IMG/VR virus record: IMGVR_UViG_3300009093_000034 | Location: 124,001-188,000 of that record | Length of the DNA: 64,000 bases | Strand: one strand, 5' to 3' | Shown: piece by piece, positions 1 through 64,000 of the stretch | Numbering within the stretch: the first letter of the stretch is position 1 | Layout: each line of letters opens with the position of its first letter | The notes under the pieces: model-generated | Told to the model about the DNA's origin: nothing | Seen by the model: the letters and a program-made list of their open reading frames with translations, nothing else | Database searches by the model: none | Program-made: the position numbers and the translations under genes

Positions 1-19
1 CTTGGACCCTCTACTATGA
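1..19 (+). CDS. C-terminal tail of an upstream gene (...LDPLL*), probable third paralog of the GT array
   Basis: ttg gac cct cta cta tga overlaps the ATG at 16 (ATGA), same DPLL* ending as the next two genes. Confidence 0.55.
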
Positions 20-1227
20 ATCTAAAAGATTACTTGATCAAGAACCAAGAGTTGGGTCTTCCTTACGCCAACTACTACAGAAAAGACTTTGATGAGGTTC
101 CTCTTCCAGAGGATATCAAACTTCAGATGGACTCCCAACTAAGAGACCAAAAACATATCATGAACCTTCTAGCTCCCGAGGCTTTCATCTGGATTGTCTA
201 CTCAGGAGTTGAGGACATCACTGAGTTCTTATCTTACTATTCTAGAGTTCTCCCAAAGAACACTCGAGCCATTGTTCTGTTGGATCGATTGTCTCCTAAG
301 CCAGCTAAAGAAGTCAAAGATCTTTTTGAAGCTGTTTGGACCACTTTATTTCTTGAGATCCCTGAGAACTGTACTTACAGTTTTGTCAGGGTCCAACTCT
401 ATTACTTCTCCTATCTCTTCAACAGGCTAGGAAAGTGGACTTGGAACTTGTTCGTGGACGTGGATGAGTTTCTACCTTTACCTAAAGAACATCCAACTTT
501 CTCTAGTTTGTTTCAACTACTGGACTCTAAGAACATCACTCAGCTTTGTACCACCCTGTTGGATACTTGGGAGCTTAGAAAAAATGGGATCTCAGATATG
601 TACTTTGATTCCATGGAGGAAGAGGAGTTACAGAACAACTTAGACCTTCATCTCTCAAAGGGATGGTGGCTAACAGATAACCAAGATCTTCCTTTCTTAG
701 AAACTGATGGAAAGAGACGTGTGTTTTACAACTTCTTCAGAAACAAGGTTCTTGGGATCACTAGTTACGATGACATCCTTCAGAAGACTGTCTTGGTCAA
801 AAGAACAGACAACAACTACTTGTACTCATTGAGCAACCATGAACCTTTCTCTTTCTATCGTTCTGAGAATGAGTTTCTTGTTCGATATCCTTTGATCCAC
901 AAGAAGTTCTTGAGAGACATTTATCCAAAAGCTCTTGCTTCTGTCTTCAAGAAAGAAAAACAGATCAAAGAACTTGGAAGAAACACCAACGCCTGGGCCG
1001 ATCACTTTTACTGGGTGGATGCTCTTGAAGAGCTCAATAAACAAGTAGGTGAAGGTTTCGGACCTTACAAGGTGTTAGGAGATCACGATGACGACTCTCT
1101 TTTTAGAGCTCATGGCTTTCACTTGTCCAAGTTGAGTGAACTAGTAGACAACGATCTTACGTTCTCTCTTAAAGATTTTCCTTACCAATCAATGTATCCG
1201 TTTCTCAATGTGGATCCTCTACTATGA
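16..1227 (+). CDS. Glycosyltransferase family 2-like (Glyco_tranf_2_4 type) protein, paralog A
   Basis: WNLFVDVDEFL DxDE motif; aligns along its length with 1224..2474. Confidence 0.65.
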   Translation: MNLKDYLIKNQELGLPYANYYRKDFDEVPLPEDIKLQMDSQLRDQKHIMNLLAPEAFIWIVYSGVEDITEFLSYYSRVLPKNTRAIVLLDRLSPKPAKEVKDLFEAVWTTLFLEIPENCTYSFVRVQLYYFSYLFNRLGKWTWNLFVDVDEFLPLPKEHPTFSSLFQLLDSKNITQLCTTLLDTWELRKNGISDMYFDSMEEEELQNNLDLHLSKGWWLTDNQDLPFLETDGKRRVFYNFFRNKVLGITSYDDILQKTVLVKRTDNNYLYSLSNHEPFSFYRSENEFLVRYPLIHKKFLRDIYPKALASVFKKEKQIKELGRNTNAWADHFYWVDALEELNKQVGEGFGPYKVLGDHDDDSLFRAHGFHLSKLSELVDNDLTFSLKDFPYQSMYPFLNVDPLL

Positions 1228-2474
1228 CCATAGATCTTGATGCTATTCAACGAAGGCTCAGACAAAATCAAGATAGGTTGGAGTTTCCTTACGATAGCAT
1301 TCATCCATGGAATCAGGCTTACTCGATCATAGATGAACTCAAAGTTGAACTAGACAAGCAGTTAAAAGGACAGCAAGACTTCTTCAAACGACTAAAACCG
1401 AAGATGTATCTTTGGGTGGTGATTGGAGAGAACGATGATCACAAGAAGTTCATTTCTTACTATTCCAAGATCCTTCCTAGAGATACCGAAGCCATCTTGT
1501 TGTTTGACCATGTGAGTGAGGCAACTAAGAAACAGTTTCTAAAAGCGTGGCCTAACTCTCTTATCTTGAACGTTCCTGATTTTAATTATCACTATGATAA
1601 GGTCAGGTTCACTTTTTTCTCGTCTCTCTATCCTAAGTTAGGTGAGGACGTTTGGAACTTGTTTCTAGATCTAGATGAGTTCTTACCTTTGTTCTCAGAT
1701 CACTATGACATTGAAGGTCTTTGCGAGTTGTTGGAGAGAAAGAAGATCACCCAACTCACTTCGATCATGCTAGATGTTTGGGAGCTCCAAAAATGTGGAC
1801 AAAGAGATTTGTACTTTGATTCCTTTGGAGACAAAGGTCATCAGATTGCCAGAGAGAACTATTACTTGAATCATCGATACGACCCTGTGGTTCAGTACGA
1901 GAAAGACGTCTTGTTCGGGGTAGATCTCAACAAAGGCGAGAACTTCTTCATCAAAGAGAACGGATTTAGAGTAATGAACTTTCAACATCTAAGAGGAAAG
2001 TTGCTTGGTTACAATGAACCAAATAGCGCTCAAAAGGTTGTGTTGGTCAAACCTACTTCAAAATACTCGTATTCAGGTTCTAGCCATGAACCTCATTATG
2101 CTTACCAATCCACTAGTGAGATCCTTACTAGGTATCCTTTGATCCATATGAAGTTCATCAGAGAGACTCACTTTGGAAAGATGAAAGAATACTCTGACAA
2201 AGAGACTAAGATCGTAGATTCTCAGAAAGAGATCATGGGTTGGAGAAACGATCCTCTCTATAAGAAGCCAAAGAAGTTGTTATATGAGTCTGGAATTGGA
2301 CCTTACCAACTTCTTGGAGACCACGATGATGATAAGGTATTTGAGATGTTCGGGGATAGGTTGACTCTTCTTTCTGGCGTGTTCACCAAGAACTTCAAGT
2401 TCAACTCTCTTAAGTGTTTCTTTGGTCAAACTGGACCCATGTTTCCAACACTTTTTGTTGATCCTTTACTCTAA
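1224..2474 (+). CDS. Glycosyltransferase family 2-like protein, paralog B
   Basis: WNLFLDLDEFL motif; ATGA coupling; ends VDPLL. Confidence 0.65.
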   Translation: MTIDLDAIQRRLRQNQDRLEFPYDSIHPWNQAYSIIDELKVELDKQLKGQQDFFKRLKPKMYLWVVIGENDDHKKFISYYSKILPRDTEAILLFDHVSEATKKQFLKAWPNSLILNVPDFNYHYDKVRFTFFSSLYPKLGEDVWNLFLDLDEFLPLFSDHYDIEGLCELLERKKITQLTSIMLDVWELQKCGQRDLYFDSFGDKGHQIARENYYLNHRYDPVVQYEKDVLFGVDLNKGENFFIKENGFRVMNFQHLRGKLLGYNEPNSAQKVVLVKPTSKYSYSGSSHEPHYAYQSTSEILTRYPLIHMKFIRETHFGKMKEYSDKETKIVDSQKEIMGWRNDPLYKKPKKLLYESGIGPYQLLGDHDDDKVFEMFGDRLTLLSGVFTKNFKFNSLKCFFGQTGPMFPTLFVDPLL

Positions 2475-2601
2475 GACTAAGATATTGATCTTCGAGATCA
2501 AACATGTATGATGGTTTCCCCTAGGAGACTAGGGTGTTTCTTAGGGGAAACCCTCTCTTTTTATAAAGATTTTTTCAAAAAGTTTCTCTTTTTTCCTGAG
2601 A

Positions 2602-2614
2602 CTGAGATATTGTA
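2602..2614 (+). promoter_or_regulatory. Class A promoter-like motif CTGAGATATTGTA (representative copy)
   Basis: Near-identical copies at 3850, 14944, 20569, 26141, 31378, 31918, 34695, 37683, 39335 and 43071, all on + just upstream of gene or RNA starts. Confidence 0.75.
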
Positions 2615-2725
2615 ACCGTCAGCACTAACTGTGCAAAGTTCTTTCAGAATAGAAGTAAAATTAAAAATATATGTTCCGACCGTTGGTTGGAACTTCCGAA
2701 AATCTATTCTGTAAAGAGGTTCTTT

Positions 2726-3772
2726 ATGAACAAGCTTTTTACGATTCTTTCTGTGGTTCTCCTGGCTGCTTTTGCCAGTTGTACCATGCCTGGTTCGTCC
2801 ACCAAGACTTACCAGAAGATCCCTGTGATCGCCGGAGCTAAGGCCCCCACCCACACTTCTCGTAACATCTCTCTTGGAGATGGAGAAGCCGTAGCTCCTG
2901 AGCTGTTCTCGATCTCACCAGTAGTGACTGGTTGGGTTGGAAGCTCCACTCCCGTCACCGATGGTGAAGTCTTGACTTACACTTACTTTGGTGCTACGTT
3001 GAAGATGGTCGTTCACATGGACGTCCCGGTTGTAGGTGCCATCACCTATACTACTGACACTTTGGATGTCAGCGGAAATCCCACAGGTGTCTATGATACT
3101 ACTGTTGGGGCAGGCTTTGATGCTAACGCGTCCTTCTCCGAAGATGGTACCACCTACCCTGGTTCTGTAGGAGTAACCACGCTGAATAGCGTGTGGAATG
3201 CTTCTAACACCAGTCATGTGACTGCTGTTCTTAACGTGGGAGGAACTAGTTTCTCAATCGATCAGAAACTTTACATGAGTTTCTGGAACACGTCGACAAG
3301 TCCTGCTAAGCTGTATTGGGTGTACTACATCCACATGGTTATTCCTTCAGGAACCATCGATGGTAACGGCGGATTTACTGCGGCTGGTGCTGAATACGTT
3401 GATGAGAATGCTTACAACGTCAGCACTGAACCTGGAGTTTCTGGTCCGTTTGATTCTAGCTTGCTTTCCGCTCAGCTTTCCTACTCGAATAGTGTCTTCC
3501 TTATTAAGGCTACTCCTAATAAGGTTGGTGTACTCTTCAAGTACGGAACTCAGACTCCGGTTTCGCCTCCTACTTCCTCCATCATTACAGATGGTGTAGC
3601 TGGAGATCCTACGAGTGCTACCTTGGCATCTGCTGCTCCTACCTATACTCCTACAGATTCCTCTTGGGGATCTGGAACCTTGTACTACTACAGCACTCCG
3701 TATAAGTGGATCAAGGGTAGTTCGGATGGTCAGCCTGGTACCGATCAGGATAAGTTCAACGGTCTTCAGTAA
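2726..3772 (+). CDS. Ser/Thr-rich lipoprotein
   Basis: MNKLFTILSVVLLAAFASC signal peptide plus lipobox Cys; RBS AAGAGG. Confidence 0.75.
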   Translation: MNKLFTILSVVLLAAFASCTMPGSSTKTYQKIPVIAGAKAPTHTSRNISLGDGEAVAPELFSISPVVTGWVGSSTPVTDGEVLTYTYFGATLKMVVHMDVPVVGAITYTTDTLDVSGNPTGVYDTTVGAGFDANASFSEDGTTYPGSVGVTTLNSVWNASNTSHVTAVLNVGGTSFSIDQKLYMSFWNTSTSPAKLYWVYYIHMVIPSGTIDGNGGFTAAGAEYVDENAYNVSTEPGVSGPFDSSLLSAQLSYSNSVFLIKATPNKVGVLFKYGTQTPVSPPTSSIITDGVAGDPTSATLASAAPTYTPTDSSWGSGTLYYYSTPYKWIKGSSDGQPGTDQDKFNGLQ

Positions 3773-3791
3773 GACTCAAGTTTGATCTACG

Positions 3792-3821
3792 AAATCCGGC
3801 CTTCGGGCCGGATTTTTTTTT
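3792..3821 (+). terminator. Rho-independent terminator
   Basis: AAATCCGGCC-TTCG-GGCCGGATTT followed by T run. Confidence 0.9.
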
Positions 3822-3871
3822 GACAAAAAGTTTCTATTTGACTAATTACTTGAGATATTGATATTACACAA

Positions 3872-4022
3872 CAAATCGCGGTGGTTGTAACTCATACTTC
3901 GAACAAACTGTAAATTTGTCTATTGTAGGTGAGAATCCTACCGTCCCCACCAAACTTATTGTATACTACAGTCAGCTTGGTGGGGATGATGAAAAATCAG
4001 AGTTCCTAAATATTCCCGATTT
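3872..4022 (+). ncRNA. Circularly permuted tRNA-mimic RNA 1 (YrlA/Y-RNA-like) carrying a GUA anticodon-like arm
   Basis: T arm 3925-3941; acceptor 3942-3953 pairs with downstream 3977-3988; ends pair (AAATCG..GG / CC.CGATTT). Confidence 0.6.
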
Positions 4023-4027
4023 TATAC

Positions 4028-4101
4028 GCTACGTTAGCTCATGTAGGTAGAGCAGCTGATTTGTAACCAGCAGGCGAAGGGTGCAAGTCCTTTACGTAGC
4101 A
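4028..4101 (+). tRNA. tRNA-Thr(TGT)
   Basis: Cloverleaf, acceptor GCTACGT/ACGTAGC, loop TT-TGT-AA; no CCA. Confidence 0.85.
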
Positions 4102-4104
4102 TCA

Positions 4105-4460
4105 TTCTTTCTCTTTACCCGAAAGAGACTGGACCGAAAGGGTAGTTGGATAGCGGCGGTAGTTTTGAGGAGTTTCTTACTTCTCTGAAAGAACAATCCG
4201 TCCTTGAACAGCCTCCAACGAAGTAAGAAAGGGTCACGTTCGACTTATCCGGAGCGTGAATCTAAATGGTCTATGACCAGGGGATTAAAAGCACCGGAGG
4301 TTGGGAAGCAGCCAAGAATCAGTACTCGGTGGGCGGGAGTGGCCAAAACTGATTCATTCGTAGCGACGGGAAGATCGATTTCATCTTCTCCACCACAAGG
4401 CATCTTGATGAGATCTCTTGTGGGGGAAAATAAAGATCGAGACTCATTAGTTTCCTACAA
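4105..4460 (+). ncRNA. Large orphan structured RNA
   Basis: Helices 4173-4183/4220-4230, 4212-4216/4296-4300 (pseudoknot), 4316-4323/4348-4355, 4393-4399/4417-4423; no credible ORF. Confidence 0.55.
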
Positions 4461-4463
4461 CAT

Positions 4464-4548
4464 GGATAGGTACGTTAGCGGCTATACAGGCGGTCTTGAA
4501 AACCGTTCGCTCCGCAAGGAGCCGTGAGTTCGAGTCTCACCCTATCCG
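4464..4548 (+). tRNA. tRNA-Ser(TGA)
   Basis: GGATAGG/CCTATCC, loop CT-TGA-AA, long variable arm, G73. Confidence 0.9.
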
Positions 4549-4551
4549 GAA

Positions 4552-4890
4552 AAATCCAACCGATACAGGTCGATCGGAAATGGTGTACGTACCTAGTTTG
4601 CGCTAGGATCGCAATGCGGGACTTCAAACCTGTTTGAGTGGTGAATCATAACCCTCAAGTTGGAATTCATTTTCCTTCTTCGAAGATTCACGCCGAAAGG
4701 TAAAACCGCTCAATTTTTTGAAATAAGGACAATTCCTATGCTAACCCCTTAGATAAGGGAAGGCAGAAAGAATCGGTGAGGTGTTTTGATAGTACTCTTG
4801 GGACCACGGGTGTTCACTCAAAAGAGGCTAACAATGGGAAAAGAACAATTGTCATCTAACATCTACTAGATGAGTTCTTAGTACCAATGT
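4552..4890 (+). ncRNA. Large orphan structured RNA
   Basis: 4555-4560/4659-4664 crossing 4641-4647/4685-4691; 4841-4858/4867-4879; no ORF. Confidence 0.5.
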
Positions 4891-4896
4891 TTTAAC

Positions 4897-4979
4897 GGGT
4901 AGGTGTCTCGAGCGGCAAAGAGGGCGGACTGTAAATCCGTTGCGTTAACGCTTCGTGGGTTCGAGTCCCACCCTGCCCA
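4897..4979 (+). tRNA. tRNA-Tyr(GTA)
   Basis: Canonical type II cloverleaf, loop CT-GTA-AA. Confidence 0.9.
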
Positions 4980-5089
4980 TAAACACGGGCCGAAAGGCGG
5001 TCAAGCTCAAGCGTGTCTAAAAATCTTGAGTAGCAGGTTGGCTATGCTTCGTAAGGAACCAACTAGGGCAGACGCCGAAAAGGTCGAAC

Positions 5090-5176
5090 GGGAGTTGTCT
5101 CCGTCACCTGACTGTAAATCAGGCGTGACAAAACGGACGGAATAGATCACAAGTGGAGCATTACCACCAACTCTCA
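5090..5176 (+). ncRNA. D-armless tRNA-like RNA with GUA anticodon arm
   Basis: 8-bp acceptor GGGAGTTG/CAACTCTC, CCTGA-CTGTAAA-TCAGG arm, T-like arm GTGG-AGCATTA-CCAC. Confidence 0.55.
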
Positions 5177-5339
5177 TAAATCTTTTCTGTTAGCGCGCGT
5201 GTTGATGGAAGAGTCGCTTTTGATGTGTAGGCATAGGTTCACCCTCTGTGCCATGCAGAAAGAGAAATGAAATTCTGTTATTGGAGCCGAGATTTACCGG
5301 TGAGCTTTGGTAACGCTGGATGGAGTAACCAGCAAACAT

Positions 5340-5421
5340 GGTGGTCGTGGAGAAATGGTAGCCTCGCTAGATTGTGGATCTGGTGCTTAATCGCGTGCGG
5401 GTTCGAGCCCCGTCGACCACC
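5340..5421 (+). tRNA. tRNA-His(GTG), unusually long variable region
   Basis: G-1:C73, loop TT-GTG-GA, 13-nt variable region. Confidence 0.85.
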
Positions 5422-5458
5422 CTTTGATGGAATCACTAATTTGTAAGAGGTGATTGCT

Positions 5459-5749
5459 ATGACCAGTCAAGAAGGCCTTCAGGCTCAAGTAAACGACATC
5501 TTCGAAGAGATTCGACGAGAGGTTGATCCTGACGCAGCTTATGGAAATGAAGACGAAGCTATTGAAGAACTTTTCACAAAGTTTGATCTGAAGCTTTCTG
5601 AAGTCTTCAAGGGCTGGTCCAGATCTCCATCTGGAGATGTCGAACAAGCTCTTAATTGGGCTGTGAGAAACTCTGGAAGCGGAGTTTTTGTCTATGATCC
5701 AACTGACGAAGGATCTGGACAAGTCACAATTTTGAAGATCATCGAGTAA
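5459..5749 (+). CDS. Acidic hypothetical protein
   Basis: RBS AAGAGG, typical codon usage. Confidence 0.65.
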   Translation: MTSQEGLQAQVNDIFEEIRREVDPDAAYGNEDEAIEELFTKFDLKLSEVFKGWSRSPSGDVEQALNWAVRNSGSGVFVYDPTDEGSGQVTILKIIE

Positions 5750-5752
5750 GAA

Positions 5753-6028
5753 ATGTCTAGGTCTAAAGAGTTTAGACGAGAACGTGAAAAGGTCCAAAAG
5801 ACCAAGAGTAGGAAACTACTCAGGCGTTGGTGGAAAGTAGGAACTAAGATCGAAGAACCTTCGGACAGAGCAGTTGGTCATATGACCAGTACTCATCGAA
5901 GACCTTGTTCTTGTGAGATGTGTTGTAACCCACGACGTAGTGTTCTTTCTAGTGGTGAGTCAAAGCTTACCATTCAAGAAAGAAAAGACAAAGACGAGTC
6001 TCTTCATCAACTTAAAGAGGCTGCATAA
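5753..6028 (+). CDS. Basic hypothetical protein with CSCxxCCNPRR motif
   Basis: Cys motif seen in small phage proteins. Confidence 0.7.
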   Translation: MSRSKEFRREREKVQKTKSRKLLRRWWKVGTKIEEPSDRAVGHMTSTHRRPCSCEMCCNPRRSVLSSGESKLTIQERKDKDESLHQLKEAA

Positions 6029-6090
6029 AGGAGTGCTTGATGCACTTGATTAGAAATTGTGTCAATGACACCATTTAAGTTTTGAAAGAA

Positions 6091-6255
6091 AAAGAAAGCG
6101 TCGGTGGTTAGACTTACTTCGGATTATCAACCGCGTGGTGTGGGTTCGATTCCCATAGCTCTCCCTAAAACATCTTTGAGATAGGGTTTTTTAGGGAGAG
6201 CTTAGCTTAATGGATAGAGCACGTAACTTAGTTTGACCGATTATTACCTTTCTTT
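6091..6255 (+). ncRNA. Circularly permuted tRNA-mimic RNA 2 (YrlA/Y-RNA-like)
   Basis: T arm 6140-6156, then 14-bp acceptor 6157-6170/6189-6202 closed by a hairpin, then D arm 6203-6220; 5' and 3' ends pair in place of the anticodon arm. Confidence 0.75.
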
Positions 6256-6259
6256 ATAT

Positions 6260-6330
6260 AGACCCTTAGTGTAACGGAAACATGTGAAGCCTTGAACTTC
6301 ATGTCGCGGGTTCAACTCCTGCAGGGTCTA
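6260..6330 (+). tRNA. tRNA-Gln(TTG)
   Basis: TGAAG-CC-TTG-AA-CTTCA arm, T arm, acceptor AGACCCT/AGGGTCT. Confidence 0.85.
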
Positions 6331-6459
6331 ACCATTAGGTTATATGTCTGTACCGATCTAGGACGTTGCACGACTTCTTTCTTGGGATTAAGAGAAGCCG
6401 TGTCAGGCCTGGGGTAAAAAGCAGATTGGACGCTCAAGACCCAGCGAAGCGTTCATCAT

Positions 6460-6530
6460 AGGTCGTTCGTTCAATGGTAGGACTCTGGTCTCCAAAACCA
6501 AGAATGTGGGTTCAATTCCTACACGGCCTG
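6460..6530 (+). tRNA. tRNA-Trp(CCA)
   Basis: Loop CT-CCA-AA, AGGTCGT/ACGGCCT, G73. Confidence 0.9.
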
Positions 6531-6535
6531 TACAT

Positions 6536-6622
6536 AGAGTAGTACGTTAGCGGCTATACAGCACGCCTGGAAAGTGTGTTTCTCGGGTAACCGAGACGTG
6601 AGTTCGAGTCTCACCTACTCTG
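6536..6622 (+). tRNA. tRNA-Ser(GGA)
   Basis: Loop CT-GGA-AA, long variable arm, G73. Confidence 0.9.
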
Positions 6623-6629
6623 TCATTTT

Positions 6630-6703
6630 GCTTGTATAGCTCAGTTGGTTAGAGCGTTACCTTGACATGGTAAAGGTCCCTGGTTCGAATCCAGGTGCGA
6701 GTA
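6630..6703 (+). tRNA. tRNA-Val(GAC)
   Basis: Canonical D and T arms, loop TT-GAC-AT. Confidence 0.9.
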
Positions 6704-6705
6704 TA

Positions 6706-6850
6706 GAGATCATTGGGGCAAGAGCTCTTCTTAGCTTATCGTCGCCAATCAGAAGACTCCTGTGCCTGCCTAAGGGTCATTCTAGTTGGAATAAAAACGA
6801 TCGTTTGCTTGAGGCAGGATTAAGTTGGCACCTCTTCCTTCAATGATCTC
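6706..6850 (+). ncRNA. Orphan structured RNA
   Basis: 10-bp closing stem GAGATCATTG/CAATGATCTC with internal helices. Confidence 0.45.
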
Positions 6851-6864
6851 ATAAGGAACGAAAA

Positions 6865-7161
6865 ATGCTTCAATTGTCTCCTCTTGCTCTACGATACATC
6901 GAAGTTCTTAATAAAAGAACCAATGATGGCTCAGCAACAGCTCCTCAAGCTTGGGTTGTTGAACTTGATGGTAAGTCTATCTCCAACAGCTCTGGAAAGA
7001 GTGTTTGGGCCAAAAAGGGTTATGCTAGATTATCTATCACCAACATTTTGATGCCTATCAGGGCTCATAATGGAAATCCATGGATTGGACAAAGAGAACG
7101 ATTCAACGCCATTCAAGAGTTGATTGACTCTGGTCGATTGGTGATCAAGAGGATCTCATGA
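6865..7161 (+). CDS. Hypothetical protein
   Basis: RBS AAGGA; ATGA-coupled to next gene. Confidence 0.65.
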   Translation: MLQLSPLALRYIEVLNKRTNDGSATAPQAWVVELDGKSISNSSGKSVWAKKGYARLSITNILMPIRAHNGNPWIGQRERFNAIQELIDSGRLVIKRIS

Positions 7162-7367
7162 GTGATAGATCTAAGATCCTAAAGCAGTTTAGGTCTGAAA
7201 ATAGATCTTTACTTTGGCTCAGGATGAGCATCGCTAACAGCTTTTTTGAAGATGACCACCCATCGGGATGGGGTCGAGATTGGAGTGAGTTGTTGGTTGA
7301 TGAAAAGATTCCTTACGTAGAAAAAGCTGACAGCTACATCAAAAAATACGCAAAACTGCCGGATTAG
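7158..7367 (+). CDS. Hypothetical protein (TAG stop inside tRNA-Thr)
   Basis: Coupled start; ends in TAG. Confidence 0.6.
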   Translation: MSDRSKILKQFRSENRSLLWLRMSIANSFFEDDHPSGWGRDWSELLVDEKIPYVEKADSYIKKYAKLPD

Positions 7368-7428
7368 TTAAACGGTATAACACCTGTTTCGTACTCAGGT
7401 ATTGGGGGTTCAATTCCTCTATTCGGCT
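7358..7428 (+). tRNA. tRNA-Thr(CGT)
   Basis: GCCGGAT/ATTCGGC, loop TT-CGT-AC. Confidence 0.85.
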
Positions 7429-7442
7429 TCATTTGGAGAAAA

Positions 7443-7799
7443 ATGAAAACAATTTCTTTGATTGCTCTAGTTTTTATTATTCTCACAGGATGCACTACTC
7501 TCTCAACGGCTACATTCAGAGATAACGTTGGTGATTTGAAGTTTGAATATCCTGTCCCCAAGTATTGGGGAGCTTCTATGGTTGATGACATCAAGGAAAA
7601 ATTGGTAGAACTTTCCCATAGAAAAGGATATGCTACTTACAAGGTTCTTTCTTGTTCTGAAGGAACTAAGTCAAACATCACAACGTTAGGGCGTCTTGCT
7701 GCTGGAGTAGGCGGAATTAATGAAGGATCTCAAGGTAGAGATCAACCTCGTCCTACTCTAACGAAAGAAGTTATCTATTTGAAAGTAGAATTCAACTAA
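7443..7799 (+). CDS. Lipoprotein
   Basis: MKTISLIALVFIILTGC lipobox; RBS GGAG. Confidence 0.75.
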   Translation: MKTISLIALVFIILTGCTTLSTATFRDNVGDLKFEYPVPKYWGASMVDDIKEKLVELSHRKGYATYKVLSCSEGTKSNITTLGRLAAGVGGINEGSQGRDQPRPTLTKEVIYLKVEFN

Positions 7800-7805
7800 C
7801 TTTGA

Positions 7806-8273
7806 ATGGAACAACTATCAGAATCCTTAGGCGTCGGCTTCTACAGAGTAGGTCGAATCACCATCCCAGTAAGAATGGCATCACATGCCACAGATCGCCT
7901 GGAACAAAGGTTTCCTGGTGTTGAGATCTCCCAAGTTAAAGAGATATTGAATAAGGGTGTTCAGCAGATCGCCCAACCAAGTGGTCACGTTGAACTTGGG
8001 CAATATTTGATCATCGATCAAAATGATGGTGTGATGTTGCCTATCAAGATTCAGAAGAATGATCGACCTGGGTATGAGAGACAAACCATGGGATTCATCC
8101 CAACGGTTATGGATTGGAAACTTCAATCAGACTCTGATTACCCTGAAGATCTCTTAGACAAGTACCACTTCTTGAAGAAGATCTACGTAGAAAGTGCTTC
8201 ACGATGGGAGGTTCCCAATCTGTCGAAGACAGGAACCTTTAATGGAGAACCTTGTACCATCATCTACGTCTAA
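7806..8273 (+). CDS. Hypothetical protein
   Basis: 155-aa ORF in operon. Confidence 0.6.
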   Translation: MEQLSESLGVGFYRVGRITIPVRMASHATDRLEQRFPGVEISQVKEILNKGVQQIAQPSGHVELGQYLIIDQNDGVMLPIKIQKNDRPGYERQTMGFIPTVMDWKLQSDSDYPEDLLDKYHFLKKIYVESASRWEVPNLSKTGTFNGEPCTIIYV

Positions 8274-8284
8274 AGGAATTTGAC

Positions 8285-9196
8285 ATGAGTGACACCTTAA
8301 CACTAGAGATCCTAGTCGGTGCCCCTGCTTCTGGTAAGTCCACTTACGCAGAAGAAAAACTAAAGACTGAGAAGAACTGGGTGAGGATCAACAAAGATAC
8401 CTTGAGAACCCAACTTCGTCAGGCCAAGAAAGATTTTACCGAGCGTGAGCTCAACAGTATTGAAGACATTCACATTGAGGCTGCGCTCAAAGCGGGATCA
8501 AGCGTGATCGTTGACGACACCAACTTGAATCCTTTCCATGTCAAAGATCGTCTACGACCTTTGGGACGGAAGTACGGAGCCAGAGTTCTTGTTAACACTG
8601 AGTTTCTTAAGGTTCCTGTGGAAGAACTGATTTCTCGAGACAAGAGACGAAAGAACTCTGTTGGTGCAGATGTCATCAACGACATGGTCGACAGGTTCTA
8701 TGCTACTTGGCTTAGGAACGCCACTCCTTGGTTGGATACAATCAAGGAAAACAAAGAGAAGACTCCTGTTTATCTCTTTGACTTGGACGGTACCTTGGCC
8801 TTCGCTACAGAGCGAGGTTGGTACGAGGACAAGTTGGCAGGAACGGACACTCCTAACATTCCTGTCATGGGAATCTTGAAGAGTCTTCTTCGCTCTGTGA
8901 GAGTCATCTTTGTTTCTGGTCGAGAAGATAAGTCTTGGCAAGTCACGTGGGATTGGCTCATTAAGCACAGTGAAGTAGGTTTTGACACGTGGGATTCTGG
9001 TCAACCTATGCTCTTGATGAGAAAGACGGGTGACGAGCGTTCTGATGACGTAGTCAAGGCTGAGATCTATAACGAGCAGATCAAGGACAACTTCAATGTT
9101 CTTGGGATCTTCGATGATCGACCTAAGGTCGTTCGAATGTGGAAGTCTCTTGGCTTGTTTGTGTTCGATTGTTACCAATCTGACCAAGAGTTCTAA
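8285..9196 (+). CDS. pseT: Polynucleotide 5'-kinase/3'-phosphatase (T4 PseT-like)
   Basis: P-loop GAPASGKST, RINKDTLR, HAD motif FDLDGT, FDDRPKVV. Confidence 0.93.
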   Translation: MSDTLTLEILVGAPASGKSTYAEEKLKTEKNWVRINKDTLRTQLRQAKKDFTERELNSIEDIHIEAALKAGSSVIVDDTNLNPFHVKDRLRPLGRKYGARVLVNTEFLKVPVEELISRDKRRKNSVGADVINDMVDRFYATWLRNATPWLDTIKENKEKTPVYLFDLDGTLAFATERGWYEDKLAGTDTPNIPVMGILKSLLRSVRVIFVSGREDKSWQVTWDWLIKHSEVGFDTWDSGQPMLLMRKTGDERSDDVVKAEIYNEQIKDNFNVLGIFDDRPKVVRMWKSLGLFVFDCYQSDQEF

Positions 9197-9223
9197 GATC
9201 TACTAATTTCTTAAGAGGTTTTT

Positions 9224-9433
9224 ATGGATGATCTTGTAACAATTTTAGGCGTCTATCTAGGCGAAACAGAAACTGATTCTGACGTGATAGAAGTCGGAAG
9301 AATGGTTGGTCAAGCTTTAGGCGAAGCAGCCAACGATGTTGAAGCTAATGCTACTTGGGCCAAAGTTTTTTCAGCTCTCAAAGATGGTTTTGAAGAAACT
9401 TTCAAGGGAAATACAAGACCTTTACCTTATTAA
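9224..9433 (+). CDS. Hypothetical protein
   Basis: RBS AAGAGG. Confidence 0.6.
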   Translation: MDDLVTILGVYLGETETDSDVIEVGRMVGQALGEAANDVEANATWAKVFSALKDGFEETFKGNTRPLPY

Positions 9434-9514
9434 AATTTATGTAGTGAGATCCGTGAAACACTACGAGAAATAAGAGCACGTGAAGGCTGACTAAGAGAAG
9501 AGATCAGCCAATAT

Positions 9515-9602
9515 AGAGTAGAGAACCCGGATGGTCTGGGGTCTGCCTGCTAAGCAGAACGTACGTGAAACATCGTATGGAATTCGATTTTCCCCTACTC
9601 TG
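9515..9602 (+). tRNA. tRNA-Ser(GCT)
   Basis: Loop CT-GCT-AA, long variable arm, G73. Confidence 0.8.
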
Positions 9603-9721
9603 AAAAGCCCCCGATCAGGGATCGAAGATGTCCTACGCCTCTCGAAGAAGCGCACCAATGGATCTGGAACGTAGGTCAGCGGTTGTCTCACCCCAACAGG
9701 ATATTTGAGAAAGGGTGGTTT

Positions 9722-9806
9722 GGATGAGTATGTTAGCGGCAATACGACCTGTTTCGAAAGCAGGCTCTTCCGAAAGGAAGCGTGAGTTCGAGTCTCACCT
9801 CATCCG
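9722..9806 (+). tRNA. tRNA-Ser(CGA)
   Basis: Loop TT-CGA-AA, long variable arm, G73. Confidence 0.9.
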
Positions 9807-9823
9807 TCCTTTACTAATTGTTC

Positions 9824-10228
9824 ATGAAGATCATCAACTACGTTATCATCGCAGCTGACCAGGACTTTCCTTTCGGTCAGGAACAACTCGATTGGGTTAC
9901 CCTACAGATCAAAGAGATGAAGGCCAAGAGCATCGTTTCTGTCACTGAGGTTGGTGAAGATGACGTGGCTACTTACGTAGCACAAAAACTTGGAATGGGA
10001 TGCCTTAAGATTCCTCCTCAACCTTATCACCCTGATGAAGGTTACTATGAGGATGCTAACCAGCCAACTCAAGAACAGTTGATTGCTAAGACTGCTCAAG
10101 CAGTCATCACTCTTGGTCAAGGCGAACTTGTTCAAGAGATGAAGAGAATCGCTGGAAACCAGTGGTTGACTCTCGTAGAGTTCAGAAACGCTCTTCTTGA
10201 TGCTTTCGATGCAGGGTTTGATATCTAA
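9824..10228 (+). CDS. Hypothetical protein (possibly SLOG-like)
   Basis: ATG 4 nt after ACTAATT motif; family guess weak. Confidence 0.55.
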   Translation: MKIINYVIIAADQDFPFGQEQLDWVTLQIKEMKAKSIVSVTEVGEDDVATYVAQKLGMGCLKIPPQPYHPDEGYYEDANQPTQEQLIAKTAQAVITLGQGELVQEMKRIAGNQWLTLVEFRNALLDAFDAGFDI

Positions 10229-10237
10229 GTAAATTTT

Positions 10238-10338
10238 GGCTCGGGTGCCTTGACGGTGCAGGGAGATCGCGTGAAAACGATCTGCGGCTGACAAATGGTA
10301 GGCCCGTTTAGACGTTCGACTCGTTCACCGAGCCTCCA
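10238..10338 (+). tRNA. Atypical tRNA with tRNA-Sec/allo-tRNA-like fold; anticodon loop CGTGAAAA
   Basis: Extended acceptor, 5-bp D stem around ACGGTG, 6-bp anticodon stem, long variable arm, 4-bp T stem, encoded CCA. Confidence 0.6.
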
Positions 10339-10350
10339 TTTCTCTCTTCC

Positions 10351-10358
10351 ACTAATTA
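10351..10358 (+). promoter_or_regulatory. Class B (late-like) promoter motif ACTAAWT (representative copy)
   Basis: Copies at 3841, 5435, 9202, 9813, 17506, 25809, 27284, 34723, 60014 (+) and 51775, 54319 (-, heading structural genes). Confidence 0.6.
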
Positions 10359-10373
10359 AGAAAGAGGAAGAGA

Positions 10374-10823
10374 ATGCTTTTCAAAAACCCTGATTTTGGT
10401 CATGATACCAGAGTAACCTTCAACCCAACAACGTTGCTGGGTTCTGCTATCACAGCTCAAAAGGCTATCTTTACAGCTTACTACAACGCAACTGTATCTT
10501 GGTTAGGTTTGTCCTCTCCTCCTGCTTCAACTGTGTTCTTTCCTGGTGGCGGTCAAGTTCTTGGAGATTTCATCCAAGCTACTAACAGCCCTGGAAATTG
10601 GAACCCAGCCTTGGGTCCTCAGGGTGCTTTCACTAAGTACCAAGCTGCCTTGTTGACCAACATCTTGGAGATCATCAACAACTTGACTAGCATGCTAGCC
10701 TTTGTAACGTTGGCTCCAACCACGGCTTCCTTTAGGTACGATACTTGGTTAGTTTGGAACACCTATGCTAACCAGTCTGTACCTTCAGCTGGAGATCTTC
10801 TAACCATCAAGGACCCTACTTAA
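10374..10823 (+). CDS. Hypothetical protein, possibly virion-associated
   Basis: Class B motif plus RBS; N/T/A/G-rich like the fibre genes. Confidence 0.6.
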   Translation: MLFKNPDFGHDTRVTFNPTTLLGSAITAQKAIFTAYYNATVSWLGLSSPPASTVFFPGGGQVLGDFIQATNSPGNWNPALGPQGAFTKYQAALLTNILEIINNLTSMLAFVTLAPTTASFRYDTWLVWNTYANQSVPSAGDLLTIKDPT

Positions 10824-10835
10824 CAGTAGGATGAT

Positions 10836-11129
10836 ATGGTGAAACTAAAAGATCTCGAGCCTAGATACTTTGGCTTAGATGACACAGGACGAACGGTAGG
10901 TTTGACCTTTCTTTGTCCACATTGTCTTAAAGAACGATTGGGCGTGTTCTTTCATGAGAGAGGACAAGAAGCTGTACAGGACAGCTACATCAAGGCCCAT
11001 TCTCCTGGAACAAACCATATCTGGACAAAAACAGGTATGAGCTTTGACAACCTAACGTTGGAACCTTCCATTGACGCAAGCGCTACAGGTCATTGGCATG
11101 GTTTTATACTAAATGGTGAGATCAAGTAA
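10836..11129 (+). CDS. DUF6527-like protein
   Basis: FLCPHC...WTKTGMSFDNLTLEPSI...HWHGFILNGEI pattern. Confidence 0.7.
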   Translation: MVKLKDLEPRYFGLDDTGRTVGLTFLCPHCLKERLGVFFHERGQEAVQDSYIKAHSPGTNHIWTKTGMSFDNLTLEPSIDASATGHWHGFILNGEIK

Positions 11130-11131
11130 AC

Positions 11132-11203
11132 GATCGTGTAGTGTAACGGATAGCACAAGACCCTGCGAAGGTCTTAATCCCGGTTCGAATCCGGGCATGA
11201 TCA
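11132..11203 (+). tRNA. tRNA-Arg(GCG)
   Basis: AGACC-CT-GCG-AA-GGTCT. Confidence 0.88.
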
Positions 11204-11330
11204 TATTGACGCGTCGGTGATAGGGAATACATCGGATAACTTTCTGCTTTCGGGCAGGAATATAAGGTTCAAACCCTTAAAGCCATCGAAAGGTGGTTAC
11301 AATTCCCTCCAAGTAAAACCGTCAATTCAT

Positions 11331-11402
11331 GCGATAGTAGTTCAACGGTGGAACACCTCATTGCCAATGAGGAGGCCGCGGGATCATCACCCGCCTATCG
11401 CT
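11331..11402 (+). tRNA. tRNA-Gly(GCC), atypical T loop ATCATCA
   Basis: GCGATAG/CTATCGC, loop TT-GCC-AA, U73. Confidence 0.85.
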
Positions 11403-11416
11403 TTGTCGTTAGGAAA

Positions 11417-11830
11417 ATGCAACACCTTACAAACGTTCCCTCACACGGTTCTCTTAAAGAGCTCGCCAAAGCTGTTGGCGATTTACGTTACGATGCTCTA
11501 GAGGACTTTCTCTACGAACTCCAGCAAAAACTTTATAATGACTCACGCGCTGACCAACTACGAGGCCGTTCAAAGTTGTCTCAAAGTTTGGCTAACTCTG
11601 CCGATATGCTTGCGTACGTGAGAACTCATGTCTCCACAGCTTGGAAGATCTCAGCTCCCTTTATGAATGAAAAAGTCTCTAAGAAAGAAAGAGAGACAGA
11701 CCAACTTTTTGAAAAGTTGGGTGAGCTTCTTGAACAGGCTAAAGAAGTCCAACTTTCAGAGTCCTTCTGGAAGAAGCTCTGGAAAGATAGAAGGAAAGAG
11801 GCAAAAGAACATGCCAGAAAACATCTCTAA
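11417..11830 (+). CDS. Hypothetical protein
   Basis: ATG after AGGA; the longer track start lies inside tRNA-Gly. Confidence 0.6.
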   Translation: MQHLTNVPSHGSLKELAKAVGDLRYDALEDFLYELQQKLYNDSRADQLRGRSKLSQSLANSADMLAYVRTHVSTAWKISAPFMNEKVSKKERETDQLFEKLGELLEQAKEVQLSESFWKKLWKDRRKEAKEHARKHL

Positions 11831-12032
11831 AGATCTGTTGGTCATAGCTAAGGCTTGTAGATTGGCCAACGAGTTTGACTCAGTTCCAAGTCTTGAAGAC
11901 TACGAGGAATCTTCATCGTATGATCCTCAAGACGAACTAGCCAAGTTAGCTATTGAGAAGTACCATTGGTACAGTTACTCGGACATGCCTGGTATATTAT
12001 TACATTACATCGAGACAAACATCCATGAGTGA
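11811..12032 (+). CDS. Hypothetical protein
   Basis: Overlap-coupled ORF. Confidence 0.55.
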   Translation: MPENISKDLLVIAKACRLANEFDSVPSLEDYEESSSYDPQDELAKLAIEKYHWYSYSDMPGILLHYIETNIHE

Positions 12033-12261
12033 CGAAATTAAAGTGATCAAGAAGATCGAACCAAACAGAACAACACCTCCTAGGTTTTGGAACAAGATCG
12101 CTGCGTCTGTGGCTTTAACAGTGATTGGCGTGATCGAGTTGATCTTCTCAACAAAGTTGGGTTGGTTGGCATTGGTATTAGGTTTGACTAACATCGCAGT
12201 TGCCTTAGTGGTTTTAACCTTGGGAATACTGGAGAATAATAGAAATGTCAAGAAGCACTGA
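12025..12261 (+). CDS. Small two-TM membrane protein
   Basis: Two hydrophobic segments. Confidence 0.6.
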   Translation: MSDEIKVIKKIEPNRTTPPRFWNKIAASVALTVIGVIELIFSTKLGWLALVLGLTNIAVALVVLTLGILENNRNVKKH

Positions 12262-12718
12262 ACGATTTGTGTTCGTCATTGATACGGACAAGTACGCAGG
12301 TAACTTTGAACGAGAGACCTGTGCTTTTGTCACTGGTCAAGTAGGTGAGTGTGGAGTGGGAGATGAAGAAGCAGATCTCTTTGAGCAAGCTGCTTCTCTC
12401 GGCATGGTTTCAGAAGATATTCAAGAAGAGATCGAAGACAAGATACTTCAAGTAGATGACGAAGGAACTTTCAGACCTACTCAGATCTGGTCAACTCCTT
12501 CTGCTCATGTTGATGAGTCTGGAGCTCCCTACAACTCTGTGGGTATCTTCTTTGAAGAACAGCCTTCTCCAAAACTCGTTGGATTTATGAAGAAAAGAGC
12601 TCAAGAGTATTGTAACCCAGGATCTTCTTATCTTTCTGACTATCAAAAGTATGAGATCACAGGTTTTAGACTCTTAAGAGAAGTCACGACTGTGACAGAA
12701 GAAGAACTCAGCATCTAA
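12245..12718 (+). CDS. Hypothetical protein
   Basis: 157-aa ORF in operon. Confidence 0.65.
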   Translation: MSRSTERFVFVIDTDKYAGNFERETCAFVTGQVGECGVGDEEADLFEQAASLGMVSEDIQEEIEDKILQVDDEGTFRPTQIWSTPSAHVDESGAPYNSVGIFFEEQPSPKLVGFMKKRAQEYCNPGSSYLSDYQKYEITGFRLLREVTTVTEEELSI

Positions 12719-12719
12719 C

Positions 12720-12902
12720 ATGGAAAAGATCACTATTAAAGTAAATCTCGATGAAGAGATGATGTTCATTCACAGACAGAATGGAGCATCTCTATTTTAT
12801 GGAAATTTCTGGGATGTAGGAAAAAATCCTCAATTCTTCAAAGAGTTATTTGAAGATCTGGATTTTTCTGTAGAAGTTATCGAAACAAAGGAATCAATCT
12901 AA
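12720..12902 (+). CDS. Hypothetical protein
   Basis: Tightly packed ORF. Confidence 0.55.
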   Translation: MEKITIKVNLDEEMMFIHRQNGASLFYGNFWDVGKNPQFFKELFEDLDFSVEVIETKESI

Positions 12903-12903
12903 A

Positions 12904-13923
12904 ATGGATATCAAGATCATCGGTTGTGGCGGAGCTTTCTCCGAAGACGGTTATTTATTTCACCAGTCTTTTTTGATCAGTGAAGGTGGAGAGAACCTTC
13001 TATTTGATATGGGCAAGGACGTTTGGCCTTGGGCTATGAAGAAGCAAGGCTTGGGTGTTAATGACATCCATCAGGTCTTGATCACTCACCGTCATGACGA
13101 TCACATCGGTTCATTGGGAACTTTTGGTCTCAAGAGATACAATTGGTTTGAGAAACCTATTCACTGGAAAGACTCAAAGAGAGATTACGCTCCTACCCTG
13201 ATTTACTCCATGGACCTTCAAGATGGTCTTTGGGAGTCTCTTAGAGGTAACCTTGAAACCAATGAAGGTTTCGTAGGTTCTTTGGAAACGTTCTTCAAGT
13301 TGAAGCCTATCAAGGAAAACGAGCACTGGGATTTCCACGGTTGGGATCTTCAATTGGTTCGCCAAGTCCATGTCATGGCCGGAAACTCTTTGATGAGTAC
13401 TCATGGTTTGTTCCTGGAGAAGGGTGATCACAGAATCTTCCTGACCGGTGACTGTCAGTTCTTCCAGCCCAAACAGGTTATCTGGTTCTACAACCGAGCT
13501 ACCTTCATCATCACAGACAACGAAACTGTAGGATCCAACTTCCTTTTCCAAGAAGGAACTGAAGTCTACGACGTAACCATCGATGGAAAGAAGGTTACCA
13601 AGCTTTGGCCTACTCTTCTTGAAGACCCTGATGGAATGAAGGTCATGGAACTAATGGCCCAGGATTTCACTCCCTACAAGTGGGAAGTCTTGAAATTCTC
13701 TTCAGGTGTTCACTCGACCTATCCTGAATTGGCAGGTTATCCTTCCGCCAATGCTACAAGGCTTGCTCCTGAGATCAAGAAAAAGATGCACCTTTCTCAC
13801 TATGGTGACCACGTTCCTCAGAACAAGGATGCCTTTGGCAATGATCTTGACTGGGAAGCTCAAGCTAAGAAAGACGGCTTTGCTGGATTCGTCAAGCCTG
13901 GACAGGTCTTTCATTTCGAGTAA
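12904..13923 (+). CDS. MBL-fold metallohydrolase, Apyc1-like cyclic-nucleotide phosphodiesterase (alternative: RNase Z-like)
   Basis: IGCGGAFS, ITHRHDDHIG (HxHxDH), TGDCQF, SGVH, HYGD. Confidence 0.8.
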   Translation: MDIKIIGCGGAFSEDGYLFHQSFLISEGGENLLFDMGKDVWPWAMKKQGLGVNDIHQVLITHRHDDHIGSLGTFGLKRYNWFEKPIHWKDSKRDYAPTLIYSMDLQDGLWESLRGNLETNEGFVGSLETFFKLKPIKENEHWDFHGWDLQLVRQVHVMAGNSLMSTHGLFLEKGDHRIFLTGDCQFFQPKQVIWFYNRATFIITDNETVGSNFLFQEGTEVYDVTIDGKKVTKLWPTLLEDPDGMKVMELMAQDFTPYKWEVLKFSSGVHSTYPELAGYPSANATRLAPEIKKKMHLSHYGDHVPQNKDAFGNDLDWEAQAKKDGFAGFVKPGQVFHFE

Positions 13924-13926
13924 GCT

Positions 13927-14166
13927 ATGAAGTTCTTAGAGTTTACGGATGAACAAAAGAAATTACTGAATCTTCCTTCTTACATTCCTGAAATTTATGG
14001 AAGAAGAACAATCAAACTTCCAAAAAATCAGACAATTCTATATTGTGATGATTGTAATGAACTAGCTGAAGGTTTTGAACTCTATGGAGAAGAGAGTTAC
14101 GTTTTTCCATGGTGTTCATATCATGACCCTGATTGGGATAACAATGGGAGTGCTTGTGGTGGATAA
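13927..14166 (+). CDS. Hypothetical protein with Cys pairs
   Basis: CDDC and CSYH. Confidence 0.5.
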   Translation: MKFLEFTDEQKKLLNLPSYIPEIYGRRTIKLPKNQTILYCDDCNELAEGFELYGEESYVFPWCSYHDPDWDNNGSACGG

Positions 14167-14947
14167 GAAACTTAAGATCCAAAAGATCTCAACCAGAGTT
14201 CAAATGACTAGTTTAGTTGCTATTCTTGGAGAACCTCCAGTTTCTTTTGGAAACTATTGTTCTGTCAAAGAAGGCTATCTAGTCAACATGTGGGCCGAGA
14301 ATCTTGAAGCTCTTCAAGAACAACTTGGAGACAAGATGGAAGCCTACAAGATTGGCAATAACTACTATTGGGTGATGGATCCAAGAATTCCAAAAGACTA
14401 TCTTCATGAGAAACCTTGCTTTACTGGAAGTGGTTACTCTATCACTAAGAAACTACGAACCTTAGCTGCTAAGCTTTCGTGGGAACATAACCATGGACCT
14501 TGGCCTGAGGACTATTGTGGTTGTAAAGATGATCGAGAGTTTTTTGAGAAAGACCCTGAAGTTAATGTCACCTTTCCTCCTTACATGATCGAGATCTCTT
14601 GTCCAATTTGTGGAGAAGTTTGGGCCAAAGGTGAGATTGGAAAACCTCTTCCTTGGAAAGACAAGGAGTACTTTGCCGGACTTCCTGATGATTCAGAACC
14701 TCCTATCATCATGGTTGGTTACAAGTTCAATCACAAACCAGAGTCTCTTGGAGTTACCTTCTCTAATGTAGAAGAAGATGATTTGGAAGTTGAGTATAGT
14801 TCAGAGACTGAGATGCTTATTGCTCCACAATTTTTGTCTACGGAACCTTTGGATTTAAGTTTAATAGGAACACAAAATCCAAATTTAACCCCAGGAACAC
14901 ACAGGTTAAAGTTTACTACAACAGATTCCAAAGAAGAAAAGATCTGA
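14144..14947 (+). CDS. Hypothetical protein (start uncertain)
   Basis: Long ORF with CPIC. Confidence 0.6.
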   Translation: MGVLVVDKKLKIQKISTRVQMTSLVAILGEPPVSFGNYCSVKEGYLVNMWAENLEALQEQLGDKMEAYKIGNNYYWVMDPRIPKDYLHEKPCFTGSGYSITKKLRTLAAKLSWEHNHGPWPEDYCGCKDDREFFEKDPEVNVTFPPYMIEISCPICGEVWAKGEIGKPLPWKDKEYFAGLPDDSEPPIIMVGYKFNHKPESLGVTFSNVEEDDLEVEYSSETEMLIAPQFLSTEPLDLSLIGTQNPNLTPGTHRLKFTTTDSKEEKI

Positions 14948-14975
14948 GATATTGTATCTTGTAAAGAGGTACAAG

Positions 14976-15677
14976 ATGTCCGTCATTGAGAAGACCAAAA
15001 GAGCCAACTCATTGCCCTACAACCTTATCCCGTTGACGGATGTGGTTCTCGGTGGCGGAAAAGGTTGGAACCACCAGAAGTTTTGCGTATTCTGCGGTGG
15101 AACCATTCAGTTCCCTCGTGGTGGAGAACCCTTGGGTTTTTGTTGCAGGGCTAGTCGAACTCTCGGAGAGATGAGAGCTAATCTGAAGGTGAACAAGAAC
15201 TTCGACGACATCAAGACCTTCGTTGAAGCTAATCGGAAGTTCTACATTGTCTTCACAGGGAAGAAGAACCACACGATTGTTCATACCCCTGAAGAACTCG
15301 CCGCTCTGATCGCCAACAAAGAAGCTTTGCAGGCAGAACGTGCTCGCCTCGACAAGATCGAAGCTGAAAAGCGTGCCGCTGAACGTAAAGTTTGGGAAGA
15401 AGAATGGCGTCTCAAGAAGATCGAGATGGATCGTTTGGAAAAACTTCGTCTCGGGAAGTCTGGAGAAACCTTGGGGAACTCTTCTCTGAGGGAGATGGTC
15501 GATCACTTGATCTATCTGGCCAACTACACTCCGGAGTACTACGAAGATTATCCGGAAACGACTTGGAAAGAAGTTGTTCAACTGAAGGAGCTCACCAGCT
15601 ACATTCAGAACAACTACGAGACCTTGATAGAGAAAGAGATTCGTAACAGAGAGTATCAAGCTTCTCTGGACGAGTAA
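14976..15677 (+). CDS. Hypothetical protein with coiled coil
   Basis: Class A motif and GAGGT RBS upstream; CVFC..CCR. Confidence 0.7.
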   Translation: MSVIEKTKRANSLPYNLIPLTDVVLGGGKGWNHQKFCVFCGGTIQFPRGGEPLGFCCRASRTLGEMRANLKVNKNFDDIKTFVEANRKFYIVFTGKKNHTIVHTPEELAALIANKEALQAERARLDKIEAEKRAAERKVWEEEWRLKKIEMDRLEKLRLGKSGETLGNSSLREMVDHLIYLANYTPEYYEDYPETTWKEVVQLKELTSYIQNNYETLIEKEIRNREYQASLDE

Positions 15678-15688
15678 GGAATTACTGA

Positions 15689-15931
15689 ATGAAAGGTCTG
15701 ATTGCTTTCTACGCAGCTCTTGGCACCATGATTGCTGTAGCAGCAGTCGCCTATGGCGGAATGGCTTTCACTCTTTGGGAGTTAAACCCGGAGAAGTGGT
15801 TTGATTTCCAGAGAGCCATAGTTGCAGCGTTCGTCATCATTGGTGCTTTGGTTGGTAGCATCATGATTGGTCCTATGTGCTACATGTATTTGAAGGACAA
15901 AAACAGATCAACCAAGTCTAAGACTAACTGA
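15689..15931 (+). CDS. Two-TM membrane protein
   Basis: Two hydrophobic helices; RBS AAGGA. Confidence 0.65.
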   Translation: MKGLIAFYAALGTMIAVAAVAYGGMAFTLWELNPEKWFDFQRAIVAAFVIIGALVGSIMIGPMCYMYLKDKNRSTKSKTN

Positions 15932-15938
15932 GTTAAGA

Positions 15939-16105
15939 AAGATTCGTTGGTCGTGGGTGTAAGAGAGTATCCTCTGGGTGAATAACCGTCTAAGGAAGGA
16001 CGACACAGTAATCCGGGATGGGACCTTTCGAGGGGTAATTCCTGCCCCAGTTCTGGTGGCTTTCGCGGGAGCCAAAATTTCCAGACCCCATGACCAACGA
16101 ATCTT
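15939..16105 (+). ncRNA. Orphan structured RNA with 19-bp closing stem
   Basis: 15939-15957 pairs with 16087-16105. Confidence 0.6.
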
Positions 16106-16110
16106 AAAAC

Positions 16111-16183
16111 GCTCCTGTGGTGCAAGGTAGACACGCCATCCTCAGAAGATGGAGACAGTGTGGGGTCGAACCCACCAGGAGTA
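16111..16183 (+). tRNA. tRNA-Leu(CAG) with short variable region
   Basis: CCATC-CT-CAG-AA-GATGG; 7-nt variable region; T loop GTCGAAC. Confidence 0.75.
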
Positions 16184-16202
16184 TTAGAGAGAATGTTCGA
16201 AA

Positions 16203-16325
16203 GTTCTCTTGAACAGCGGAACGGCACCTGCAGAAGGCTGGTACGATGTCGGATAGTACCTAAGTGTTGCTGGACTGGCACGCGGCTCGCAAGCCGAGGA
16301 AGAGGTTCGAGTCCTCTAGGGAACA
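16203..16325 (+). ncRNA. tRNA-shelled RNA with expanded D arm
   Basis: Acceptor GTTCTCT/AGGGAAC, perfect T arm, ~60-nt branched D region. Confidence 0.6.
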
Positions 16326-16329
16326 TAGA

Positions 16330-16745
16330 AAAGAAACCGCTAGATAGTTCAGCGAGGAACTTTGCGTGTTCTTTTTTAACTGAGAAGAAGCACCACTCAA
16401 GTTGAGTTTGGGAGCAGGCCGACATAGCATCGGTGATGGTGCAGTTGAGAGGAAAGACCACCCAGAGTACCTCTCTACAGTTTTAGGAGAGAACAGTTTC
16501 AGAAACTGATACAATGTGAGAACATTGTGTGCAGGGAGTAAGGCACAGAAGACCCTTCAACAAGGCAGTGCTTGAGGCGAGTTGTTGCCGCCGGTCCAAT
16601 TCAGTTTGGATCCCTGCACAGAGTGCTCTCTGAGTACTTTTTATTGGTGGGTAATCTTCATTTCCTGGTTGACCCTAGGACGAAGATCAATCACCCCTCT
16701 GAAGTCGAAGGGTTAATACCCTGTCCTGAGCTGGTCAAAGCGAAG
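16330..16745 (+). ncRNA. Large orphan structured RNA
   Basis: 16447-52/16470-75, hairpins 16494-16508 and 16511-16528, 16529-37/16611-19. Confidence 0.55.
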
Positions 16746-16758
16746 GGTAGTAAGAGGA

Positions 16759-16830
16759 CTTCCTATAGCACAGCGGCTAGTGCCCTCGGTTTATACCTTG
16801 GAGACCTTGGTTCGAGTCCAAGTAGGAGTA
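16759..16830 (+). tRNA. tRNA-Ile(TAT), weak anticodon stem
   Basis: Good D and T arms, loop TT-TAT-AC, mismatched anticodon stem. Confidence 0.65.
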
Positions 16831-17022
16831 TTGATTCGGAATCTTGAGATGAGAGCAGCGGTCAAGATCGCAACTTGACTCCAAGCCGCCAAGACAGATT
16901 CCCTAATCGAAGGAGAAGCTCAACCTTTAAGAGCGAGGGTGTCGTAACCCAGGCACCATCCAAGGAACCACCAGCCCTTTAAGCTGGAGGAGAGGTATCG
17001 GGGTAACCGAAGGTTCCAACAT

Positions 17023-17094
17023 GCTGGCATCGTCTACAGGAAGGATGCAACGTTCTCAACGTTGTCGACGACGGTTCGAATCCGTCTGCCAGTA
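17023..17094 (+). tRNA. tRNA-Glu(CTC)
   Basis: CAACG-TT-CTC-AA-CGTTG. Confidence 0.85.
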
Positions 17095-17096
17095 GC

Positions 17097-17495
17097 GCCA
17101 ATCACGAGCCCATCCTCGTGTGAGGTAACTATTTGATATAACTGAGTGTCTGGTGGGAGAACTAGGGAGTAACTGTGTCAGTTGTGGTAAAACCTAGAGG
17201 ACGCCTTCGCTGTTGATTTAAGCGAAGATTTTCGACGACAATAGTGTGGAGTGGCTCGGACCCGTTGAAGCGCTGTCAGGTAGAGAACAGTTCTGCTCAA
17301 AATAATATGTCGCAACTGTGGCCGAACGCCTGGGTACCATTGGTTTACATGCAGTAAGGTGCTGACCCGTTCCCGATAATGTAGTAGGGATCGAAAAAAG
17401 TGGGATAGGGGTGAATAGGACGTCTCGTCATGACTGAGACGGGGATCGCAATACGGAGGAAGTTTTTGGCCCGGGCCGACAGCCGTGCGATCCTT
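17097..17495 (+). ncRNA. Large orphan structured RNA
   Basis: Hairpins CACGAG/CTCGTG, CTTCGCT/AGCGAAG, CGTCTC/GAGACG, GGATCGCA/TGCGATCC; no ORF on +. Confidence 0.5.
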
Positions 17496-17517
17496 TCTTT
17501 TCTCAACTAACTTTATC

Positions 17518-17982
17518 ATGAATGACGAACTTGACATCCCAGACATTGCACTAAAGATGAGTGGAAGCCTTAGGCTCTTCCTTAAGAAGAACCTTAATGG
17601 ACCAGTGTACACTCAGGCCCTTCAAAATCCTATCATCAGGAACTTGCTCTCCCCAGAAGCTCTGGCGTTTGCTTTGGCAGATGCTCTTGAGTCAATGAAA
17701 GAATCGGTAGAACCTTCTAAACATTGGTTGTCTCTTCAGGAGCACGAAGAGAAGGTCGAGCCTTATCAAGACAAGTTCATGAGTGAGTTCATCTCTCTTC
17801 CAAACGGAGAGTATGAAGGTGAGATGTCCGGTCACACCATCACTCTTTTTCAAACCAATCAAACGATTCACTCTGATATCGGAATCAGATGTATGCACTG
17901 TCCTATTTTGATCGTCGTAGAAGATGGTCAAGTTATCGGTTGGTGCCAAGCAAGAGAAGGTTCTTGCTCAGATCCAGAATAA
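17518..17982 (+). CDS. Hypothetical protein
   Basis: ATG 5 nt after ACTAACT. Confidence 0.6.
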   Translation: MNDELDIPDIALKMSGSLRLFLKKNLNGPVYTQALQNPIIRNLLSPEALAFALADALESMKESVEPSKHWLSLQEHEEKVEPYQDKFMSEFISLPNGEYEGEMSGHTITLFQTNQTIHSDIGIRCMHCPILIVVEDGQVIGWCQAREGSCSDPE

Positions 17983-17990
17983 GGAAAAAC

Positions 17991-18458
17991 ATGACAACCC
18001 CTCTTCCTCCAGTCAATCCTATGGTTGACACCCCTGTGAAAGACCAGATTCAAGCTCTTGAGTTGCTCTTGAGAGGTTACGGACCTCTGAAGCGTAATCT
18101 CAGTCTTCACTTGTCTACTCCTGAGAAGATCCTTAGTCATCTTCATCAGCACATCTCAACCCACAAGTGGTTGATCAATGAGAAGATCCCTTTCGAGATC
18201 ACTCTTGAGCAGGCCTTGTTCTCTTGGTATGAGAACGTTTATCTTCCCATGGATGCTGCTATCCTTAAGGCTCGTGCTTACAGCAAGATGCCTAGCTGGT
18301 CAGGTTTGGCCATCTTCAATGCCGTGAGCGATGAGTATTGGTGGAGATCATCTGGACGAACCATTTACATCGACCCTGTTTACGCCGTTTATGGCGTGTT
18401 GAAGAACAAGGCTAAGCATTGGTGGGACCGAGCTTGGGCCTCTGTTCTAGATCGTTAA
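17991..18458 (+). CDS. DUF4032-like protein
   Basis: HKWLINEKIPFEITLEQALFSWYENVYLPM resembles the DUF4032 core as recalled from spirochaete proteins. Confidence 0.55.
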   Translation: MTTPLPPVNPMVDTPVKDQIQALELLLRGYGPLKRNLSLHLSTPEKILSHLHQHISTHKWLINEKIPFEITLEQALFSWYENVYLPMDAAILKARAYSKMPSWSGLAIFNAVSDEYWWRSSGRTIYIDPVYAVYGVLKNKAKHWWDRAWASVLDR

Positions 18459-18477
18459 GATCTAAGGAAGGTCTAAA

Positions 18478-18765
18478 ATGAATGACCGAATCAGACAACT
18501 ACAAGAACAAATCGAGTTTGAAAAACGACAGATCCAGAACTGCAAACATGAGTTTGGAGATGCCTATAGCAACCCAGAGATCGTCAGCGAACCTACCGGT
18601 TTTAGAACTGTAGTTCAAGGTTCGGACATCTGGTCGGAAGCTACAGACTATCGAGATGTTCAGAAACCTAGATGGACTAGAAAGTGCAAAAAGTGTGGTT
18701 TTGAACAACACACTAAAACCACAAAACCTGTGATCAAAGAATACGTTCCTGACTTTAGGGACTAA
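18478..18765 (+). CDS. Hypothetical protein (CKHEF..CKKC)
   Basis: RBS AAGGAAGG. Confidence 0.65.
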   Translation: MNDRIRQLQEQIEFEKRQIQNCKHEFGDAYSNPEIVSEPTGFRTVVQGSDIWSEATDYRDVQKPRWTRKCKKCGFEQHTKTTKPVIKEYVPDFRD

Positions 18766-18775
18766 GTGTTATACT

Positions 18776-19060
18776 ATGGATGAGTTAGAGTCTGTTGATG
18801 GCATCGTTCGTTTCCACGAAATGATGTTCATTCAACGAGGACCAGACGGAAAGATTGAAAAACTCTTTGACTATCAGAAGAATGAGATCCCGGTCTCGAC
18901 TCTGTTCAAGTCCTATCTATCTGTCTCGTCTGAGAACGGCCTAACTTACAAGGGAGAGTTCATTCCCTTGGAGAATGCCATTGACCTTGGAAAGAAGAGA
19001 GCGCTTGGTTATCAAAGGCGAACGAATCTGAAAGGGCACAAACGTGAGGAATATCTTTGA
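18776..19060 (+). CDS. Hypothetical protein
   Basis: Packed ORF. Confidence 0.55.
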   Translation: MDELESVDGIVRFHEMMFIQRGPDGKIEKLFDYQKNEIPVSTLFKSYLSVSSENGLTYKGEFIPLENAIDLGKKRALGYQRRTNLKGHKREEYL

Positions 19061-19398
19061 TCAACGCGAGAGAAGCACGAAAGATCGTAGACGACAGCAT
19101 GTCTGTTGTCAAACCTGTCTTGGACGAGTTAGATCTAGCCATCCAAAACCAAGCCGAAGCCGGAGCTACAGAACTCATCTGTACCCAAGAAGGTCTCTTC
19201 GAGACCATTCCTGTTGGGGAAGAGAGTGGCTATCCAATCCCAGAACTTGTTGAAAAGATTGGTTCTGTTCTTGGAAGTTTTGGCTACAAGACCGTTTATA
19301 AGGCTGTAGGAAAACCTTACACACTCCCCAGTGAGAGAAACGAAGATGGCACAGGCGGTACTGAGTATCGTCGTTGGGCTCTCGTTATTAACTGGTAA
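19057..19398 (+). CDS. Hypothetical protein
   Basis: RBS GAGGA. Confidence 0.6.
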   Translation: MINAREARKIVDDSMSVVKPVLDELDLAIQNQAEAGATELICTQEGLFETIPVGEESGYPIPELVEKIGSVLGSFGYKTVYKAVGKPYTLPSERNEDGTGGTEYRRWALVINW

Positions 19399-19421
19399 AA
19401 ATTTACTTAAAAGGATCTCCT

Positions 19422-20558
19422 GTGAAGATCATCAAGACTAGCAACACCTATAGCATCTTCTCAGGCGAGAGCCTTGAAGTCCATGACACAGTTCCGGTGG
19501 GAACTTATCAAGTAGACTACAACCTCTTGAAGGGTCTTCATCTTAAGAAGATCCAAGATCTTGTAGCAGGCGAAGAAAAGGTCTATGGAGAAAGTACCAA
19601 GAAGGTTGACAAGATCATGGCGGCTTGGCCTCTCATGAACAGGAATCTTGGTATTTTATTGTCTGGTGGAAAGGGCCATGGAAAGTCTTTGATGATGCGA
19701 CAGCTCTCTGAAAGAGCTAGAGCCATTGGTCTCCCTATCATCTTGATCAACACTCCATACAACGGACTTGTTGATTTTCTCAATAGCATCGAACAAGAAG
19801 TTGTTTTTGCCTTTGATGAGTTTGAGAAGGTTTTCCCAAAGAACTTAGATGAGAAAGATTCTGGAGATGATACGGCTCAAGCGCAATCTCCTCTTCTTAG
19901 CTTGTTTGATGGAACTTCTTCTAACAAAAGAATGTTCATCGCTACGATTAACGATCTTTGGGATCTCAGCTCGTTCTTCAAGAACAGACCTGGTAGATTC
20001 CACTATCACATAAGATTCACCAGTCCTAAGTTCGACGAGATTAAAGAGTATCTTCAGGACAACATGGTCCAAAGACAGGATGAGATCGACGTCATTGCTG
20101 ACTTCTTGAGCACCATCTCAAGTTCTTTTGACATCCTTAGAGCTATTGTCTTTGAACTTAATCTTCGAGATGATTCCTTTGAAGAGATCCTCAAGGACTT
20201 GAACATCATGAGTTCTGAGACTCCTATGTTCGAGGTACTTTTCTACTTCAAGGACAACAAGACTGGTCACTCCTTTGTCAAGGAACAACATCTTCAACTT
20301 GCTTTGTGGAGAAATCTTCCTTCTATCTCTGTGAACTTGAACTTCAAAGAAGAATCCATGAGCAATGTCAACGATTGGGTTTATCTTGATGTTGACTTTA
20401 ACAAAAAGACCAGAGCAAAGAATGGAGCGTTTGAGATCCCTGGTTCTGCTGCATCCATCTTAGATGATGATGACAAGAAGAGATACTCTGTCGAGAAGAT
20501 CACTGTTCTTCCTCAAGACAACTCTCATTCCTTCTTTTTTCACAAAGATGCTCTCTGA
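19422..20558 (+). CDS. AAA+ ATPase
   Basis: Walker A GGKGHGKS, Walker B FAFDEFEK, NRPGRFHY. Confidence 0.9.
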   Translation: MKIIKTSNTYSIFSGESLEVHDTVPVGTYQVDYNLLKGLHLKKIQDLVAGEEKVYGESTKKVDKIMAAWPLMNRNLGILLSGGKGHGKSLMMRQLSERARAIGLPIILINTPYNGLVDFLNSIEQEVVFAFDEFEKVFPKNLDEKDSGDDTAQAQSPLLSLFDGTSSNKRMFIATINDLWDLSSFFKNRPGRFHYHIRFTSPKFDEIKEYLQDNMVQRQDEIDVIADFLSTISSSFDILRAIVFELNLRDDSFEEILKDLNIMSSETPMFEVLFYFKDNKTGHSFVKEQHLQLALWRNLPSISVNLNFKEESMSNVNDWVYLDVDFNKKTRAKNGAFEIPGSAASILDDDDKKRYSVEKITVLPQDNSHSFFFHKDAL

Positions 20559-20640
20559 TCAATAACTTTTGAGATATTATATCTGCCAAGATTGAAGCGC
20601 CAAACACTTCGGAAGAGAACTTAGCGCTTCTTTGGCATAT

Positions 20641-20714
20641 GGGTCGTTAAGCCAGTGGACTAGACGTTCTCGCTTCGAACGAGAAAGACGGGGGTTCGAA
20701 TCCCTCACGACTCA
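20641..20714 (+). tRNA. tRNA-Arg(TCG)
   Basis: TCTCG-CT-TCG-AA-CGAGA. Confidence 0.88.
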
Positions 20715-20715
20715 G

Positions 20716-20787
20716 AACAGGATAGTGTTTAACGGTAGCGCGGCGGCCTTCGGGACGAAAGTAGTGGTTCGAATCCACTTCCTGGGC
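20716..20787 (+). pseudogene. Degenerate tRNA-Pro(CGG)-like
   Basis: Intact T arm and D loop, 5-bp acceptor, broken anticodon stem around TT-CGG-GA. Confidence 0.5.
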
Positions 20788-20994
20788 AGAAAAGATAGTT
20801 CGGTTAACGGTGTTGGTCTTTACTACTGTCGGGATCCTCTCCCTTATGAGTGTAAAGAGCTGATCCGACCAGGCGAGCAGTGCGAGAAGGAAAAACAGGC
20901 GTTACAGAGATGGATGTGACGTCAATGCCTGATCATCGCGTCGCGTACTTGAGGGACAATAACCTGACAAAACCCTCAGGATCTACTTTTTCAC

Positions 20995-21068
20995 AGGTCA
21001 ATCGTCTAAGTTAGGACGCAGGAGCTTCCGTGCCACCCTGAGTATGGGTTCAAGTCCCATGAGACCTA
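20995..21068 (+). pseudogene. Degenerate tRNA (Gly-TCC-like) with 14-nt anticodon loop
   Basis: D arm TCGTCTAAGTTAGGAC, perfect T arm, CAGG/CCTG stem. Confidence 0.5.
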
Positions 21069-21226
21069 AACGGAACAGGTCGGTTAATAACGACGTTGAA
21101 GAATAGTCCTTCACGCCAGCTTGCTGGAAGGGTATTAAGGGCGAGTAAGCAACGGAGTAGGCCAGCGGACGAATATCCGCCAATGGAGGTAATCAACCCT
21201 CCCCTATAAGTTCCACTTTTTATATT

Positions 21227-21375
21227 GGATATGTGGCGAAACTAGTAACCGCGCTGGCCTGGAGGGGAACTTGATTACACACCCTCGGAATCTGGCGCTC
21301 GGTCGGTGAGCGAAATCAAGTAGCAAGATCCGTAAATAGACTCCGAGCTTGTAGGTGCGACTCCTATCATATTCA
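21227..21375 (+). ncRNA. tRNA-Leu-like shell with ~90-nt pseudoknotted insertion
   Basis: GGATATG/CATATTC-A, Leu/Ser-type D arm, T arm; ACTTGATT pairs with downstream AATCAAGT. Confidence 0.65.
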
Positions 21376-21486
21376 AAAGAGGAAGCAATTCCTGACTTCT
21401 ACGGAACGTCAGGTGGAAAACTCTTTGCTATACACCCAGCTAATAACTGGCACGCGGATGGTTCACTGAAGTTTCAGTCCGCACAT

Positions 21487-21558
21487 GCCTCTGTCGTCTA
21501 CAGGAAGGATCCCTGGTTTTCACCCAGGCGGACGTCGGTTCGAATCCGGCCAGAGGTA
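21487..21558 (+). tRNA. tRNA-Glu(TTC)
   Basis: CCTGG-TT-TTC-AC-CCAGG. Confidence 0.9.
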
Positions 21559-21631
21559 TAATTGGTCATTCGATCAAAACAAGGATCTTTTTGCTACCTT
21601 AGGACCGTTTGGTACGCAAAAGGAGAATTTT

Positions 21632-22273
21632 ATGATAGAGTATCCATCAATCATCAACAGCTCAAAAGCACCTCGTCAATCGATGATTGCGTTTGAGAAG
21701 TTGGACGGGAGTAACATCCGAGTCAAGTACACAGCTAAGAGAGGATTTGATCTCTTCGGAAGTCGAACTCAACTATTGGATGAAACTCATCCGATTCTTG
21801 GTGGTGTAGTCAAAGTCTTCAACGAGACCTGTAAGGAAGCGTTGGAAGAGTACTTCAGGAAGTACTACTCAAAGGAACGAGAGATCGAAGTCTTCGGAGA
21901 GTACGTCGGGCCTAACTCGTTTGCAGGCTTCCACTCGGATCCTGTTGACAAGATGAAGTTCGTGCTGTTTGACGTTATGATGATCCGTAAGGGTTATAAT
22001 GAGTTCTTGCTTCCGCAGGAGTTCATCAAGCTAGCGGAGCGTAACGCATCAGTTCCAGTCCCTAGAGTGATCTACGAAGGTAATCTTACCGACGATTTCA
22101 TCTCAAGAGTCCGTGCTGACGAGTTTGGAACATTCGAAGGTGTGGTCTGTAAGGGAAAGCAAGGACTCGGTTCTTTCCGAGGGAAAGTTTGGATGTGCAA
22201 GATCAAAACGAATGCATATCTAGAACTTCTCAAAGAAAAGAAAGGCGCAGACTGGGTTAAGTTTGCAGAGTAA
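21632..22273 (+). CDS. RNA ligase (Rnl2-like nucleotidyltransferase)
   Basis: Motif I EKLDGSNIR, FGE, FDV, EGVVCK, CKIK; RBS AAGGAG. Confidence 0.85.
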   Translation: MIEYPSIINSSKAPRQSMIAFEKLDGSNIRVKYTAKRGFDLFGSRTQLLDETHPILGGVVKVFNETCKEALEEYFRKYYSKEREIEVFGEYVGPNSFAGFHSDPVDKMKFVLFDVMMIRKGYNEFLLPQEFIKLAERNASVPVPRVIYEGNLTDDFISRVRADEFGTFEGVVCKGKQGLGSFRGKVWMCKIKTNAYLELLKEKKGADWVKFAE

Positions 22274-22279
22274 GACACG

Positions 22280-22431
22280 AACAGACTTAGTGATTTGACG
22301 ACGAGTCCGGTGGAGTTGCGCCGGTATCACGCAGGACGGAAAAGGTCACCAGGGCTAGTGCTGATCTCCTAAGCTATACTAGGCACCGAATCGCTCCAAG
22401 CCACGCAATTGGCGAAGCCTGTAAGTCTGTT
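22280..22431 (+). ncRNA. Orphan structured RNA
   Basis: 10-bp closing stem AACAGACTTA/TAAGTCTGTT. Confidence 0.5.
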
Positions 22432-22451
22432 TATTTTCAAAGAGGTCCAAA

Positions 22452-22670
22452 ATGACTACCATGGTTGTACATGTTTCTACCCGATCAGGGTTTAACATTG
22501 ATCATGAGATCTGTGTTCGTGACTTTGATGAAACAAAAGAGAAAGTTTCTGACATGCTCTCTAGAGAGTTCCCTTCTAAAAAGAACGTGACAATCCAGAG
22601 TTTCTCTTTAGACTATCTTAGAAAGAATCAACCTACTCTCGCGGTAGAGGATCTGTATCCTACAGCATAA
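22452..22670 (+). CDS. Hypothetical protein
   Basis: RBS AGAGGT. Confidence 0.6.
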   Translation: MTTMVVHVSTRSGFNIDHEICVRDFDETKEKVSDMLSREFPSKKNVTIQSFSLDYLRKNQPTLAVEDLYPTA

Positions 22671-22677
22671 ATTTCAT

Positions 22678-22748
22678 TCCTGCTCTTCAAGGGAAGGTTC
22701 ACCTTAAGTGCACTTAGGTGATGGCCGGTTCGATTCCGGAGGCGGGAG
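22678..22748 (+). pseudogene. Atypical tRNA-like element with extended anticodon stem (TGCA loop)
   Basis: TCCTGCT/GGCGGGA, T arm, CACCT..AGGTG enclosing 11 nt. Confidence 0.5.
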
Positions 22749-22753
22749 TCTTT

Positions 22754-22842
22754 TGGGGTGCTTTTGGGAGGGAAACACGGTTCGAGTCCGTGGATGCTGG
22801 GTGCGGCGACGGCCACCGGGGGTTCGATTCCCCTCACCTCAA
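22754..22842 (+). tRNA. Atypical tRNA (Ser-CGA-like) whose anticodon loop is T-loop-like
   Basis: TGGGGTG/CACCTCA, CACGG-TTCGAGT-CCGTG, 25-nt variable arm, T arm. Confidence 0.5.
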
Positions 22843-22930
22843 TACAAAATACTCTAGTTTTCTTACCTGTTAAATCTTAAACTAATCTCCGTTAGGAGAA
22901 AAATTAGGAATTACCAGGAGGTAATGATAT

Positions 22931-23926
22931 ATGCAAGATACTAGAGGCAACAAGAATCCTCTCGTAGGCTGGATCACACTAGGAGTAATTGCTCTCCTTG
23001 CTGTAACAGTCGTGTTTTCTTCTTTCTCTGTGATTGGTTCTACCGATCGTGGTGTAAAGATCCGATTGGGTGCTATTCAAACTGACCAAGGAGTTCTTCC
23101 TTCAGGTCTCGTCTGGAAGATCCCTTTCATCGAAGACGTAAGAACGATTTCGATGTTGCCTCAAGAGATCGATGTCTCGATCAAGGTCGATGATGATGGT
23201 GCAATCACTAAGGATAACCAGACCATCGGCATGGGATTGACAGTGTTCTATACTTACAAGCCTGAAGGGGTCGTTCAGATCCTGAAAGATTTGTCAGTAG
23301 AAAAAGTTGCCAGCTTGGTACAGTCAGGTATGGTTCAGGACGTTAAGCAGGTTCATGGTGGGTACTCGATCTACGATATCGCCCAGAACCAAGCAAAGCT
23401 CCAACAGGAATCCATGGCTTCACTTAAGCAGACGATGTCCGCCTACCCTATCAACGTGACTGAGCTTCGTATCAAGAACTACGATTGGGGAAAAGAGTTT
23501 GACGAGCAGATCAAGACTACGATGTCTAAGGCCCAACAGGTTCTTCAGGCAAAGCAAGACTTGGATCGAAGAACTATCGAACTCCAGAAAGACGTTGCTG
23601 AATCAAGTGCTAAGAAGCAACAAACTGTGTTGGACGCAGAAGCTGCTGCTCAACAGGTTACCATCGCTGCTACTGCAGAGAAGGACGCCGCAAGAGCTAG
23701 AGCTGAAGCTAAGACCATTGAGGGTGAGGCCATACGAAAGTACAACGCCTCTATCGCCCAGAACCTTGATGTTCAACTTGCTTTGAAGAAGTTGGATATC
23801 GAAGCGACCAAAGCTGCTAGATGGGACGGACATAACGTTCCTACGAACAACTACGGTCCAATTCCTGTCCAAACCAACGCTGGCCTTGCTGGTGTGAAAG
23901 TGGACGACGTTTCGAGTCAGAAGTAA
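22931..23926 (+). CDS. SPFH/band-7 (prohibitin-like) membrane protein
   Basis: N-terminal TM, GVKIRLGAI..GLVWKIPFIEDV, C-terminal coiled coil. Confidence 0.88.
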   Translation: MQDTRGNKNPLVGWITLGVIALLAVTVVFSSFSVIGSTDRGVKIRLGAIQTDQGVLPSGLVWKIPFIEDVRTISMLPQEIDVSIKVDDDGAITKDNQTIGMGLTVFYTYKPEGVVQILKDLSVEKVASLVQSGMVQDVKQVHGGYSIYDIAQNQAKLQQESMASLKQTMSAYPINVTELRIKNYDWGKEFDEQIKTTMSKAQQVLQAKQDLDRRTIELQKDVAESSAKKQQTVLDAEAAAQQVTIAATAEKDAARARAEAKTIEGEAIRKYNASIAQNLDVQLALKKLDIEATKAARWDGHNVPTNNYGPIPVQTNAGLAGVKVDDVSSQK

Positions 23927-23966
23927 GAGTTTGGGGGGCTTCGGCCCCCAAATTCAAATTCAACAT

Positions 23967-24129
23967 GGAGTCCGAACCCCAACAAATCAGAGCAAGGGTG
24001 AAGGATCGTTGACCTTATCGTGGAACGTAACGGTGAACAGGGCTTCCCAGGCTGGCCAGTAATGGGAATACAACTAACGTAACTAAGTAAGCGCACGAGG
24101 CGTGTGGGTGCAACTCCCACTGGACTCCC
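23967..24129 (+). ncRNA. tRNA-shelled RNA (8/5 acceptor-T geometry) with ~130-nt insertion
   Basis: GGAGTCCG/TGGACTCC plus T arm GTGGG-TGCAACT-CCCAC. Confidence 0.6.
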
Positions 24130-24157
24130 TTTTATACTAAAATGTAGTAGGTAATTC

Positions 24158-24625
24158 ATGGATCATCCTTACGGCTTCTATATCACAGAAGAAAATGAGA
24201 TATTAAGCTTTGATGAGGAAGACTACAAGTTTCCCATCTCCAGAGTAGACAAAATGTCTCACCCTGGAAGAATCTATACAGGAGAGAACATGCACAGTGC
24301 TGTTTATTGCCCTTCGTGTAATCGAAGGCACACCAAGGCCGATGCTCGTCGAGCCCGCGGAACGATTTTTGTTCCTTGCTCTTGCGGAAGTCACTTCGAC
24401 TTCTACAATCAGAACCTGATCAACACGGTGCTTGCCGTCGAGTTGATGCAGCTGGCTATGGACACGAGTCCTTTCACGGATTTCTCGACTCCTAGCTTCG
24501 ACCCCAGTCCCAGCTACGATTCTTCGCCGAGCTATGACTCGTCACCGAGTTTCGATAGCTCTCCCAGCTTTGATTCGAGTCCTTCGTTCGACTCGAGTTC
24601 GAGCTTCGATTCCAGTTCTTTTTGA
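24158..24625 (+). CDS. Zn-finger-like protein with C-terminal PS(Y/F)DSS hexapeptide repeats
   Basis: CPSC..CSCG; 6-7 repeats encoded by varied codons. Confidence 0.7.
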   Translation: MDHPYGFYITEENEILSFDEEDYKFPISRVDKMSHPGRIYTGENMHSAVYCPSCNRRHTKADARRARGTIFVPCSCGSHFDFYNQNLINTVLAVELMQLAMDTSPFTDFSTPSFDPSPSYDSSPSYDSSPSFDSSPSFDSSPSFDSSSSFDSSSF

Positions 24626-24630
24626 TCAAT

Positions 24631-24880
24631 AAGACTTAGTTCGCCCTGTCGCTGGAGCCTGCAGGTCAGTGCCTCCAGAGGAAGTTCGCGGCGCCAAAAC
24701 CTACCGTGGGAGACCTAATCCGTCGTTATCACCACGTAAGGCGCAACCTAAACAGCTTGAGGGTGTCGGTTTCCCTTTGAGAGCGGGTTAGGGCAGCCAG
24801 AGAAGGCCATGGACACGAAAGTGTCTGTGAGATAAATGACGATGGGTAGAAACAGAACCGCGGCTATGAGACTAAGTCTT
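24631..24880 (+). ncRNA. rnpB: RNase P RNA (compact bacterial type)
   Basis: P1 AAGACTTAGT/ACTAAGTCTT, P3 CTGGAG/CTCCAG, CR-I GAGGAAGTTCGCGGC, GCGCAAC, P18 GACAC-GAAA-GTGTC, AGATAAATGA, CR-V AAACAGAACCGCGGCTA. Confidence 0.85.
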
Positions 24881-24898
24881 TCTTTTAAGGAAAAGAAA

Positions 24899-25228
24899 AT
24901 GAAATTGTTTGCTATCTTAGCTTTTGCTTTGGCATTGGTGTCGTGCTCTCCTGACAATGATCTGTCTCACGCCACGTATCCTGTTCGAGTTCTTTCAGTG
25001 TTCACTAACACCACAGAAGAAGTCGGATTCAACGGTACCAAGTTTACCAAAACAAACGGTTTTTCTACAGTGATCTATGTGGATGCCACTGGACGATCTT
25101 TCACTATCCAGGACTTTGGCATCCCTCAAGTGACCCCTGGTCAGCAGATCGAACTTCCTAAGGCCGAAAATCAACTTGGCCCAGAACTTCCTCCCCCTGC
25201 CAGTCCTGTTCCTACGAGTCAACCATGA
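24899..25228 (+). CDS. Lipoprotein
   Basis: MKLFAILAFALALVSC lipobox. Confidence 0.75.
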   Translation: MKLFAILAFALALVSCSPDNDLSHATYPVRVLSVFTNTTEEVGFNGTKFTKTNGFSTVIYVDATGRSFTIQDFGIPQVTPGQQIELPKAENQLGPELPPPASPVPTSQP

Positions 25229-25569
25229 CTCCAAGGAGAAACTGCGTAGCCGTCATCCAGGTGATGATGGACATGATCCCAAAAGATCAAACTGAGTTTC
25301 TCAAGGCTCTTCAATGGAACCTTGAAGACGCAGCTTACAAACCTCCTGAAGAGACTCTTCAATGGGAACGAACTGCGTACACTCTTAGCAAGTACATACC
25401 AATCCCTGAACAAGATTGGGAGCTTCAGGTGGTGAGCATCTTTACCACTGAACCTGTCGAAGCTATCAAAGCTAAGGTAGCCGAGTTCTTGAAACTCCAA
25501 CAACAAGGTTGGAAAGAACTCGAAGATGACATCGGAGACAAAATTTCTGATGCAAAGTTACTATTGTAA
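25225..25569 (+). CDS. Hypothetical protein
   Basis: ATGA-coupled. Confidence 0.65.
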   Translation: MTPRRNCVAVIQVMMDMIPKDQTEFLKALQWNLEDAAYKPPEETLQWERTAYTLSKYIPIPEQDWELQVVSIFTTEPVEAIKAKVAEFLKLQQQGWKELEDDIGDKISDAKLLL

Positions 25570-25578
25570 GGAAAGAAA

Positions 25579-25809
25579 ATGAAAGTTTTGGTAAGAAAAA
25601 TTGACGATGAAGAAAACTGGACATCGTCTCTAAGCATTGAGATCAATGGAGAAGAGAAGTTCAGCGTTCACGATGGTGAACCTGAAGACAATAGTCTCGG
25701 ACGAAACTTCTCCAGTTGTTATGGAATTCCTAGCCTTTTGAAAGCTGCTTATGAAGCAGGAAAGGCTGGAGAAGACTTTATCGTCGAAGAGACTAACGAA
25801 GAAGAGTAA
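25579..25809 (+). CDS. Hypothetical protein
   Basis: RBS AAGGA. Confidence 0.65.
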   Translation: MKVLVRKIDDEENWTSSLSIEINGEEKFSVHDGEPEDNSLGRNFSSCYGIPSLLKAAYEAGKAGEDFIVEETNEEE

Positions 25810-25815
25810 CTAAAT

Positions 25816-26032
25816 AAAGGTGTGGTGGAAGTCCGCTAGTAGATTGCTACTAGGCCCATGTGAATGGCCATTTGTATGGGATTGGGAAACAAAGACACAA
25901 GCTAGGTCGGGGCAAGACGGCCCATGTCAGAGGTTAAACTCTCTATCAACGGAGAGATCCTAGCTGCTACCTTGGTACGAGTATATCTTGGCGGGAAGTC
26001 ATAGCGTTCAGGTTCGAGACCTGACACCTTTT
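25816..26032 (+). ncRNA. tRNA-shelled RNA with tmRNA-like topology but non-Ala acceptor
   Basis: AAAGGTG/CACCTTT, T arm TCAGG-TTCGAGA-CCTGA, CCGC/GCGG helix enclosing ~155 structured nt. Confidence 0.6.
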
Positions 26033-26035
26033 TAC

Positions 26036-26107
26036 GGGCGGTTCGTTCAACGGATAGGACAGAAGTTTCCTAAACTTCCAATGTGGGTTCGATTCCCGCA
26101 CTGCTCA
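26036..26107 (+). tRNA. tRNA-Arg(CCT)
   Basis: GAAGT-TT-CCT-AA-ACTTC. Confidence 0.88.
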
Positions 26108-26176
26108 TTTCATTCAAAATTTTTCAAAACCTCCTTGATCGTGAGATATTGTATATGTCACAAAGGAGGCCATAAT

Positions 26177-26371
26177 TTGGCTAGTGGAAAATCGTGCAGT
26201 GCCCAGAATCCTGAAGGAGTTCGTCGGACGGTCGGTGGTCACACCCTCGCCCCTCGGTCTCAGCGGAAGACCGAAACCATCGTTGACAAGGTCATGCGGT
26301 GGGATCCCTTCCACAAGGAAACTCGGCTGATGCCCGTGGAGCGGAAGGTTAGCAAGGTCTTCATCGACTAA
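26177..26371 (+). CDS. Small basic hypothetical protein
   Basis: Class A motif, AAGGAGG RBS, TTG start, terminator after. Confidence 0.6.
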   Translation: MASGKSCSAQNPEGVRRTVGGHTLAPRSQRKTETIVDKVMRWDPFHKETRLMPVERKVSKVFID

Positions 26372-26405
26372 GTTCCTTCTCTCAAGTTTTTCTTTCTCCC
26401 TATTT

Positions 26406-26445
26406 CCCCTGGTCCTTCATAGTTGGACCAGGGGATTCCTTTTTT
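26406..26445 (+). terminator. Rho-independent terminator
   Basis: CCCCTGGTCC/GGACCAGGGG plus T run. Confidence 0.8.
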
Positions 26446-26456
26446 AAGAGACCATC

Positions 26457-27278
26457 ATGCAAGAACCTAAGATCACCTTTCTAGAAGTCGGGGAAGATAT
26501 TCAAGTCATGCCCGAAGTACATTATAAATTCCTCTACAACGTAGAAGACCTTCGTAGATTCCATACCTTCATCACTCAAGATGGACTCAAGGCTGACGAG
26601 GTTCTCTTTGTCTCTTTGAGTGCTCGTAACAAGTACTTGACCGATGAAGAGCGTAAGGCTCTTGACCTTGGCCGAACTGAGATGTTCCGCCGAGAGTTGA
26701 TCAAAGACACAGACTTCAAAGCTTACCTTAGAACCATTCTCTGTTATGATACTCCCATCCCTGGAAGCATCATCTCCAGAAGTGGAGCAGACCTTCCTGA
26801 GAAGTGTTTGGTGTTGTACGCCAACATCAACCCACTCTCTGGAAAAAAAGCTCTTCAACTCTTCTTTGAAGATGTGACCAAGAGACTCTTCAACTTGGGA
26901 ACTAACCAAGAAGAGCTTGGAAACTTGAAGAACATGGACACGATCTTGAAGAACAGCTTTCAAAAGGCTAGAGCTTCTAAGAACGTGATTGATATCGACT
27001 TTGACGTTCCTGAAGAAGGAACCGACTTGGTTCTTACCTTCTTGGATCACATCAAAGAAAAAGGTGTTGAGTACATGGTCATCAAGACCAAAGGTGGCTA
27101 CCACGTCATGCTTCGTCGAGAGACTCTGAAGTTCAACTACCCTGCTTTGCTTGGTCCTTTGAACGAACAGGCCAAGGCTCGTTTTGGCCACGCTGAAGTC
27201 ATCATCAACGAGAACGCCATGGTTCCGATCCCTGGAACTCAACAAGCTGGTGAGATCGTCAGGATCGTCGATCTCTAA
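26457..27278 (+). CDS. Hypothetical protein
   Basis: 273 aa; IDIDFD and TKGGYHVM suggest a primase-like fold (weak). Confidence 0.65.
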   Translation: MQEPKITFLEVGEDIQVMPEVHYKFLYNVEDLRRFHTFITQDGLKADEVLFVSLSARNKYLTDEERKALDLGRTEMFRRELIKDTDFKAYLRTILCYDTPIPGSIISRSGADLPEKCLVLYANINPLSGKKALQLFFEDVTKRLFNLGTNQEELGNLKNMDTILKNSFQKARASKNVIDIDFDVPEEGTDLVLTFLDHIKEKGVEYMVIKTKGGYHVMLRRETLKFNYPALLGPLNEQAKARFGHAEVIINENAMVPIPGTQQAGEIVRIVDL

Positions 27279-27294
27279 CCCTCACTAAATTATC

Positions 27295-28011
27295 ATGAAG
27301 AAATCTCAGAAAGACGAGAGAGATAAGTACCTTCTCTCACGAGATAAGCATCTCCGTGACCTTTACGAGAGATCGCGTCAGACTACCAAGATCATTCCTC
27401 TCGATCCTCCTGTCAGAAACGGCTGGAAGAAGAACCTCGTTCTTAGGGAGGACATCTCCAAGTCTCCCTACGCTGCTATCGTAGGACCCTTGATTCAGTA
27501 TGTCCAGCAAACCTGGCCTTGCGATGCTCATGGTAAAGTTTGGTGGACTAAAAGAGTCAAGGATCCTTCTACCCGAAAGTGGAAAGATGAGATCGAAGAG
27601 ATCGTCTGCAAACCTAAGTACATTGAACTCAGAGATTGGCCTGAGATTGAGAAGAAGTTGACCTTGAAACAGAAAGGTTACTTCTCCAAAGAGTTTGTCA
27701 AGATGACCTCTTGGTATGGTGATTACTTCAAAGAGGTGATGGCTTTCAACACTCCTTGGATGATGGTTGAGAAGGTCTCTCCTAACTACGAGTACTTCAG
27801 ATATGAGAGAGACGAAGAGTTGGAGAGGAAGATCGAGGTTCTTGAGAGAGAACTTCGTTGGAACTATACTAACTCTATGAGACTCGATCACCTTGTTGGC
27901 CGTCGTCGTAGAAGAGATCACAGAGAGTGGAATGCTTTTGGCAGAATTACCGTCGAGAAAGACGACAAGTTGATCTTGACTCTTGATCTTGAAGATTTTC
28001 TAGCTTCCTAA
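27295..28011 (+). CDS. Basic hypothetical protein upstream of the TROVE gene
   Basis: PLDPPVRNGWKKNLVLREDI; ATG 4 nt after ACTAAATT. Confidence 0.65.
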   Translation: MKKSQKDERDKYLLSRDKHLRDLYERSRQTTKIIPLDPPVRNGWKKNLVLREDISKSPYAAIVGPLIQYVQQTWPCDAHGKVWWTKRVKDPSTRKWKDEIEEIVCKPKYIELRDWPEIEKKLTLKQKGYFSKEFVKMTSWYGDYFKEVMAFNTPWMMVEKVSPNYEYFRYERDEELERKIEVLERELRWNYTNSMRLDHLVGRRRRRDHREWNAFGRITVEKDDKLILTLDLEDFLAS

Positions 28012-28051
28012 ACATCTTTGCTTTATACTTATCTCTGAAGGAGACTATTAA

Positions 28052-28198
28052 ATGTCTGAAGATACTGCAACGACTAATCTTACTTGGGATGAAATTCTCC
28101 CAGAGTTTGATCCTCACTACATGTTGAACGTCTTGAATGAGATGAGAGCTGAGCGCGGACTCGGCCCTGTCATTCAGATGAAGAACTTGATCAACTAA
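28052..28198 (+). CDS. 48-aa small protein (not in ORF track)
   Basis: TATACT then AAGGAG RBS; MSEDTATTNLTWDEILPEF... Confidence 0.5.
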   Translation: MSEDTATTNLTWDEILPEFDPHYMLNVLNEMRAERGLGPVIQMKNLIN

Positions 28199-28216
28199 CA
28201 ATCCACCACTTTGGTA

Positions 28217-28314
28217 AGGCGTCTTCTGGACTGATTGGAAACGGGTTCGATTCCCGTTGCGCCTAAAAACTTTCCCTCACTCGTACGAGATGAGGCGACC
28301 TCAATTTAAGGAGG
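28217..28314 (+). ncRNA. tRNA/Y-RNA-like element in the TROVE leader
   Basis: Perfect T arm 28241-28257; CGCCT can pair with 28218 or 28293 AGGCG; CCTC/GAGG hairpin covers the RBS. Confidence 0.45.
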
Positions 28315-28320
28315 TTGTCT

Positions 28321-29889
28321 ATGTCTAGAATGGCAAACAACCCCAAGGCTGCTACTGCAGCTAAGACCATGAGGAACATTCCTCAGGCAGATACTTTCAA
28401 CAAGGCAGGAGGACGAGCATATTCCAAGTCGGCTAAGGTCGAGCTTGCGGATCTCTTGTTCTCAAACTTCTTGTCCGGAGACACTTACCGAAAGGAAAGT
28501 GAAGTCTCCAAGAGGATCGAGGAGCTTGCTTCTCAGATCGAAGACAAGGAGTTCTTGGCCAAGGCCGCTCTTTACACTCGTAATGAGCTTGGCATGAGGA
28601 CCATGAGCCATCTGTTGGCAGGTGAGATCGCTTCCAAGAACTACGCTTCTGGCTCCGGCTGGGGACGTACCTTCTTCGATGCAATCGTCTACCGTGTCGA
28701 CGACATGGCTGAGATCCTTGGTTACTTCCTCGGAAAGGACCACAAAGCAATCCCTAACTCCCTAAAGTCTGGCTTCTCGTAAGCCTTCGATCGTTTCGAC
28801 GCCTACCAGTTGGCCAAGTATCGTGGTGACAGCAACGCTGTAAAGCTTGTTGACATTGTTCGACTTGTCCACCCGAAGGGAAACGAAAAGAACAAGACTG
28901 CTCTTGAGCAACTTGTTAAGGGAACCCTAAGAAACACCAAGACTTGGGAGGCTAAGGTCTCCGCAGCAGGTCAGAAGGCAACTTCCAAGGAAGCTGTCGC
29001 TGCTACCGCTGAGGCTTGGGAAGACCTTCTTAAGGAGAACAAGCTTGGTTACCTTGCTTTGATTCGTAACTTGACGAACATCGCCAACTCTGTTGATGAT
29101 GCTACGTTTGAGACGGCTCTGGCTCAGGTGATCGATGAGAAGTCTGTAAAGACCTCTCTAGTTCTTCCTTTCCAACTCTACATCGCTGCAAAGCAAGTAG
29201 AGAACGAGGGAAGGATCAAGAATCACAGCAGAATGTCAAAGGTGATCGACGCGCTGACCGCAGCCATCGACGTTTCTTTGTCCAACGTTCCTAAGCTCGA
29301 GGGCAAGACTCTCGTTGCAGTGGACATCTCTGGATCAATGGACTCTCGTCTATCAGCCATGGGTCAAGCTCGTGTTGTTGACGTAGCAACTCTCTTCGGT
29401 GTTGTCTTGGCTAAGGCTAACGATGCTGATTTGGTTCGCTTCAACACCAGTGCTTCCTACTCTGTTGTTCCTAAGTCTAGGTCTACTCTTGACTCTGTCA
29501 AGAGCTTGGCACAGACCGGTGGTGGTACTGCCTTCGAGTCCATCATGTACTTGATCAACCAGTCACAGACTGTCTACGATAGGATCTTGGTTCTATCTGA
29601 CATGCAGTCTTGGTCAGGAAAGACCGGAGGAGACTTCGCTCGCCTTGTCCAAGAGTACAGAAACAACAAGAAGCGTCCTAACATGACCTTCCTTTCGTGG
29701 GACCTCCACGGAGGAACCTCTCACCAGGTTCCTGAGTCTGATCCTCGTTCCATCGTCCTAGGAGGATGGAGTGACAAGATCTTCGACATCTTGGCAGAGA
29801 CCGAGACCGATCGAAACGCTCTAGTGAAGACCATCGAAGAGTACGAGATCAAGGTTCCTACCAAGGAACGAGCTCGTAAGACTGCGTAA
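28321..29889 (+). CDS. rsr: Ro60/TROVE-vWA RNA-binding protein interrupted by one in-frame TAA (28780-28782)
   Basis: NKAGGRAY, YTRNELGMRT, *AFDRFDAYQLAKYR continues in frame, LVHPK, TWE, ALIRNL, vWA VDISGSM and GGT..SDMQ. Confidence 0.88.
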
Positions 29890-29900
29890 GTAGAATAAGA

Positions 29901-29930
29901 AAGGAGGGAAGAGATTCCCTCCTTCTTTTT
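29901..29930 (+). terminator. Rho-independent terminator
   Basis: AAGGAGGGAA/TTCCCTCCTT plus T run. Confidence 0.85.
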
Positions 29931-29943
29931 ATGGAGGCCAAAA

Positions 29944-30129
29944 ATGCCAGAGGTTTTGTTTTCTTTTGAGATAAAAGAAAATGGGAGCATTATCTGTATC
30001 ACAGGAGAATCCTGTGAGAAGATATCAGACTACGAGTTTCTTATCGATGGTAAGAACAAGATCTCTTTTGGAAGAGAAGTCCATCAACTTCGTTCTTTCT
30101 TAGTAGAGGATCATCAAGATGAAAAGTGA
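29944..30129 (+). CDS. Hypothetical protein
   Basis: RBS GGAGG. Confidence 0.6.
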   Translation: MPEVLFSFEIKENGSIICITGESCEKISDYEFLIDGKNKISFGREVHQLRSFLVEDHQDEK

Positions 30130-30358
30130 TGATGACTTGATCAATCCTGATCTACTTGCTCCGTATCAGTGTAAAGATCAAAACACTGCTAATCAACTTC
30201 AGTATCAAGGTATAGGGTTCAATGATGACCATATCTCGGTCAAACCCTCTATCGTAGAGCTCACCATAGGAGCTTCAACCTTGAGGATCCCGATGTACTT
30301 ATTTGAAAGGTTCGCACGTTGGTACTTAGAACCTCAAGAACGTAAGAAGGAGTGGTAA
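30119..30358 (+). CDS. Hypothetical protein
   Basis: RBS GAGGA. Confidence 0.6.
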   Translation: MKSDDDLINPDLLAPYQCKDQNTANQLQYQGIGFNDDHISVKPSIVELTIGASTLRIPMYLFERFARWYLEPQERKKEW

Positions 30359-30359
30359 G

Positions 30360-30665
30360 ATGGACATGCCCATTGATTCTGAGTTGATCTTGAAGAACGC
30401 ACTTTCTGAAGTCATCAGGAAGGACGATTACATCTCTAGTATCGTAGACTGTTGTCTCACAATGGCTAGTCAAACTCCTGTTGAAGGTCTTGAGTTCTTC
30501 AAGGGAAAAGACTCTAGAGACATCGCTTGGGAGGCCATGCAATCTCCTTCTGTCAAAAACATGTTGATGTCTTTGATCAATGACGTTGCTAGAGTGGTTA
30601 TTGAAACCGCAGAGTCAGACGATGCAGCTGAAGAAGCTGTAGATTCTATCCGAGATTGGGATTAA
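30360..30665 (+). CDS. Hypothetical protein
   Basis: RBS AAGGAG. Confidence 0.6.
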   Translation: MDMPIDSELILKNALSEVIRKDDYISSIVDCCLTMASQTPVEGLEFFKGKDSRDIAWEAMQSPSVKNMLMSLINDVARVVIETAESDDAAEEAVDSIRDWD

Positions 30666-31067
30666 ATGGAACCTTTTACTGACTCAGTAATCAAATATGT
30701 AGTGTATCACGGGTCTACTGATTCAATAAAAAAGTTTGATTCTACGTTCCCAGATCAAGCATTTCCTGCTCTTTATTTTTCTAGAACATTCGAAAAAGCT
30801 GAAGAATATACTCGTTCAGCTAAGAATCAATTAAAGTCTCATAAGACATTACCTCATTATGTCTATGCTTGTTTCATAGATATGAGAGAACCTCTTGAGC
30901 TTCCATCAAGACAAACGTATTTTATTGATCAAAAAAGAGTAGACCTTATTACAAGTCTTGGATTTGATGGGCTTATTGGGAAAGATGAAAAAAATGAAAT
31001 TGAAGAATTTGTTTTGTTCGATCCCTCAAAAGTAAAAATTCTAAATAGAACATTAATAAAAGGTTAA
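30666..31067 (+). CDS. ADP-ribosyltransferase-fold protein (PolyVal-ART-like)
   Basis: VYHGS..F..ALYFS..AEEY..GFDGLI..EFVLFDPSKVKI; AT-rich codons. Confidence 0.6.
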   Translation: MEPFTDSVIKYVVYHGSTDSIKKFDSTFPDQAFPALYFSRTFEKAEEYTRSAKNQLKSHKTLPHYVYACFIDMREPLELPSRQTYFIDQKRVDLITSLGFDGLIGKDEKNEIEEFVLFDPSKVKILNRTLIKG

Positions 31068-31069
31068 AC

Positions 31070-31381
31070 ATGGACAACATCACTCTTAACTTGTGGGATG
31101 ATTACTTTGACGATTCTACAGGTAAACCACAAAACACCCATCTCTATGTAGAGGAAAGTTCTTTGTCCTCTGCAGTAAAGCAACAGATCATCAACCAAGT
31201 CTATGACTGGTTGGATAGATATGTTCCTGGACAATTCAACTTCTTCTTAGAAGAAGGCGACAACCCTAAGATCCATTTGGAAAACTTGACTCACAAGAGA
31301 AGAGTTCCTTTGGTCGAAGAGTTGAACGCTGCTAAGTTGAAATATAACTCGATTCCTCTTCGCTTCATCACAGAATCTTGA
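31070..31381 (+). CDS. Hypothetical protein
   Basis: Packed ORF. Confidence 0.6.
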   Translation: MDNITLNLWDDYFDDSTGKPQNTHLYVEESSLSSAVKQQIINQVYDWLDRYVPGQFNFFLEEGDNPKIHLENLTHKRRVPLVEELNAAKLKYNSIPLRFITES

Positions 31382-31393
31382 GATATTTCATGC

Positions 31394-31921
31394 ATGAGAT
31401 CGAAATACATTGGAACAGACGATGTCTCCAAAATTGGTAAGAACGTTCATCCATTCACCGTAGCTGGTTTGGGAGAAGGTCCTTTCACCTGTGTCGGTTT
31501 CATGGCTTATGGTGGAGGTGGATATGTCGTTGAGAACGGCATCGCCAACTTCGAGACTTGTAAGTGCTGTGGAGCAGCTATCAAGAATGTGTTCTACGTT
31601 GAGAACGAGACCGGTCGTACCTTTCCGGTTGGCTCCACTTGTGTTTTGAAAACTCCCAAGACTGGACAGATGTATCAGTACGCTTCTAACAAGATGTTGG
31701 AAGAGCAGAGAAAGAAGACTGAGATCAAGCGGAAAGCTAAGATCGATGAAGTCGACGATTTCATGACCAATCCTAATGTCATTGCTAAGGGAGATTCTCT
31801 TCCCCATCCCAAGATCTCCAGTTTGACCTACTACGACTACATGTGCTACATTTTGAAGCAGTGTGGTCACTCAGGCCGAACCAAGTACCTGAAGATCTTC
31901 AAGAACGAACTCCAACTCTGA
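31394..31921 (+). CDS. Zn-binding hypothetical protein
   Basis: TCKCCGAAIKNVFYV..VGSTCV; class A motif 6 nt upstream. Confidence 0.65.
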   Translation: MRSKYIGTDDVSKIGKNVHPFTVAGLGEGPFTCVGFMAYGGGGYVVENGIANFETCKCCGAAIKNVFYVENETGRTFPVGSTCVLKTPKTGQMYQYASNKMLEEQRKKTEIKRKAKIDEVDDFMTNPNVIAKGDSLPHPKISSLTYYDYMCYILKQCGHSGRTKYLKIFKNELQL

Positions 31922-31936
31922 GATATTAACTACATC

Positions 31937-32881
31937 ATGCGTAAAGACGTCCTCTTGTCTCGCGACGCCTTCCGCAAGGCTGTCTTTGATCGAGACCACA
32001 ACACATGCGTATTCTGTTCTCTTCCTGCAGTAGATGCTCACCACATCATGGAGCGAAAGCTCTGGCCTGATGGTGGCTACTATTTGAACAATGGTGCCTC
32101 CGTCTGCGAACAGCATCACTGGGATTGTGAGAACTCCATCATCTCTGTTGAACAAGTCAGAAAGGCTTGTAACATCATCGACATCATTCTTCCTCCTTAC
32201 TTTTCTGAGAATCAAATCTACGATAAGTGGGGAAATCAGAAGCTCACGACTGAAGAAGCCGGAGCTATCAAGTACCCTAGAACTTATCACTTCCCTTGGT
32301 CCCAAAATCTCATCAACGACGATCGAATGTTGGAGTCTACTTCTCAGTTCGAACTCAACCACGTGATCGCTACGGTCAAGATGGATGGTGAAAACACGAC
32401 CATGACTAGAGATGCTTGTCACGCAAGGTCTCTTGATAGTGGAGCTCATCCTTCTAGAACTTGGGTCAGATCTTTTTGGGGTTCTCTCAAACACAACATT
32501 CCAGAAGGTTGGAGAGTTTGTGGAGAAAATCTTTACGCAAAACACTCAATCCTTTATACTGATCTCACCAGCTATTTCCAAGGCTTATCAATCTGGAATG
32601 ACAAGAACATTTGTCTGTCCTGGAAAGAGACCAAAGAATGGTTTGAACTTCTTGGCATTCAACCTGTCCAAGAGATCTACGATGGCATGTACTACGAAAA
32701 AGGCATCAAGGATCTTTGGGACCCAACAAAAGGTTGGGAAGGCTACGTAGTTCGGTTCGCAGAGGAATTTCCTATGAGAGATTTCAATCTCAAGGTAGGA
32801 AAGTTTGTTAGAAAAGGCCATGTTCAAACTGATGAACATTGGATGCAACAAGCTCTGACACCTAATAAACTCCAGGCCTAA
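31937..32881 (+). CDS. HNH endonuclease-RNA ligase fusion
   Basis: N-term CVFC..DAHHI..LCxxHH; C-term KYPRTYHFPWS, VKMDGENTT, CGENLY, EGYVVR, KFVR. Confidence 0.85.
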   Translation: MRKDVLLSRDAFRKAVFDRDHNTCVFCSLPAVDAHHIMERKLWPDGGYYLNNGASVCEQHHWDCENSIISVEQVRKACNIIDIILPPYFSENQIYDKWGNQKLTTEEAGAIKYPRTYHFPWSQNLINDDRMLESTSQFELNHVIATVKMDGENTTMTRDACHARSLDSGAHPSRTWVRSFWGSLKHNIPEGWRVCGENLYAKHSILYTDLTSYFQGLSIWNDKNICLSWKETKEWFELLGIQPVQEIYDGMYYEKGIKDLWDPTKGWEGYVVRFAEEFPMRDFNLKVGKFVRKGHVQTDEHWMQQALTPNKLQA

Positions 32882-32883
32882 TC

Positions 32884-33321
32884 ATGACTCATCGCATGGA
32901 GCGATGCAAACACTGCAAGATCACCTACGCTTACCAAACATCAGGATGGGGATGTCACGACAAAGAAAACGATGATATCTACTGTCCTGAGTGTATGAGA
33001 AAGATCCTCAAAGCTCTAGAAGAAACTCCTGTTCGTATGGAACCTGTTTGGCTTCCTCTTTCTTATCCGTCTAAGAATCCAATGACGATTGAGAAGTTTG
33101 AAGCTATCAAAGCTGAACAGGAAAAAGATAATCCTTTTTTCTTAAAACTCTATTATCTCACTGGTTATAAAAATATCCGATGGGACTTTCTAAATGATAA
33201 GTCTCCTTTTGGACGACCGTTAAAATACAAACTCTCCACAAACACAGACACCAATGAAAAACTTTTAGAGATAGAAGTTGAACAAGACACAGAGTCTGGT
33301 GAGATTGGAGGGCCTTGGTAA
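32884..33321 (+). CDS. Hypothetical protein (two CxxC)
   Basis: CKHC, CPEC. Confidence 0.6.
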   Translation: MTHRMERCKHCKITYAYQTSGWGCHDKENDDIYCPECMRKILKALEETPVRMEPVWLPLSYPSKNPMTIEKFEAIKAEQEKDNPFFLKLYYLTGYKNIRWDFLNDKSPFGRPLKYKLSTNTDTNEKLLEIEVEQDTESGEIGGPW

Positions 33322-33587
33322 TGTACTTTTCAGAAGAACAAATCAAAAAAGCACAGCAAGATCACAAGGATTTCTTTGATAAAGCAATACGACCTGACAC
33401 GCATCTTAGAGTAAATTGGAGTCTTTACAACGACCTTGTTGAAGAACGGCCTATGGTTAGTGCTGCCGATGAGATCATTCGATATCTTAAACCTGTTTAC
33501 GACTCTAAACCTAAAAATGAAACGGATGAAAAAGTTTCTAGAAAACCAAAAACAAGCACTAAAAAAGGAAAAGGCAAGAGTGAGTAG
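33315..33587 (+). CDS. Hypothetical protein
   Basis: Packed ORF, TAG stop. Confidence 0.55.
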   Translation: MVMYFSEEQIKKAQQDHKDFFDKAIRPDTHLRVNWSLYNDLVEERPMVSAADEIIRYLKPVYDSKPKNETDEKVSRKPKTSTKKGKGKSE

Positions 33588-34533
33588 CGCAGCTAGCATT
33601 CCACGACAGCACATCTTTCATTCCTCTGAACTACAACTCAGAGATGACAAAAAAAATCCAATTCTGCTAGACAGATGGGTAGAGATTGGTCACAACGTTT
33701 ACCAGAAAAGTCCTGAGTCTATCAATAGTCTTCCAGCTGGAATTTATCAACTCAAGGTTGATGATGGACGACTTCTTTTTGAGCGTCAGTTTCCTCAAAC
33801 AGATGAGCTCTTAAGCCTTGAAGGTTCTCAAGAACATCAGGTCTTTGAGGAGATTCAAAAGTTTTGGGAGTCAGGAGATAACTACCATGAGTGGGGTTTT
33901 CTTCACAGACGCGGTATCATCTTGTACGGGCCACAAGGTTGTGGTAAAACAGGGATCGTAACTAGACTTGGTTACCAGCTTGTTGAAGACCATGAAGGCA
34001 TCATCCTGATTGGAAACAATGCTTCTCCAGACTTGATCACCAACGGAATCAAGGCTATCAGAGCTGTAGAAAAAGATCGGCCCATCATCGTTCAGATCGA
34101 AGACATCGATGCTTACATCCAACGTACCGACGAAGCTGACGTTCTTTCTATGTTGGACGGTCAAGATAGCTGCGACAACATCTTGTTCATCGCTACAACA
34201 AACTACATGGGACGCCTTGATCCTCGTATCACTCAAAGGCCCCGGCGCTTCGACGTCCGTGTAGAGATTCTTCCTCCTTCTAAGGAAACTAGAAAGGACT
34301 ACTTCATCAAGAAGTTGAGTGTTCCTCCTGAAGACGCAGAAGCTTTGGCAAAGAAGACTGATCGTTTCACCTTCGCAGGTCTTAGTGATCTTGTTCTTAG
34401 AACTCGAGTTTTGATGCAAGACGAAGACGAGTCTATCTCTAAGGTTCGTGAAGTTATGGAAATGAAGGTTGACAACTCTAAGCCGCTAGGTCCTGAAAGG
34501 GAGATGGGTTTTGGAGCCAGAGCGCTTAGATAA
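33580..34533 (+). CDS. AAA+ ATPase
   Basis: GPQGCGKT, IEDID, RPRRFD. Confidence 0.9.
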   Translation: MSSAASIPRQHIFHSSELQLRDDKKNPILLDRWVEIGHNVYQKSPESINSLPAGIYQLKVDDGRLLFERQFPQTDELLSLEGSQEHQVFEEIQKFWESGDNYHEWGFLHRRGIILYGPQGCGKTGIVTRLGYQLVEDHEGIILIGNNASPDLITNGIKAIRAVEKDRPIIVQIEDIDAYIQRTDEADVLSMLDGQDSCDNILFIATTNYMGRLDPRITQRPRRFDVRVEILPPSKETRKDYFIKKLSVPPEDAEALAKKTDRFTFAGLSDLVLRTRVLMQDEDESISKVREVMEMKVDNSKPLGPEREMGFGARALR

Positions 34534-34537
34534 ATTT

Positions 34538-34708
34538 ATGTTTCCTTCTGCTACATGGATGGCTACTATTGGTCTTGATAGGTTAGAGGAAATGAAGGAA
34601 GAAATCTTTGAACAGTATGACCTTCTCTATTTTGAACCAGGCTTTGATGAATTCAAAGAAAATTTAAGAAAAGAACTTCAATACAGAAAGTCCACTGAGA
34701 TATTGTAA
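34538..34708 (+). CDS. Small hypothetical protein
   Basis: Packed ORF. Confidence 0.4.
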   Translation: MFPSATWMATIGLDRLEEMKEEIFEQYDLLYFEPGFDEFKENLRKELQYRKSTEIL

Positions 34709-34861
34709 GACGTATTGCATTCACTAATTTTCTAGGTTCTAAACTTTTCAATAAGGAGATGCCACGATGAAGAAGTAGACTCGCGCCACTCAGCCGCCCT
34801 AATTGCCTGTTGTGCCTTTGTAGACCAAAATCTATCAAATCCATAACAAGGAGAAACAATT

Positions 34862-44281: not shown

Positions 44282-44653
44282 ATGAACGTCAAGATTGAGA
44301 TTGAAGGTTGGCTTAAGGCTTTTGCTTGGTACGGTTTGATTCTAGGAATTCTTGGTTGTGCTGCCATTGGGTTTGTCCCGTACCTTCGTGGAATTGACAT
44401 TTTCTTTTTCTTTTGGGGAATCGCTCAGATTGCTGTGATGATCATCCTCATCAGGAACCCAATTCTTGGTATCAAGTTGAGCCGAATCTTTCTCTGGTGT
44501 TCCATCATCATCGGCATCTTCCAGCTATTGACTAACTATCAAGCAGATGGTCAAGTTGTCCGTCTCATCGTTGAAGGAGCCTTTTTGGTTTACTTCTACG
44601 ACTCCGACCAAGTGAAGGGTATCCTTAGCTTGGAGAACAAAAAAGAAGAGTAA
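44282..44653 (+). CDS. Multi-pass membrane protein
   Basis: 3-4 TM segments. Confidence 0.65.
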   Translation: MNVKIEIEGWLKAFAWYGLILGILGCAAIGFVPYLRGIDIFFFFWGIAQIAVMIILIRNPILGIKLSRIFLWCSIIIGIFQLLTNYQADGQVVRLIVEGAFLVYFYDSDQVKGILSLENKKEE

Positions 44654-44655
44654 TC

Positions 44656-45381
44656 ATGTCCATTGTCATCTCAGGGGATCTTCACGGAACCCACGACTAT
44701 CATACCATCACTAACAAGAATGTGAAGAAACAGCTCAGCCAACAAAACAAGGACTATCCTCCTAACTACCACATCGTAGCAGGAGACTGGGGTGCCATCT
44801 GGAACGACTCTCATGAATCTCTGAAAAGAGAGAACCATCTCATCAGATGGTACAATGAGAAACCTTGGGAGACCTTGGTTGTTCTTGGTAACCATGAAGG
44901 CTACTCTAGAATCTATCGTCTTCCGATCATAGAAAAGTTTGGAGGACCTATTTGGAAAGTTTCTGACAGGATTCACATCCTCCAAAATGGGCATGTTTAT
45001 GAGATTGAAGGGAAGAAGTTCTTAGTTTATGGTGGAGGCGACTCCATTGATAAAGCTAGCAGACAACCTTTTGTCTCTTGGTGGCCTGAAGAGATTCCTA
45101 CCTATCGTCATTTCATGCAAGCCATGGAGTCCATCGATCAAGTCTCTGGAAAGGTTGACTATGTCATCACCCACACGTGTCCTAACAACGTTCTTGATCA
45201 TATGGTAGAGAACAAACTTCTCTACTCAGGTCAAAAGTTATCAGACCCTACGGTTCCTCAGTTAGATGGAGTTCAAGCTGCTTTGGTTGACTACAAGAAG
45301 TGGTTCTTCGGACACTTCCATGTTGATTTTGAGTTTGAAAAATATCAGTGCCTTTACAAAAAGTTGGTTGTGATAAACTAA
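44656..45381 (+). CDS. Calcineurin-like metallophosphoesterase
   Basis: GDLHG, GDWG, GNHE, THTCP, FGHFH. Confidence 0.92.
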   Translation: MSIVISGDLHGTHDYHTITNKNVKKQLSQQNKDYPPNYHIVAGDWGAIWNDSHESLKRENHLIRWYNEKPWETLVVLGNHEGYSRIYRLPIIEKFGGPIWKVSDRIHILQNGHVYEIEGKKFLVYGGGDSIDKASRQPFVSWWPEEIPTYRHFMQAMESIDQVSGKVDYVITHTCPNNVLDHMVENKLLYSGQKLSDPTVPQLDGVQAALVDYKKWFFGHFHVDFEFEKYQCLYKKLVVIN

Positions 45382-45393
45382 CTCAGTAACAGC

Positions 45394-46257
45394 ATGTCTA
45401 TCTTCAAATTTTTCACCGTAGCTGACAACAATCTTTTTCTAGAGCTTGCAGTTTCATGCGCTGAGACCTTTTTGTCTGGAACCTCGTTACCTTTTTCTAT
45501 CTACTTCTATGGTCAAGTACCACAGAGTGATCGATTGAACTCTCTTCAGAAAGCCTATCCTGATAGATTCAACTTGATCACAAGGAAGCTTGAAAAGCCT
45601 CTAGACCAGAAGATAAGTTACAAGTGGAGTCCGGTGATCCTAGAAAGGTACTCAATCCTGGACGAGTTAGGTGTAGGATCAATTTACGTTGACTGCGATG
45701 TGTTTCTTTTAAGAAAGATCTCACAAGAGGTATTGGACAAACTTGAGAAAAGAGTTTTGTCTAGTACCTCTTCTTTTTTTGCCTTCTTAGACAATCCAAT
45801 CCACGTAGAAAAGTTCATGCCAGGTTATATTGGGATGATCAAGAACTACGTTTGTTCTGGGTTCTTGATCAAAGGCAATGGATCAATTGACAATAGAATG
45901 ATTCGTCAAATCTTGATCAACCACTACAACTTCCACAAAATACCTATGGTGAATGGCGATCAAGATGCTTTGAATGCCTACAACTCAAGAACCAATTTCA
46001 TCTCTGTTTTAACTGACGATGACTTAGTGTATTGGTCCCCTGACCGATATTTCCATGAAAAAAGTCCAGATTGGGCCACAAAAACAGGAAAGTACTGGGC
46101 AGATCCTTTGAGACGAATGTTTTTAGAGCCATCTTTTTTGGAGAGTGATCAAAATAAAGAGTTCATCTTTCACTTCTTTGGAAAGAAAGATCCTGACTAC
46201 ATCTCATACATCTTGAGAGAAGTGGGAAGATTTAAAGCAACTCAATCTTCTTCTTGA
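45394..46257 (+). CDS. GT8-like glycosyltransferase
   Basis: YVDCDVF, CSGF, NGDQDALN, IFHFFG. Confidence 0.65.
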   Translation: MSIFKFFTVADNNLFLELAVSCAETFLSGTSLPFSIYFYGQVPQSDRLNSLQKAYPDRFNLITRKLEKPLDQKISYKWSPVILERYSILDELGVGSIYVDCDVFLLRKISQEVLDKLEKRVLSSTSSFFAFLDNPIHVEKFMPGYIGMIKNYVCSGFLIKGNGSIDNRMIRQILINHYNFHKIPMVNGDQDALNAYNSRTNFISVLTDDDLVYWSPDRYFHEKSPDWATKTGKYWADPLRRMFLEPSFLESDQNKEFIFHFFGKKDPDYISYILREVGRFKATQSSS

Positions 46258-46984
46258 TGTCTTTCCAATCTGGCTTAGACCCTTCTCTGAAATGAAGTAA
46301 GCCACCATCTTTGACGGTGTTCTTAGTCAGATAAGTGTTCTTCAAAAAGGTGATGTTGTACTTTCTATCTAGCTCTGTCACAAGGTCATCTCCATATCTC
46401 TCTTTGAAAGAAATGAAGAAGTAGTTCAAGAGACCTTGATCATTGTTGAAGTTCTTAAAGAAGCTCTCGTAGTAATTCTTGGTCAAGACCTTAACAAGAA
46501 ATTTCTTGTAGTAAGTGATCTCACTCTCTGACCACTTTGACAAGTCCCAATAAATCACACCACTATTGAATCTCTCAACTCCAGAGAACTCCTCACTCAC
46601 CATAGCCAGCTTTTCATTTACATTGAAAAAGCTAGAGTTTGTGTTGGGGAGAACATATAGATCTGAGTCTAGGTACCAAAATGGTACTTTATTGAAGAAT
46701 AGAGGAAAAAAGATCTTCACAAAAGGAAGACCTGTAAAATGATAGTTATGGAACTGAGTCTTAGCAAGTTCTAGGCCATCTAGAACAGAGATGTCAAGTT
46801 GATCTTGAACCGATAGCTCAAGATCAGTCAAGGTAAAGACTTTGAATTTAGAAAGTTCTTTTGGTGGCTTAGTTCTTTCGGCCCAGAAGACTGCTATCTC
46901 TTGACTAAGAGATTTTACTTGTCCTATGAGATGGTAAAGATTTTTCAGATACCATTTGTTGTTATCAACTAAGAAAACAATCAT
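46232..46984 (-). CDS. GT8 glycosyltransferase
   Basis: WYLDSDL, FNSGV, NDQGLLN, KYN, LLHF..KP. Confidence 0.8.
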   Translation of the reverse strand: MIVFLVDNNKWYLKNLYHLIGQVKSLSQEIAVFWAERTKPPKELSKFKVFTLTDLELSVQDQLDISVLDGLELAKTQFHNYHFTGLPFVKIFFPLFFNKVPFWYLDSDLYVLPNTNSSFFNVNEKLAMVSEEFSGVERFNSGVIYWDLSKWSESEITYYKKFLVKVLTKNYYESFFKNFNNDQGLLNYFFISFKERYGDDLVTELDRKYNITFLKNTYLTKNTVKDGGLLHFREGSKPDWKDIKKKIELL

Positions 46985-46987
46985 TCT

Positions 46988-47773
46988 TTAGTTCAGAAGG
47001 CACTTCTCATAAGGAAGATAGGCAAACCATAGACCGTTGTAACTTTTAACTGGAAGTCCAAACAACGGAGCTATCTTATCTAATGATGCCTCTGGTCCTC
47101 CTAGTAAAACTTTCTTAGCAACATAATGAGCTGCTAGTGAGATGTAGTATATAGCGCGAATCTTAGGATCAGGCTCTGGAACGTAATCTGTGTTGTTTCT
47201 AGTAAAGAACTCTTCTAGAAGAAAGTCGAACAAGATCTGTTTTGAAGAACACACAAAGGAGTTTGCTCTATTGTTAGGATCGAACATCTTTGCAGTGTAA
47301 ACGTTTTGAAGACCATTCAAAACAAAGAACCCAATCTTACTCATAGCGGTTTCAGAGTAATCTCTTTTGACATCAAGAAGAATAGATAAAAGTTGATTTT
47401 TATCGATCTTAACCACAATCAAGTTGTTAACGTCTTCAGGCTTTGGCTCTGTTCCAAAAAATCCTTTAACAAAGAAACTCGAGTCAATGGCGATGTAGTT
47501 AAACTCCACGTTCTCAACTGGAAGATCATCAAAGTTACTCTCCATATACAAGAAGTCTTTAAGATCTTGATCTGTTGAATTGATGTCTAGTAATCTCCAA
47601 GACTGAAGAACAAGGTTTCCTAAGTGTTCGTGAGGAGCTGTTGAAGGAATAGAATCTGGAACATCTTCATAGATAAACTCAGAGACTTGAGGTTTTAAGG
47701 TGTGTCTTGGATTTGGAAACGTAATTCTTCTCATGTTAGAAAATACCACCGTATGAAACAGAAAGATCTGCAT
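46988..47773 (-). CDS. Hypothetical protein between fibre and GT8 genes
   Basis: Coupled on the minus strand. Confidence 0.6.
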   Translation of the reverse strand: MQIFLFHTVVFSNMRRITFPNPRHTLKPQVSEFIYEDVPDSIPSTAPHEHLGNLVLQSWRLLDINSTDQDLKDFLYMESNFDDLPVENVEFNYIAIDSSFFVKGFFGTEPKPEDVNNLIVVKIDKNQLLSILLDVKRDYSETAMSKIGFFVLNGLQNVYTAKMFDPNNRANSFVCSSKQILFDFLLEEFFTRNNTDYVPEPDPKIRAIYYISLAAHYVAKKVLLGGPEASLDKIAPLFGLPVKSYNGLWFAYLPYEKCLLN

Positions 47774-50700
47774 AACTTAGGCTGAGGAACACAATGTTGT
47801 TAATAGTTTGGTTAGCAGCCAAAGACATTCCAGCTGGACCACCATAGTTAACCCATGTTTGATTGGACGTGGTTAAAACAATAGAAGAGGTATTTTGGTT
47901 GAACGGCGATGCAGTTAGGTTTGTTGTACCTCCAGCGTTGTACTGAACTTGAATACCGCCGCCGCTGCTTATTGATGGAATGGTAGGAGAGAATGGAGGT
48001 GCTGACGTTGCTCTAACTTGAGCCGTGAACAATCCAGCGTCTGTTCCATAAATTCCTGTTCCTCCCGTGTTAACGTCCCAAGTAACTAGAACACCAAGAG
48101 CAGAAGGACTTACTGTTCCAGCAAAAGTTGGAGGAGTGAAGGCTAGGAAGTCTGTGTTTCCAGCCGTTGCAGCCCAAGTCCAAGTGGTTCTGTTTCCTGC
48201 GTTGTACTCAGTGACCAAGATGTTAGCAGTGTTTCCAGATCCAGTTCTTCCTGAACCAGAGTTGGCCCACGTTGGAGTTCCTGGGCTGATACCAGAGTTA
48301 AGAGTTGCATTGTTGACAGAGACTGTCCAAGCTCCTGCACCACCGTTAGAAGCTGCAGCTGTGACTGTATCATTCAACTTGTTTGGAGCAACTAGAGCCG
48401 TGTTAGCAGTGTAGGACAACAGAGGGTTCATGGCTGTGTAGTCTGTGTTTCCTGCTGTGGTGAACACAAACACAAGAGGGAAGTTTGCAGCATACTCAGA
48501 AGGTTTGATGGTTCCTGTTAGTCCAGATCCTGAGTGAACTGTGACTGCACTCAAGTTCTTGGTGGTCCATGTCACACTAGGTGTGAGACCAGATGCTAGA
48601 ACGATGCTAGAGATGTTGTTAGAGTTGATGATCAACGTCCAACCAGTTGCTCCTGCTGCACCAGCAGAAACAGAAAATGGGAAACCAGAAACTATGGAAT
48701 CAGCTTTAGTTCCAGGAGCTTGTGAAGCTGTAAAGGTGTAAGCTGGGTTGGTGTCAGAGTAAGCACCATTGGTATAGGTCTGTCCAAAACCAATGTAGTC
48801 AGTTGATGTAGCAGTTGTCCAAGTCCATCTCAATCTATAACCAGTAGCGTACACACTAGGAGGTAAGGTGTTGGTGACTGTTAGTCCTGTACCATGACCA
48901 GAAGCTCCACTGGTTGGAACCGTGGCAACTGGAGTAGACGTGTTGTCCAACACATCCCATGAAGGGGTTCCTGGAGAGGTAAGGGAAGTAAAGGTAGGCT
49001 GTACAGCTGTGTTTCCCCATTGTCCAGCTGAGGATGTAGCCGGAGATGAGACTGTGTCATGCTTAGGATAAGGCGTGGCAGACACCGTGACAGTATAGCT
49101 AGGGAAGTAAGAAGATCCTCCCGTGAATGGAGTTACAGCAGCACTGTTAGAAATCGATCCTGAAGATGGAGCGTTGTTGTTATGAGTATGGTCTGAGAGA
49201 GTTCCAACCAAACCATACACAGGAGTTGTGATAGAACCATCAAAAAAGACTCCCCAAGGTTGAGGCGTGGCTGTTTTGGTTCCAGTTACTCCTGGAACTG
49301 CTAATGTTAGGGGTAGAGGTACGTAACTAGACCAAGCTCCTGCTGTGGTGTAAGGTGTAGCTCGGTAACGTACAGCGATCTGATAGACAAATTGTCCAGA
49401 GTATCCACCATGAGTGGCTACTTGTGGAACAGAGAGTCCAGTTGTTCCTGCACTAAAGAAGTTTGAAGGTAGGTCTCCAACCAAGGAAACCCAAGTAATT
49501 CCACCGGTGGTATCGAAGATTTGGATTCCGCTTAGAGATCCCAGGTAAAGTTTAGTTCCTGATAAGAACGGCGCAACCATTAATATAGTTCCTACTTGAC
49601 TCCAAGTAGTTCCTCCGTCCGAGGAAGCAAAGGTCTTAGCATTTACCGTATTAATGTAAACCGTGTTAGATCCAGTTGCTACTACTATCTGAATTTGATT
49701 GGCATCAAATCCACTAGAAGATGTTATGGTGGTAAAGGATCCACTTCCGTCCATGGTGGTGGACTTCATCAATCCTACGTTGGCACCAATGTAGATTGCA
49801 CCACTTGTAGCAGAGACTGATCTCATTACGTTGGTAGAACCAACCTGATATGAGTTCCATGTTGTTCCACCGTTTGTAGAAACTAGAAGTCCCGTGGTGG
49901 TGCTATCAATACCAATGGTGTAAATGGTTGAGCCATTTACAAATAGGTCTCTAGCTCCAAAGAAAGTTCCCCAACCTGAAGTTCCTGTTCCATAGTTTGT
50001 CCAAGAAGTTCCGCCGTTAGACGATACAGAGATTCCCGCTGATGCCATAGCAACATAGATCTTTCCTCCTGATACAACCGTCTTTTGAACAGATGCGTTG
50101 GGAATTCCGCTGTTTCCGTTGTTGAAAACGGACCAGCTAACACCATTGGTGGTTGAAACTGCAAGTCCTCCCGTGTTTGTACCAACGTAGATGGTCGTAC
50201 CAAAGATAGCCACAGATACGATGGTGTTGCTTGGGAGTCCGTTCGCTGTGGTGTAGGTGTTCCAAGTAACTCCTCCGTCTGTGGAGACGAAGAGTCCTGC
50301 AGAGCCAGTAGCGTCGAAACATGCCATCAACAATCCGTTGACTGCTACTGTTGAGATGATCGTGTTAGAAGGTAAACCGTTGGACGTAGTGATACTAGAG
50401 TTGTAGTTAGGTCCACCAACAGACCATGCATTGTTAGGACCATACCCTAACATGTATTGAATGTCAAACTCAACGAGACCAGTGTAACCAGCAGCATCTG
50501 TGTAAGGGTAAGTAAGAAAGCCTCCACCGTTAACACCAAGAGTTCCTAGAATAGGGACTCGGGTCTGAGAGGCTTGTGTTCCGTTAACTCCTGTTTGAAA
50601 CAGAGTTCCTAGGTCGACACCATTGATCTTAAAACCTGTGGTTATGGGTGAGTTGGCTCCAGGAGTTTGTAGGTTAGCTGCTAGAAACTCAGTCTCGGCA

Positions 50701-50843
50701 TCTTTAGGAGTTCCAGGGAAGGCTGTGTCAAAAAAATAGCCTGGAACGTCGGTTCTCTTGTATGAGACACCTGCTAAAACGTTGTCAGTTCTGAGTAGAT
50801 TATTATCTAGTGAAACGCCACCTGATTTGAGATTAGACGCCAT
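47736..50843 (-). CDS. Long tail fibre / receptor-binding protein with Asp-box beta-propeller
   Basis: Repeated SxDGGxTW/STNGGTTW boxes; T/S/G-rich C-terminal repeats. Confidence 0.8.
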   Translation of the reverse strand: MASNLKSGGVSLDNNLLRTDNVLAGVSYKRTDVPGYFFDTAFPGTPKDAETEFLAANLQTPGANSPITTGFKINGVDLGTLFQTGVNGTQASQTRVPILGTLGVNGGGFLTYPYTDAAGYTGLVEFDIQYMLGYGPNNAWSVGGPNYNSSITTSNGLPSNTIISTVAVNGLLMACFDATGSAGLFVSTDGGVTWNTYTTANGLPSNTIVSVAIFGTTIYVGTNTGGLAVSTTNGVSWSVFNNGNSGIPNASVQKTVVSGGKIYVAMASAGISVSSNGGTSWTNYGTGTSGWGTFFGARDLFVNGSTIYTIGIDSTTTGLLVSTNGGTTWNSYQVGSTNVMRSVSATSGAIYIGANVGLMKSTTMDGSGSFTTITSSSGFDANQIQIVVATGSNTVYINTVNAKTFASSDGGTTWSQVGTILMVAPFLSGTKLYLGSLSGIQIFDTTGGITWVSLVGDLPSNFFSAGTTGLSVPQVATHGGYSGQFVYQIAVRYRATPYTTAGAWSSYVPLPLTLAVPGVTGTKTATPQPWGVFFDGSITTPVYGLVGTLSDHTHNNNAPSSGSISNSAAVTPFTGGSSYFPSYTVTVSATPYPKHDTVSSPATSSAGQWGNTAVQPTFTSLTSPGTPSWDVLDNTSTPVATVPTSGASGHGTGLTVTNTLPPSVYATGYRLRWTWTTATSTDYIGFGQTYTNGAYSDTNPAYTFTASQAPGTKADSIVSGFPFSVSAGAAGATGWTLIINSNNISSIVLASGLTPSVTWTTKNLSAVTVHSGSGLTGTIKPSEYAANFPLVFVFTTAGNTDYTAMNPLLSYTANTALVAPNKLNDTVTAAASNGGAGAWTVSVNNATLNSGISPGTPTWANSGSGRTGSGNTANILVTEYNAGNRTTWTWAATAGNTDFLAFTPPTFAGTVSPSALGVLVTWDVNTGGTGIYGTDAGLFTAQVRATSAPPFSPTIPSISSGGGIQVQYNAGGTTNLTASPFNQNTSSIVLTTSNQTWVNYGGPAGMSLAANQTINNIVFLSLSYADLSVSYGGIF

Positions 50844-51753
50844 GAGCCGATCTTACCTCTCCTGCAAGCTCTTGAACGGCCTTTAAGAGAAGACCGATGG
50901 TAGTGTTGATGTCAAAGTGCTTTTGATCTGGTCCTGAGATAAGAGGATCGGTGTCCTCAGCGATGAAACCAACCATCTCCTTGGCATCAGCACCTTGGTT
51001 CTTGTACTTGTAGGATACAATGTCGATGCCATTGATGATATCAATGGCGGATTGCTTGAACTTCTTAATAGCTCTCTTTGCAGTTCTTGATGATGTTGCG
51101 TTGAAAGAAGGAGCATTGATCTGAGCGTTGGCTGTGATCTGTCCTGTTCCTTTGGAGTTCAAGAGAAGAGCTGCATTGGAAACAGTACTTACCACACTGA
51201 CACTTGCTTGAGCAACATCACGAGAGAACTGAAGCCAACTGTTAGAGCTGGCAACTGCGATCAAGTCAATGATGGGGTTTCCAGATGCATCGTTGACAAA
51301 GGTTGCTGTGGTGTTGTTCTCTGCTACGTTAGAGAACTTGATGTTGTTTCCTGCGGCTGCATCAAAGGTGAGACCAGTTGCAACGATCTCAATACCATTG
51401 TTGAACTTAACGGAACCAGAGACAGCTTGGAATGGGTCGTTAACTAGAATGTAAGCAGCAGTGTTTTTCTTTAAGGTATCAACTTGAATGTTGGTGGCGA
51501 TGAGAGTAGGAACAGTAAGACTATTTCCTCCACCAGAGAAGGAAACGTTTCCACTAACACTGATTGAAGTTGCTTGAAGAACTAGGTTGGCAGTGTTTCC
51601 TGCACCAATTTGGATCGTGTCTGTTCTAGGAGTGACTGCATCAATGATGAGTTTGCTAGTTGAACTATCATAGTTGATAGCGATGGTTCCGTTAACTGGA
51701 ACGATATCGGTACCAAAAAGAATTTTACTTGTAGTAAATGCAGATGAACCCAT
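50833..51753 (-). CDS. Tail fibre protein with C-terminal intramolecular chaperone (peptidase S74)
   Basis: TSSRTAKRAI..IVSYKYK..VGFIAED..LLKAVQEL. Confidence 0.88.
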   Translation of the reverse strand: MGSSAFTTSKILFGTDIVPVNGTIAINYDSSTSKLIIDAVTPRTDTIQIGAGNTANLVLQATSISVSGNVSFSGGGNSLTVPTLIATNIQVDTLKKNTAAYILVNDPFQAVSGSVKFNNGIEIVATGLTFDAAAGNNIKFSNVAENNTTATFVNDASGNPIIDLIAVASSNSWLQFSRDVAQASVSVVSTVSNAALLLNSKGTGQITANAQINAPSFNATSSRTAKRAIKKFKQSAIDIINGIDIVSYKYKNQGADAKEMVGFIAEDTDPLISGPDQKHFDINTTIGLLLKAVQELAGEVRSAHGV

Positions 51754-51785
51754 TTAACACCACTCCTATTTTCTAATTAGTGGTG

Positions 51786-54071
51786 TTACTCTTCCTCGAA
51801 AAGCTCTCCAAAGTAATCTGGGCTATCAAGATGCTCTCTAAGCTTTGAGAAGTTCAACTCTCCCTGAGGAATTCTGTCTTCCTTAGCCATCTTCTCGAGC
51901 TCTTCACGAAGAGTGAGTCTCTTCTCAAATGGGTTATGACCAGACTTGTCAGCTTCTCTCCACTTGATCATGGTGTCAAAGTAAGTCTCGTCTTCCACTC
52001 GTGGCTTATCGGAGATCAACTTTCTGTAGTATCCACCACCAGTAGACTCTGTGATCCTGTTCTTGGTAAGAAGTTCAAAGTAGGTCTCGTAGAACTTTTG
52101 CTTGTTCTTGTTATATCTCTCTGTGAGCTCTTGTTCTCTCATTCTAGCAAGATACTGCTTTCGTTGTTCAGCAAGTCTCTTGATGGTTCCTTGAGAGATA
52201 GCAGATTCTTCAGTTGGAGCAGCCGTTTCAGCGCCGCCCTCTTCTGGAGTAGGAGCTTCTCCACCTTCAGATCCTTCTTCTTCAGGTGCTGCTTCTCCAC
52301 CGCCACCTTCTCCAAATCCACCAAAGTCAAGGTCAAGAGTTTCTCCACCCTTAGCAGCTGCTGAACCCTGTTCAGCAGAGCCTTCATCCGAGGTGGCCTT
52401 TGCCTTTTGTGCCAGGACGCTCATGGAGACCTTTTGGGTCCACTTGAGAACGTCAGTAGGGTTCAAGAAGGTGTATTTAGCGAGAATGTCCTTAACAACG
52501 TCAGGAGGTAGAGGTTCTCCCTCTTCAACTCCCATGGAAGTTCCGATGACGTCGATGATCTTTTGAGCCATGTCCAAGGTAGCAGATCTAGCTTGTTGTT
52601 TTTCATCAGAAGCTTCTTCTGCTGGGAACCTCATGGCCAAGGAGAATGGAGTGGTGAAGTCAAACTCACCGGTGATGGCCATGTGAAGACGAATCAAGCT
52701 TCCAAGACCGTCAAGGAAGTTGGATTGCAATGTGTGAACGTGAGTAGCAAAAGGCTTCCATTGTTCAACAAGAGAAACGGCTGAGTTACCAAAACCACCC
52801 CACTCTTGAACTAGGTAACCTTTAGGGATACCAGAAGCGATAGCGATTCTGTCGATGTACATCTCAAGGTCTGCCACGAAGTCAATGTCTGCTTCTGACT
52901 TTGCGATCTCCACCTCAAGAAGACCATCTGGCAACCACATTTTAGTGTTGACAGAGAAGGCTTCACCTGAACCTGCTGTAGGTGAGACGCCGATGTTGTC
53001 ATACTGTTCACGAGTCTTGTTAACGTGAGACCAAACCTCAGCCTCAGATTGACCAGGAGCTGTTTTGACCTTATACAAGGTGACAGGGAAGCTCAAGATA
53101 CGAGCAATGGACTGAAGAGTCATAGTAGAAGCAGCTTGCTTGAACGGAGCCAAACAAGCTAGAAGGTGAGGTCTTCCGTATGGATAAAATTCTGAGTGGT
53201 CAGCATCATTTCTGAAGTGAGTAACGGCCCAAGGAGGAATGACCGTATCGTTATCAACAACAAAACCAAAGAGCTTAGTCTCAAACATCTCAGCGAAGTC
53301 TTCTGCATTGTTGATGGCCTCGAATTGGTCAAGTAGAAGAGCCATCTTCTGGTCTCTGTTGATGGCGTTCATCACAGAACCTTGTCTAAGTCTGATGATC
53401 TCTGCGACCTTGGTCGGGTTGAACTCAAGTCTTTCTAAGATCTGGTTGACTTGAAGAGGGATGATCTTCTCAACACCTCTAGAAGTAACTTTCTGAGCCC
53501 AGAAGGCTTCACCGAATAGTTCTAGATCAAAGAAGGCTCCGTGAACTCTAGATTGAGTGATTCCCCAAAGATCAAAGAGCTCGTAGATCCTATCAACAAA
53601 AACAGGGTTTGGAGACTCAACAGAGATGAGTCTGTCTTGAATAGTAAGTTGAGTAGCTTCGTCTGGAGCTAATTGTGTGACTCTAGAGATGAATGGATCG
53701 TTGTAGTACATGAACTTGAGTTCATTGATTCTCTTTTGTCGATCGCGTAGGTCATCGTAACCATTTGTGCTGTCTCGAAGCCAAGCGTCAAAGAGTTTTC
53801 CTAACTTATCACTGAATGGACTCTTACTGAAGAGCTCGCCTAATCTGGCGTCAGATCCACGTTGAGACATGTTATCGAGGTCAACTCGAACCATGTCAAT
53901 ACCATACTTTCCAGCGATGCTGTTGCTAGACTTTCCCTTTTCAGAGTTTGGTCTCCAACCCCACCATGACGTGAGACGTGAAAGGAACCCAGTTCTAGCT
54001 ATGGAAGACTGGTTTCCCTTTCCTGTGATGTAGGTTGTAAAGTTATTCTCTCTGAGTCTTTCTTTTGCCAA
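51786..54071 (-). CDS. Portal protein, T4 gp20-like
   Basis: LFGEAFW, PPWAVTHFR, YGRPHL, RILSFPVTLYKV, IAIASGIPKGYL. Confidence 0.8.
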   Translation of the reverse strand: MAKERLRENNFTTYITGKGNQSSIARTGFLSRLTSWWGWRPNSEKGKSSNSIAGKYGIDMVRVDLDNMSQRGSDARLGELFSKSPFSDKLGKLFDAWLRDSTNGYDDLRDRQKRINELKFMYYNDPFISRVTQLAPDEATQLTIQDRLISVESPNPVFVDRIYELFDLWGITQSRVHGAFFDLELFGEAFWAQKVTSRGVEKIIPLQVNQILERLEFNPTKVAEIIRLRQGSVMNAINRDQKMALLLDQFEAINNAEDFAEMFETKLFGFVVDNDTVIPPWAVTHFRNDADHSEFYPYGRPHLLACLAPFKQAASTMTLQSIARILSFPVTLYKVKTAPGQSEAEVWSHVNKTREQYDNIGVSPTAGSGEAFSVNTKMWLPDGLLEVEIAKSEADIDFVADLEMYIDRIAIASGIPKGYLVQEWGGFGNSAVSLVEQWKPFATHVHTLQSNFLDGLGSLIRLHMAITGEFDFTTPFSLAMRFPAEEASDEKQQARSATLDMAQKIIDVIGTSMGVEEGEPLPPDVVKDILAKYTFLNPTDVLKWTQKVSMSVLAQKAKATSDEGSAEQGSAAAKGGETLDLDFGGFGEGGGGEAAPEEEGSEGGEAPTPEEGGAETAAPTEESAISQGTIKRLAEQRKQYLARMREQELTERYNKNKQKFYETYFELLTKNRITESTGGGYYRKLISDKPRVEDETYFDTMIKWREADKSGHNPFEKRLTLREELEKMAKEDRIPQGELNFSKLREHLDSPDYFGELFEEE

Positions 54072-54305
54072 TTAGAACACCAACTTTTGTCGACCAGAAG
54101 GTCTAGGTGCATTCTTCATGTGAGTTACCATTGCTGTAAAATCATTGTCGGCAAAGTAGTCAGGAACGTGGACAGATGGTTTCTTCATCACCCTTTTCAT
54201 CTTGTGATCGTGATCACAAAGGACTTCCTTTGGAGGTCCATCTTGGATGGCGTAGGAAACTGTCTTAGTCTGATTGCACTCTTCGCATGTAAAATCTACT
54301 CGCAT
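54072..54305 (-). CDS. FmdB-like Zn ribbon
   Basis: DFTCEEC..VLCDHDHKMKRV. Confidence 0.75.
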   Translation of the reverse strand: MRVDFTCEECNQTKTVSYAIQDGPPKEVLCDHDHKMKRVMKKPSVHVPDYFADNDFTAMVTHMKNAPRPSGRQKLVF

Positions 54306-54338
54306 AAAACGCCTTTATCAATTAGTTACTTATTGTCT

Positions 54339-54716
54339 ATGGATGCACTAATCGCTGAACAGAAAACCAGATTTAGAACTCTAAAGATCTGGAAAGAATT
54401 TAGACAACATCTGATTGAGGTCAGAGGTCCTAGTTGTGAGTGTTGTGGAACAACCTACTCAGGTAAAAGAAAAAAGCAACTCCAGATCCACCATTTGTAC
54501 CCATCTCAGTACGAACTTCTTGAGGAGTTCAGATTCAAGATTCTTTGTAGCAGATGTCACGACGCTGTTGAAACAATTAACATAAAACTCAAATCTAAGA
54601 ACCAAACGTTGATCAGAAGAGATTTATTTCTTGCTCTATATGGTGAATTTCTTCCACGCGAAGAGCCCTTAAGATCTAAGTATAACCTTGAACAGTTCGA
54701 AAAGGATCAAAATTAA
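54339..54716 (+). CDS. HNH endonuclease
   Basis: CECCG..QIHHL..LCSRCH. Confidence 0.8.
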   Translation: MDALIAEQKTRFRTLKIWKEFRQHLIEVRGPSCECCGTTYSGKRKKQLQIHHLYPSQYELLEEFRFKILCSRCHDAVETINIKLKSKNQTLIRRDLFLALYGEFLPREEPLRSKYNLEQFEKDQN

Positions 54717-54887
54717 TCTACCTCTTGTTGATCTGGGCCGTGCCCTAAGTACTAAGATTCTTATAGTTAAATGATTCTTATATATGCTACTCGATGTGCA
54801 CACTATTCAAAATGAACAATCTAGGAATCCATATTAACTTATTGAAAAGATGACAAGTTTCAATAATCTGGTATATTACAGGTACGA

Positions 54888-64000: not shown

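What the first reader, a model, noticed from the sequence alone, without database searches (positions are those of the whole stretch)
23967..24129. tRNA shell with 8/5 geometry and a 130-nt cargo
An 8-bp acceptor plus 5-bp T stem gives the 13-bp length typical of bacterial tRNA-Sec, but the interior is several hairpins with no anticodon arm. It follows a strong GC hairpin (about 23928-23957).
Basis: seen in the sequence. Interest (0 to 1): 0.62.

Follow-up and report, generated by a model that had tools for sequence, protein, structure and literature searches.

The report
tRNA-like shell RNA in jumbo phage
A 163-base stretch in the tRNA island of an uncultured 306-kb soil phage keeps only the acceptor stem and T arm of a tRNA around about 130 bases of unrelated sequence; it is probably a non-decoding tRNA mimic matured like a tRNA, but no transcript or distant homolog could be found.

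Summary
At 23967-24129 (+) there are seven Watson-Crick pairs plus a G.U pair, abutting a 5-bp T stem with a 7-nt loop. There is no D or anticodon arm.

This geometry alone is common in the genome (133 cases against 74 in shuffles). Requiring a tRNA-type T loop changes that: 7 long shells against 0.33 expected, six on the tRNA strand. The T loop UGCAACU recurs in this phage's own tRNAs.

It is not tRNA-Sec. The tRNA-Sec model does not match, there is no UCA anticodon arm, the discriminator is C, and the phage has no SelB. It is also not tmRNA, not an intron-bearing tRNA (0 of 1386 excisions) and not a canonical YrlA.

Context: a 252-nt RNase P RNA-like gene 500 nt downstream, a CCA-adding enzyme, PNKP, two RNA ligases and a Ro60 gene.

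Best reading (about 0.45): a tRNA-derived "top-half" mimic cut by RNase P and CCA-tailed into a stable RNA, as with T4 species 1 RNA. A GUCCGAA motif hints at Ro60 binding.

Weak points: no RNA data, no homologs beyond strain variants, and an interior that folds no better than shuffled sequence.

The parts
23930..23952 (+). GC-rich hairpin (UUUGGGGG / CCCCCAAA, UUCG-type loop), 14 nt upstream of the element and just after the SPFH stop codon (23924-23926). No U tract follows it on the + strand.
   Evidence: Sequence and scan. The region carries substitutions and 7-nt net deletions in related strains.
23967..23974 (+). Acceptor-like 5' strand GGAGUCCG. Nt 4-10 read GUCCGAA, which resembles a Ro60-contact motif.
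   Evidence: Motif as described in PMC4201824. G8>A in strains X3 and X5.
23978..24066 (+). Long irregular arm (cargo). Pair probabilities are 0.5-0.8, and the fold is no more stable than shuffled sequence.
24067..24090 (+). A-rich single-stranded linker with UAA triplets in all three frames.
24091..24103 (+). Small hairpin GCGC-ACGAG-GCGU directly 5' of the T arm, in the position of a variable arm.
   Evidence: Pair probability 0.76-0.95
24104..24120 (+). T arm GUGGG-UGCAACU-CCCAC, with G where tRNAs have U55.
   Evidence: The same loop type occurs in the phage's tRNA-Cys, tRNA-Thr, two uncalled 81-nt tRNA-like genes and element A.
24121..24133 (+). Acceptor 3' strand UGGACUCC (24121-24128), discriminator C (24129) and UUUU trailer. 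No CCA is encoded.
   Evidence: None of the phage's tRNAs encode CCA.
24632..24883 (+). Context: 252-nt RNase P RNA-like gene (P1-P4, CR-I, CR-IV and CR-V kept; specificity domain mostly absent).
   Evidence: Rfam RF00010, 39.6 bits, E 4e-10 in local scans. Six distinct relatives (seven aligned sequences with this one) on eight other viral contigs, all eight beside tRNA genes. Not recovered by the genome-scale search.
39354..40742 (+). Context: CCA-adding enzyme (PolyA_pol head, RNA-binding and HD domains).
   Evidence: Pfam
28315..29889 (+). Context: Ro60/Rsr ortholog (TROVE plus Ro60 vWA domains), interrupted by one in-frame TAA at 28780-28782. Same strand, 4.2 kb downstream of the element.
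21227..21375 (+). Sister element A: 149-nt tRNA-like gene with acceptor, D arm and T arm (loop UGCGACU); about 95 nt stand in place of the anticodon arm.
   Evidence: Rfam tRNA 26.9 bits, E 0.014
25816..26032 (+). Sister element C: 217-nt shell with a perfect 7-bp closing stem and a canonical T arm (UUCGAGA), immediately before tRNA-Arg(CCU).

Best explanation
The element is a tRNA-derived gene that no longer decodes. It keeps the tRNA 'top half': an acceptor stem stacked on a T arm, which is the part read by RNase P, RNase Z and the CCA-adding enzyme. The D and anticodon half is replaced by about 115-130 nt of other sequence.

Proposed mechanism (inferred, not shown):
1. It is co-transcribed with the + strand genes and tRNAs of the island.
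2. RNase P, the host's or the phage's own reduced RNase P RNA-like gene 500 nt downstream, cuts between 23966 and 23967.
3. The 3' end is trimmed to the discriminator at 24129.
4. The phage CCA-adding enzyme adds CCA.

The product would be a nuclease-resistant RNA of about 166 nt whose tRNA-like handle carries a cargo, a natural counterpart of the laboratory 'tRNA scaffold'. The cargo's job is unknown. The most concrete lead is Ro60 binding through GUCCGAA in the 5' strand of the terminal stem.
For: - The anatomy is exact and well defined: acceptor and T-arm pair probabilities are 0.98 or more.
- Long shells with a tRNA-type T loop are strongly enriched: 7 loci against 0.33 in shuffles, six on the tRNA strand.
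- The T loop UGCAACU is the phage's own tRNA variant.
- Element A has the same design and scores as a tRNA with a large insertion.
- The element fills a 232-nt gap between + strand genes. Like the phage's tRNAs it starts with G and encodes no CCA.
- The phage encodes the maturation kit: an RNase P RNA-like gene, a CCA-adding enzyme and a metallo-beta-lactamase-fold protein, and PNKP plus two RNA ligases.
- In related strains at about 90-97% identity, nt 23967-24113 carry at most 3 substitutions. The upstream hairpin and the end of the SPFH gene carry many. The one listed change, G8>A, is compatible with the eighth pair.
- Precedents: T4 species 1 RNA has a T arm next to its 3' end plus hairpin cargo. 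M. smegmatis YrlA is cut by RNase P and CCA-tailed (PMC4201824).
Against: - No RNA run holds the region, so transcription and the RNA ends are unproven.
- No homolog beyond strain variants was found, so there is no covariation.
- The interior folds no better than shuffles.
- The T loop has G where tRNAs carry the near-invariant U55.
- The same island holds clearly degenerate tRNA remnants, so decay is a live alternative.
- No long shells were found in about 90 kb of loci from other phages that carry the RNase P-like RNA.
- The strain conservation rests on two short contigs.
Confidence: 0.45

Rival explanations
1. Decayed or disrupted tRNA gene. A former tRNA lost its D and anticodon half to insertion or rearrangement, and the intact stems are leftovers with no function.
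For: The island contains several degenerate tRNA-like remnants with 5-bp acceptors or broken anticodon stems. One tRNA-like element (22749-22849) is present or absent among strains. The interior shows no thermodynamic signal. There are no distant homologs.
Against: Both distant acceptor strands remain perfectly complementary (7 WC plus G.U), and the T arm is perfect, while nothing tRNA-like survives between them. Neutral decay would be expected to erode the stems as well. The element is less diverged among strains than its flanks. Six well-formed long shells on one strand point to a maintained design.
Confidence: 0.25
2. Non-canonical Y RNA. The terminal stem with GUCCGAA binds the phage Ro60 protein, and the T arm supplies the tRNA mimicry seen in bacterial Y RNAs.
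For: A Ro60 ortholog lies 4.2 kb downstream on the same strand. GUCCGAA at nt 4-10 sits in the 5' strand of a stem formed by the two ends. It matches 6 of 7 bases of the Xenopus contact motif GGUCCGA and contains the CGAA core used to find phage Y RNAs (PMC4201824; PMC12135203). Some D. radiodurans Rsr-linked RNAs carry T arms, one of them without U55, and Y RNAs can be co-transcribed with tRNAs. In phages G and Atuin the Ro60 gene also sits inside a tRNA island. Next to Atuin's Ro60 gene there are two tRNA-like stretches of about 137 nt overlapping a partial YrlA hit.
Against: There is no Rfam Y_RNA or YrlA hit at E<=10. The module order differs from YrlA: here the T arm stacks on the terminal stem, whereas YrlA runs T, then acceptor-like hairpin, then D in the middle. 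The bacterial motif GNCGAAN0-1G is not fully met (UCCGAAC). The stem has no bulge. The Ro60 gene carries an in-frame TAA. The motif was noticed after the fact. The distance is just beyond the 4 kb reported as typical.
Confidence: 0.12
3. Punctuation signal. The tRNA-like shell exists only so that RNase P and RNase Z cut the polycistronic transcript, separating the SPFH mRNA (its 3' end protected by the upstream hairpin) from the downstream gene. Plant mitochondrial t-elements work this way.
For: A stable hairpin lies 14 nt upstream, and the element ends 29 nt before the next start codon. No sigma-70-like promoter or intrinsic terminator lies in the gap. The phage has an RNase P RNA-like gene.
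Against: A minimal signal needs only about 35-75 nt, so the 130-nt cargo and its conservation among strains are unexplained. Most other gene junctions in the island use ordinary tRNAs or nothing.
Confidence: 0.1
4. A decoding tRNA after all: a tRNA-Sec-like species, or a tRNA with an intron that is spliced out.
For: 13-bp acceptor/T stack. A small hairpin sits where a long variable arm would be. The phage has RNA ligases and PNKP that could in principle seal exons. The ARAGORN list shows no tRNA-Met.
Against: None of 1386 single excisions gives an ARAGORN tRNA, while elements C and E give many. There is no tRNA or tRNA-Sec model hit, no UCA or CAU in a 7-nt loop on a 5-bp stem, the discriminator is C, and the phage has no SelB.
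Confidence: 0.02
5. Chance, or a protein gene on the other strand. An 80-codon ORF (23917-24159, minus strand) spans the gap.
For: The bare geometry is common. The ORF exists.
Against: With the phage-type T loop the expected number is 0.33 per genome against 7 observed. The ORF has no PHROG match, runs against all its neighbours and reads through the GC hairpin.
Confidence: 0.06

Closest known systems
Phage T4 species 1 RNA (rnaC), a stable RNA of unknown function in the T4 tRNA cluster
   Same: It lies in a phage tRNA island on the tRNA strand and is about 140 nt long. A canonical T arm sits right before the 3' end, the two ends pair weakly, and the interior is hairpins rather than D and anticodon arms. 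Its function is still unknown (PMC9697503).
   Different: No sequence similarity. T4 rnaC has a UUCGAAU loop and a strongly stable fold (z = -4.6), whereas this element has a UGCAACU loop, a perfect 8-bp closing stem and an interior with no stability signal.
Bacterial and phage Y RNAs (YrlA, Rfam RF02553) bound by Ro60/Rsr
   Same: tRNA mimicry. A stem is formed by the 5' and 3' ends, with a CGAA-type motif in its 5' strand. The gene sits near a Ro60 gene on the same strand. One member is cut by RNase P and CCA-tailed (PMC4201824).
   Different: No model hit. The T arm sits at the 3' end stacked on the terminal stem rather than in the middle. There is no D arm or acceptor-like hairpin, and no U55. 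The motif only partly matches.
tmRNA tRNA-like domain
   Same: Acceptor plus T arm with the anticodon arm replaced by a long insert. The interior has an A-rich stretch with stop codons.
   Different: A3-U70 instead of G3.U70. No pseudoknots or credible tag frame. No ARAGORN or Rfam tmRNA call. It is half the usual size.
Bacterial tRNA-Sec
   Same: 8 + 5 = 13 stacked pairs, and a hairpin in the variable-arm position.
   Different: No anticodon arm and no 6-bp D stem. The discriminator is C. No model hit, and the phage has no SelB.
t-elements of plant mitochondria, mascRNA, and the laboratory tRNA scaffold
   Same: The acceptor and T-arm mimic serves as a handle for RNase P and RNase Z cutting and for stability, with non-tRNA sequence attached or embedded.
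   Different: Those systems are eukaryotic, organellar or engineered. Whether this element is processed at all has not been tested.

Membership tests
tRNA (RF00005) | Cloverleaf with D arm, anticodon arm and 7-nt anticodon loop; detected by the covariance model or ARAGORN | tested here: not met
   No tRNA hit at E<=10 in a 501-nt scan. ARAGORN finds nothing at default or relaxed settings, with or without introns. 0 of 1386 single-excision products are called as tRNA.
tRNA (RF00005) | 7-bp acceptor stacked on a 5-bp T stem with a 7-nt T loop (U54-U55-C56-R57-A58) | tested here: inconclusive
   The stems are present and perfect. The loop is UGCAACU, with G at position 55. The phage's own tRNA-Cys and tRNA-Thr share this variant.
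tRNA-Sec (RF01852) | 13-bp acceptor/T stack (8/5 in bacteria) | tested here: met
   7 WC pairs plus G8.U24121 next to the 5-bp T stem. The eighth pair has probability 0.65.
tRNA-Sec (RF01852) | UCA anticodon arm, 6-bp D stem, G73, covariance-model match | tested here: not met
   The model matches 24 other places in the genome but not this one. The discriminator is C. The only UCA lies in an unpaired stretch of about 9-16 nt, depending on the fold.
tRNA-Sec (RF01852) | Selenocysteine machinery (SelB) available in the genome | tested here: not met
   TIGR00475 has no match in the 305,833-bp phage genome. The host is unknown.
tmRNA (RF00023) | G3.U70 alanine identity, tag reading frame, pseudoknots, model match | tested here: not met
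   The pair is A3-U70. There is no ARAGORN tmRNA call and no Rfam tmRNA hit here, although two other places in the window give weak tmRNA tRNA-like-domain hits.
YrlA / bacterial Y RNA (RF02553) | Covariance-model match; module order Ro-site, V, T, acceptor-like hairpin, D | tested here: not met
   No hit at E<=10. The T arm is the last module and stacks on the terminal stem. The same library does find a partial YrlA in phage Atuin.
YrlA / bacterial Y RNA (RF02553) | GNCGAAN0-1G (or GGUCCGA-like) motif near the 5' end, in or beside the terminal stem | tested here: inconclusive
   Nt 4-10 read GUCCGAA: 6 of 7 of GGUCCGA, with the CGAA core present, but the flanking G positions of the bacterial motif are not met.
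YrlA / bacterial Y RNA (RF02553) | Encoded within about 4 kb of a Ro60 gene on the same strand | tested here: inconclusive
   Same strand, 4.2 kb upstream of 28315. The Ro60 gene has an in-frame TAA.
YrlA / bacterial Y RNA (RF02553) | Binds Ro60/Rsr | not testable with these tools
   Needs a gel shift or pull-down.
T4-type stable tRNA-cluster RNA (rnaC-like; no formal family) | Stable non-tRNA RNA processed from a phage tRNA transcript, with a T arm at its 3' end | tested here: inconclusive
   Location and architecture agree. There is no sequence similarity and no expression data.

The most novel reading that the evidence does not exclude
This phage runs its own RNA-maturation circuit. A reduced, phage-borne RNase P RNA and a phage CCA-adding enzyme would process a set of 'long shells' (elements A-E, this one being B). 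In each, a tRNA top half serves as a natural scaffold that delivers and stabilises a non-tRNA cargo. The cargo of this element, with GUCCGAA in its terminal stem, would be a new type of Y RNA that recruits the phage Ro60 protein.
Probability: 0.15. Interest if true: 0.75.

Novelty: new variant of a known kind. Interest (0 to 1): 0.5.

Why it matters
Phage tRNA islands are normally annotated as codon-supply sets, and anything tRNA finders miss is ignored. This genome holds several well-formed genes that keep only the part of a tRNA read by the processing enzymes. They sit beside a phage-borne RNase P RNA-like gene, a CCA-adding enzyme, RNA repair enzymes and a Ro60 gene.

If these shells are expressed, they would be natural tRNA scaffolds. 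They would extend the half-century-old puzzle of the T4 species 1 and 2 RNAs to jumbo phages, and they would give Ro60, RNase P and CCA-adding biochemistry concrete viral substrates to test.

If they are not expressed, they show how tRNA genes decay in large phage genomes.

Tried and rejected
**Searches for homologs, all blank beyond strain level**
- blastn of the 3-kb neighbourhood against cultured phages.
- Both flanking proteins against phages.
- Flanking and island proteins (SPFH, CCA-adding enzyme, PNKP) against IMG/VR, and the downstream protein against JGI metagenomes, which returned only the source contig.
- An exact 23-mer of the T arm plus acceptor in IMG/VR.
- Word and HMMER searches with the downstream orphan protein.
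- SPFH homologs reach 46% identity at most and have only 60-80 nt after the gene, so no synteny.
- Two capsid relatives are fragments without the tRNA island.
- A second sample carries the identical sequence.
- Records with the RNase P-like RNA hold no match apart from an ordinary tRNA T arm.

**Identities rejected**
- Intron-bearing tRNA.
- tRNA-Sec.
- tmRNA.
- Any Rfam family, including self-cleaving ribozymes and introns, at E<=10.
- Minus-strand ORF.
- Paralogs of the cargo in the genome, or antisense targets of the linker: only chance-level 10-13-mers.

**Other checks**
- Stop-codon recoding was looked at: 24 same-frame open-stretch pairs split by one stop (TAA 16, TGA 4, TAG 4), judged consistent with ordinary neighbouring genes; not compared with a null.
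- Thermodynamic z-scores were uninformative for this element and for its sisters A and C.
- The genome-scale RF00010 search did not recover the RNase P-like hit. That identification rests on local scans and on the alignment of relatives.

Full report
**Setting.** The window is bases 124001-188000 of a 305,833-bp viral contig with direct terminal repeats, from a rhizosphere metagenome. It is a jumbo phage. Its capsid protein has only one weak match among cultured phages. ARAGORN tRNA genes, nearly all on the + strand between about 108 and 160 kb, and none encodes CCA. The finding lies in a 232-nt gap between an SPFH/band-7 gene (22931-23926) and an orphan 155-codon gene (24158-24625), both on the + strand.

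**The observation.**
- The sequence shows GGAGUCCG (23967-23974) pairing with UGGACUCC (24121-24128): seven Watson-Crick pairs and a closing G.U.
- Directly beside it is the hairpin GUGGG-UGCAACU-CCCAC (24104-24120), followed by a discriminator C and UUUU.
- In an unconstrained partition function these stems have probabilities of 0.98-1.0, and the eighth pair 0.65. A small hairpin just 5' of the T arm (24091-24103) reaches about 0.94.
- The rest is an irregular arm (23978-24066, pair probabilities 0.5-0.8) and a 24-nt A-rich single strand.
It has no U tract after it.

**Is it more than chance?**
- Thermodynamics says nothing: z = -0.64 for the whole element and +0.56 for the interior.
- The bare geometry is common: 133 cases in the genome against a mean of 74 in shuffles.
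- The T loop, however, is of tRNA type. The exact variant, with G where tRNAs have U55, is used by the phage's tRNA-Cys, tRNA-Thr, two 81-nt tRNA-like genes that ARAGORN misses, and the 149-nt element A.
- Requiring a tRNA-type T loop closed by G-C, a 5-bp stem and a 7-bp acceptor at 95-260 nt leaves 7 loci, against 0.33 per shuffled genome. Six are on the + strand.
- The element is therefore one of a small set of 'long shells'. They are E (genome 55611, 110 nt), D (window 16203-16325), A (21227-21375), B (this one), C (25816-26032), and one doubtful case that overlaps a tRNA.

**What it is not.**
- No Rfam family matches at E<=10.
- ARAGORN finds no tRNA or tmRNA under any setting.
- Removing any single internal segment never yields an ARAGORN tRNA (0 of 1386), whereas elements E and C do. 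It is not an intron-bearing tRNA.
- The tRNA-Sec idea fails on every feature except the 13-bp stack. The model does not match here, there is no UCA arm, the discriminator is C, and there is no SelB.
- It lacks the G3.U70 pair of tmRNA.
- The 80-codon minus-strand ORF has no family match and runs against all its neighbours.

**Context that bears on mechanism.**
- About 500 nt downstream, local Rfam scans find a 252-nt match to bacterial RNase P RNA. It spans the whole model, with P1-P4, CR-I (GAGGAAGUUCGCGG), CR-IV and CR-V (ACAGAACCGCGGCUA). Most of the specificity domain is absent.
- A pattern built from CR-IV and CR-V found eight other viral contigs. All eight hits lie beside tRNA genes. Six of the contigs were extracted for alignment, and all six also carry the CR-I variant. 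The seven aligned sequences share the core blocks, and their P3 sequences differ while staying self-complementary; this was read by eye and no pair counts were made.
- A genome-scale search did not recover the hit. I rate it as very likely real but not proven.
- The window also encodes a CCA-adding enzyme and a metallo-beta-lactamase-fold protein, PNKP and two RNA ligases.
- It also encodes a Ro60/Rsr ortholog at 28315-29889. This is split by one in-frame TAA and is collinear with an intact homolog in a 635-kb phage.

**Conservation.**
- No RNA run holds the region.
- Contigs from four soil runs carry relatives at about 90-97% identity.
- One contig has all but one of its 13 substitutions upstream of the element. 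Another, covering 23881-24113, has at most 3 within the element. The upstream hairpin and the end of the SPFH gene vary freely.
- The only listed change inside the element is G8>A. It would convert G.U to A-U if the partner base is unchanged, but that base was not covered.
- This is weak support for constraint.
- No more distant relatives exist in any collection searched, so covariation cannot be tested.

**Interpretation.**
- RNase P, RNase Z and CCA-adding enzymes read the acceptor/T-arm half of a tRNA; this is established knowledge.
- An RNA that keeps only that half, inside a tRNA operon of a phage carrying its own RNase P-like RNA and CCA enzyme, is most simply a tRNA mimic. It would be matured like a tRNA into a stable RNA that carries a cargo.
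- The nearest precedent is T4 species 1 RNA, which has a T arm at its 3' end, hairpin cargo and no known function.
- A second precedent is the Y RNA family. Y RNAs mimic tRNA, and one of them is cut by RNase P and CCA-tailed (PMC4201824).
- Nt 4-10 read GUCCGAA, close to the Ro60-contact motif GGUCCGA and containing the CGAA core. A Ro60 gene lies 4.2 kb downstream on the same strand.
- This is a lead, not a membership. The module order differs from YrlA, no model matches, the motif was noticed after the fact, and the Ro60 gene is interrupted.
- The hexamer AGUCCG is rare in the genome (28 on the + strand), yet it occurs in five non-coding spots of this 6-kb stretch, including elements B and C. 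I cannot explain this.

**Rivals.**
- The island also contains clearly degenerate tRNA remnants, and a tRNA-like element is present or absent among strains. A dead tRNA gene is therefore the main rival.
- Against it stand the perfect long-range pairing around an interior with nothing tRNA-like left, and the recurrence of the design.
- A pure processing-signal role fits the upstream hairpin but not the conserved 130-nt cargo.

**Verdict.** The feature is real and tRNA-derived. The tRNA-Sec reading is wrong. The function is inferred rather than shown. I rate it a new variant of a known kind (phage tRNA mimics and stable tRNA-cluster RNAs), with moderate interest that would rise sharply with one northern blot or an RNase P assay.

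Noticed in passing
window 24632-24883 (+); relatives at L038:11670-11958(-), L039:1469-1846(+), L041:1038-1323(+), L042:7117-7390(-), L043:2110-2393(+), L044:1058-1365(-): A 252-nt RNase P RNA-like gene with P1-P4, CR-I, CR-IV and CR-V but almost no specificity domain (Rfam 39.6 bits, E 4e-10 locally, below the gathering score). A CR-IV/CR-V pattern hit eight other IMG/VR contigs of varied GC content, all beside tRNA genes; the six that were aligned also share the unusual CR-I variant. No paper describing a phage-borne RNase P RNA came up in the searches made. The genome-scale search missed the hit.
   Followed up: partly
window 28315-29889 (+): A Ro60/Rsr ortholog (TROVE plus vWA domains) interrupted by a single in-frame TAA at 28780-28782. 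Both halves are collinear with an intact 483-aa homolog in huge phage LR745206. It could be a pseudogene, a sequencing error or read-through; this was not resolved.
   Followed up: partly
window 21227-21375 (+): Element A: a 149-nt tRNA-like gene (Rfam tRNA 26.9 bits) with acceptor, D arm and T arm, and about 95 nt where the anticodon arm should be. It looks like a natural 'tRNA scaffold'.
   Followed up: partly
window 25816-26032 (+), 16203-16325 (+); L007:15611-15721 (+): More long shells, elements C (217 nt), D (123 nt) and E (111 nt), with canonical T arms and 7-bp closing stems. Element E looks like a tRNA(UAU) with a hairpin of about 28 nt inserted after the anticodon loop. Element C gives ARAGORN tRNAs only if about 146 nt right after the acceptor strand are removed.
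   Followed up: partly
window 22749-22849 (+): A 92-nt tRNA-like gene with G3.U70, matched by the Rfam tmRNA model at its tRNA-like domain only (21.9 bits). ARAGORN calls it tRNA-Ser(CGA). Contigs of two related strains skip exactly these 101 nt.
   Followed up: partly
window 28218-28266 (+): A mini tRNA-like domain of about 50 nt (6-bp acceptor, a tmRNA-like D-loop stretch, canonical T arm, no anticodon arm) directly upstream of the Ro60 gene. It gives a weak Rfam tmRNA hit (15.2 bits).
   Followed up: no
window 22280-22440 (+): A non-coding stretch of about 160 nt closed by a 9-10-bp stem of its two ends and followed by a U-rich tail. It contains GGCGAAG, a full match to the Y RNA motif GNCGAAN0-1G, near its 3' side, and AGUCCG near its 5' side.
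   Followed up: no
window 20716-21226 (+): About 500 nt without a convincing ORF. It holds two orphan canonical T arms (20763, 21044) within degenerate tRNA-like sequences that have 5-bp acceptors. One is preceded by GACGAAAG.
   Followed up: no
L011:810-890, L011:2636-2716, L010:11582-11662 (+): Three 81-nt tRNA-like genes missed by ARAGORN, each with a G1.U72 pair and odd D regions. Their loops read as anticodons UAG, CAA and UAA, so they may be the phage's missing tRNA-Leu species.
   Followed up: no
window 35775-35849 (+): An amber-suppressor-type tRNA (anticodon CUA, 68.6 bits). TAG is the rarest stop codon of long ORFs, but no sign of in-frame TAG recoding was seen.
   Followed up: partly
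window 8252-9196, 12904-13923, 21485-22273, 31937-32881, 39354-40742 (+): An RNA repair and maturation kit inside the tRNA island: PNKP, a metallo-beta-lactamase-fold protein (RNase Z-like or Apyc1-like), two RNA ligases and a CCA-adding enzyme.
   Followed up: no
L035:7480-7760 (+) (Arthrobacter phage Atuin): Just downstream of Atuin's Ro-like gene, two tandem tRNA-like stretches of about 137 nt (Rfam tRNA 23-25 bits) overlap a partial YrlA hit. The 3' acceptor strand of the first can pair either with its own 5' strand or with the next element's 5' strand.
   Followed up: no
window 21476, 22304, 23969, 25830 (+): The hexamer AGUCCG is rare genome-wide (28 on the + strand), yet it occurs in four non-coding elements within 4.4 kb, plus once in a T-loop context at 22785. 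This is unexplained.
   Followed up: no

Follow-up and report, generated by a model that had tools for sequence, protein, structure and literature searches.

A compact RNase P RNA homologue of 250 nt encoded by a huge bacteriophage, and a family of more than 100 phage relatives missed by standard annotation

The DNA examined in the present study is a window of 64,000 nt, corresponding to positions 124,001 to 188,000 of the 305,833-bp IMG/VR contig Ga0105240_10000031 (IMGVR_UViG_3300009093_000034). Using ARAGORN, 20 phage tRNA genes were observed between 4028 and 35849, all on the + strand and including a suppressor with a CUA anticodon, and only 2 of these 20 genes end in CCA. A CCA-adding tRNA nucleotidyltransferase, a second phage-encoded tRNA-maturation function, is encoded at 39354-40742 (+), as supported by matches to Pfam PolyA_pol (1e-36) with RNA-binding and HD domains, to the PHROG tRNA nucleotidyltransferase (6e-71) and to the NCBIfam CCA tRNA nucleotidyltransferase (2e-66). 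The window also encodes an SNF2-type helicase matching phage families and an SPFH protein. Within the 274-nt gap between the ORF at 24158-24625, which lies on the + strand, and the ORF at 24900-25228, a helix search bounded by complementary ends around the conserved core revealed an element of 250 nt at 24631-24880 (+), closed by an 11-bp helix. The initial annotation had described exactly this interval as a compact phage RNase P RNA, and that observation is confirmed herein. The motifs named in that annotation are all present: GAGGAA at 24678-24683, GTTCGCGG at 24684-24691, AACCGCGG at 24856-24863, GCGCAAC at 24741-24747 and TTGAGGGTG at 24757-24765.

At Rfam gathering thresholds, only tRNAs are reported in the window. 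However, a permissive cmscan of 24500-25000 aligned RF00010 (RNaseP_bact_a) to 24632-24883 (+), end to end over model positions 1-367, at 39.6 bits and an E-value of 5e-11 for that 501-nt stretch, which is still roughly 1e-8 when scaled to the whole window. The gathering score of RF00010 is 100 bits, and E. coli rnpB scores 318.6 bits on the same model, so routine annotation misses the element. The absence of any RNase P model hit had been set out in advance as an outcome that would count against the annotation; a significant hit was obtained, although below the gathering score. In this alignment, 140 model positions of the specificity domain are matched to only 40 nt. The best-scoring member of the Rfam clan is bacterial type A. 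The match is far more than chance, as the same architecture recurs, with strong covariation, in more than 100 distinct sequences.

The family was assembled in several steps. First, conserved blocks retrieved four close homologues (designated L001, L003, L004 and L005). Second, a pattern for J18/2 plus the P4 3' strand retrieved 94 viral loci, most of them with a P4-to-P4 span of only 148-230 nt. Third, a secondary structure was derived by hand from the first five sequences, and a single-sequence covariance model (R1) built from this structure and searched against all loci gave 72 matches, nearly all full-length, at E-values from 1e-5 to 1e-49, comprising 64 distinct sequences. Fourth, a second viral scan, anchored only on the 5' half, added 60 matches with 45 new distinct sequences of 188-294 nt. 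Thus, more than 130 matches and more than 100 distinct relatives (188-353 nt) were obtained in viral and metagenome loci, and at least 26 of the contigs carrying a match are 200 kb or longer. None of 16 relatives tested, including variants of 320-355 nt, reaches any Rfam RNase P gathering score, and R1 gives no real hit on E. coli rnpB, showing that the model is specific to the compact form. The only similar deposited DNA is the curated, complete 735-kb huge phage LR756501, which belongs to the Mahaphage clade and is predicted to infect Bacteroidetes (PMC7162821). A blastn search of two family members against 50,697 deposited phage records hit only LR756501 and LR756503, and a megablast search with 12 kb of the window returned nothing.

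The secondary structure was then tested in the two independently retrieved sets. In the first alignment, 95.8% of 3,548 cells form standard pairs, compared with 63.0% in column shuffles and 33-47% when the partners were slid by 1-3 columns, and 62 of 68 pairs show changes on both sides. In the second set, the corresponding values are 95.0%, 61.2% and 61 of 68 pairs; across both sets, 0 of 500 shuffles reach the observed value, and sliding the partners gives 32-47%. Both alignments are fitted to the nested helices, which inflates their pairing percentages, and the cleanest evidence is therefore provided by the P4 and P6 pseudoknots, which were left out of the model. P4 is 98.1% and 95.3% paired in the two sets, with double changes in 4-5 pairs, and P6 is 94.1% and 89.2% paired, with covariation in all five pairs. 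Two earlier MAFFT alignments misaligned P1, P3 and the variable hairpins and were not used for pair counts. The helices P1, P2, P3, P5 and P15 occur in the canonical order of type A RNAs, and all covary, with 83-100% of cells paired.

Along the element, the P1 5' strand (24631-24641) pairs with 24870-24880, all 11 pairs showing changes on both sides and 93% and 92% of cells paired in the two sets. The P2 5' strand (24644-24650) pairs with 24838-24846 through 4 bp, a 2-nt bulge and 3 bp, the inner 4 bp being 99-100% paired and covarying. The P3 hairpin (24652-24678) is 96-99% paired, with double changes in 5-6 pairs. CR-I (GAGGAA) and the P4 5' strand occupy 24678-24691, with the bulged U at 24686; A49-A53, U56, C57 and G60 are at least 97% invariant. 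The P5 5' strand (24692-24695) pairs with 24740-24743, with 99% of cells paired and all 4 pairs covarying. The P6 5' strand (AAACC, 24697-24701) pairs with GGUUU at 24768-24772 in the P17 loop, joining the strand just 3' of P5 to that loop exactly as in type A RNAs. J5/15 (GCAA, 24743-24746) includes A115 and A116, which are at least 97% invariant, and GCAA occurs in 38 of the 45 sequences of the second set. The P15-P16-P17 arm (24747-24792) comprises P15 (24747-24749 with 24790-24792), P16 (24755-24757 with 24782-24784) and P17 (24760-24763 with 24773-24776), these helices being 90-100% paired with covariation in all pairs. The L15 GGU motif, which pairs with the tRNA 3'-CCA, lies at 24786-24788 within GGGUU at 24785-24789; G157 is at least 97% invariant, and 43 of 45 independently retrieved sequences carry GGU at this position. 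J18/2 (24830-24838) reads AGAUAAAUG, and in sequences retrieved without using this motif it reads AGAnnAAUG, including the E. coli form AGAUGAAUG. J2/4 (ACAGAA) and the P4 3' strand (CR-V) lie at 24852-24865, and ACAGAA is conserved in the set retrieved from the 5' half only. GAGGAA, the bulged U and the C after it, GCAA, GGU and ACAGAA are invariant or nearly so in sequences retrieved without selection for them.

In contrast, the specificity domain is largely lost. Only 44 nt separate the two P5 strands (family median 44, range 40-159), whereas the corresponding stretch of E. coli rnpB runs to well over 150 nt in the alignment. The remaining segment (24705-24736) consists of a 5-bp P7-like stem (24705-24709 with 24732-24736), a small P10-like hairpin of variable length (24712-24724) and a conserved asymmetric internal loop, with GA on one side and GUUnnnA on the other, at 24710-24711 and 24725-24731. 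G79, A81, G82, G95, A101 and C102 are at least 97% invariant, and both stems covary. P8, P9 and P11-P14 are absent, together with the conserved J11/12 and J12/13 regions that read the tRNA T-loop. An extra hairpin between P15 and P18 (24796-24807), at the position occupied by P15.1 in type B RNAs, covaries where present and occurs in roughly half the family. P18 (24811-24826), with a GAAA tetraloop at 24817-24820, also covaries, and the module is absent in about half the family. The loop is GNRA in 20 of 30 sequences that have the module even though its usual receptor, P8, is missing, and these observations do not settle whether the loop docks as in type A RNAs. Several alternative readings were rejected. 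The conserved hairpin loop CCUAAUCC was first read as pairing with GGGUUAGG, but GGGUU is the L15 GGU motif and the next three bases form P15, which covaries. A CUU/GAG helix below the P7-like stem was replaced by the P6 pseudoknot, which covaries in all five pairs. A kink-turn in the conserved internal loop was rejected because the required tandem G·A arrangement is lacking; a single T-loop-like U-N-N-N-A reading is possible, although it was not tested.

The interpretation of the initial annotation, namely a compact phage RNase P RNA of roughly 250 nt with a reduced specificity domain, is supported by the end-to-end RF00010 alignment, by covariation in every catalytic-domain helix and by the phage and tRNA-array context, but several details require correction. 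First, the reduction had been placed between GCGCAAC and TTGAGGGTG, whereas GCGCAA is the P5 3' strand plus J5/15 and TTGAGGGTG is the 5' side of P16/P17, both within the catalytic domain; the actual reduction lies upstream, between the two P5 strands (24696-24739). Second, the P4 regarded as a variant reflects ordinary covariation, as the P4 strands align without gaps to E. coli rnpB with the same register of 3 bp, a bulged U and 5 bp. Third, P12 had been noted as not obvious, but more than P12 is missing. Fourth, of the two functions suggested, titration of host RnpA is disfavoured, because substrate-binding and catalytic nucleotides that a protein decoy would not need are invariant, while the processing of non-canonical substrates remains possible and was not tested.

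The genomic context was examined across 68 distinct copies. Of these, 45 have same-strand tRNA genes within 5 kb, 17 have a tRNA starting within 20 nt downstream of the P1 3' end, typically at 4-6 nt, and 8 have one ending within 20 nt upstream. None of the 511 tRNA genes in these loci lies on the opposite strand. The copy in the window lies 1.8 kb and 1.2 kb (1.1-1.8 kb) from its nearest tRNAs and does not abut one, and a promoter and terminator scan of 23900-25300 found nothing convincing flanking it. A tblastx comparison of the flanks of the relatives with the window found only the RNA itself, indicating that there is no conserved protein neighbour. No RnpA gene was found: no RNR-type motif was present in any ORF of the window, which covers 64 kb of the 306-kb contig, no tblastn hit was obtained in 1.68 Mb of phage DNA around these genes or in LR756501, and hits in other phage records look like host DNA. 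The suggestion that unusual phage tRNAs need a relaxed enzyme is not supported, as 17 of 20 tRNAs in the window and 818 of 902 (91%) in the loci have a canonical GTTCRA T-loop, although the cellular baseline of 8 tRNAs was too small to use.

Comparison with known systems places the RNA by descent within bacterial type A RNase P RNA, although it falls short of the family as curated on two defining features, the gathering score and the specificity domain. It shares with E. coli M1 RNA the order of catalytic-domain elements and the strings GAGGAA, GCAA, GGGU, AGAUnAAUG and ACAGAA, including the type A-specific combination of the P6 pseudoknot with P16/P17, but is 250 nt (family 188-353) rather than 377 nt, carries the extra hairpin between P15 and P18 and is encoded by phages inside tRNA arrays. 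The engineered E. coli catalytic-domain RNA (Eco CP RPR; Mao et al. 2018, PMC5839562) likewise lacks the specificity domain, is experimentally active, depends on a P6-like pairing for efficient cleavage and does not need P18 once the specificity domain is gone. The natural family follows this pattern exactly, always keeping P6 and losing P18 in about half, but that RNA is a laboratory construct, whereas the phage family is natural and evolving and keeps a conserved stem and internal loop at the former junction with the specificity domain. The archaeal type T RNA of Thermoproteaceae (Chan et al. 2012, PMC3579882) also keeps the catalytic domain, lacks most of the specificity domain, ends P10 in a small loop and was missed by the existing Rfam model; however, it is cellular, works with archaeal proteins and has an archaeal-type core with a 3-bp P2, a shortened P15 and a 2-nt P5/P15 linker, whereas the phage RNA has a P2 of roughly 7 bp (4+3 in the window), a 3-nt CAA linker and P6/P16/P17 of bacterial type A. 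This analogous reduction looks convergent and is not a sign of membership. The diverged RNase P RNAs of CPR bacteria and Mycoplasma fermentans (Lui et al. 2021, PMC8172020) lack P12-P14 and P18 and were also found only below Rfam thresholds, but they are single-copy cellular genes that keep P7-P11; two-thirds of the CPR forms lack the CCA-binding motif and many lack P16/P17, whereas the phage family keeps GGU, P16, P17 and P6, loses nearly the whole specificity domain and sits in phage tRNA arrays. At 188-250 nt, the phage RNAs are shorter than the 276-nt M. fermentans RNA (Siegel et al. 1996). The theta (HDV-like) ribozymes next to phage tRNAs (Kienbeck et al. 2024, PMC10879173) are also phage-encoded and proposed to act in tRNA maturation, but are small self-cleaving ribozymes acting in cis on 3' trailers, whereas the present RNA is a homologue of the trans-acting RNase P for 5' leaders; that report explicitly treats 5' processing as the task of the ubiquitous host RNase P. 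To date, no phage- or virus-encoded RNase P RNA was found in full-text literature searches or in the huge-phage, jumbo-phage and viral structured-RNA papers, subscription-only articles not being covered, and as far as we can tell this would be the first from viruses.

Herein, we propose that 24631-24880 encodes the catalytic RNA subunit of a phage-borne RNase P, derived from bacterial type A RNase P RNA, in which the complete catalytic domain is kept and the specificity domain of roughly 160 nt is replaced by one short stem of roughly 30 nt with a conserved internal loop. In this view, the RNA would be transcribed together with the phage tRNA genes, fold into the catalytic core, probably recruit the RnpA protein of the host and cleave the 5' leaders from the many phage pre-tRNAs. 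Many copies would be co-transcribed with tRNAs and released by tRNA processing, and where a tRNA gene follows within 4-6 nt, the same cleavage would also form the 3' end of the RNA itself. With the CCA-adding enzyme, the RNA would form a tRNA-maturation kit supporting the phage tRNA pool, in which most tRNA genes of the window lack an encoded CCA. The homology, the structure, the purifying selection on catalytic and substrate-binding nucleotides and the phage and tRNA-array context are demonstrated by the present analysis, whereas transcription, catalytic activity, the use of host RnpA and the benefit to the phage are inferred. Neither cleavage of pre-tRNA nor binding of RnpA was measured here, and no biochemical or expression data exist. 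Several observations also weigh against this proposal, including the low Rfam score, the lowered efficiency of engineered RNAs without the specificity domain (PMC5839562), the lack of a detected phage RnpA, so that any protein partner is assumed to come from the host, the distance of the window copy from its nearest tRNAs, the absence of a convincing promoter or terminator and the conservation of L15 GGU although few tRNA genes in the window encode CCA. Despite these points, we consider an active ribozyme trimming phage pre-tRNA 5' leaders the most likely function, with fairly good confidence.

Other explanations are less likely. An altered-specificity ribozyme, whose main targets would be tRNA-like or hairpin structures in phage polycistronic transcripts, other structured phage RNAs or host RNAs, is unlikely but possible, since the domain that reads the tRNA elbow is gone, engineered catalytic-domain RNAs cleave simple hairpin-loop model substrates (PMC5839562), the window copy is not adjacent to a tRNA and relatives share loci with other large structured RNAs, such as the GOLLD RNA in one locus (L073). 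However, the association is overwhelmingly with tRNA arrays, the CCA-binding GGU is conserved, the mostly canonical phage tRNAs are the obvious substrates and a conserved internal loop persists where the specificity domain used to be. A catalytically inert decoy that sequesters host RnpA or pre-tRNAs, shutting down or redirecting host tRNA maturation, is more doubtful. No phage RnpA was found, so the RNA would compete for the host protein; the regions that bind RnpA in bacterial RNAs (P2-P4 and J18/2) are retained; and one phage (L040) has a second copy lacking GAGGAA, which could be inert. Nevertheless, a decoy has no need to hold the bulged U, GCAA, GGU and the P6 pseudoknot invariant across more than 100 diverged sequences, and the phage needs tRNA processing for its own 20 or more tRNAs. 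A cellular origin, in which the RNA belongs to a small-genome organism such as a CPR bacterium and the contigs are mis-assigned, is very unlikely, although reduced RNase P RNAs have been described in CPR bacteria (PMC8172020). A pattern specific to the compact form, scanned over one genome for each of 185,579 species, gave 107 loci, of which R1 confirmed only 7, all on MAG contigs and none from an isolate. Six of these contigs are 0.5-13 kb long, and five of the six carry tRNA genes on the same strand as the RNA. The closest match (L107, 160.8 bits), in a Roizmanbacteria bin, lies on a 3-kb contig with 13 same-strand, redundant tRNAs, a phage-style array, and the seventh (L198) lies on a 425,361-bp contig binned as a Pacearchaeota archaeon, of the same length as an IMG/VR phage contig. 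The homologue in LR756501 and the conservation of the CCA-binding motif, which most described CPR forms lack, also contradict a cellular origin. A decaying fragment of captured host rnpB, suggested by the low Rfam score and the large internal deletion, is effectively refuted by the compensatory changes in every helix and the invariant core nucleotides of more than 100 diverged copies, a signature of purifying selection.

A further reading, which we regard as possible but tentative, is that huge phages encode a fully functional minimal RNase P ribozyme of only 188-250 nt, smaller than any cellular bacterial RNase P RNA we know of, in which the conserved stem and internal loop of roughly 30 nt would be a new, minimal substitute for the specificity domain. 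This RNA would make phage tRNA 5' maturation independent of host rnpB, for example during host shut-off or under a defence that targets tRNA maturation, and would define a new structural type alongside types A, B, M and T. The family is invisible at Rfam gathering thresholds and has therefore probably gone unannotated in phage genomes, such that a dedicated model would be needed, and it also flags mis-binned phage contigs in cellular MAGs. Compact trans-acting RNase P ribozymes of about 200 nt may also be useful as small scaffolds for guide-sequence-directed RNA cleavage. With regard to ribozyme structure, evolution would have supplied over 100 natural versions of the experiment with the catalytic domain only, showing which elements are indispensable (P4, P6, P15-17 and L15) and which are not (P18 and nearly the whole specificity domain). 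RNase P RNA is regarded as a hallmark cellular gene, and the 5' processing of phage tRNAs is assumed to be left to the host; a widespread viral RNase P RNA would change this view and extend the list of translation-related functions that huge phages carry, alongside the tRNAs and the CCA-adding enzyme observed herein.

Several features of the tRNA complement in the window were revealed in addition to the compact RNase P RNA. First, three of the 20 tRNAs, Thr-tgt at window 4028-4101 (+), Gly-gcc at 11331-11402 (+) and Leu-cag at 16111-16183 (+), lack the canonical GTTCRA T-loop. Second, two tRNA-Ser genes with the same CGA anticodon were observed at window 9721-9809 (+) and 22753-22843 (+), and these genes were reported only by ARAGORN; the Rfam tRNA model at gathering thresholds lists neither these two genes nor the tRNA-Ser(tga) at 4463-4549. 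Third, a CCA-adding tRNA nucleotidyltransferase with a PolyA_pol head, RNA-binding and HD domains is encoded at window 39354-40742 (+), consistent with the observation that only 2 of the 20 tRNA genes in the window end in CCA. In addition, a metallo-beta-lactamase-fold protein is encoded at window 12904-13923 (+), the best matches of which are the anti-Pycsar protein Apyc1 (PDB 7u2r, 1e-11), although the match to the Pfam Apyc1 family was below its cutoff, and a weak match to the N-terminus of RNase Z was also obtained. This protein could be a counter-defence nuclease or a tRNA 3'-processing enzyme. The ORF immediately upstream of the RNA, at window 24158-24625 (+), has a Cys-rich middle part and ends in about eight tandem SPSFDSS/SPSYDSS repeats, and no Pfam match was obtained for it.

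Variation was also observed among the loci carrying relatives of this RNA. In one phage contig (locus L073), a GOLLD RNA scoring 201 bits, above its gathering score, sits in the tRNA array at 7888-8305 (+), and the same contig also carries a larger RNase P-like RNA near 11759-12103. In another phage contig of 488 kb (locus L040), two copies were observed about 300 nt apart, at 1883-2064 (-) and 2372-2621 (-). The second copy, at 1883-2064, is 182 nt, scores 34.5 bits and lacks the GAGGAA motif, and thus may be a degenerate or regulatory paralogue. Moreover, in one subfamily, comprising the sequences from loci L082, L051, L090, L099, L054 and L040, the extra hairpin between P15 and P18 has a conserved loop, AUUAGCA or AUUAGUA, suggesting a specific tertiary or protein contact.

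Two of the matches were obtained in assemblies assigned to cellular organisms. A 425,361-bp contig (L198, JBBACR010000001.1) in a metagenome-assembled genome (MAG) labelled "Pacearchaeota archaeon" carries the phage RNA together with a tRNA array and is equal in size to IMG/VR contig 3300035208_004923, whereas a 3-kb contig with 13 tRNAs (L107, JAAXWV010000224.1) was found in a Roizmanbacteria MAG. Both contigs look like phage DNA that has been binned into cellular genomes. Finally, a tRNA with a CUA anticodon, i.e. an amber suppressor, which was labelled "Pyl" by ARAGORN, occurs in this phage at window 35775-35849 (+) and in two relatives that also carry the compact RNase P RNA (locus L016 at 1739-1810 and locus L036 at 3246-3318), and this observation hints at TAG reassignment in part of the genome.

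What the first reader, a model, noticed from the sequence alone, without database searches (positions are those of the whole stretch)
25816..26032. 217-nt tRNA-shelled RNA with tmRNA-like topology but a non-alanine acceptor
Acceptor AAAGGTG/CACCTTT, an unpaired D-loop-like segment and a perfect T arm frame a CCGC/GCGG helix enclosing ~155 nt of hairpins and possible pseudoknots. There is no G3:U70 pair and no recognisable tag ORF. An ACTAAATA motif abuts the 5' end. This is the largest example of a recurrent shell-plus-cargo design.
Basis: seen in the sequence. Interest (0 to 1): 0.75.

Follow-up and report, generated by a model that had tools for sequence, protein, structure and literature searches.

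The report
Phage tRNA-handled structured RNA, not tmRNA
A 306-kb soil phage encodes, inside its tRNA and RNA-repair gene island, a conserved 217-base structured RNA that carries a tRNA-like "handle" around a large cargo. It is not a tmRNA or a decoding tRNA; it most resembles the long-unexplained stable "species 1" RNA of phage T4.

Summary
The tRNA-like shell is real. It has a 7/7 Watson-Crick acceptor stem (25816-25822 with 25025-26031 corrected to 26025-26031), a canonical T arm (26008-26024) and a U discriminator. tRNA-Arg(CCU) starts 3 nt downstream. No tmRNA, tRNA, group I intron or YrlA model matches, and ARAGORN calls nothing. G000 and L008 differ in three hairpins by 12-13 double compensatory changes with no broken pair. 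About 90 nt of core and the shell are identical, and length is preserved, so this is a selected + strand RNA. A third lineage (L010/L051) lacks the whole unit exactly, so it behaves as a discrete gene. The surrounding genes encode Pnkp, two RNA ligases, a CCA-adding enzyme, an exoribonuclease and a Ro60 homologue 2.3 kb downstream. Best reading: a stable noncoding RNA cut out by the tRNA-processing machinery, with the invariant core as its working part. Ro60 binding (a Y-RNA-like role) is possible but untested. This is a new variant of a known kind (T4 rnaC-like). Interest is moderate.

The parts
25816..25822 (+). 5' strand of the 7-bp acceptor stem (AAAGGTG)
   Evidence: 7/7 Watson-Crick with 26025-26031. 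Identical in L008. The unit boundary matches the indel against L010/L051.
25823..25835 (+). Stem-less D-region analogue (U8, two GG doublets). Its last bases (25832-25834) may form a 3-bp helix with 25884-25886 that closes hairpins 1 and 2.
   Evidence: Sequence conserved in L008 up to element position 16. RNAalifold pairs positions 17-19 with 69-71, with U-G changed to A-U in L008. This support is weak (3 bp).
25836..25853 (+). Hairpin 1 (7 bp, 4-nt loop)
   Evidence: 6 of 7 pairs changed on both sides in L008 and all remain Watson-Crick.
25855..25880 (+). Hairpin 2 (10-11 bp, conserved self-complementary GGCC tetraloop)
   Evidence: 4-5 pairs changed on both sides in L008 with none broken. 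The G-U pairs fit the + strand only.
25900..25965 (+). Invariant core domain: a 7-bp closing stem (AGCTAGG/CCTAGCT) holding two small hairpins and a 15-nt single-stranded stretch
   Evidence: 100% identical in G000 and L008/L009 although the flanking hairpins and the upstream ORF are strongly diverged. The structure comes from MFE and alifold only, with no covariation available.
25966..26005 (+). 3' domain: GCTA/TAGC outer helix holding hairpin 5 (25978-25990)
   Evidence: Hairpin 5 has 2 of 4 pairs changed on both sides in L008, with a different loop length. The 1-nt deletion at 25988 in soil runs X3 and X4 fits the L008-type loop.
26008..26024 (+). Canonical T arm (5-bp stem, TTCGAGA loop)
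   Evidence: At most one substitution in the L008-type contig of run X4, which spans 25915-26131.
26025..26032 (+). 3' strand of the acceptor stem (CACCTTT) plus U discriminator; no encoded CCA
26036..26107 (+). tRNA-Arg(CCU), 3 nt downstream. Its RNase P cleavage would leave only a 3-nt trailer after the element's discriminator.
   Evidence: ARAGORN and Rfam tRNA at 51.9 bits. Such short spacers are typical of tandem tRNAs in this genome.
28315..29889 (+). Context: Ro60 (TROVE + vWA) gene on the same strand, 2.3 kb downstream, with one in-frame TAA at 28780-28782
   Evidence: Pfam, translation. 43% identical to a 483-aa huge-phage homologue on both sides of the stop.

Best explanation
This is a gene for a stable noncoding RNA built as a natural 'tRNA scaffold'.

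Architecture. A 7-bp acceptor stem, a stem-less D region and a canonical T arm hold about 185 nt of cargo where a tRNA has its D stem, anticodon arm and variable arm. The cargo has five hairpin domains.

Proposed biogenesis (inferred). The RNA is transcribed rightwards with the upstream small ORFs and with tRNA-Arg(CCU). RNase P cuts at position 25816. RNase P cleavage of the downstream tRNA leaves a 3-nt trailer, which is trimmed. The phage's own CCA-adding enzyme, or the host's, then adds CCA.

Proposed function (inferred). The tRNA-like elbow gives processing signals and nuclease resistance. The sequence-invariant core (25900-25965 and its flanks) is the working part and most likely binds a protein of the phage's RNA repair and quality-control set. 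The RNA is not aminoacylated and does not decode.

Shown here: the shell, structural selection on three hairpins, the invariant core, the discrete-gene behaviour, and the genomic context. Inferred: the processing steps, RNA stability and the partner.
For: Shell geometry.

Position: the element lies in a 50-tRNA array, 3 nt before tRNA-Arg, with no promoter-like or strong terminator-like site between them.

Structural selection: 12-13 double compensatory changes and no broken pair across three hairpins between G000 and L008. Both are 192 nt long up to the T arm. G-U pairs are valid only on the + strand.

Sequence constraint: the core and shell are identical although the adjacent 76-aa ORF differs at many residues.

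Real sequence: it is seen independently in other soil runs. X2 is identical, and X3 and X4 carry the L008-type element continuing into tRNA-Arg.

Discrete gene: the whole unit is precisely absent in L010/L051, where the same ORF is followed after 13 nt by the same tRNA-Arg.

Not coding: reading frames are not conserved.

Processing and repair enzymes encoded nearby: CCA-adding enzyme at 39354-40742, metallo-beta-lactamase at 12904-13923, a 3'-5' exoribonuclease at 37951-38541, Pnkp at 8252-9196, two RNA ligases, and Ro60.

Precedent: T4 rnaC (species 1 RNA, 139 nt) has the same plan. It has a 3' T arm, an imperfect terminal stem and internal hairpins, and it sits beside tRNA-Arg.
Against: No expression data exist; no RNA run was listed. 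The ends, CCA addition and stability are therefore inferred. Only two sequence variants exist, so the core structure has no covariation test. The MFE z-score is only -0.98. An A1-U72 pair with three A-U pairs at the stem end is unusual for an RNase P substrate. The function of the cargo is unknown, and no partner was demonstrated.
Confidence: 0.6

Rival explanations
1. It is a Y RNA in function. The phage Ro60 binds the cargo (for example the bulged AGCTAGG-TC stem of the invariant core), and the tRNA-like module plays the role it has in bacterial YrlA/Yrn1. This is a special case of the best explanation, not an exclusive alternative.
For: Ro60 (TROVE + vWA) lies 2.3 kb downstream on the same strand. 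That meets the locational criterion of Chen et al. 2014 (PMC4201824: within 4 kb, same strand). Bacterial Y RNAs carry T arms and tRNA-like domains, and D. radiodurans Yrn1 has its terminal stem in the acceptor position. No canonical YrlA reaches the Rfam cut-off anywhere in the genome. The neighbourhood is an RNA-repair island, as at bacterial rsr-rtc loci.
Against: The YrlA model gives 12 bits here, and only across the junction with tRNA-Arg. There is no GNCGAAN0-1G or GGUCCGA motif inside the element. The nearest GTCGAAG lies in the upstream ORF and is not conserved in L008. Two other RNAs are better placed or better shaped. One is a mini tRNA-like RNA 50-60 nt upstream of the Ro60 start, about 28217-28266. 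The other is a YrlA-topology RNA at 6116-6246. The tRNA-like elements are so dense here that proximity is weak evidence. The closest phage Ro60 homologue (42% identity) has no T arm or tRNA within 20 kb.
Confidence: 0.17
2. It is a tmRNA-like trans-translation RNA charged with an amino acid other than alanine.
For: The shell resembles a tmRNA tRNA-like domain: acceptor stem, D region without a stem, T arm. Short open frames ending in UAA or UAG exist in the invariant core.
Against: There is no ARAGORN tmRNA call. No Rfam tmRNA-family match appears even at E<=10. There is no G3:U70, and the acceptor carries no obvious identity set for the synthetases that work without an anticodon (established knowledge). 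The proposed P2 helix is not conserved. A 40-nt domain separates it from the T arm. The candidate frames lie inside a closed stem, and the AUG frame shifts in L008.
Confidence: 0.03
3. It is a decoding tRNA interrupted by an intron or insertion that is removed to give a normal tRNA.
For: The acceptor stem and T arm are perfect. Another element in this genome (55611-55720) does look like a tRNA with a hairpin inserted in its anticodon loop.
Against: There is no D stem and no anticodon stem-loop in either variant. Hairpin 1 has a 4-nt loop in G000, and in L008 a 5-nt loop (or 7 nt if drawn with a 5-bp stem, but then without U33). No group I intron match was found. The cargo of about 185 nt, taken as an intron, would leave about 32 nt of exon, which is too little for a tRNA.
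Confidence: 0.03
4. It is a cis-acting processing or stability element. In this reading the tRNA-like structure merely punctuates the polycistronic transcript, defining the 3' end of the upstream mRNA as plant mitochondrial t-elements do, or it is a decaying tRNA relic without a trans function.
For: It directly follows an ORF stop codon (6 nt) and precedes a tRNA. It is dispensable in the L010/L051 lineage. The genome holds several degenerate tRNA-like sequences.
Against: Punctuation needs only the shell. It does not explain about 90 nt of invariant cargo, three covarying hairpins and a preserved total length. A relic would not keep all pairs intact.
Confidence: 0.12

Closest known systems
Phage T4 species 1 RNA (rnaC, 139 nt) and species 2 RNA (rnaD), stable RNAs of unknown function in the T4 tRNA cluster
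   Same: Both are encoded in a phage tRNA array next to tRNA-Arg. rnaC ends in a canonical T arm (CCGGG-UUCGAAU-CCCGG) followed by a 3' strand that pairs with the 5' end, and it carries internal hairpins instead of D and anticodon arms. That rnaC is processed by the tRNA machinery is my recollection of the 1970s-80s literature; it was not retrieved here.
   Different: There is no sequence similarity. The element here is 217 nt against 139 nt. Its acceptor stem is perfect (7/7), whereas rnaC's has two U-U mismatches. Its cargo has five domains.
Bacterial and phage Y RNAs (YrlA, Rfam RF02553; D. radiodurans Yrn1), partners of Ro60/Rsr
   Same: Both have a tRNA-like module with a canonical T arm and are encoded on the same strand within 4 kb of a Ro60 gene, in an RNA-repair context.
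   Different: YrlA is permuted: its ends lie at the anticodon side, its acceptor stem is closed by a loop, and a D arm is present. Here the ends are at the acceptor stem and there is no D arm. There is no GNCGAA motif, and the YrlA model does not match.
tmRNA tRNA-like domain
   Same: Acceptor stem, D region without a stem, and T arm.
   Different: There is no G3:U70, no conserved P2, no pseudoknot or tag-frame architecture, and no model match.
Engineered 'tRNA scaffolds' for recombinant RNA, and natural tRNA-linked RNAs (mascRNA; herpesvirus MHV68 tRNA-miRNA RNAs). These are named from my own knowledge.
   Same: A tRNA-like fold is used as a processing and stability handle for an unrelated RNA payload.
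   Different: These are engineered or eukaryotic systems. Scaffolds keep the D arm and replace only the anticodon arm.

Membership tests
tmRNA | G3:U70 alanine identity pair in the acceptor stem | tested here: not met
   Pair 3:70 is A-U.
tmRNA | Match to tmRNA covariance models or an ARAGORN tmRNA call | tested here: not met
   No tmRNA-family match at E<=10 over 25700-26150. ARAGORN finds none in the window or genome.
tmRNA | Conserved P2 helix next to the T arm that closes the pseudoknot and mRNA-like domain | tested here: not met
   CCGC is CCCA in L008, and C21 belongs to covarying hairpin 1. 40 nt lie between GCGG and the T arm.
tmRNA | Conserved tag reading frame with a stop codon | tested here: inconclusive
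   Frames in the invariant core are the same in both variants by identity. The AUG frame shifts in L008. No '...LAA-stop' is present.
Canonical tRNA | Cloverleaf with D arm and anticodon arm; match to the tRNA model | tested here: not met
   No Rfam tRNA or ARAGORN call. No D stem and no conserved 7-nt anticodon loop with U33 in both variants.
tRNA with a group I intron | Group I core (P3-P9) and exons that join into a tRNA | tested here: not met
   No Intron_gpI match at E<=10. About 32 nt of shell cannot form a tRNA.
YrlA (RF02553) | Rfam score at or above 69 bits | tested here: not met
   12.3 bits, spanning the element's T arm and the D arm of tRNA-Arg.
YrlA (RF02553) | Permuted order: T arm, then closed acceptor-like stem-loop, then D arm, with the ends in a Ro-binding stem | tested here: not met
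   The ends are in the acceptor stem and there is no D arm.
Y RNA (functional class) | GNCGAAN0-1G or GGUCCGA Ro60-binding motif | tested here: not met
   None lies inside 25816-26032. The nearest GTCGAAG, at 25783, is coding and not conserved.
Y RNA (functional class) | Encoded within about 4 kb of Ro60 on the same strand | tested here: met
   Ro60 lies at 28315-29889 on the + strand. The criterion comes from PMC4201824.
Y RNA (functional class) | Physical binding to Ro60 | not testable with these tools
   Needs RIP or EMSA.
Phage tRNA-cluster stable RNAs (T4 rnaC-like) | Located in a phage tRNA array; 3' T arm abutting a terminal stem; non-tRNA interior | tested here: met
   for this element. 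for T4 rnaC.
Phage tRNA-cluster stable RNAs (T4 rnaC-like) | Accumulates as a discrete RNA processed by RNase P | not testable with these tools
   No RNA run was listed.

The most novel reading that the evidence does not exclude
The element could be a new class of Ro60 partner: a Y-like RNA whose tRNA-like module keeps the native, unpermuted tRNA topology. It would be excised from a tRNA array by RNase P and CCA-tailed. Through its invariant core it would tether the phage Ro60 to other enzymes of a phage-encoded RNA repair and quality-control system (Pnkp, RNA ligases, exoribonuclease).
Probability: 0.15. Interest if true: 0.75.

Novelty: new variant of a known kind. Interest (0 to 1): 0.5.

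Why it matters
Stable tRNA-like RNAs in phage tRNA clusters have been known since T4 species 1 RNA, and they still have no assigned function. This element is a larger and cleaner example. It has clear structural selection, an invariant core, a natural presence/absence polymorphism, and a telling neighbourhood (Ro60, Pnkp, RNA ligases, CCA-adding enzyme). That combination makes the old question testable by asking what the cargo binds. It also shows that the 'tRNA scaffold' trick used in biotechnology has a natural counterpart in large phages. Finally, standard tRNA and Rfam annotation misses a whole layer of tRNA-like genes in such genomes.

Tried and rejected
Searches for homologues that found nothing useful:
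- megablast and blastn against GenBank phages gave only tRNA-level hits.
- Exact-pattern scans of IMG/VR with the T arm plus acceptor strand, two core pieces and the 5' shell found nothing or only chance 16-mers.
- The metagenome scan found only the source contig.
- An 18-mer of the core in 596 Gb of GTDB genomes gave 26 hits. This is about the chance number, and none extends.

Protein-guided searches:
- The 273-aa neighbour gave no relatives.
- The 114-aa neighbour gave an unrelated AT-rich phage in IMG/VR, but it also gave the useful short contigs L008, L009 and L010 through the protein database.
- Homologues of the 76-aa ORF lie mostly in unrelated small phages. One of them, L016, has its own odd tRNA-like elements.

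Ro60-guided searches: four IMG/VR loci and the closest GenBank huge phage carry no comparable element.

Other rejected ideas:
- No RNA-seq run was listed, so splicing and RNA ends could not be tested.
- The ACTAAATA motif is not recurrent.
- A small protein is rejected because the frames are not conserved.
- A minus-strand RNA is rejected because the G-U pairs would become C-A mismatches.

Not attempted: I did not run an RNA-protein complex prediction, because the tool gives no verdict for RNA partners. I did not build a covariance model, because only two variants exist.

Full report
**Source**

The window is bases 124001-188000 of a 305,833-bp IMG/VR phage genome with direct terminal repeats, from a rhizosphere metagenome. 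ARAGORN finds 50 tRNAs in the genome and 20 in the window, all on the + strand.

**The observation**

- AAAGGTG (25816-25822) pairs 7/7 by Watson-Crick pairs with CACCTTT (26025-26031).
- The T arm at 26008-26024 (TCAGG-TTCGAGA-CCTGA) is canonical and abuts the 3' acceptor strand.
- The discriminator is U, and tRNA-Arg(CCU) starts 3 nt later at 26036.
- Between the acceptor stem and the first hairpin lie 13 unpaired bases with two GG doublets and no D stem.

My genome-wide scan shows that a 7-bp partner with G-U allowed, at free spacing, is found by chance for many real tRNAs. The acceptor stem alone is therefore weak evidence. An all-Watson-Crick partner within 217 nt has a chance of about 0.01.

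Orphan T arms are strongly enriched. There are 16 on the + strand against about 1.5 expected, and 12 of them lie in the tRNA region.

**What it is not**

No Rfam family matches the element, either at gathering thresholds or at E<=10. This covers tRNA, all tmRNA families, group I introns, Y RNA and YrlA. ARAGORN calls no tRNA or tmRNA there.

**Relatives**

DNA searches failed. Homologues of the neighbouring 114-aa ORF led to short soil contigs.

- L008 and L009 (JGI and ENA; the 114-aa neighbour is 96% identical) carry the element after the same 76-aa ORF. These contigs end inside the T loop.
- Logan contigs of two other soil runs (X3, X4) carry the L008-type element running on into tRNA-Arg. 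They show 1-nt deletions at 25988 and 26029 and at most one further change in the shell.
- Run X2 holds the G000 form exactly.
- In L010 and L051 (the 114-aa neighbour is 79% identical), the same ORF is followed after 13 nt directly by the same tRNA-Arg. The whole 217-nt unit is absent, shell and cargo together.

**Structure and selection**

G000 and L008 are both 192 nt long up to the T arm.

| Hairpin | Window coordinates | Pairs changed on both sides | Note |
|---|---|---|---|
| 1 | 25836-25853 | 6 of 7 | |
| 2 | 25855-25880 | 4-5 of 10-11 | GGCC loop conserved |
| 5 | 25978-25990 | 2 of 4 | |

No pair is broken in any of the three. The G-U pairs make sense only on the + strand.

The first 16 nt, about 90 nt of core (the stem AGCTAGG/CCTAGCT at 25900-25965 and its flanks) and the 3' part are identical. 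Meanwhile the adjacent 76-aa ORF differs at many residues.

L008 has CCCA there, and C21 opens hairpin 1. A 3-bp helix between element positions 17-19 and 69-71, with a U-G to A-U change, may instead close hairpins 1 and 2.

Reading frames are not conserved between the variants.

Together these results show a selected, structured + strand RNA gene with a sequence-constrained core.

**Context**

The window is an RNA maturation, repair and quality-control island:

| Gene | Coordinates |
|---|---|
| Pnkp | 8252-9196 |
| Metallo-beta-lactamase | 12904-13923 |
| RNA ligase | 21485-22273 |
| RNA ligase | 31937-32881 |
| Ro60 (TROVE + vWA) | 28315-29889 |
| 3'-5' exoribonuclease | 37951-38541 |
| CCA-adding enzyme | 39354-40742 |

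There is no promoter-like or strong terminator-like site between the upstream ORFs, the element and tRNA-Arg. A strong terminator follows Ro60.

**Mechanism**

I infer co-transcription with the neighbours, RNase P cleavage at 25816, trimming of the 3-nt trailer left by RNase P cleavage of tRNA-Arg, and CCA addition. The tRNA-like elbow would serve as a processing and stability handle, and the invariant core as the functional surface. None of these steps could be tested, because no RNA run is listed.

Aminoacylation is unlikely. There is no anticodon and no G3:U70, and the stem is A-U rich with U73.

**Ro60 and Y RNA**

Chen et al. 2014 (PMC4201824) found bacterial and phage Y RNAs within 4 kb of Ro60 on the same strand. 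They carry tRNA-like modules and a GNCGAAN0-1G motif. The element meets the location criterion and has a T arm. It lacks the motif, the D arm and the permuted topology, and it scores only 12 bits with the YrlA model.

Two other RNAs in the window compete for that role:

- a D-arm-less mini tRNA-like RNA 50-60 nt upstream of the Ro60 start;
- an RNA at 6116-6246 with the exact YrlA order of T arm, closed 9-bp acceptor stem-loop and D arm (YrlA model 21.7 bits, E 0.016, below the 69-bit cut-off).

Phage Ro60 homologues elsewhere show no comparable element. I therefore rate Ro60 binding at about 0.15-0.2.

**Closest known**

T4 rnaC (species 1 RNA), fetched from AF158101, has a 3' T arm followed by a strand that pairs imperfectly with the 5' end. 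It has internal hairpins and a position next to tRNA-Arg. This is the same design, and its function is still unknown. The element shares no sequence with it or with any Rfam family.

**Verdict**

The tmRNA-like reading is not supported. The element is a new variant of the phage tRNA-like stable RNA kind. Interest is moderate.

Noticed in passing
window 6116-6246 (+): An RNA with the YrlA (bacterial Y RNA) topology: T arm GTGGG-TTCGATT-CCCAT, then a 9-bp acceptor-like stem closed by a 28-nt loop, then a canonical D arm, with the 5' and 3' ends pairing. The Rfam YrlA model aligns full-length but scores only 21.7 bits (cut-off 69; E 0.016). It lies 22 kb upstream of the Ro60 gene.
   Followed up: partly
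window 28217-28266 (+): A mini tRNA-like RNA without a D arm: a 5-bp acceptor-like stem, one hairpin, and the T arm ACGGG-TTCGATT-CCCGT. It lies 50-60 nt upstream of the Ro60 start and is followed by a hairpin containing GGCGAC. It is a plausible Ro60-associated RNA.
   Followed up: partly
window 28780-28782: The Ro60 gene carries a single in-frame TAA. A 483-aa homologue from a 635-kb phage aligns at 43% identity on both sides, and the stop takes the place of one codon. This could be a sequencing error, a recent nonsense mutation or a recoding event; I could not tell which. The phage's suppressor-like tRNA has anticodon CUA, which reads UAG and not UAA.
   Followed up: partly
window 35775-35849 (+); genome 89383-89456 and 115277-115352: A tRNA with anticodon CUA (an amber suppressor type, which ARAGORN labels Pyl), and two tRNA calls with abnormal anticodon loops ('tc' and 'tt'). 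I did not analyse stop-codon usage.
   Followed up: no
window 16203-16324 (+); genome 55611-55720 (outside the window): Further 'shell plus cargo' elements. One is a 122-nt RNA with a 7-bp acceptor stem, UG at positions 8-9, no D stem and the T arm AGAGG-TTCGAGT-CCTCT. The other is a 110-nt tRNA-like RNA with a D arm and a hairpin of about 28 nt inserted in the anticodon loop; without the insert, the loop would read UAU.
   Followed up: partly
window 11263, 20763, 21044 (+); genome 111582-111661, 118305, 121472, 121512-121580: Orphan canonical T arms and probable atypical or degenerate tRNAs that ARAGORN and Rfam miss. The tRNA-like gene content of this phage is larger than the 50 genes called.
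   Followed up: no
window 8252-9196, 12904-13923, 21485-22273, 31937-32881, 37951-38541, 39354-40742: A phage-encoded RNA repair and maturation toolkit interleaved with the tRNAs: Pnkp, a metallo-beta-lactamase (RNase Z-like or Apyc1-like), two RNA ligases, an Rv2179c-like 3'-5' exoribonuclease, and a CCA-adding enzyme with an HD domain.
   Followed up: partly
L016:590-1012 (JGI Ga0485269_076595): An unrelated contig with a homologue of the 76-aa ORF. The ORF is followed by one normal tRNA and two tRNA-like elements of about 105-140 nt with T arms, imperfect acceptor stems and long inserts. Shell-plus-cargo RNAs therefore occur in other phages too.
   Followed up: no
upstream of many tRNA genes, e.g. 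genome 109574, 113997, 128028, 119939, 130259: A TTTATAC / TTTTATA-like motif ends directly at the 5' end of several tRNAs. It may be a promoter -10 box or a leader preference. It is not present at the 217-nt element.
   Followed up: no

What the first reader, a model, noticed from the sequence alone, without database searches (positions are those of the whole stretch)
28321..29889. Ro60/TROVE gene broken by a single in-frame TAA in a conserved block
Reading TCG-TAA-GCC-TTC-GAT-CGT gives SGFS*AFDRFDAYQLAKY; both halves are in one frame and otherwise intact. Options are recent inactivation, ochre readthrough, a split protein, or a sequence error (a compensating indel pair giving e.g. GLRKAF would remove the stop). 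The suppressor tRNA in this window reads UAG, not UAA, so it does not explain the stop.
Basis: seen in the sequence. Interest (0 to 1): 0.7.

Follow-up and report, generated by a model that had tools for sequence, protein, structure and literature searches.

The report
Ro60 stop private to one assembly
The stop codon that splits this jumbo-phage Ro60 gene comes from a single C-to-A difference found only in this one assembled record; every other assembly and run of the same phage reads serine there, so the gene is almost certainly intact and the finding is ordinary.

Summary
An in-frame TAA at window 28780-28782 splits a Ro60/TROVE-vWA gene (28321-29889, + strand) into 153 and 368 codons.

The stop does not belong to the phage. 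The window is part of a 305,833-bp circular MEGAHIT contig (JGI 3300009093), a jumbo phage with 50 tRNAs. Base 28781 is C, giving TCA (Ser), in all five other sources:
- an ENA re-assembly (305,853 bp)
- a JGI 3300025913 contig
- the Logan contigs of the run flagged as the probable source (k-mer depth 12)
- a second sample
- a relative about 96% identical

No listed run holds the sampled 31-mers that contain the A (only two words were sampled, so this is weak).

Over about 86 kb compared, the record differs from its sisters at four sites. All four are C to A on the same strand.

All 24 aligned relatives read through this column, which holds S, E, K, Q, N, T or L. The intact 522-aa protein aligns end to end with the solved Ro60 of Thermus phage phiLo.

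The genome has no UUA-anticodon tRNA, and TAA is its main terminator (71%).

Verdict: an assembly or consensus artefact, or at most a rare variant. It is not readthrough, not a split protein and not an indel pair. Low interest.

The parts
28321..29889 (+). Ro60/Rsr-type gene (TROVE HEAT-repeat ring plus vWA domain with a MIDAS motif). It encodes 522 aa when codon 154 is read as in the sister assemblies.
   Evidence: Pfam on the intact sister protein P0122: TROVE 79 bits (cut-off 23) and vWA_Ro60 31.3 bits (cut-off 27.7). It is colinear over residues 25-497 with PDB 9KOP/9L5Y, E 3e-25. The MIDAS residues D335, S337, S339, T403 and D427 are invariant in 25 sequences.
28780..28782 (+). In-frame TAA. 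Base 28781 is A in this record and C (TCA, Ser154) everywhere else.
   Evidence: L003 (ENA re-assembly) and L002 (JGI 3300025913) have C. Logan contigs of X1 (depth 12.3), X2 and X3 have C. No run was listed for the 61-nt stretch in which every 31-mer contains the A (only 2 sampled words, so this is weak).
28308..28314 (+). Shine-Dalgarno AAGGAGG, 6 nt before the ATG at 28321. It is the only ribosome-binding site serving the gene; none precedes the first start codon after the stop (TTG 28810).
   Evidence: Read directly. AAGGAGG is conserved in the two closest viral relatives.
28275..28295 (+). Small hairpin between the tRNA-like element and the ribosome-binding site. A C-rich/G-rich hairpin sits at the same place in L012 and L013.
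   Evidence: Fold and alignment. Its function was not tested.
28218..28263 (+). tRNA-like element (short acceptor-like stem plus a perfect T-arm, GGGTTCGATTCCC). It ends 57 nt before the Ro60 ATG. It is either a decayed tRNA or a possible Y-RNA-like partner.
   Evidence: Weak Rfam matches only: tmRNA T-arm 15.2 bits and mascRNA 14.9 bits. ARAGORN does not call it. In relative L013 a true tRNA-Arg(GCG) ends at the same offset. It has no GNCGAAN0-1G motif.
32587..32587 (+). Second private C-to-A difference of this record. It changes TTC to TTA (Phe to Leu) in the RNA ligase gene 31937-32881.
   Evidence: L002 and L003 have C. X1 and X3 have C. Codon; Pfam RNA_ligase.
5081..5081 (+). Third private C-to-A difference. 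It is intergenic, between tRNA-Tyr and tRNA-His.
   Evidence: L005 has C. X1 and X2 have C.
54343..54343 (+). Fourth private C-to-A difference. It changes GCT to GAT in codon 2 of a doubtful 125-aa ORF.
   Evidence: L007 has C. Codon.

Best explanation
The TAA is not a feature of the phage. It comes from one base, A instead of C at 28781, that exists only in this assembled record: JGI 3300009093, contig Ga0105240_10000031, a MEGAHIT assembly with k=123. The phage's real codon is TCA (Ser154). The gene encodes an ordinary intact 522-aa Ro60/Rsr protein, made of a TROVE ring and a vWA/MIDAS domain, translated from the single ribosome-binding site at 28308-28314.

The A is most likely a consensus or assembler error. 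Less likely, it is a low-frequency allele that this one assembler happened to follow. It is one of four C-to-A discrepancies that this record alone carries.

By homology (inferred, not shown), the protein binds structured or misfolded small RNAs. It sits in the phage's tRNA and RNA-repair island.
For: 1. Same phage, other assemblies. L003 (ENA ERZ27252312, a 305,853-bp contig) is identical to the window over 20,013 bp except at 28781 and 32587, both C where the window has A. L002 (JGI 3300025913) also has C at both sites. Both call one 522-aa protein with Ser at residue 154.

2. Sequencing runs. The Logan contig of X1 spans the whole stretch at depth 12.3 and has C at 28781, 32587 and 5081. 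X1 was flagged as the possible source and holds 99% of the sampled words. X2, another sample, has C at 28781 and 5081. X3, a relative about 96% identical, has C at 28781 and 32587, so C is the ancestral base.

3. A 61-nt query in which every 31-mer contains the A found no run. Only 2 words were sampled, so this is weak.

4. Across about 85.8 kb compared with sister contigs there are only 4 private differences. All four are C to A on the + strand: one nonsense, two missense, one intergenic, none synonymous. Natural divergence in X3 is mostly transitions.

5. All 24 aligned relatives are uninterrupted. The column holds E, S, K, Q, N, T or L and lies between invariant G151 and A155. LR745206 reads GFAKAF.

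6. The intact protein aligns in one stretch (residues 25-497) with the solved phage Ro60 9KOP/9L5Y.

7. The 123-bp exact terminal overlap identifies the record as a MEGAHIT k123 circular contig.
Against: Raw reads could not be inspected. The runs are held only as Logan contigs, which drop rare variants, so a minority A allele in the sample cannot be excluded.

It is inferred, not shown, that X1, the ENA assembly and JGI 3300025913 derive from the same sample as the window's record. The inference rests on zero other differences in about 86 kb and on matching Logan contig lengths.

I cannot explain why an assembler at roughly 12x k-mer depth would write an unsupported base four times. All four differences lie within one 49-kb span, with none in the next 39 kb. 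That would also fit a linked minor haplotype.
Confidence: 0.87

Rival explanations
1. A real, recent nonsense allele. A sub-lineage of the phage in this rhizosphere sample carries TAA, plus three other G:C-to-T:A changes, for example after oxidative damage or growth in a MutY/MutM-deficient host. The JGI assembler followed that haplotype, so in that sub-lineage Ro60 is inactivated.
For: The four private differences lie in one 49-kb span, with none in the next 39 kb. The population has some polymorphism: a SPAdes contig end carries T against A at 63710. Assemblers rarely invent bases. Logan contigs hide minor alleles (note in the tool output).
Against: Three other assemblies and contig sets, all indistinguishable elsewhere from the window's population, chose C at every tested site and never A. 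No listed run holds the sampled 31-mers containing the A (only 2 words sampled). Four out of four changes of one transversion type on one strand is unlike the transition-rich natural spectrum seen in X3.
Confidence: 0.1
2. Programmed ochre readthrough or recoding. UAA is decoded as an amino acid, by a suppressor tRNA or by context, so the record is right and a full-length protein is still made.
For: The phage carries 50 tRNAs, including a CUA (amber) suppressor-type tRNA. The reading frame is perfectly open on both sides of the stop.
Against: ARAGORN finds no tRNA with anticodon UUA in the 305.8-kb genome. The two odd tRNAs with 6-nt anticodon loops have no UUA either. TAA ends 180 of 252 coding-like ORFs, and TAAG alone ends 52, so it is the normal terminator here. 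The stop is absent from sister copies of the same phage, so nothing has been conserved to read through.
Confidence: 0.01
3. A functional split Ro60: two polypeptides of 153 aa and about 359 aa that assemble into the ring.
For: JGI called two ORFs, of 150 and 359 aa.
Against: No ribosome-binding site or ATG follows the stop. The first start codon is TTG at 28810, with no purine-rich tract before it. The break lies inside the TROVE HEAT-repeat ring, next to invariant residues. None of the 24 aligned relatives is split, and none of the best 120 database hits or the 80 kept viral loci shows a split. Sister copies of the same phage are unsplit.
Confidence: 0.01
4. A compensating indel pair, the reader's proposed sub-form of a sequence error, which would remove the stop by a local frame change.
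Against: The alignment of the window with L003 over 20,013 bp has no gaps and two substitutions.
Confidence: 0

Closest known systems
phiRo60 of Thermus phage phiLo (PDB 9KOP crystal structure, 9L5Y cryo-EM with Yrl2; Nucleic Acids Res 2025, PMC12135203)
   Same: It is a phage-encoded Ro60 homologue with a TROVE ring and a vWA domain. It aligns with the intact protein over residues 25-497, E 3.3e-25. Both genes have non-coding RNA-like sequence directly upstream.
   Different: The match is distant, with about 77% of aligned positions at confident posterior. phiLo's Yrl1 and Yrl2 were found through CGAA motifs upstream of the gene. No such motif lies in the 120 nt upstream here. Binding to RNA or to host PNPase is untested here.
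Bacterial Rsr (Ro sixty-related) with YrlA/Y RNAs (Deinococcus radiodurans Rsr, PDB 2NVO; Chen et al. 2014, PMC4201824)
   Same: It has the same two-domain architecture (E 6e-8 to 2NVO). Y RNAs are typically encoded within 4 kb on the same strand and carry a tRNA-like domain. Here a T-arm-bearing tRNA-like element ends 57 nt upstream on the same strand.
   Different: The element lacks the GNCGAAN0-1G motif and a long Ro-binding stem. It has no Rfam match above threshold. It may simply be a decayed tRNA.
Ro60 genes of other large phages (uncultured phage LR745206, 634,780 bp; Vibrio, Caulobacter, Xanthomonas, Streptomyces and mycobacteriophages)
   Same: 230 phage records and 370 IMG/VR stretches encode relatives. 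The closest metagenomic relatives are 49-55% identical to the full-length protein, have similar length (511-540 aa) and are often flanked by tRNA genes.
   Different: None of those examined is interrupted. This record is the only one with a stop.
Assembly consensus mismatches in low-coverage metagenome contigs
   Same: These are isolated single-base discrepancies, at about 5 per 100 kb, private to one assembler's output and absent from re-assemblies.
   Different: All four are the same change (C to A) on the same strand of the record. That is unusual and unexplained.

Membership tests
Ro60 / Rsr (TROVE + vWA) proteins | TROVE domain above Pfam's gathering score | tested here: met
   PF05731 scores 79 bits against a cut-off of 23 on the intact sister protein P0122. 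The window's C-terminal part alone scores 53.8 bits.
Ro60 / Rsr (TROVE + vWA) proteins | C-terminal Ro60-type vWA domain with MIDAS residues (DxSxS ... T ... D) | tested here: met
   PF25045 scores 31.3 bits against a cut-off of 27.7. D335, S337, S339, T403 and D427 are invariant in 25 sequences.
Ro60 / Rsr (TROVE + vWA) proteins | One continuous polypeptide colinear with solved Ro60 structures | tested here: met
   Met for the sister copies of the gene: one alignment stretch, residues 25-497, against 9KOP/9L5Y, plus partial matches to 9NEN, 2NVO and 1YVP. In the window's own record the frame is cut at codon 154.
Ro60 / Rsr (TROVE + vWA) proteins | A partner Y RNA (YrlA-like: GNCGAAN0-1G motif, tRNA-like domain, same strand, within 4 kb) | tested here: inconclusive
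   A tRNA-like T-arm element lies at 28218-28263 on the same strand, but it has no motif. No Rfam family reaches threshold. The motif occurs only inside ORFs, at 25456, 25783, 27811 and 31313.
Ro60 / Rsr (TROVE + vWA) proteins | Binds Y RNA or misfolded RNA and recruits an exoribonuclease | not testable with these tools
   This needs biochemistry (EMSA, pull-down).
Programmed stop-codon readthrough or suppression | A cognate suppressor tRNA (anticodon UUA) or a reassigned code | tested here: not met
   The genome has 50 tRNAs and none has UUA. TAA ends 71% of coding-like ORFs.
Programmed stop-codon readthrough or suppression | The stop is conserved in copies of the same or related genomes | tested here: not met
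   All sister assemblies and runs have TCA. All 24 aligned relatives have sense codons.
Pseudogene (recent inactivation) | The disabling change is reproducible in independent sequence data of the same population | tested here: not met
   It is absent from the ENA re-assembly, the JGI 3300025913 contig and the Logan contigs of X1 and X2. No listed run holds the sampled A-containing 31-mers (only 2 words). Raw reads were not available.

The most novel reading that the evidence does not exclude
The TAA and its three companion C-to-A changes could be a real linked haplotype: a minor sub-lineage of this rhizosphere jumbo phage carrying a pure G:C-to-T:A mutation signature, from oxidative damage or a MutY/MutM-type mutator host. 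One of those hits has just knocked out Ro60. That would be a natural loss-of-function allele showing that Ro60 is dispensable in the short term.
Probability: 0.1. Interest if true: 0.25.

Novelty: not a real feature. Interest (0 to 1): 0.07.

Why it matters
This matters mainly for data quality. The public contig and its gene calls show a split Ro60 (150 + 359 aa), which would be read as a pseudogene or as a recoding event. The phage actually has an intact 522-aa gene. Anyone who uses this record to argue for ochre suppression, for stop-codon recoding in tRNA-rich jumbo phages, or for decay of phage Ro60 would be misled.

The intact gene is a normal member of a widespread class, phage-encoded Ro60 next to tRNA and RNA-repair genes. 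It adds one more example and no new principle.

Tried and rejected
- **Megablast of the locus against GenBank phages:** no match.
- **The search for related loci with the single protein in IMG/VR:** nothing. It worked only with the alignment.
- **Exact-pattern scans with M (A or C) at the site:** Metagenome contigs returned only the window's own contig, and viral contigs returned nothing. This gave no extra samples.
- **Literature search for the sample and contig identifiers:** no paper found.
- **Genome-wide screen for same-frame ORF pairs separated by one stop**: uninformative, because adjacent genes in the same frame swamp it. The crude test of ORF totals under re-assigned stops was uninformative too.
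- **Rfam searches for a Y RNA** at gathering and at permissive thresholds, in the window and in 20 related loci: only tRNAs and sub-threshold T-arm matches.
- **ARAGORN with relaxed, mitochondrial and intron modes on the upstream element:** no credible tRNA.
- **Fold of the upstream 117 nt:** not more stable than shuffles, z = -0.79.
- I included the stop codon in a minus-strand reference.
- **ENA contig DNA:** it could be fetched only once. Later look-ups returned 'file too large', so the genome-wide comparison rests mostly on the JGI 3300025913 contigs.
- **Coverage:** the part of the genome left of window position 2904 could not be compared with any sister assembly.

Full report
**1. The observation**

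The window reads TCG TAA GCC TTC GAT CGT, with TAA at 28780-28782. This is in the frame that starts at ATG 28321, six bases after an AAGGAGG, and ends at TAA 29887-29889. The stop leaves 153 codons before it and 368 after it, with no other interruption. The downstream part alone matches Pfam TROVE and vWA_Ro60.

**2. What the record is**

The window is bases 124,001-188,000 of a single 305,833-bp contig. The contig has 43.7% G+C and 50 tRNA genes. Its first and last 123 bases are identical. That is the signature of a circular contig written by MEGAHIT at k = 123 (my knowledge of the assembler).

Exact look-ups identify it as JGI metagenome 3300009093, contig Ga0105240_10000031. Loci fetched from that record are letter-for-letter the window. 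The stop is therefore in the public record and was not introduced later. JGI's gene calls on it are two pieces, of 150 and 359 aa.

It is a rhizosphere jumbo phage. Its closest GenBank relative for this gene is the 634,780-bp uncultured phage LR745206, at 43.5% identity.

**3. The same phage in other data**

The 90%-identity protein cluster of the gene holds two full-length 522-aa members besides the two JGI fragments.

- One lies on a 305,853-bp contig of ENA assembly ERZ27252312 (L003). L003 aligns with the window over 20,013 bp without gaps and with two mismatches, at window 28781 and 32587. Both are C in L003 and A in the window.
- The other lies on a 41,878-bp contig of JGI 3300025913 (L002), which has C at the same two places.

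With C the codon is TCA, so the peptide is SGFSSAFDRFD.

**4. Sequencing runs**

Six runs hold the region.

- X1 is a 2017 rhizosphere metagenome, flagged by the tool as the possible source. It holds 99% of the sampled words and covers the whole 5.5-kb stretch with one Logan contig at word depth 12.3. It has C at 28781 and at 32587.
- X2 is another sample at lower depth. It has C at 28781.
- X3 is a soil relative about 96% identical. It has C at both sites, so C is the ancestral state.

A query of 61 bases, chosen so that every 31-mer contains the A, found no run. Only two sampled words were available, so this is weak support.

These runs are held only as contigs, which drop rare variants. They show what the majority sequence is, not that an A allele is wholly absent.

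**5. The record's other private differences**

I compared about 85.8 kb of the genome with JGI 3300025913 contigs and the ENA contig (L003, L005, L007, L010, L092, L095). The window's record differs from its sisters at four sites only.

| Window position | Change in this record | Effect |
|---|---|---|
| 5081 | C to A | intergenic |
| 28781 | TCA to TAA | nonsense in Ro60 |
| 32587 | TTC to TTA | Phe to Leu in an RNA ligase gene |
| 54343 | GCT to GAT | codon 2 of a doubtful ORF |

X1 and X2 also have C at 5081.

All four are C to A on the + strand of the record, and none is synonymous. Natural divergence, as seen in X3, is mostly transitions.

A fifth difference, T against A at 63710, belongs to the last 42 bases of a SPAdes contig. 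Another contig of the same assembly contradicts it.

Identity at every other position argues that these assemblies sample the same population, probably the same reads. That link is an inference.

I cannot say why the assembler wrote A four times. The same change on the same strand hints at a computational rather than a chemical cause, but with four events this is only a hint.

**6. Is a stop at this position plausible biology?**

It is not.

- All 24 relatives aligned, at 41-55% identity, are uninterrupted. The column is variable (E, S, K, Q, N, T, L, with Ser in eight of them) and is flanked by invariant G151, A155, F159 and D160.
- The intact protein aligns in one stretch, residues 25-497, with the solved Ro60 of Thermus phage phiLo (9KOP/9L5Y, E 3.3e-25). 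It aligns partly with human, Deinococcus and Xenopus Ro60 (the identity of the entries comes from PMC12135203).
- The break would fall inside the HEAT-repeat ring.
- After the stop there is no ribosome-binding site. The first start codon is a TTG at 28810.
- The genome has no tRNA with anticodon UUA. Its two tRNAs with six-base anticodon loops do not contain UUA, and its suppressor-type tRNA is CUA.
- TAA ends 180 of 252 coding-like ORFs, and TAAG ends 52 of them. It is the phage's ordinary terminator.

**7. What the gene is and how it probably works**

The gene is a phage Ro60/Rsr orthologue. TROVE scores 79 bits and vWA_Ro60 31 bits, and the MIDAS residues are intact. Such genes are common in phages: 230 GenBank phage records and 370 IMG/VR stretches carry one.

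By homology, and therefore inferred, the ring binds structured or misfolded small RNAs. In phiLo it binds phage Y-like RNAs and recruits host PNPase.

Here the gene sits in a tRNA and RNA-repair island (Pfam marks):
- 20 tRNA genes in the window
- two PF09414 RNA ligases
- a PNKP-like kinase/phosphatase
- PTH2
- an Rv2179c-like exoribonuclease
- a CCA-adding enzyme

Directly upstream lies a tRNA-like element, 28218-28263, with a perfect T-arm, followed by a small hairpin. In relative L013 a true tRNA-Arg ends at the same 57-nt offset. The element lacks the GNCGAAN0-1G motif that marks YrlA RNAs and matches no Rfam family. I therefore regard it as a decayed tRNA or, less likely, an unrecognised Y-like RNA.

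**8. Verdict**

The stop codon is private to one assembly and is contradicted by every other source, so the finding is not a real feature of the phage (confidence about 0.87). The main residual alternative, at about 0.1, is a rare real haplotype. Readthrough, a split protein and an indel pair are each at or below 0.01. Raw-read pile-ups at the four sites would settle the matter. Interest is low.

Noticed in passing
window 28515-28538 (compared with L002:3189-3219): The JGI 3300025913 contig replaces 24 bases inside the Ro60 gene with the exact reverse complement of window 28428-28458. This turns an imperfect inverted repeat into a perfect one, in frame (IEELASQI becomes SASSTLAD). It is private to that assembly, since L003, X1 and the window agree. 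It is either a quasi-palindrome template-switch event or a SPAdes artefact. It shows that each assembly has its own quirks.
   Followed up: partly
window 5081, 28781, 32587, 54343: All four private differences of this record are C to A on the same strand, with none in the following 39 kb. The cause is unknown: an assembler or encoding artefact, an oxidative-damage signature, or a linked minor haplotype.
   Followed up: partly
window 35775-35849: A well-formed tRNA with anticodon CUA (amber suppressor type; Rfam tRNA 68.6 bits; ARAGORN labels it Pyl). In this genome TAG is the rarest terminator, ending 15 of 252 ORFs. I did not test whether any phage gene carries an in-frame TAG.
   Followed up: no
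T-loops at window 6144, 16305, 20767, 21048, 22728 and 28245: Six intergenic elements have canonical T-arms (GGTTCGAnTCC type) that neither ARAGORN nor Rfam calls as tRNAs. The one at about 20720-20790 also contains GACGAAAG, which fits the YrlA motif GNCGAAN0-1G. They may be odd tRNAs, tRNA remnants or Y-RNA-like genes.
   Followed up: partly
genome 89383-89456 and 115277-115352 (outside the window): Two tRNA-shaped genes have six-base anticodon loops, so ARAGORN cannot assign an anticodon.
   Followed up: partly
window 8285-9196, 21632-22273, 31937-32881, 35367-35741, 37951-38541, 39354-40742: An RNA-repair and tRNA-maintenance gene set surrounds Ro60: a PNKP-like kinase/phosphatase, two PF09414 RNA ligases, PTH2, an Rv2179c-like exoribonuclease and a CCA-adding enzyme with an HD domain (Pfam marks).
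   Followed up: partly
window 12904-13923: A metallo-beta-lactamase-fold protein matches Pfam Anti-Pycsar_Apyc1, a candidate counter-defence nuclease for cyclic nucleotides.
   Followed up: no
window 30666-31067; genome about 114,240-114,830 (L011:1483-2067): There are two ADP-ribosyltransferase-type genes: ART-PolyVal just downstream of Ro60, and an ADPrib_exo_Tox-domain gene upstream of the window. Their start codons are called differently in the different assemblies.
   Followed up: no
genome 1-123 and 305711-305833: An exact 123-bp terminal overlap shows that the contig is a closed circle as assembled. The ENA contig of the same phage starts at a different point (window 19877) and in the opposite orientation.
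   Followed up: yes
window 63710 (L010 position 42): T in one 3300025913 contig end against A in the window and in another contig of the same assembly. It is a polymorphism or tip error at the place where the SPAdes graph broke.
   Followed up: partly

What the first reader, a model, noticed from the sequence alone, without database searches (positions are those of the whole stretch)
45394..51753. GT8 genes coupled to tail-fibre genes, with phage UDP-xylose synthase: possible virion xylosylation
The minus-strand run S74 fibre, Ser/Thr-rich fibre, hypothetical, GT8 is overlap-coupled, and a second GT8-like gene converges on it. UXS (35863) makes UDP-xylose, and GT8 includes xylosyltransferases (established). 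Inference: fibre or capsid glycosylation, or host-surface remodelling.
Basis: partly seen in the sequence, partly recalled or inferred. Interest (0 to 1): 0.62.

Follow-up and report, generated by a model that had tools for sequence, protein, structure and literature searches.

The report
Phage fibre operon with GT8 glycosyltransferases
A 306-kb soil phage keeps two divergent family-8 glycosyltransferase genes next to a serine/threonine-rich fibre-like protein, as do its few known relatives, so it probably sugar-coats that fibre, but nothing ties the sugar to the phage's UDP-xylose synthase.

Summary
On the minus strand, an S74-chaperone fibre gene (306 aa), a 1035-aa protein, a conserved unknown gene and a GT8 gene (GT8a) are packed head to tail. 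A second GT8-like gene (GT8b) converges on them. The 1035-aa protein is the most Ser/Thr-rich in the proteome and carries an Asp-box propeller. The gene at 35863 is a UDP-xylose synthase (E 1e-124 to human UXS1).

Support for fibre glycosylation:
- GT8a has only four relatives among 1.84 billion representative proteins. Each full-length one sits behind a large, variable Ser/Thr-rich protein.
- A short motif, ACTAAYT, precedes virion genes throughout the genome. It also precedes this operon, GT8b and a third GT8 operon, and it recurs at the same places in relatives.

The xylose link is not supported:
- UXS lies 9.5 kb away behind a tRNA.
- 0 of 20 other UXS-bearing viral contigs have a Pfam GT8.
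- One related lineage carries a tyvelose-epimerase-like enzyme in the cluster instead.

One rival is real. The genome encodes a T4-type dCMP hydroxymethylase, so 5-hmC DNA is likely, and GT8-like phage enzymes are known to extend DNA glycans. That gene sits 59 kb away behind a different motif.

Verdict: a new variant of virion glycosylation, predicted but not shown. The donor sugar is unknown.

The parts
51786..54071 (-). 761-aa portal-like protein, the gene just upstream of the module
   Evidence: No family hit. Relatives exist at 37-74% identity. In five relatives it is followed by homologues of a scaffold-like 663-aa protein and a 614-aa protein that hits PHROG 'major head protein' at E 5e-7. 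That is portal-scaffold-capsid order, so the portal assignment rests on synteny.
51774..51781 (-). Motif A (ACTAATTA), 28 nt before the S74 start; a likely late-type promoter or leader element
   Evidence: ACTAAYTA occurs 36 times in the genome, and 22 of these lie within 45 nt upstream of a same-strand start (1.2 expected, P 1e-23). It precedes the S74 fibres, the scaffold-like gene and nearly every gene of the tail block. It sits at the same place in L021.
50833..51753 (-). 306-aa fibre protein with a C-terminal S74 intramolecular-chaperone domain
   Evidence: Pfam PF13884, 35.1 bits, residues 221-268. PHROG tail proteins. Two paralogous S74 proteins lie elsewhere in the genome. Homologue in L021 at E 3e-51.
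47736..50843 (-). 1035-aa modular fibre-like protein and the proposed glycan acceptor. It has a conserved N-terminal part of about 130 aa, an Asp-box (BNR) propeller at about 170-460, and a Ser/Thr-rich repeated C-terminal half.
   Evidence: Highest Ser+Thr content in the proteome and only 3-7% charged residues. Four S-x-D/N-G-G-x-T/S-W motifs. Sub-threshold matches to PSII_BNR, Sortilin and F510_1955, and to Ycf48 at E 4e-5. The N-terminus is shared with the L021 560-aa protein while the rest is variable.
46988..47734 (-). Conserved unknown protein (248 aa from the revised start), always placed between the large protein and GT8a
   Evidence: Homologues in L019 (E 6e-35) and L021 (E 6e-14) at the same position. 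The alignment supports the second ATG as the start. No family or fold was found.
46232..46984 (-). GT8a, a 250-aa divergent family-8 glycosyltransferase and the last gene of the operon
   Evidence: Pfam GT8, 30.4 bits. D106-x-D108 and the N-x-G-V motif are invariant across the family alignment. The Q-G-x-L-N and H-F-x-G-x-x-K-P motifs are visible in every full-length row. Best PDB matches are GlyE (5gvv) for the single sequence and glycogenin for the family profile.
45394..46257 (+). GT8b, a 287-aa GT8-like glycosyltransferase convergent on GT8a
   Evidence: Atlas features 0.97 and structure TM 0.64-0.70 to GT8 models. GT8 profile E 5e-6. Homologues converge on the module in L019, L020 and L021, in tandem pairs in L019 and L020.
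45377..45384 (+). Motif A variant (ACTAACTC), 17 nt before the GT8b start
   Evidence: The variant class is itself enriched before starts (7 of 13, P 8e-8). ACTAACT lies just upstream of the GT8b homologue's start in L021.
44656..45381 (+). Metallophosphatase, the conserved neighbour upstream of GT8b
   Evidence: Pfam Metallophos. The same neighbour is present in L019 and L020 at E 4e-137.
35863..36807 (+). UDP-xylose synthase (UDP-glucuronate decarboxylase); its link to the module is unproven
   Evidence: E 1.4e-124 to human UXS1. No UDP-glucose dehydrogenase in the genome.

Best explanation
This is a late-expressed fibre cassette of a 306-kb rhizosphere jumbo phage.

The proposed order of events:
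1. One transcription unit starts at an ACTAATTA motif just after the portal-like gene.
2. It encodes a short S74 fibre, a 1035-aa modular fibre-like protein, a conserved 248-aa partner of unknown fold, and a divergent family-8 (retaining, Mn-dependent GT-A) glycosyltransferase, GT8a.
3. A second GT8-like enzyme, GT8b, is expressed from its own copy of the motif on the opposite strand.
4. In the infected cell's cytoplasm these enzymes most likely transfer sugars from UDP-sugars onto Ser/Thr hydroxyls of the large protein's distal, Ser/Thr-rich domains, or extend such glycans, before the fibre is built into the virion. The result would be a mucin-like glycosylated fibre.

Shown here: the gene content, the catalytic motifs, the conserved gene order and the shared upstream motif.

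Inferred: that the motif marks late transcription, that the acceptor is the large protein, and that the enzymes are active.

The donor is unknown. UDP-xylose from the phage UXS is one candidate among several.
For: 1. GT8a has only four relatives in 1.84 billion representatives. Their contigs fall into three diverged lineages. In each, the gene follows a large Ser/Thr-rich protein (the C-terminal fragment in L019, 560, 1486 or 2115 aa; Ser+Thr 0.23-0.28) and a protein of about 233-267 aa. An S74 fibre lies upstream wherever the contig reaches that far.
2. The large proteins share an N-terminal part of about 120-130 aa and differ in the rest, the usual build of host-recognition fibres. The number of GT8 genes varies from 2 to 4.
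3. The 1035-aa protein is the most Ser/Thr-rich in the proteome, about 4 sd above the mean.
4. Motif A is strongly enriched before start codons (P 1e-23). It precedes the S74 fibres, the scaffold-like gene and the tail block, and also this operon, GT8b and the third GT8 operon. It is conserved at the same places in L021 and L022.
5. The nucleotide-metabolism unit that holds the dCMP hydroxymethylase sits behind a different motif, TGAGATATT.
6. The catalytic motifs are intact in GT8a and GT8b.
7. The nearest solved relatives are protein-glycosylating GT8s: GlyE of the pneumococcal serine-rich-repeat adhesin pathway (my identification of entry 5gvv) and glycogenin.
8. No GT2, GT1 (PF00534) or T4 alpha-GT family gene was found, so the three GT8-like genes are the only glycosyltransferases seen.
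9. Precedent: phage-encoded glycosyltransferases glycosylate mycobacteriophage capsid and tail-tube proteins (Freeman et al. 2023, as cited in PMC12619734).
Against: - There is no direct evidence of any glycan. The phage is known only from metagenomes.
- That motif A marks late transcription is an inference. The motif also precedes some non-structural genes, such as a lipase.
- Gene order could reflect a shared variable island rather than shared function. In the two closest portal relatives (L003, L004) the position after the small fibre holds other cargo, a TnpB-like gene or radical-SAM genes.
- The conserved 248-aa partner has no assignable fold.
- The genome probably makes 5-hmC DNA, which offers another acceptor.
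- GT8a scores only just above the Pfam cut-off, and GT8b is below it.
Confidence: 0.45

Rival explanations
1. DNA hypermodification. The phage replaces cytosine with 5-hydroxymethylcytosine, and one or more of the three GT8-like enzymes add or extend sugars on hmC in its DNA, possibly a pentose derived from UDP-xylose. This would protect the DNA from restriction and CRISPR nucleases.
For: - Genome 229415-230713 encodes a T4 gp42-type dCMP hydroxymethylase. It scores E 1.4e-50 to PDB 1b49, against about 4e-11 to thymidylate synthases, and the catalytic Cys and the Asp that sets dCMP specificity are aligned and conserved. It is fused to a dUTPase/dCTPase-like domain and follows a P-loop nucleotide-kinase-like gene.
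- Two GT8-like phage GT-A enzymes add secondary sugars to glycans on 5-hmC (bioRxiv 10.1101/2023.12.21.572611).
- Pentose-modified cytosines are known in phages: ara-hmC in RB69 and a deoxypentose in Thanatos (PMC6024577, PMC12838424).
- No clear T4-type DNA glucosyltransferase was found. The only hit is 13.7 bits to the beta-GT model in a 347-aa gene 3 kb from the hydroxymethylase.
Against: - GT8a and GT8b lie 59 kb from the hydroxymethylase and GT8c 25 kb from it, whereas DNA-modification genes usually cluster.
- All three GT8 units sit behind the virion-gene motif, and the hydroxymethylase unit sits behind the other motif.
- GT8a relatives are tied to a fibre gene in every contig.
- Only 1 of 20 UXS-bearing viral contigs has a hydroxymethylase homologue.
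- The three proteins are neutral to acidic, which is only weak evidence.
Confidence: 0.15
2. Host-envelope remodelling. The GT8s act as their bacterial relatives do, as LPS-core or other cell-surface glycosyltransferases. They alter the infected cell's surface glycans, for example to block superinfection or to prevent progeny from re-adsorbing to debris.
For: - Most bacterial GT8 are LPS glucosyl- or galactosyltransferases. GT8c's relatives are named 'lipopolysaccharide biosynthesis glycosyltransferase' by their sources, and the Atlas neighbours of GT8b include LPS 1,2-glucosyltransferases.
- UXS occurs in many viral contigs without any GT8, which fits auxiliary metabolism feeding host pathways.
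Against: - GT8a and GT8b have almost no relatives outside this phage lineage, and their link to the fibre gene is conserved.
- Late co-expression with virion genes in a large, apparently lytic phage leaves little time for surface remodelling to matter.
- None of the three has a membrane segment, although LPS-core GT8 enzymes also lack them.
Confidence: 0.12
3. Adjacency without a shared function. The region behind the portal-adjacent fibre is a hypervariable cargo island, and the GT8 genes are passengers whose acceptor is unrelated to the fibre, or whose activity has been lost.
For: - In L003 and L004 the same position holds a TnpB-like gene or radical-SAM genes.
- L022-L025 hold a long, mixed cluster there.
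- An HNH endonuclease sits next to the portal-like gene.
Against: - The order large protein, 248-aa protein, GT8a is kept at 30-40% protein identity, while the large protein itself is exchanged.
- The catalytic motifs are invariant or kept in every full-length row.
- There is no internal promoter motif between the S74 start and the end of GT8a, in this genome or in L021.
Confidence: 0.1

Closest known systems
Mycobacteriophage virion glycosylation (Freeman et al. 2023, Cell Host Microbe; read here only through its citation in PMC12619734)
   Same: Phage-encoded glycosyltransferase genes sit beside structural genes, and virion proteins are O-glycosylated before assembly.
   Different: There the acceptors are C-termini of capsid and tail-tube subunits in small siphophages, and from my own knowledge the enzymes are not GT8. 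Here the presumed acceptor is a 1035-aa fibre-like protein of a jumbo phage, the enzymes are divergent GT8s, and nothing has been shown experimentally.
GT8 enzymes that glycosylate proteins: GlyE of the pneumococcal serine-rich-repeat adhesin pathway (PDB 5gvv) and glycogenin
   Same: These are the best solved-structure matches of GT8a, with shared DxD, Q-G-L-L-N and H-x-x-G-x-x-K-P-W motifs. In the GlyE pathway the acceptor is also a very Ser-rich protein (own knowledge).
   Different: Similarity is remote (E 5e-4 and 2e-3, partial). GlyE extends a GlcNAc primer laid down by a GT-B enzyme (own knowledge), and no such enzyme was found here.
Giant-virus glycosylation: Mimivirus fibrils (GT8 R707) and chlorovirus PBCV-1 capsid glycans, which contain xylose (own knowledge, not checked here)
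   Same: Virus-encoded sugar-nucleotide enzymes and glycosyltransferases decorate virion surface fibres or capsids independently of host machinery. The Atlas neighbours of GT8b include Nucleocytoviricota GT8 clusters.
   Different: Those are eukaryotic viruses with unrelated virion architecture. This is a tailed phage with a portal-like gene, S74 fibres and an HK97-type head-protein hit.
Phage DNA glycan-extending GT8-like enzymes GT14I and GT43I (bioRxiv 10.1101/2023.12.21.572611)
   Same: They are GT8-like GT-A phage enzymes. This genome also has the means to make 5-hmC.
   Different: Those genes lie inside methyltransferase/TET-type DNA-modification clusters. Here the GT8 genes are 25-59 kb from the hydroxymethylase and tied to fibre genes.
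Notch xylosyltransferases GXYLT1/2 and XXYLT1 (GT8 enzymes that use UDP-xylose; own knowledge)
   Same: They show that the GT8 fold can use UDP-xylose on a protein-linked glycan.
   Different: No specific similarity to them was found; they were not among the PDB matches. Donor-pocket residues could not be compared.

Membership tests
Glycosyltransferase family 8 (Pfam PF01501) - GT8a | Profile score above the curated cut-off | tested here: met
   30.4 bits against a cut-off of 24.3, covering positions 8-252 of 253.
Glycosyltransferase family 8 - GT8a | DxD metal/nucleotide motif, N-x-G-V, Q-G-x-L-N and C-terminal H-x-x-G-x-x-K-P-W | tested here: met
   D106, D108, N140, G142 and V143 are invariant in six sequences. 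The other motifs are present in every full-length row and align to glycogenin.
Glycosyltransferase family 8 - GT8b | Profile score above the curated cut-off | tested here: not met
   No Pfam, PHROG or NCBIfam hit. It matches only a profile built here, at E 5e-6.
Glycosyltransferase family 8 - GT8b | GT-A fold like GT8, and the catalytic motifs | tested here: met
   The Atlas model (pTM 0.82) aligns to GT8 models at TM 0.64-0.70, and all ten best family-bearing feature hits share the GT8 family or clan. V-D-C-D-V, G-D-Q-D-A-L-N and F-H-F-F-G-K-K-D-P are present.
Glycosyltransferase family 8 - both | Retaining transfer from a UDP-sugar; identity of donor and acceptor | not testable with these tools
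   Needs enzyme assays. Family membership does not fix the donor.
UDP-xylose synthase (UXS, UDP-glucuronate decarboxylase) | Full-length similarity to characterised UXS well above other SDR sugar enzymes | tested here: met
   419 bits (E 1.4e-124) to human UXS1. The next family scores 131 bits and ArnA-type enzymes 82 bits.
UDP-xylose synthase | A supply of UDP-glucuronate from within the same system | tested here: not met
   No UDP-glucose dehydrogenase family match in the 306-kb genome, so the substrate must come from the host.
Peptidase_S74 intramolecular-chaperone fibres | C-terminal S74 domain above the cut-off | tested here: met
   35.1 bits against 22, residues 221-268 of 306. Autocleavage is not testable here.
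BNR/Asp-box beta-propeller | Repeated S-x-D-x-G-x-T-W motifs and a family profile match | tested here: inconclusive
   Four motifs at residues 187, 274, 322 and 407. All profile hits are below their cut-offs. Ycf48 scores E 4e-5. No fold was predicted.
Phage virion glycosylation system | Glycosyltransferase genes co-located and co-regulated with structural genes | tested here: met
   Packed operon, conserved synteny and the shared upstream motif.
Phage virion glycosylation system | Glycans present on virion proteins | not testable with these tools
   Metagenomic phage with no particles or proteomics. No RNA run is on record among the listed holders of this stretch.
T4-type hmC DNA glycosylation | dCMP hydroxymethylase with catalytic Cys and specificity Asp | tested here: met
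   E 1.4e-50 to PDB 1b49, with Cys148 and Asp179 aligned and conserved.
T4-type hmC DNA glycosylation | Glycosyltransferase clustered with the base-modification genes | tested here: not met
   The GT8 genes are 25-59 kb away. The alpha-GT family is absent, and the beta-GT model hits at only 13.7 bits in a 347-aa gene. That gene's fold prediction failed.

The most novel reading that the evidence does not exclude
A lineage of environmental jumbo phages carries an exchangeable 'glyco-fibre' cassette. It consists of a hypervariable, mucin-like Ser/Thr-rich fibre, its own divergent GT8 enzymes, an unknown conserved partner, and lineage-specific sugar-nucleotide enzymes (UXS here, a tyvelose-epimerase-like enzyme with radical-SAM enzymes elsewhere). 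The phages would then display different self-made glycans on a virion fibre. In this phage the glycan would contain xylose, making it the first xylosylated bacteriophage particle.
Probability: 0.12. Interest if true: 0.75.

Novelty: new variant of a known kind. Interest (0 to 1): 0.5.

Why it matters
Glycosylation of bacteriophage particles has been demonstrated only in mycobacteriophages, on capsid and tail-tube proteins. A conserved cassette that pairs a host-recognition-type fibre with its own glycosyltransferases would extend the phenomenon to jumbo phages and to fibres. There, glycans could shield the fibre from proteases or host defences, or could take part in adsorption.

The cassette also gives a clean test system: four small genes and one acceptor protein that can be co-expressed.

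The same genome probably makes 5-hmC DNA. It is therefore a case in which protein and DNA glycosylation compete as explanations for phage glycosyltransferases, and it cautions against assigning either from family names alone.

Tried and rejected
Searches for close relatives
- DNA and protein searches of GenBank phages found nothing for the region or for the 761-aa protein.
- IMG/VR scans with GT8a, GT8b, the 1035-aa protein and the GT8a family alignment found no relatives.
- A metagenome scan with the GT8a alignment also found none.
- Word searches returned only the proteins themselves for GT8a and GT8b. I therefore spent the one exhaustive search on GT8a.

Structure prediction
- The 347-aa gene near the hydroxymethylase, tested as a candidate beta-glucosyltransferase, gave pLDDT 31 and is unusable.
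- The 248-aa partner, folded with a 3-sequence alignment, gave pLDDT 50. Foldseek against the PDB found nothing below E 1.6, and the Atlas model was also poor.
- A profile of the portal-like family against the PDB gave only noise.

Regulatory scans
- The sigma-70 promoter and terminator scan showed no excess over shuffled sequence. I replaced it with a search for the genome's own upstream motifs.

UXS co-occurrence tests
- Other UXS-bearing phages carry no Pfam GT8 (0 of 20 IMG/VR contigs, 0 of 3 GenBank records) and rarely a hydroxymethylase.
- Their UXS neighbours (PTPS, ClpP, UvdE, cytidylyltransferase, formyltransferase) give no lead to an acceptor.

Steps that could not be run or were not used
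- Whole-record searches of the metagenomic relatives were not possible.
- Read laying was not used. The only holders are DNA contigs, which cannot show expression or base modification.
- No alternative genetic code was used. The suppressor-type tRNA prompted a check, which found no sign of recoding.

Full report
**Setting**

The window is bases 124001-188000 of a 305,833-bp viral record with direct terminal repeats, rated complete. The same sequence is held by rhizosphere metagenome runs. It is a tailed jumbo phage:
- it has three S74-domain fibre proteins;
- a 614-aa protein hits a PHROG major head protein;
- it has a ClpP-type prohead protease and many tRNAs.

It has no close relative among GenBank phages.

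**The observation**

Reading the minus strand:

| Window coordinates | Product | Evidence |
|---|---|---|
| 51786-54071 | 761-aa protein | Best read as the portal. In five relatives its homologue is followed by a scaffold-like gene and a head-protein-like gene. |
| 50833-51753 | 306-aa fibre | S74 intramolecular-chaperone domain, 35.1 bits. |
| 47736-50843 | 1035-aa protein | Fibre-like, Ser/Thr-rich, with Asp-box motifs (below). |
| 46988-47773 | Unknown protein | No family or fold found. |
| 46232-46984 | GT8a, 250 aa | Pfam GT8, 30.4 bits against a cut-off of 24.3. |

GT8b (45394-46257, plus strand) converges on GT8a, and the two overlap by 26 nt at their 3' ends.

The junctions are tight. 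S74 and the 1035-aa gene overlap by 11 nt. The unknown gene and GT8a are 3 nt apart. The apparent 38-nt overlap at the start of the unknown gene is probably an artefact of taking the longest ORF. Both homologues align from the second ATG, 1 nt after the preceding stop.

GT8b has no Pfam hit, but three independent lines make it GT8-like:
- ESM Atlas features and structure;
- a GT8 profile built from relatives of the third GT8, which finds GT8b at E 5e-6 and GT8a at E 9e-5 and nothing else among 455 ORFs;
- the motifs V-D-C-D-V, G-D-Q-D-A-L-N and H-F-F-G-K-K-D-P.

The gene at 35863 is a UDP-xylose synthase beyond reasonable doubt, at E 1.4e-124 to human UXS1.

**The large protein**

It is more than a Ser/Thr-rich fibre.
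- It has the highest Ser+Thr content of the proteome (26.8% against a mean of 13.2%, sd 3.4) and very few charged residues.
- Residues about 170-460 carry four Asp-box motifs. They match BNR-type propellers weakly: PSII_BNR, Sortilin, an F510_1955 'glycosylhydrolase' model, and Ycf48 at E 4e-5.
- The first 130 residues or so are shared with the 560-aa counterpart in relative L021, and the 2115-aa protein of L022 opens with a visibly similar N-terminus. The remainder is not conserved.

A conserved proximal part with an exchangeable distal part is the usual build of phage host-recognition fibres.

**Relatives**

GT8a and GT8b are nearly orphans. Word searches found only the proteins themselves. 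I therefore used the exhaustive search for GT8a. It found four relatives among 1.84 billion representatives, at 32-41% identity. Their contigs fall into three lineages:

| Lineage | Gene order |
|---|---|
| L021 | Portal-like 761 aa; S74 291 aa; Ser/Thr-rich 560 aa; homologue of the unknown protein; GT8a type. A GT8b type converges. |
| L019/L020 | C-terminus of a homologue of the 1035-aa protein; homologue of the unknown protein; two GT8a types. Two GT8b types and the same metallophosphatase converge. |
| L022-L025 | S74 425 aa; 224 aa; Ser/Thr-rich 2115 aa (split into 438 aa + 1486 aa in L024); 267 aa; GT8a type; four unknown genes; an SDR enzyme closest to CDP-tyvelose 2-epimerase; a GT8b-like gene; three radical-SAM genes. 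A GT8b-like gene converges. |

The 267-aa protein of the L022 lineage shares only a short L-F-D-x-x-x-E-E-F motif with the unknown protein, which is a hint and no more.

Across lineages, the pairing of a large Ser/Thr-rich protein with a GT8a-type enzyme is kept. The large protein, the number of GT8 genes and the accessory sugar enzymes all change. By contrast, the two closest portal relatives (L003, L004) carry other cargo behind the small fibre, so the position is also a variable island.

**Regulatory motifs**

The sigma-70 scan was uninformative, so I looked for the genome's own upstream words.

Motif A:
- ACTAAYTA occurs 36 times on both strands, and 22 of these lie within 45 nt upstream of a same-strand start codon. 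The expected number is 1.2 (P 1e-23).
- With the last base free, it precedes 53 genes. These include all three S74 fibres, the scaffold-like gene, a 1472-aa tail-collar-type fibre and nearly every gene of the tail block at 268-298 kb.

Motif B:
- TGAGATATT(GTA) precedes small genes and RNA- and nucleotide-metabolism genes. Among them is the unit that holds the nucleotide kinase and the dCMP hydroxymethylase.

Placement relative to the GT8 genes:
- Motif A lies 28 nt before the S74 gene of this module, and no further motif occurs before the end of GT8a.
- A variant lies 17 nt before GT8b.
- Another copy lies directly before the operon that contains the third GT8.
- In L021 the motif is again before S74 and before the GT8b homologue. 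In L022 it is before the 2115-aa gene and before the convergent GT8b-like gene.

I read motif A as a late-type promoter or leader element. That is an inference from the genes it precedes. It also precedes a few non-structural genes.

**The xylose link**

UXS lies 9.5 kb upstream on the plus strand. It sits directly behind a terminator-like hairpin and a tRNA, with neither motif in the 140 nt before it. The evidence on a link to the GT8 genes points both ways.

For a link:
- No GT2, GT1 (PF00534) or T4 alpha-GT family gene was found, so the three GT8-like genes are the only visible consumers of a phage-made UDP-sugar. That is the one argument for a link.

Against a link:
- The genome has no UDP-glucose dehydrogenase.
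- UXS is frequent in viral contigs: 55 or more IMG/VR loci at 49% identity or above, several on contigs over 200 kb.
- 0 of 20 such contigs has a Pfam GT8, and no GT8-profile hit lies within 10 kb of UXS in 56 loci.
- GenBank phages with UXS also lack GT8.
- These contigs are unrelated to this phage.
- The relatives that carry a sugar-nucleotide enzyme inside the cassette have a different one.

The donor remains open.

**The DNA rival**

At genome 229415-230713 lies a T4 gp42-type dCMP hydroxymethylase.
- It scores E 1.4e-50 to PDB 1b49, against about 4e-11 to thymidylate synthases.
- The catalytic Cys and the Asp that sets dCMP specificity are conserved.
- It is fused to a dUTPase/dCTPase-like domain and follows a nucleotide-kinase-like gene.

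The phage therefore probably makes 5-hmC DNA. GT8-like phage enzymes that add secondary sugars to hmC-linked glycans have been described, and pentose-bearing cytosines are known in phages.

Against this reading for GT8a and GT8b:
- the distance to the hydroxymethylase (59 kb), when such pathways normally cluster;
- the different upstream motif;
- the fibre linkage in every relative.

A 347-aa gene 3 kb from the hydroxymethylase gives a 13.7-bit hit to the T4 beta-glucosyltransferase model. It could not be confirmed. It belongs to a PHROG family of unknown function.

**Conclusion**

The most likely reading (about 0.45) is a late fibre cassette whose GT8 enzymes O-glycosylate the Ser/Thr-rich fibre-like protein. 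The conserved 248-aa protein would be an unknown helper.

| Reading | Confidence |
|---|---|
| Fibre glycosylation | about 0.45 |
| DNA glycan synthesis | 0.15 |
| Host-surface remodelling | 0.12 |
| Mere adjacency | 0.10 |

'Virion xylosylation' is possible but has no specific support. Compared with what is known, this is a new variant of phage virion glycosylation: a different enzyme family, a different kind of acceptor and a jumbo-phage lineage. It is predicted from sequence only.

Noticed in passing
window 35775-35849 (+): A tRNA with anticodon CTA, which would read the TAG stop codon (ARAGORN labels it tRNA-Pyl). It lies 13 nt before the UXS start and just after a terminator-like hairpin. 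The window holds 20 tRNA genes. TAG is the rarest stop (44 of 455 ORFs) but is still used, and coding density is 93% under the standard code, so the genome shows no recoding.
   Followed up: partly
genome 228432-230713 (outside the window; L015:5432-7713): A T4 gp42-type dCMP hydroxymethylase fused to a dUTPase/dCTPase-like domain, preceded by a P-loop nucleotide-kinase-like gene. The phage DNA probably contains 5-hydroxymethylcytosine.
   Followed up: yes
genome 231569-234687 (L015:8569-11687): Three genes downstream of the hydroxymethylase: an unknown 389-aa protein, a weak PLP-enzyme-like 295-aa protein, and a 347-aa protein of PHROG 13881 with a 13.7-bit hit to T4 beta-glucosyltransferase. 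They are candidates for further DNA hypermodification steps.
   Followed up: partly
whole genome; for example window 51774-51781 (-) and 45377-45384 (+): Two classes of upstream motif. ACTAAYT lies 5-38 nt before 53 genes, including most virion genes. TGAGATATT(GTA) lies before small, RNA- and nucleotide-metabolism genes. They look like late and early/middle promoter elements, and the first is conserved in relatives.
   Followed up: yes
genome 200390-205114 (-) (L014:5390-10114): A third and clearest GT8 (296 aa, 90.5 bits) lies in a five-gene minus-strand operon with four unknown proteins (178, 165, 449 and 492 aa), behind motif A.
   Followed up: partly
window 54087-54716 (+): An HNH homing-endonuclease-like gene sits between the portal-like gene and an SNF2-type helicase, 15 nt from the portal-like start. 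The same arrangement is found in L003, L004 and L021.
   Followed up: no
L022:10822-20306 (also L023-L025): In a related jumbo-phage lineage the cassette continues with four unknown genes, a CDP-tyvelose-2-epimerase-like SDR, two GT8b-like genes and three radical-SAM genes. This looks like a larger glycan-tailoring cluster behind a 2115-aa Ser/Thr-rich protein.
   Followed up: partly
L026-L081 (IMG/VR loci): UXS is common in viral contigs, including several of 200-430 kb. Its recurrent neighbours are PTPS/QueD-like, ClpP, UvdE, cytidylyltransferase-like and formyltransferase genes, not glycosyltransferases.
   Followed up: partly
L011 (Pseudomonas phage QdP_Psa3, PV055685.1:1-14764): A UXS-like gene (44% identity) lies with a thymidylate-synthase-family gene, a UDP-glucose dehydrogenase, a nucleotidyltransferase and a helicase. 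The group looks like a candidate sugar-based DNA modification cluster.
   Followed up: no
L010 (ON073792.1, 'Aphanizomenon phage Yong-DA'): The UXS region of this 42.6-kb 'phage' record is annotated with Wzy, Wzc, a polysaccharide export protein and several sugar enzymes. It resembles a bacterial exopolysaccharide locus more than a phage genome.
   Followed up: no
window 31937-40742 (+): A run of RNA-repair and translation-related genes surrounds UXS: RNA ligase, an AAA ATPase, PTH2-type peptidyl-tRNA hydrolase, an Rv2179c-like 3'-5' exoribonuclease, a class-3 lipase and a CCA-adding enzyme.
   Followed up: no
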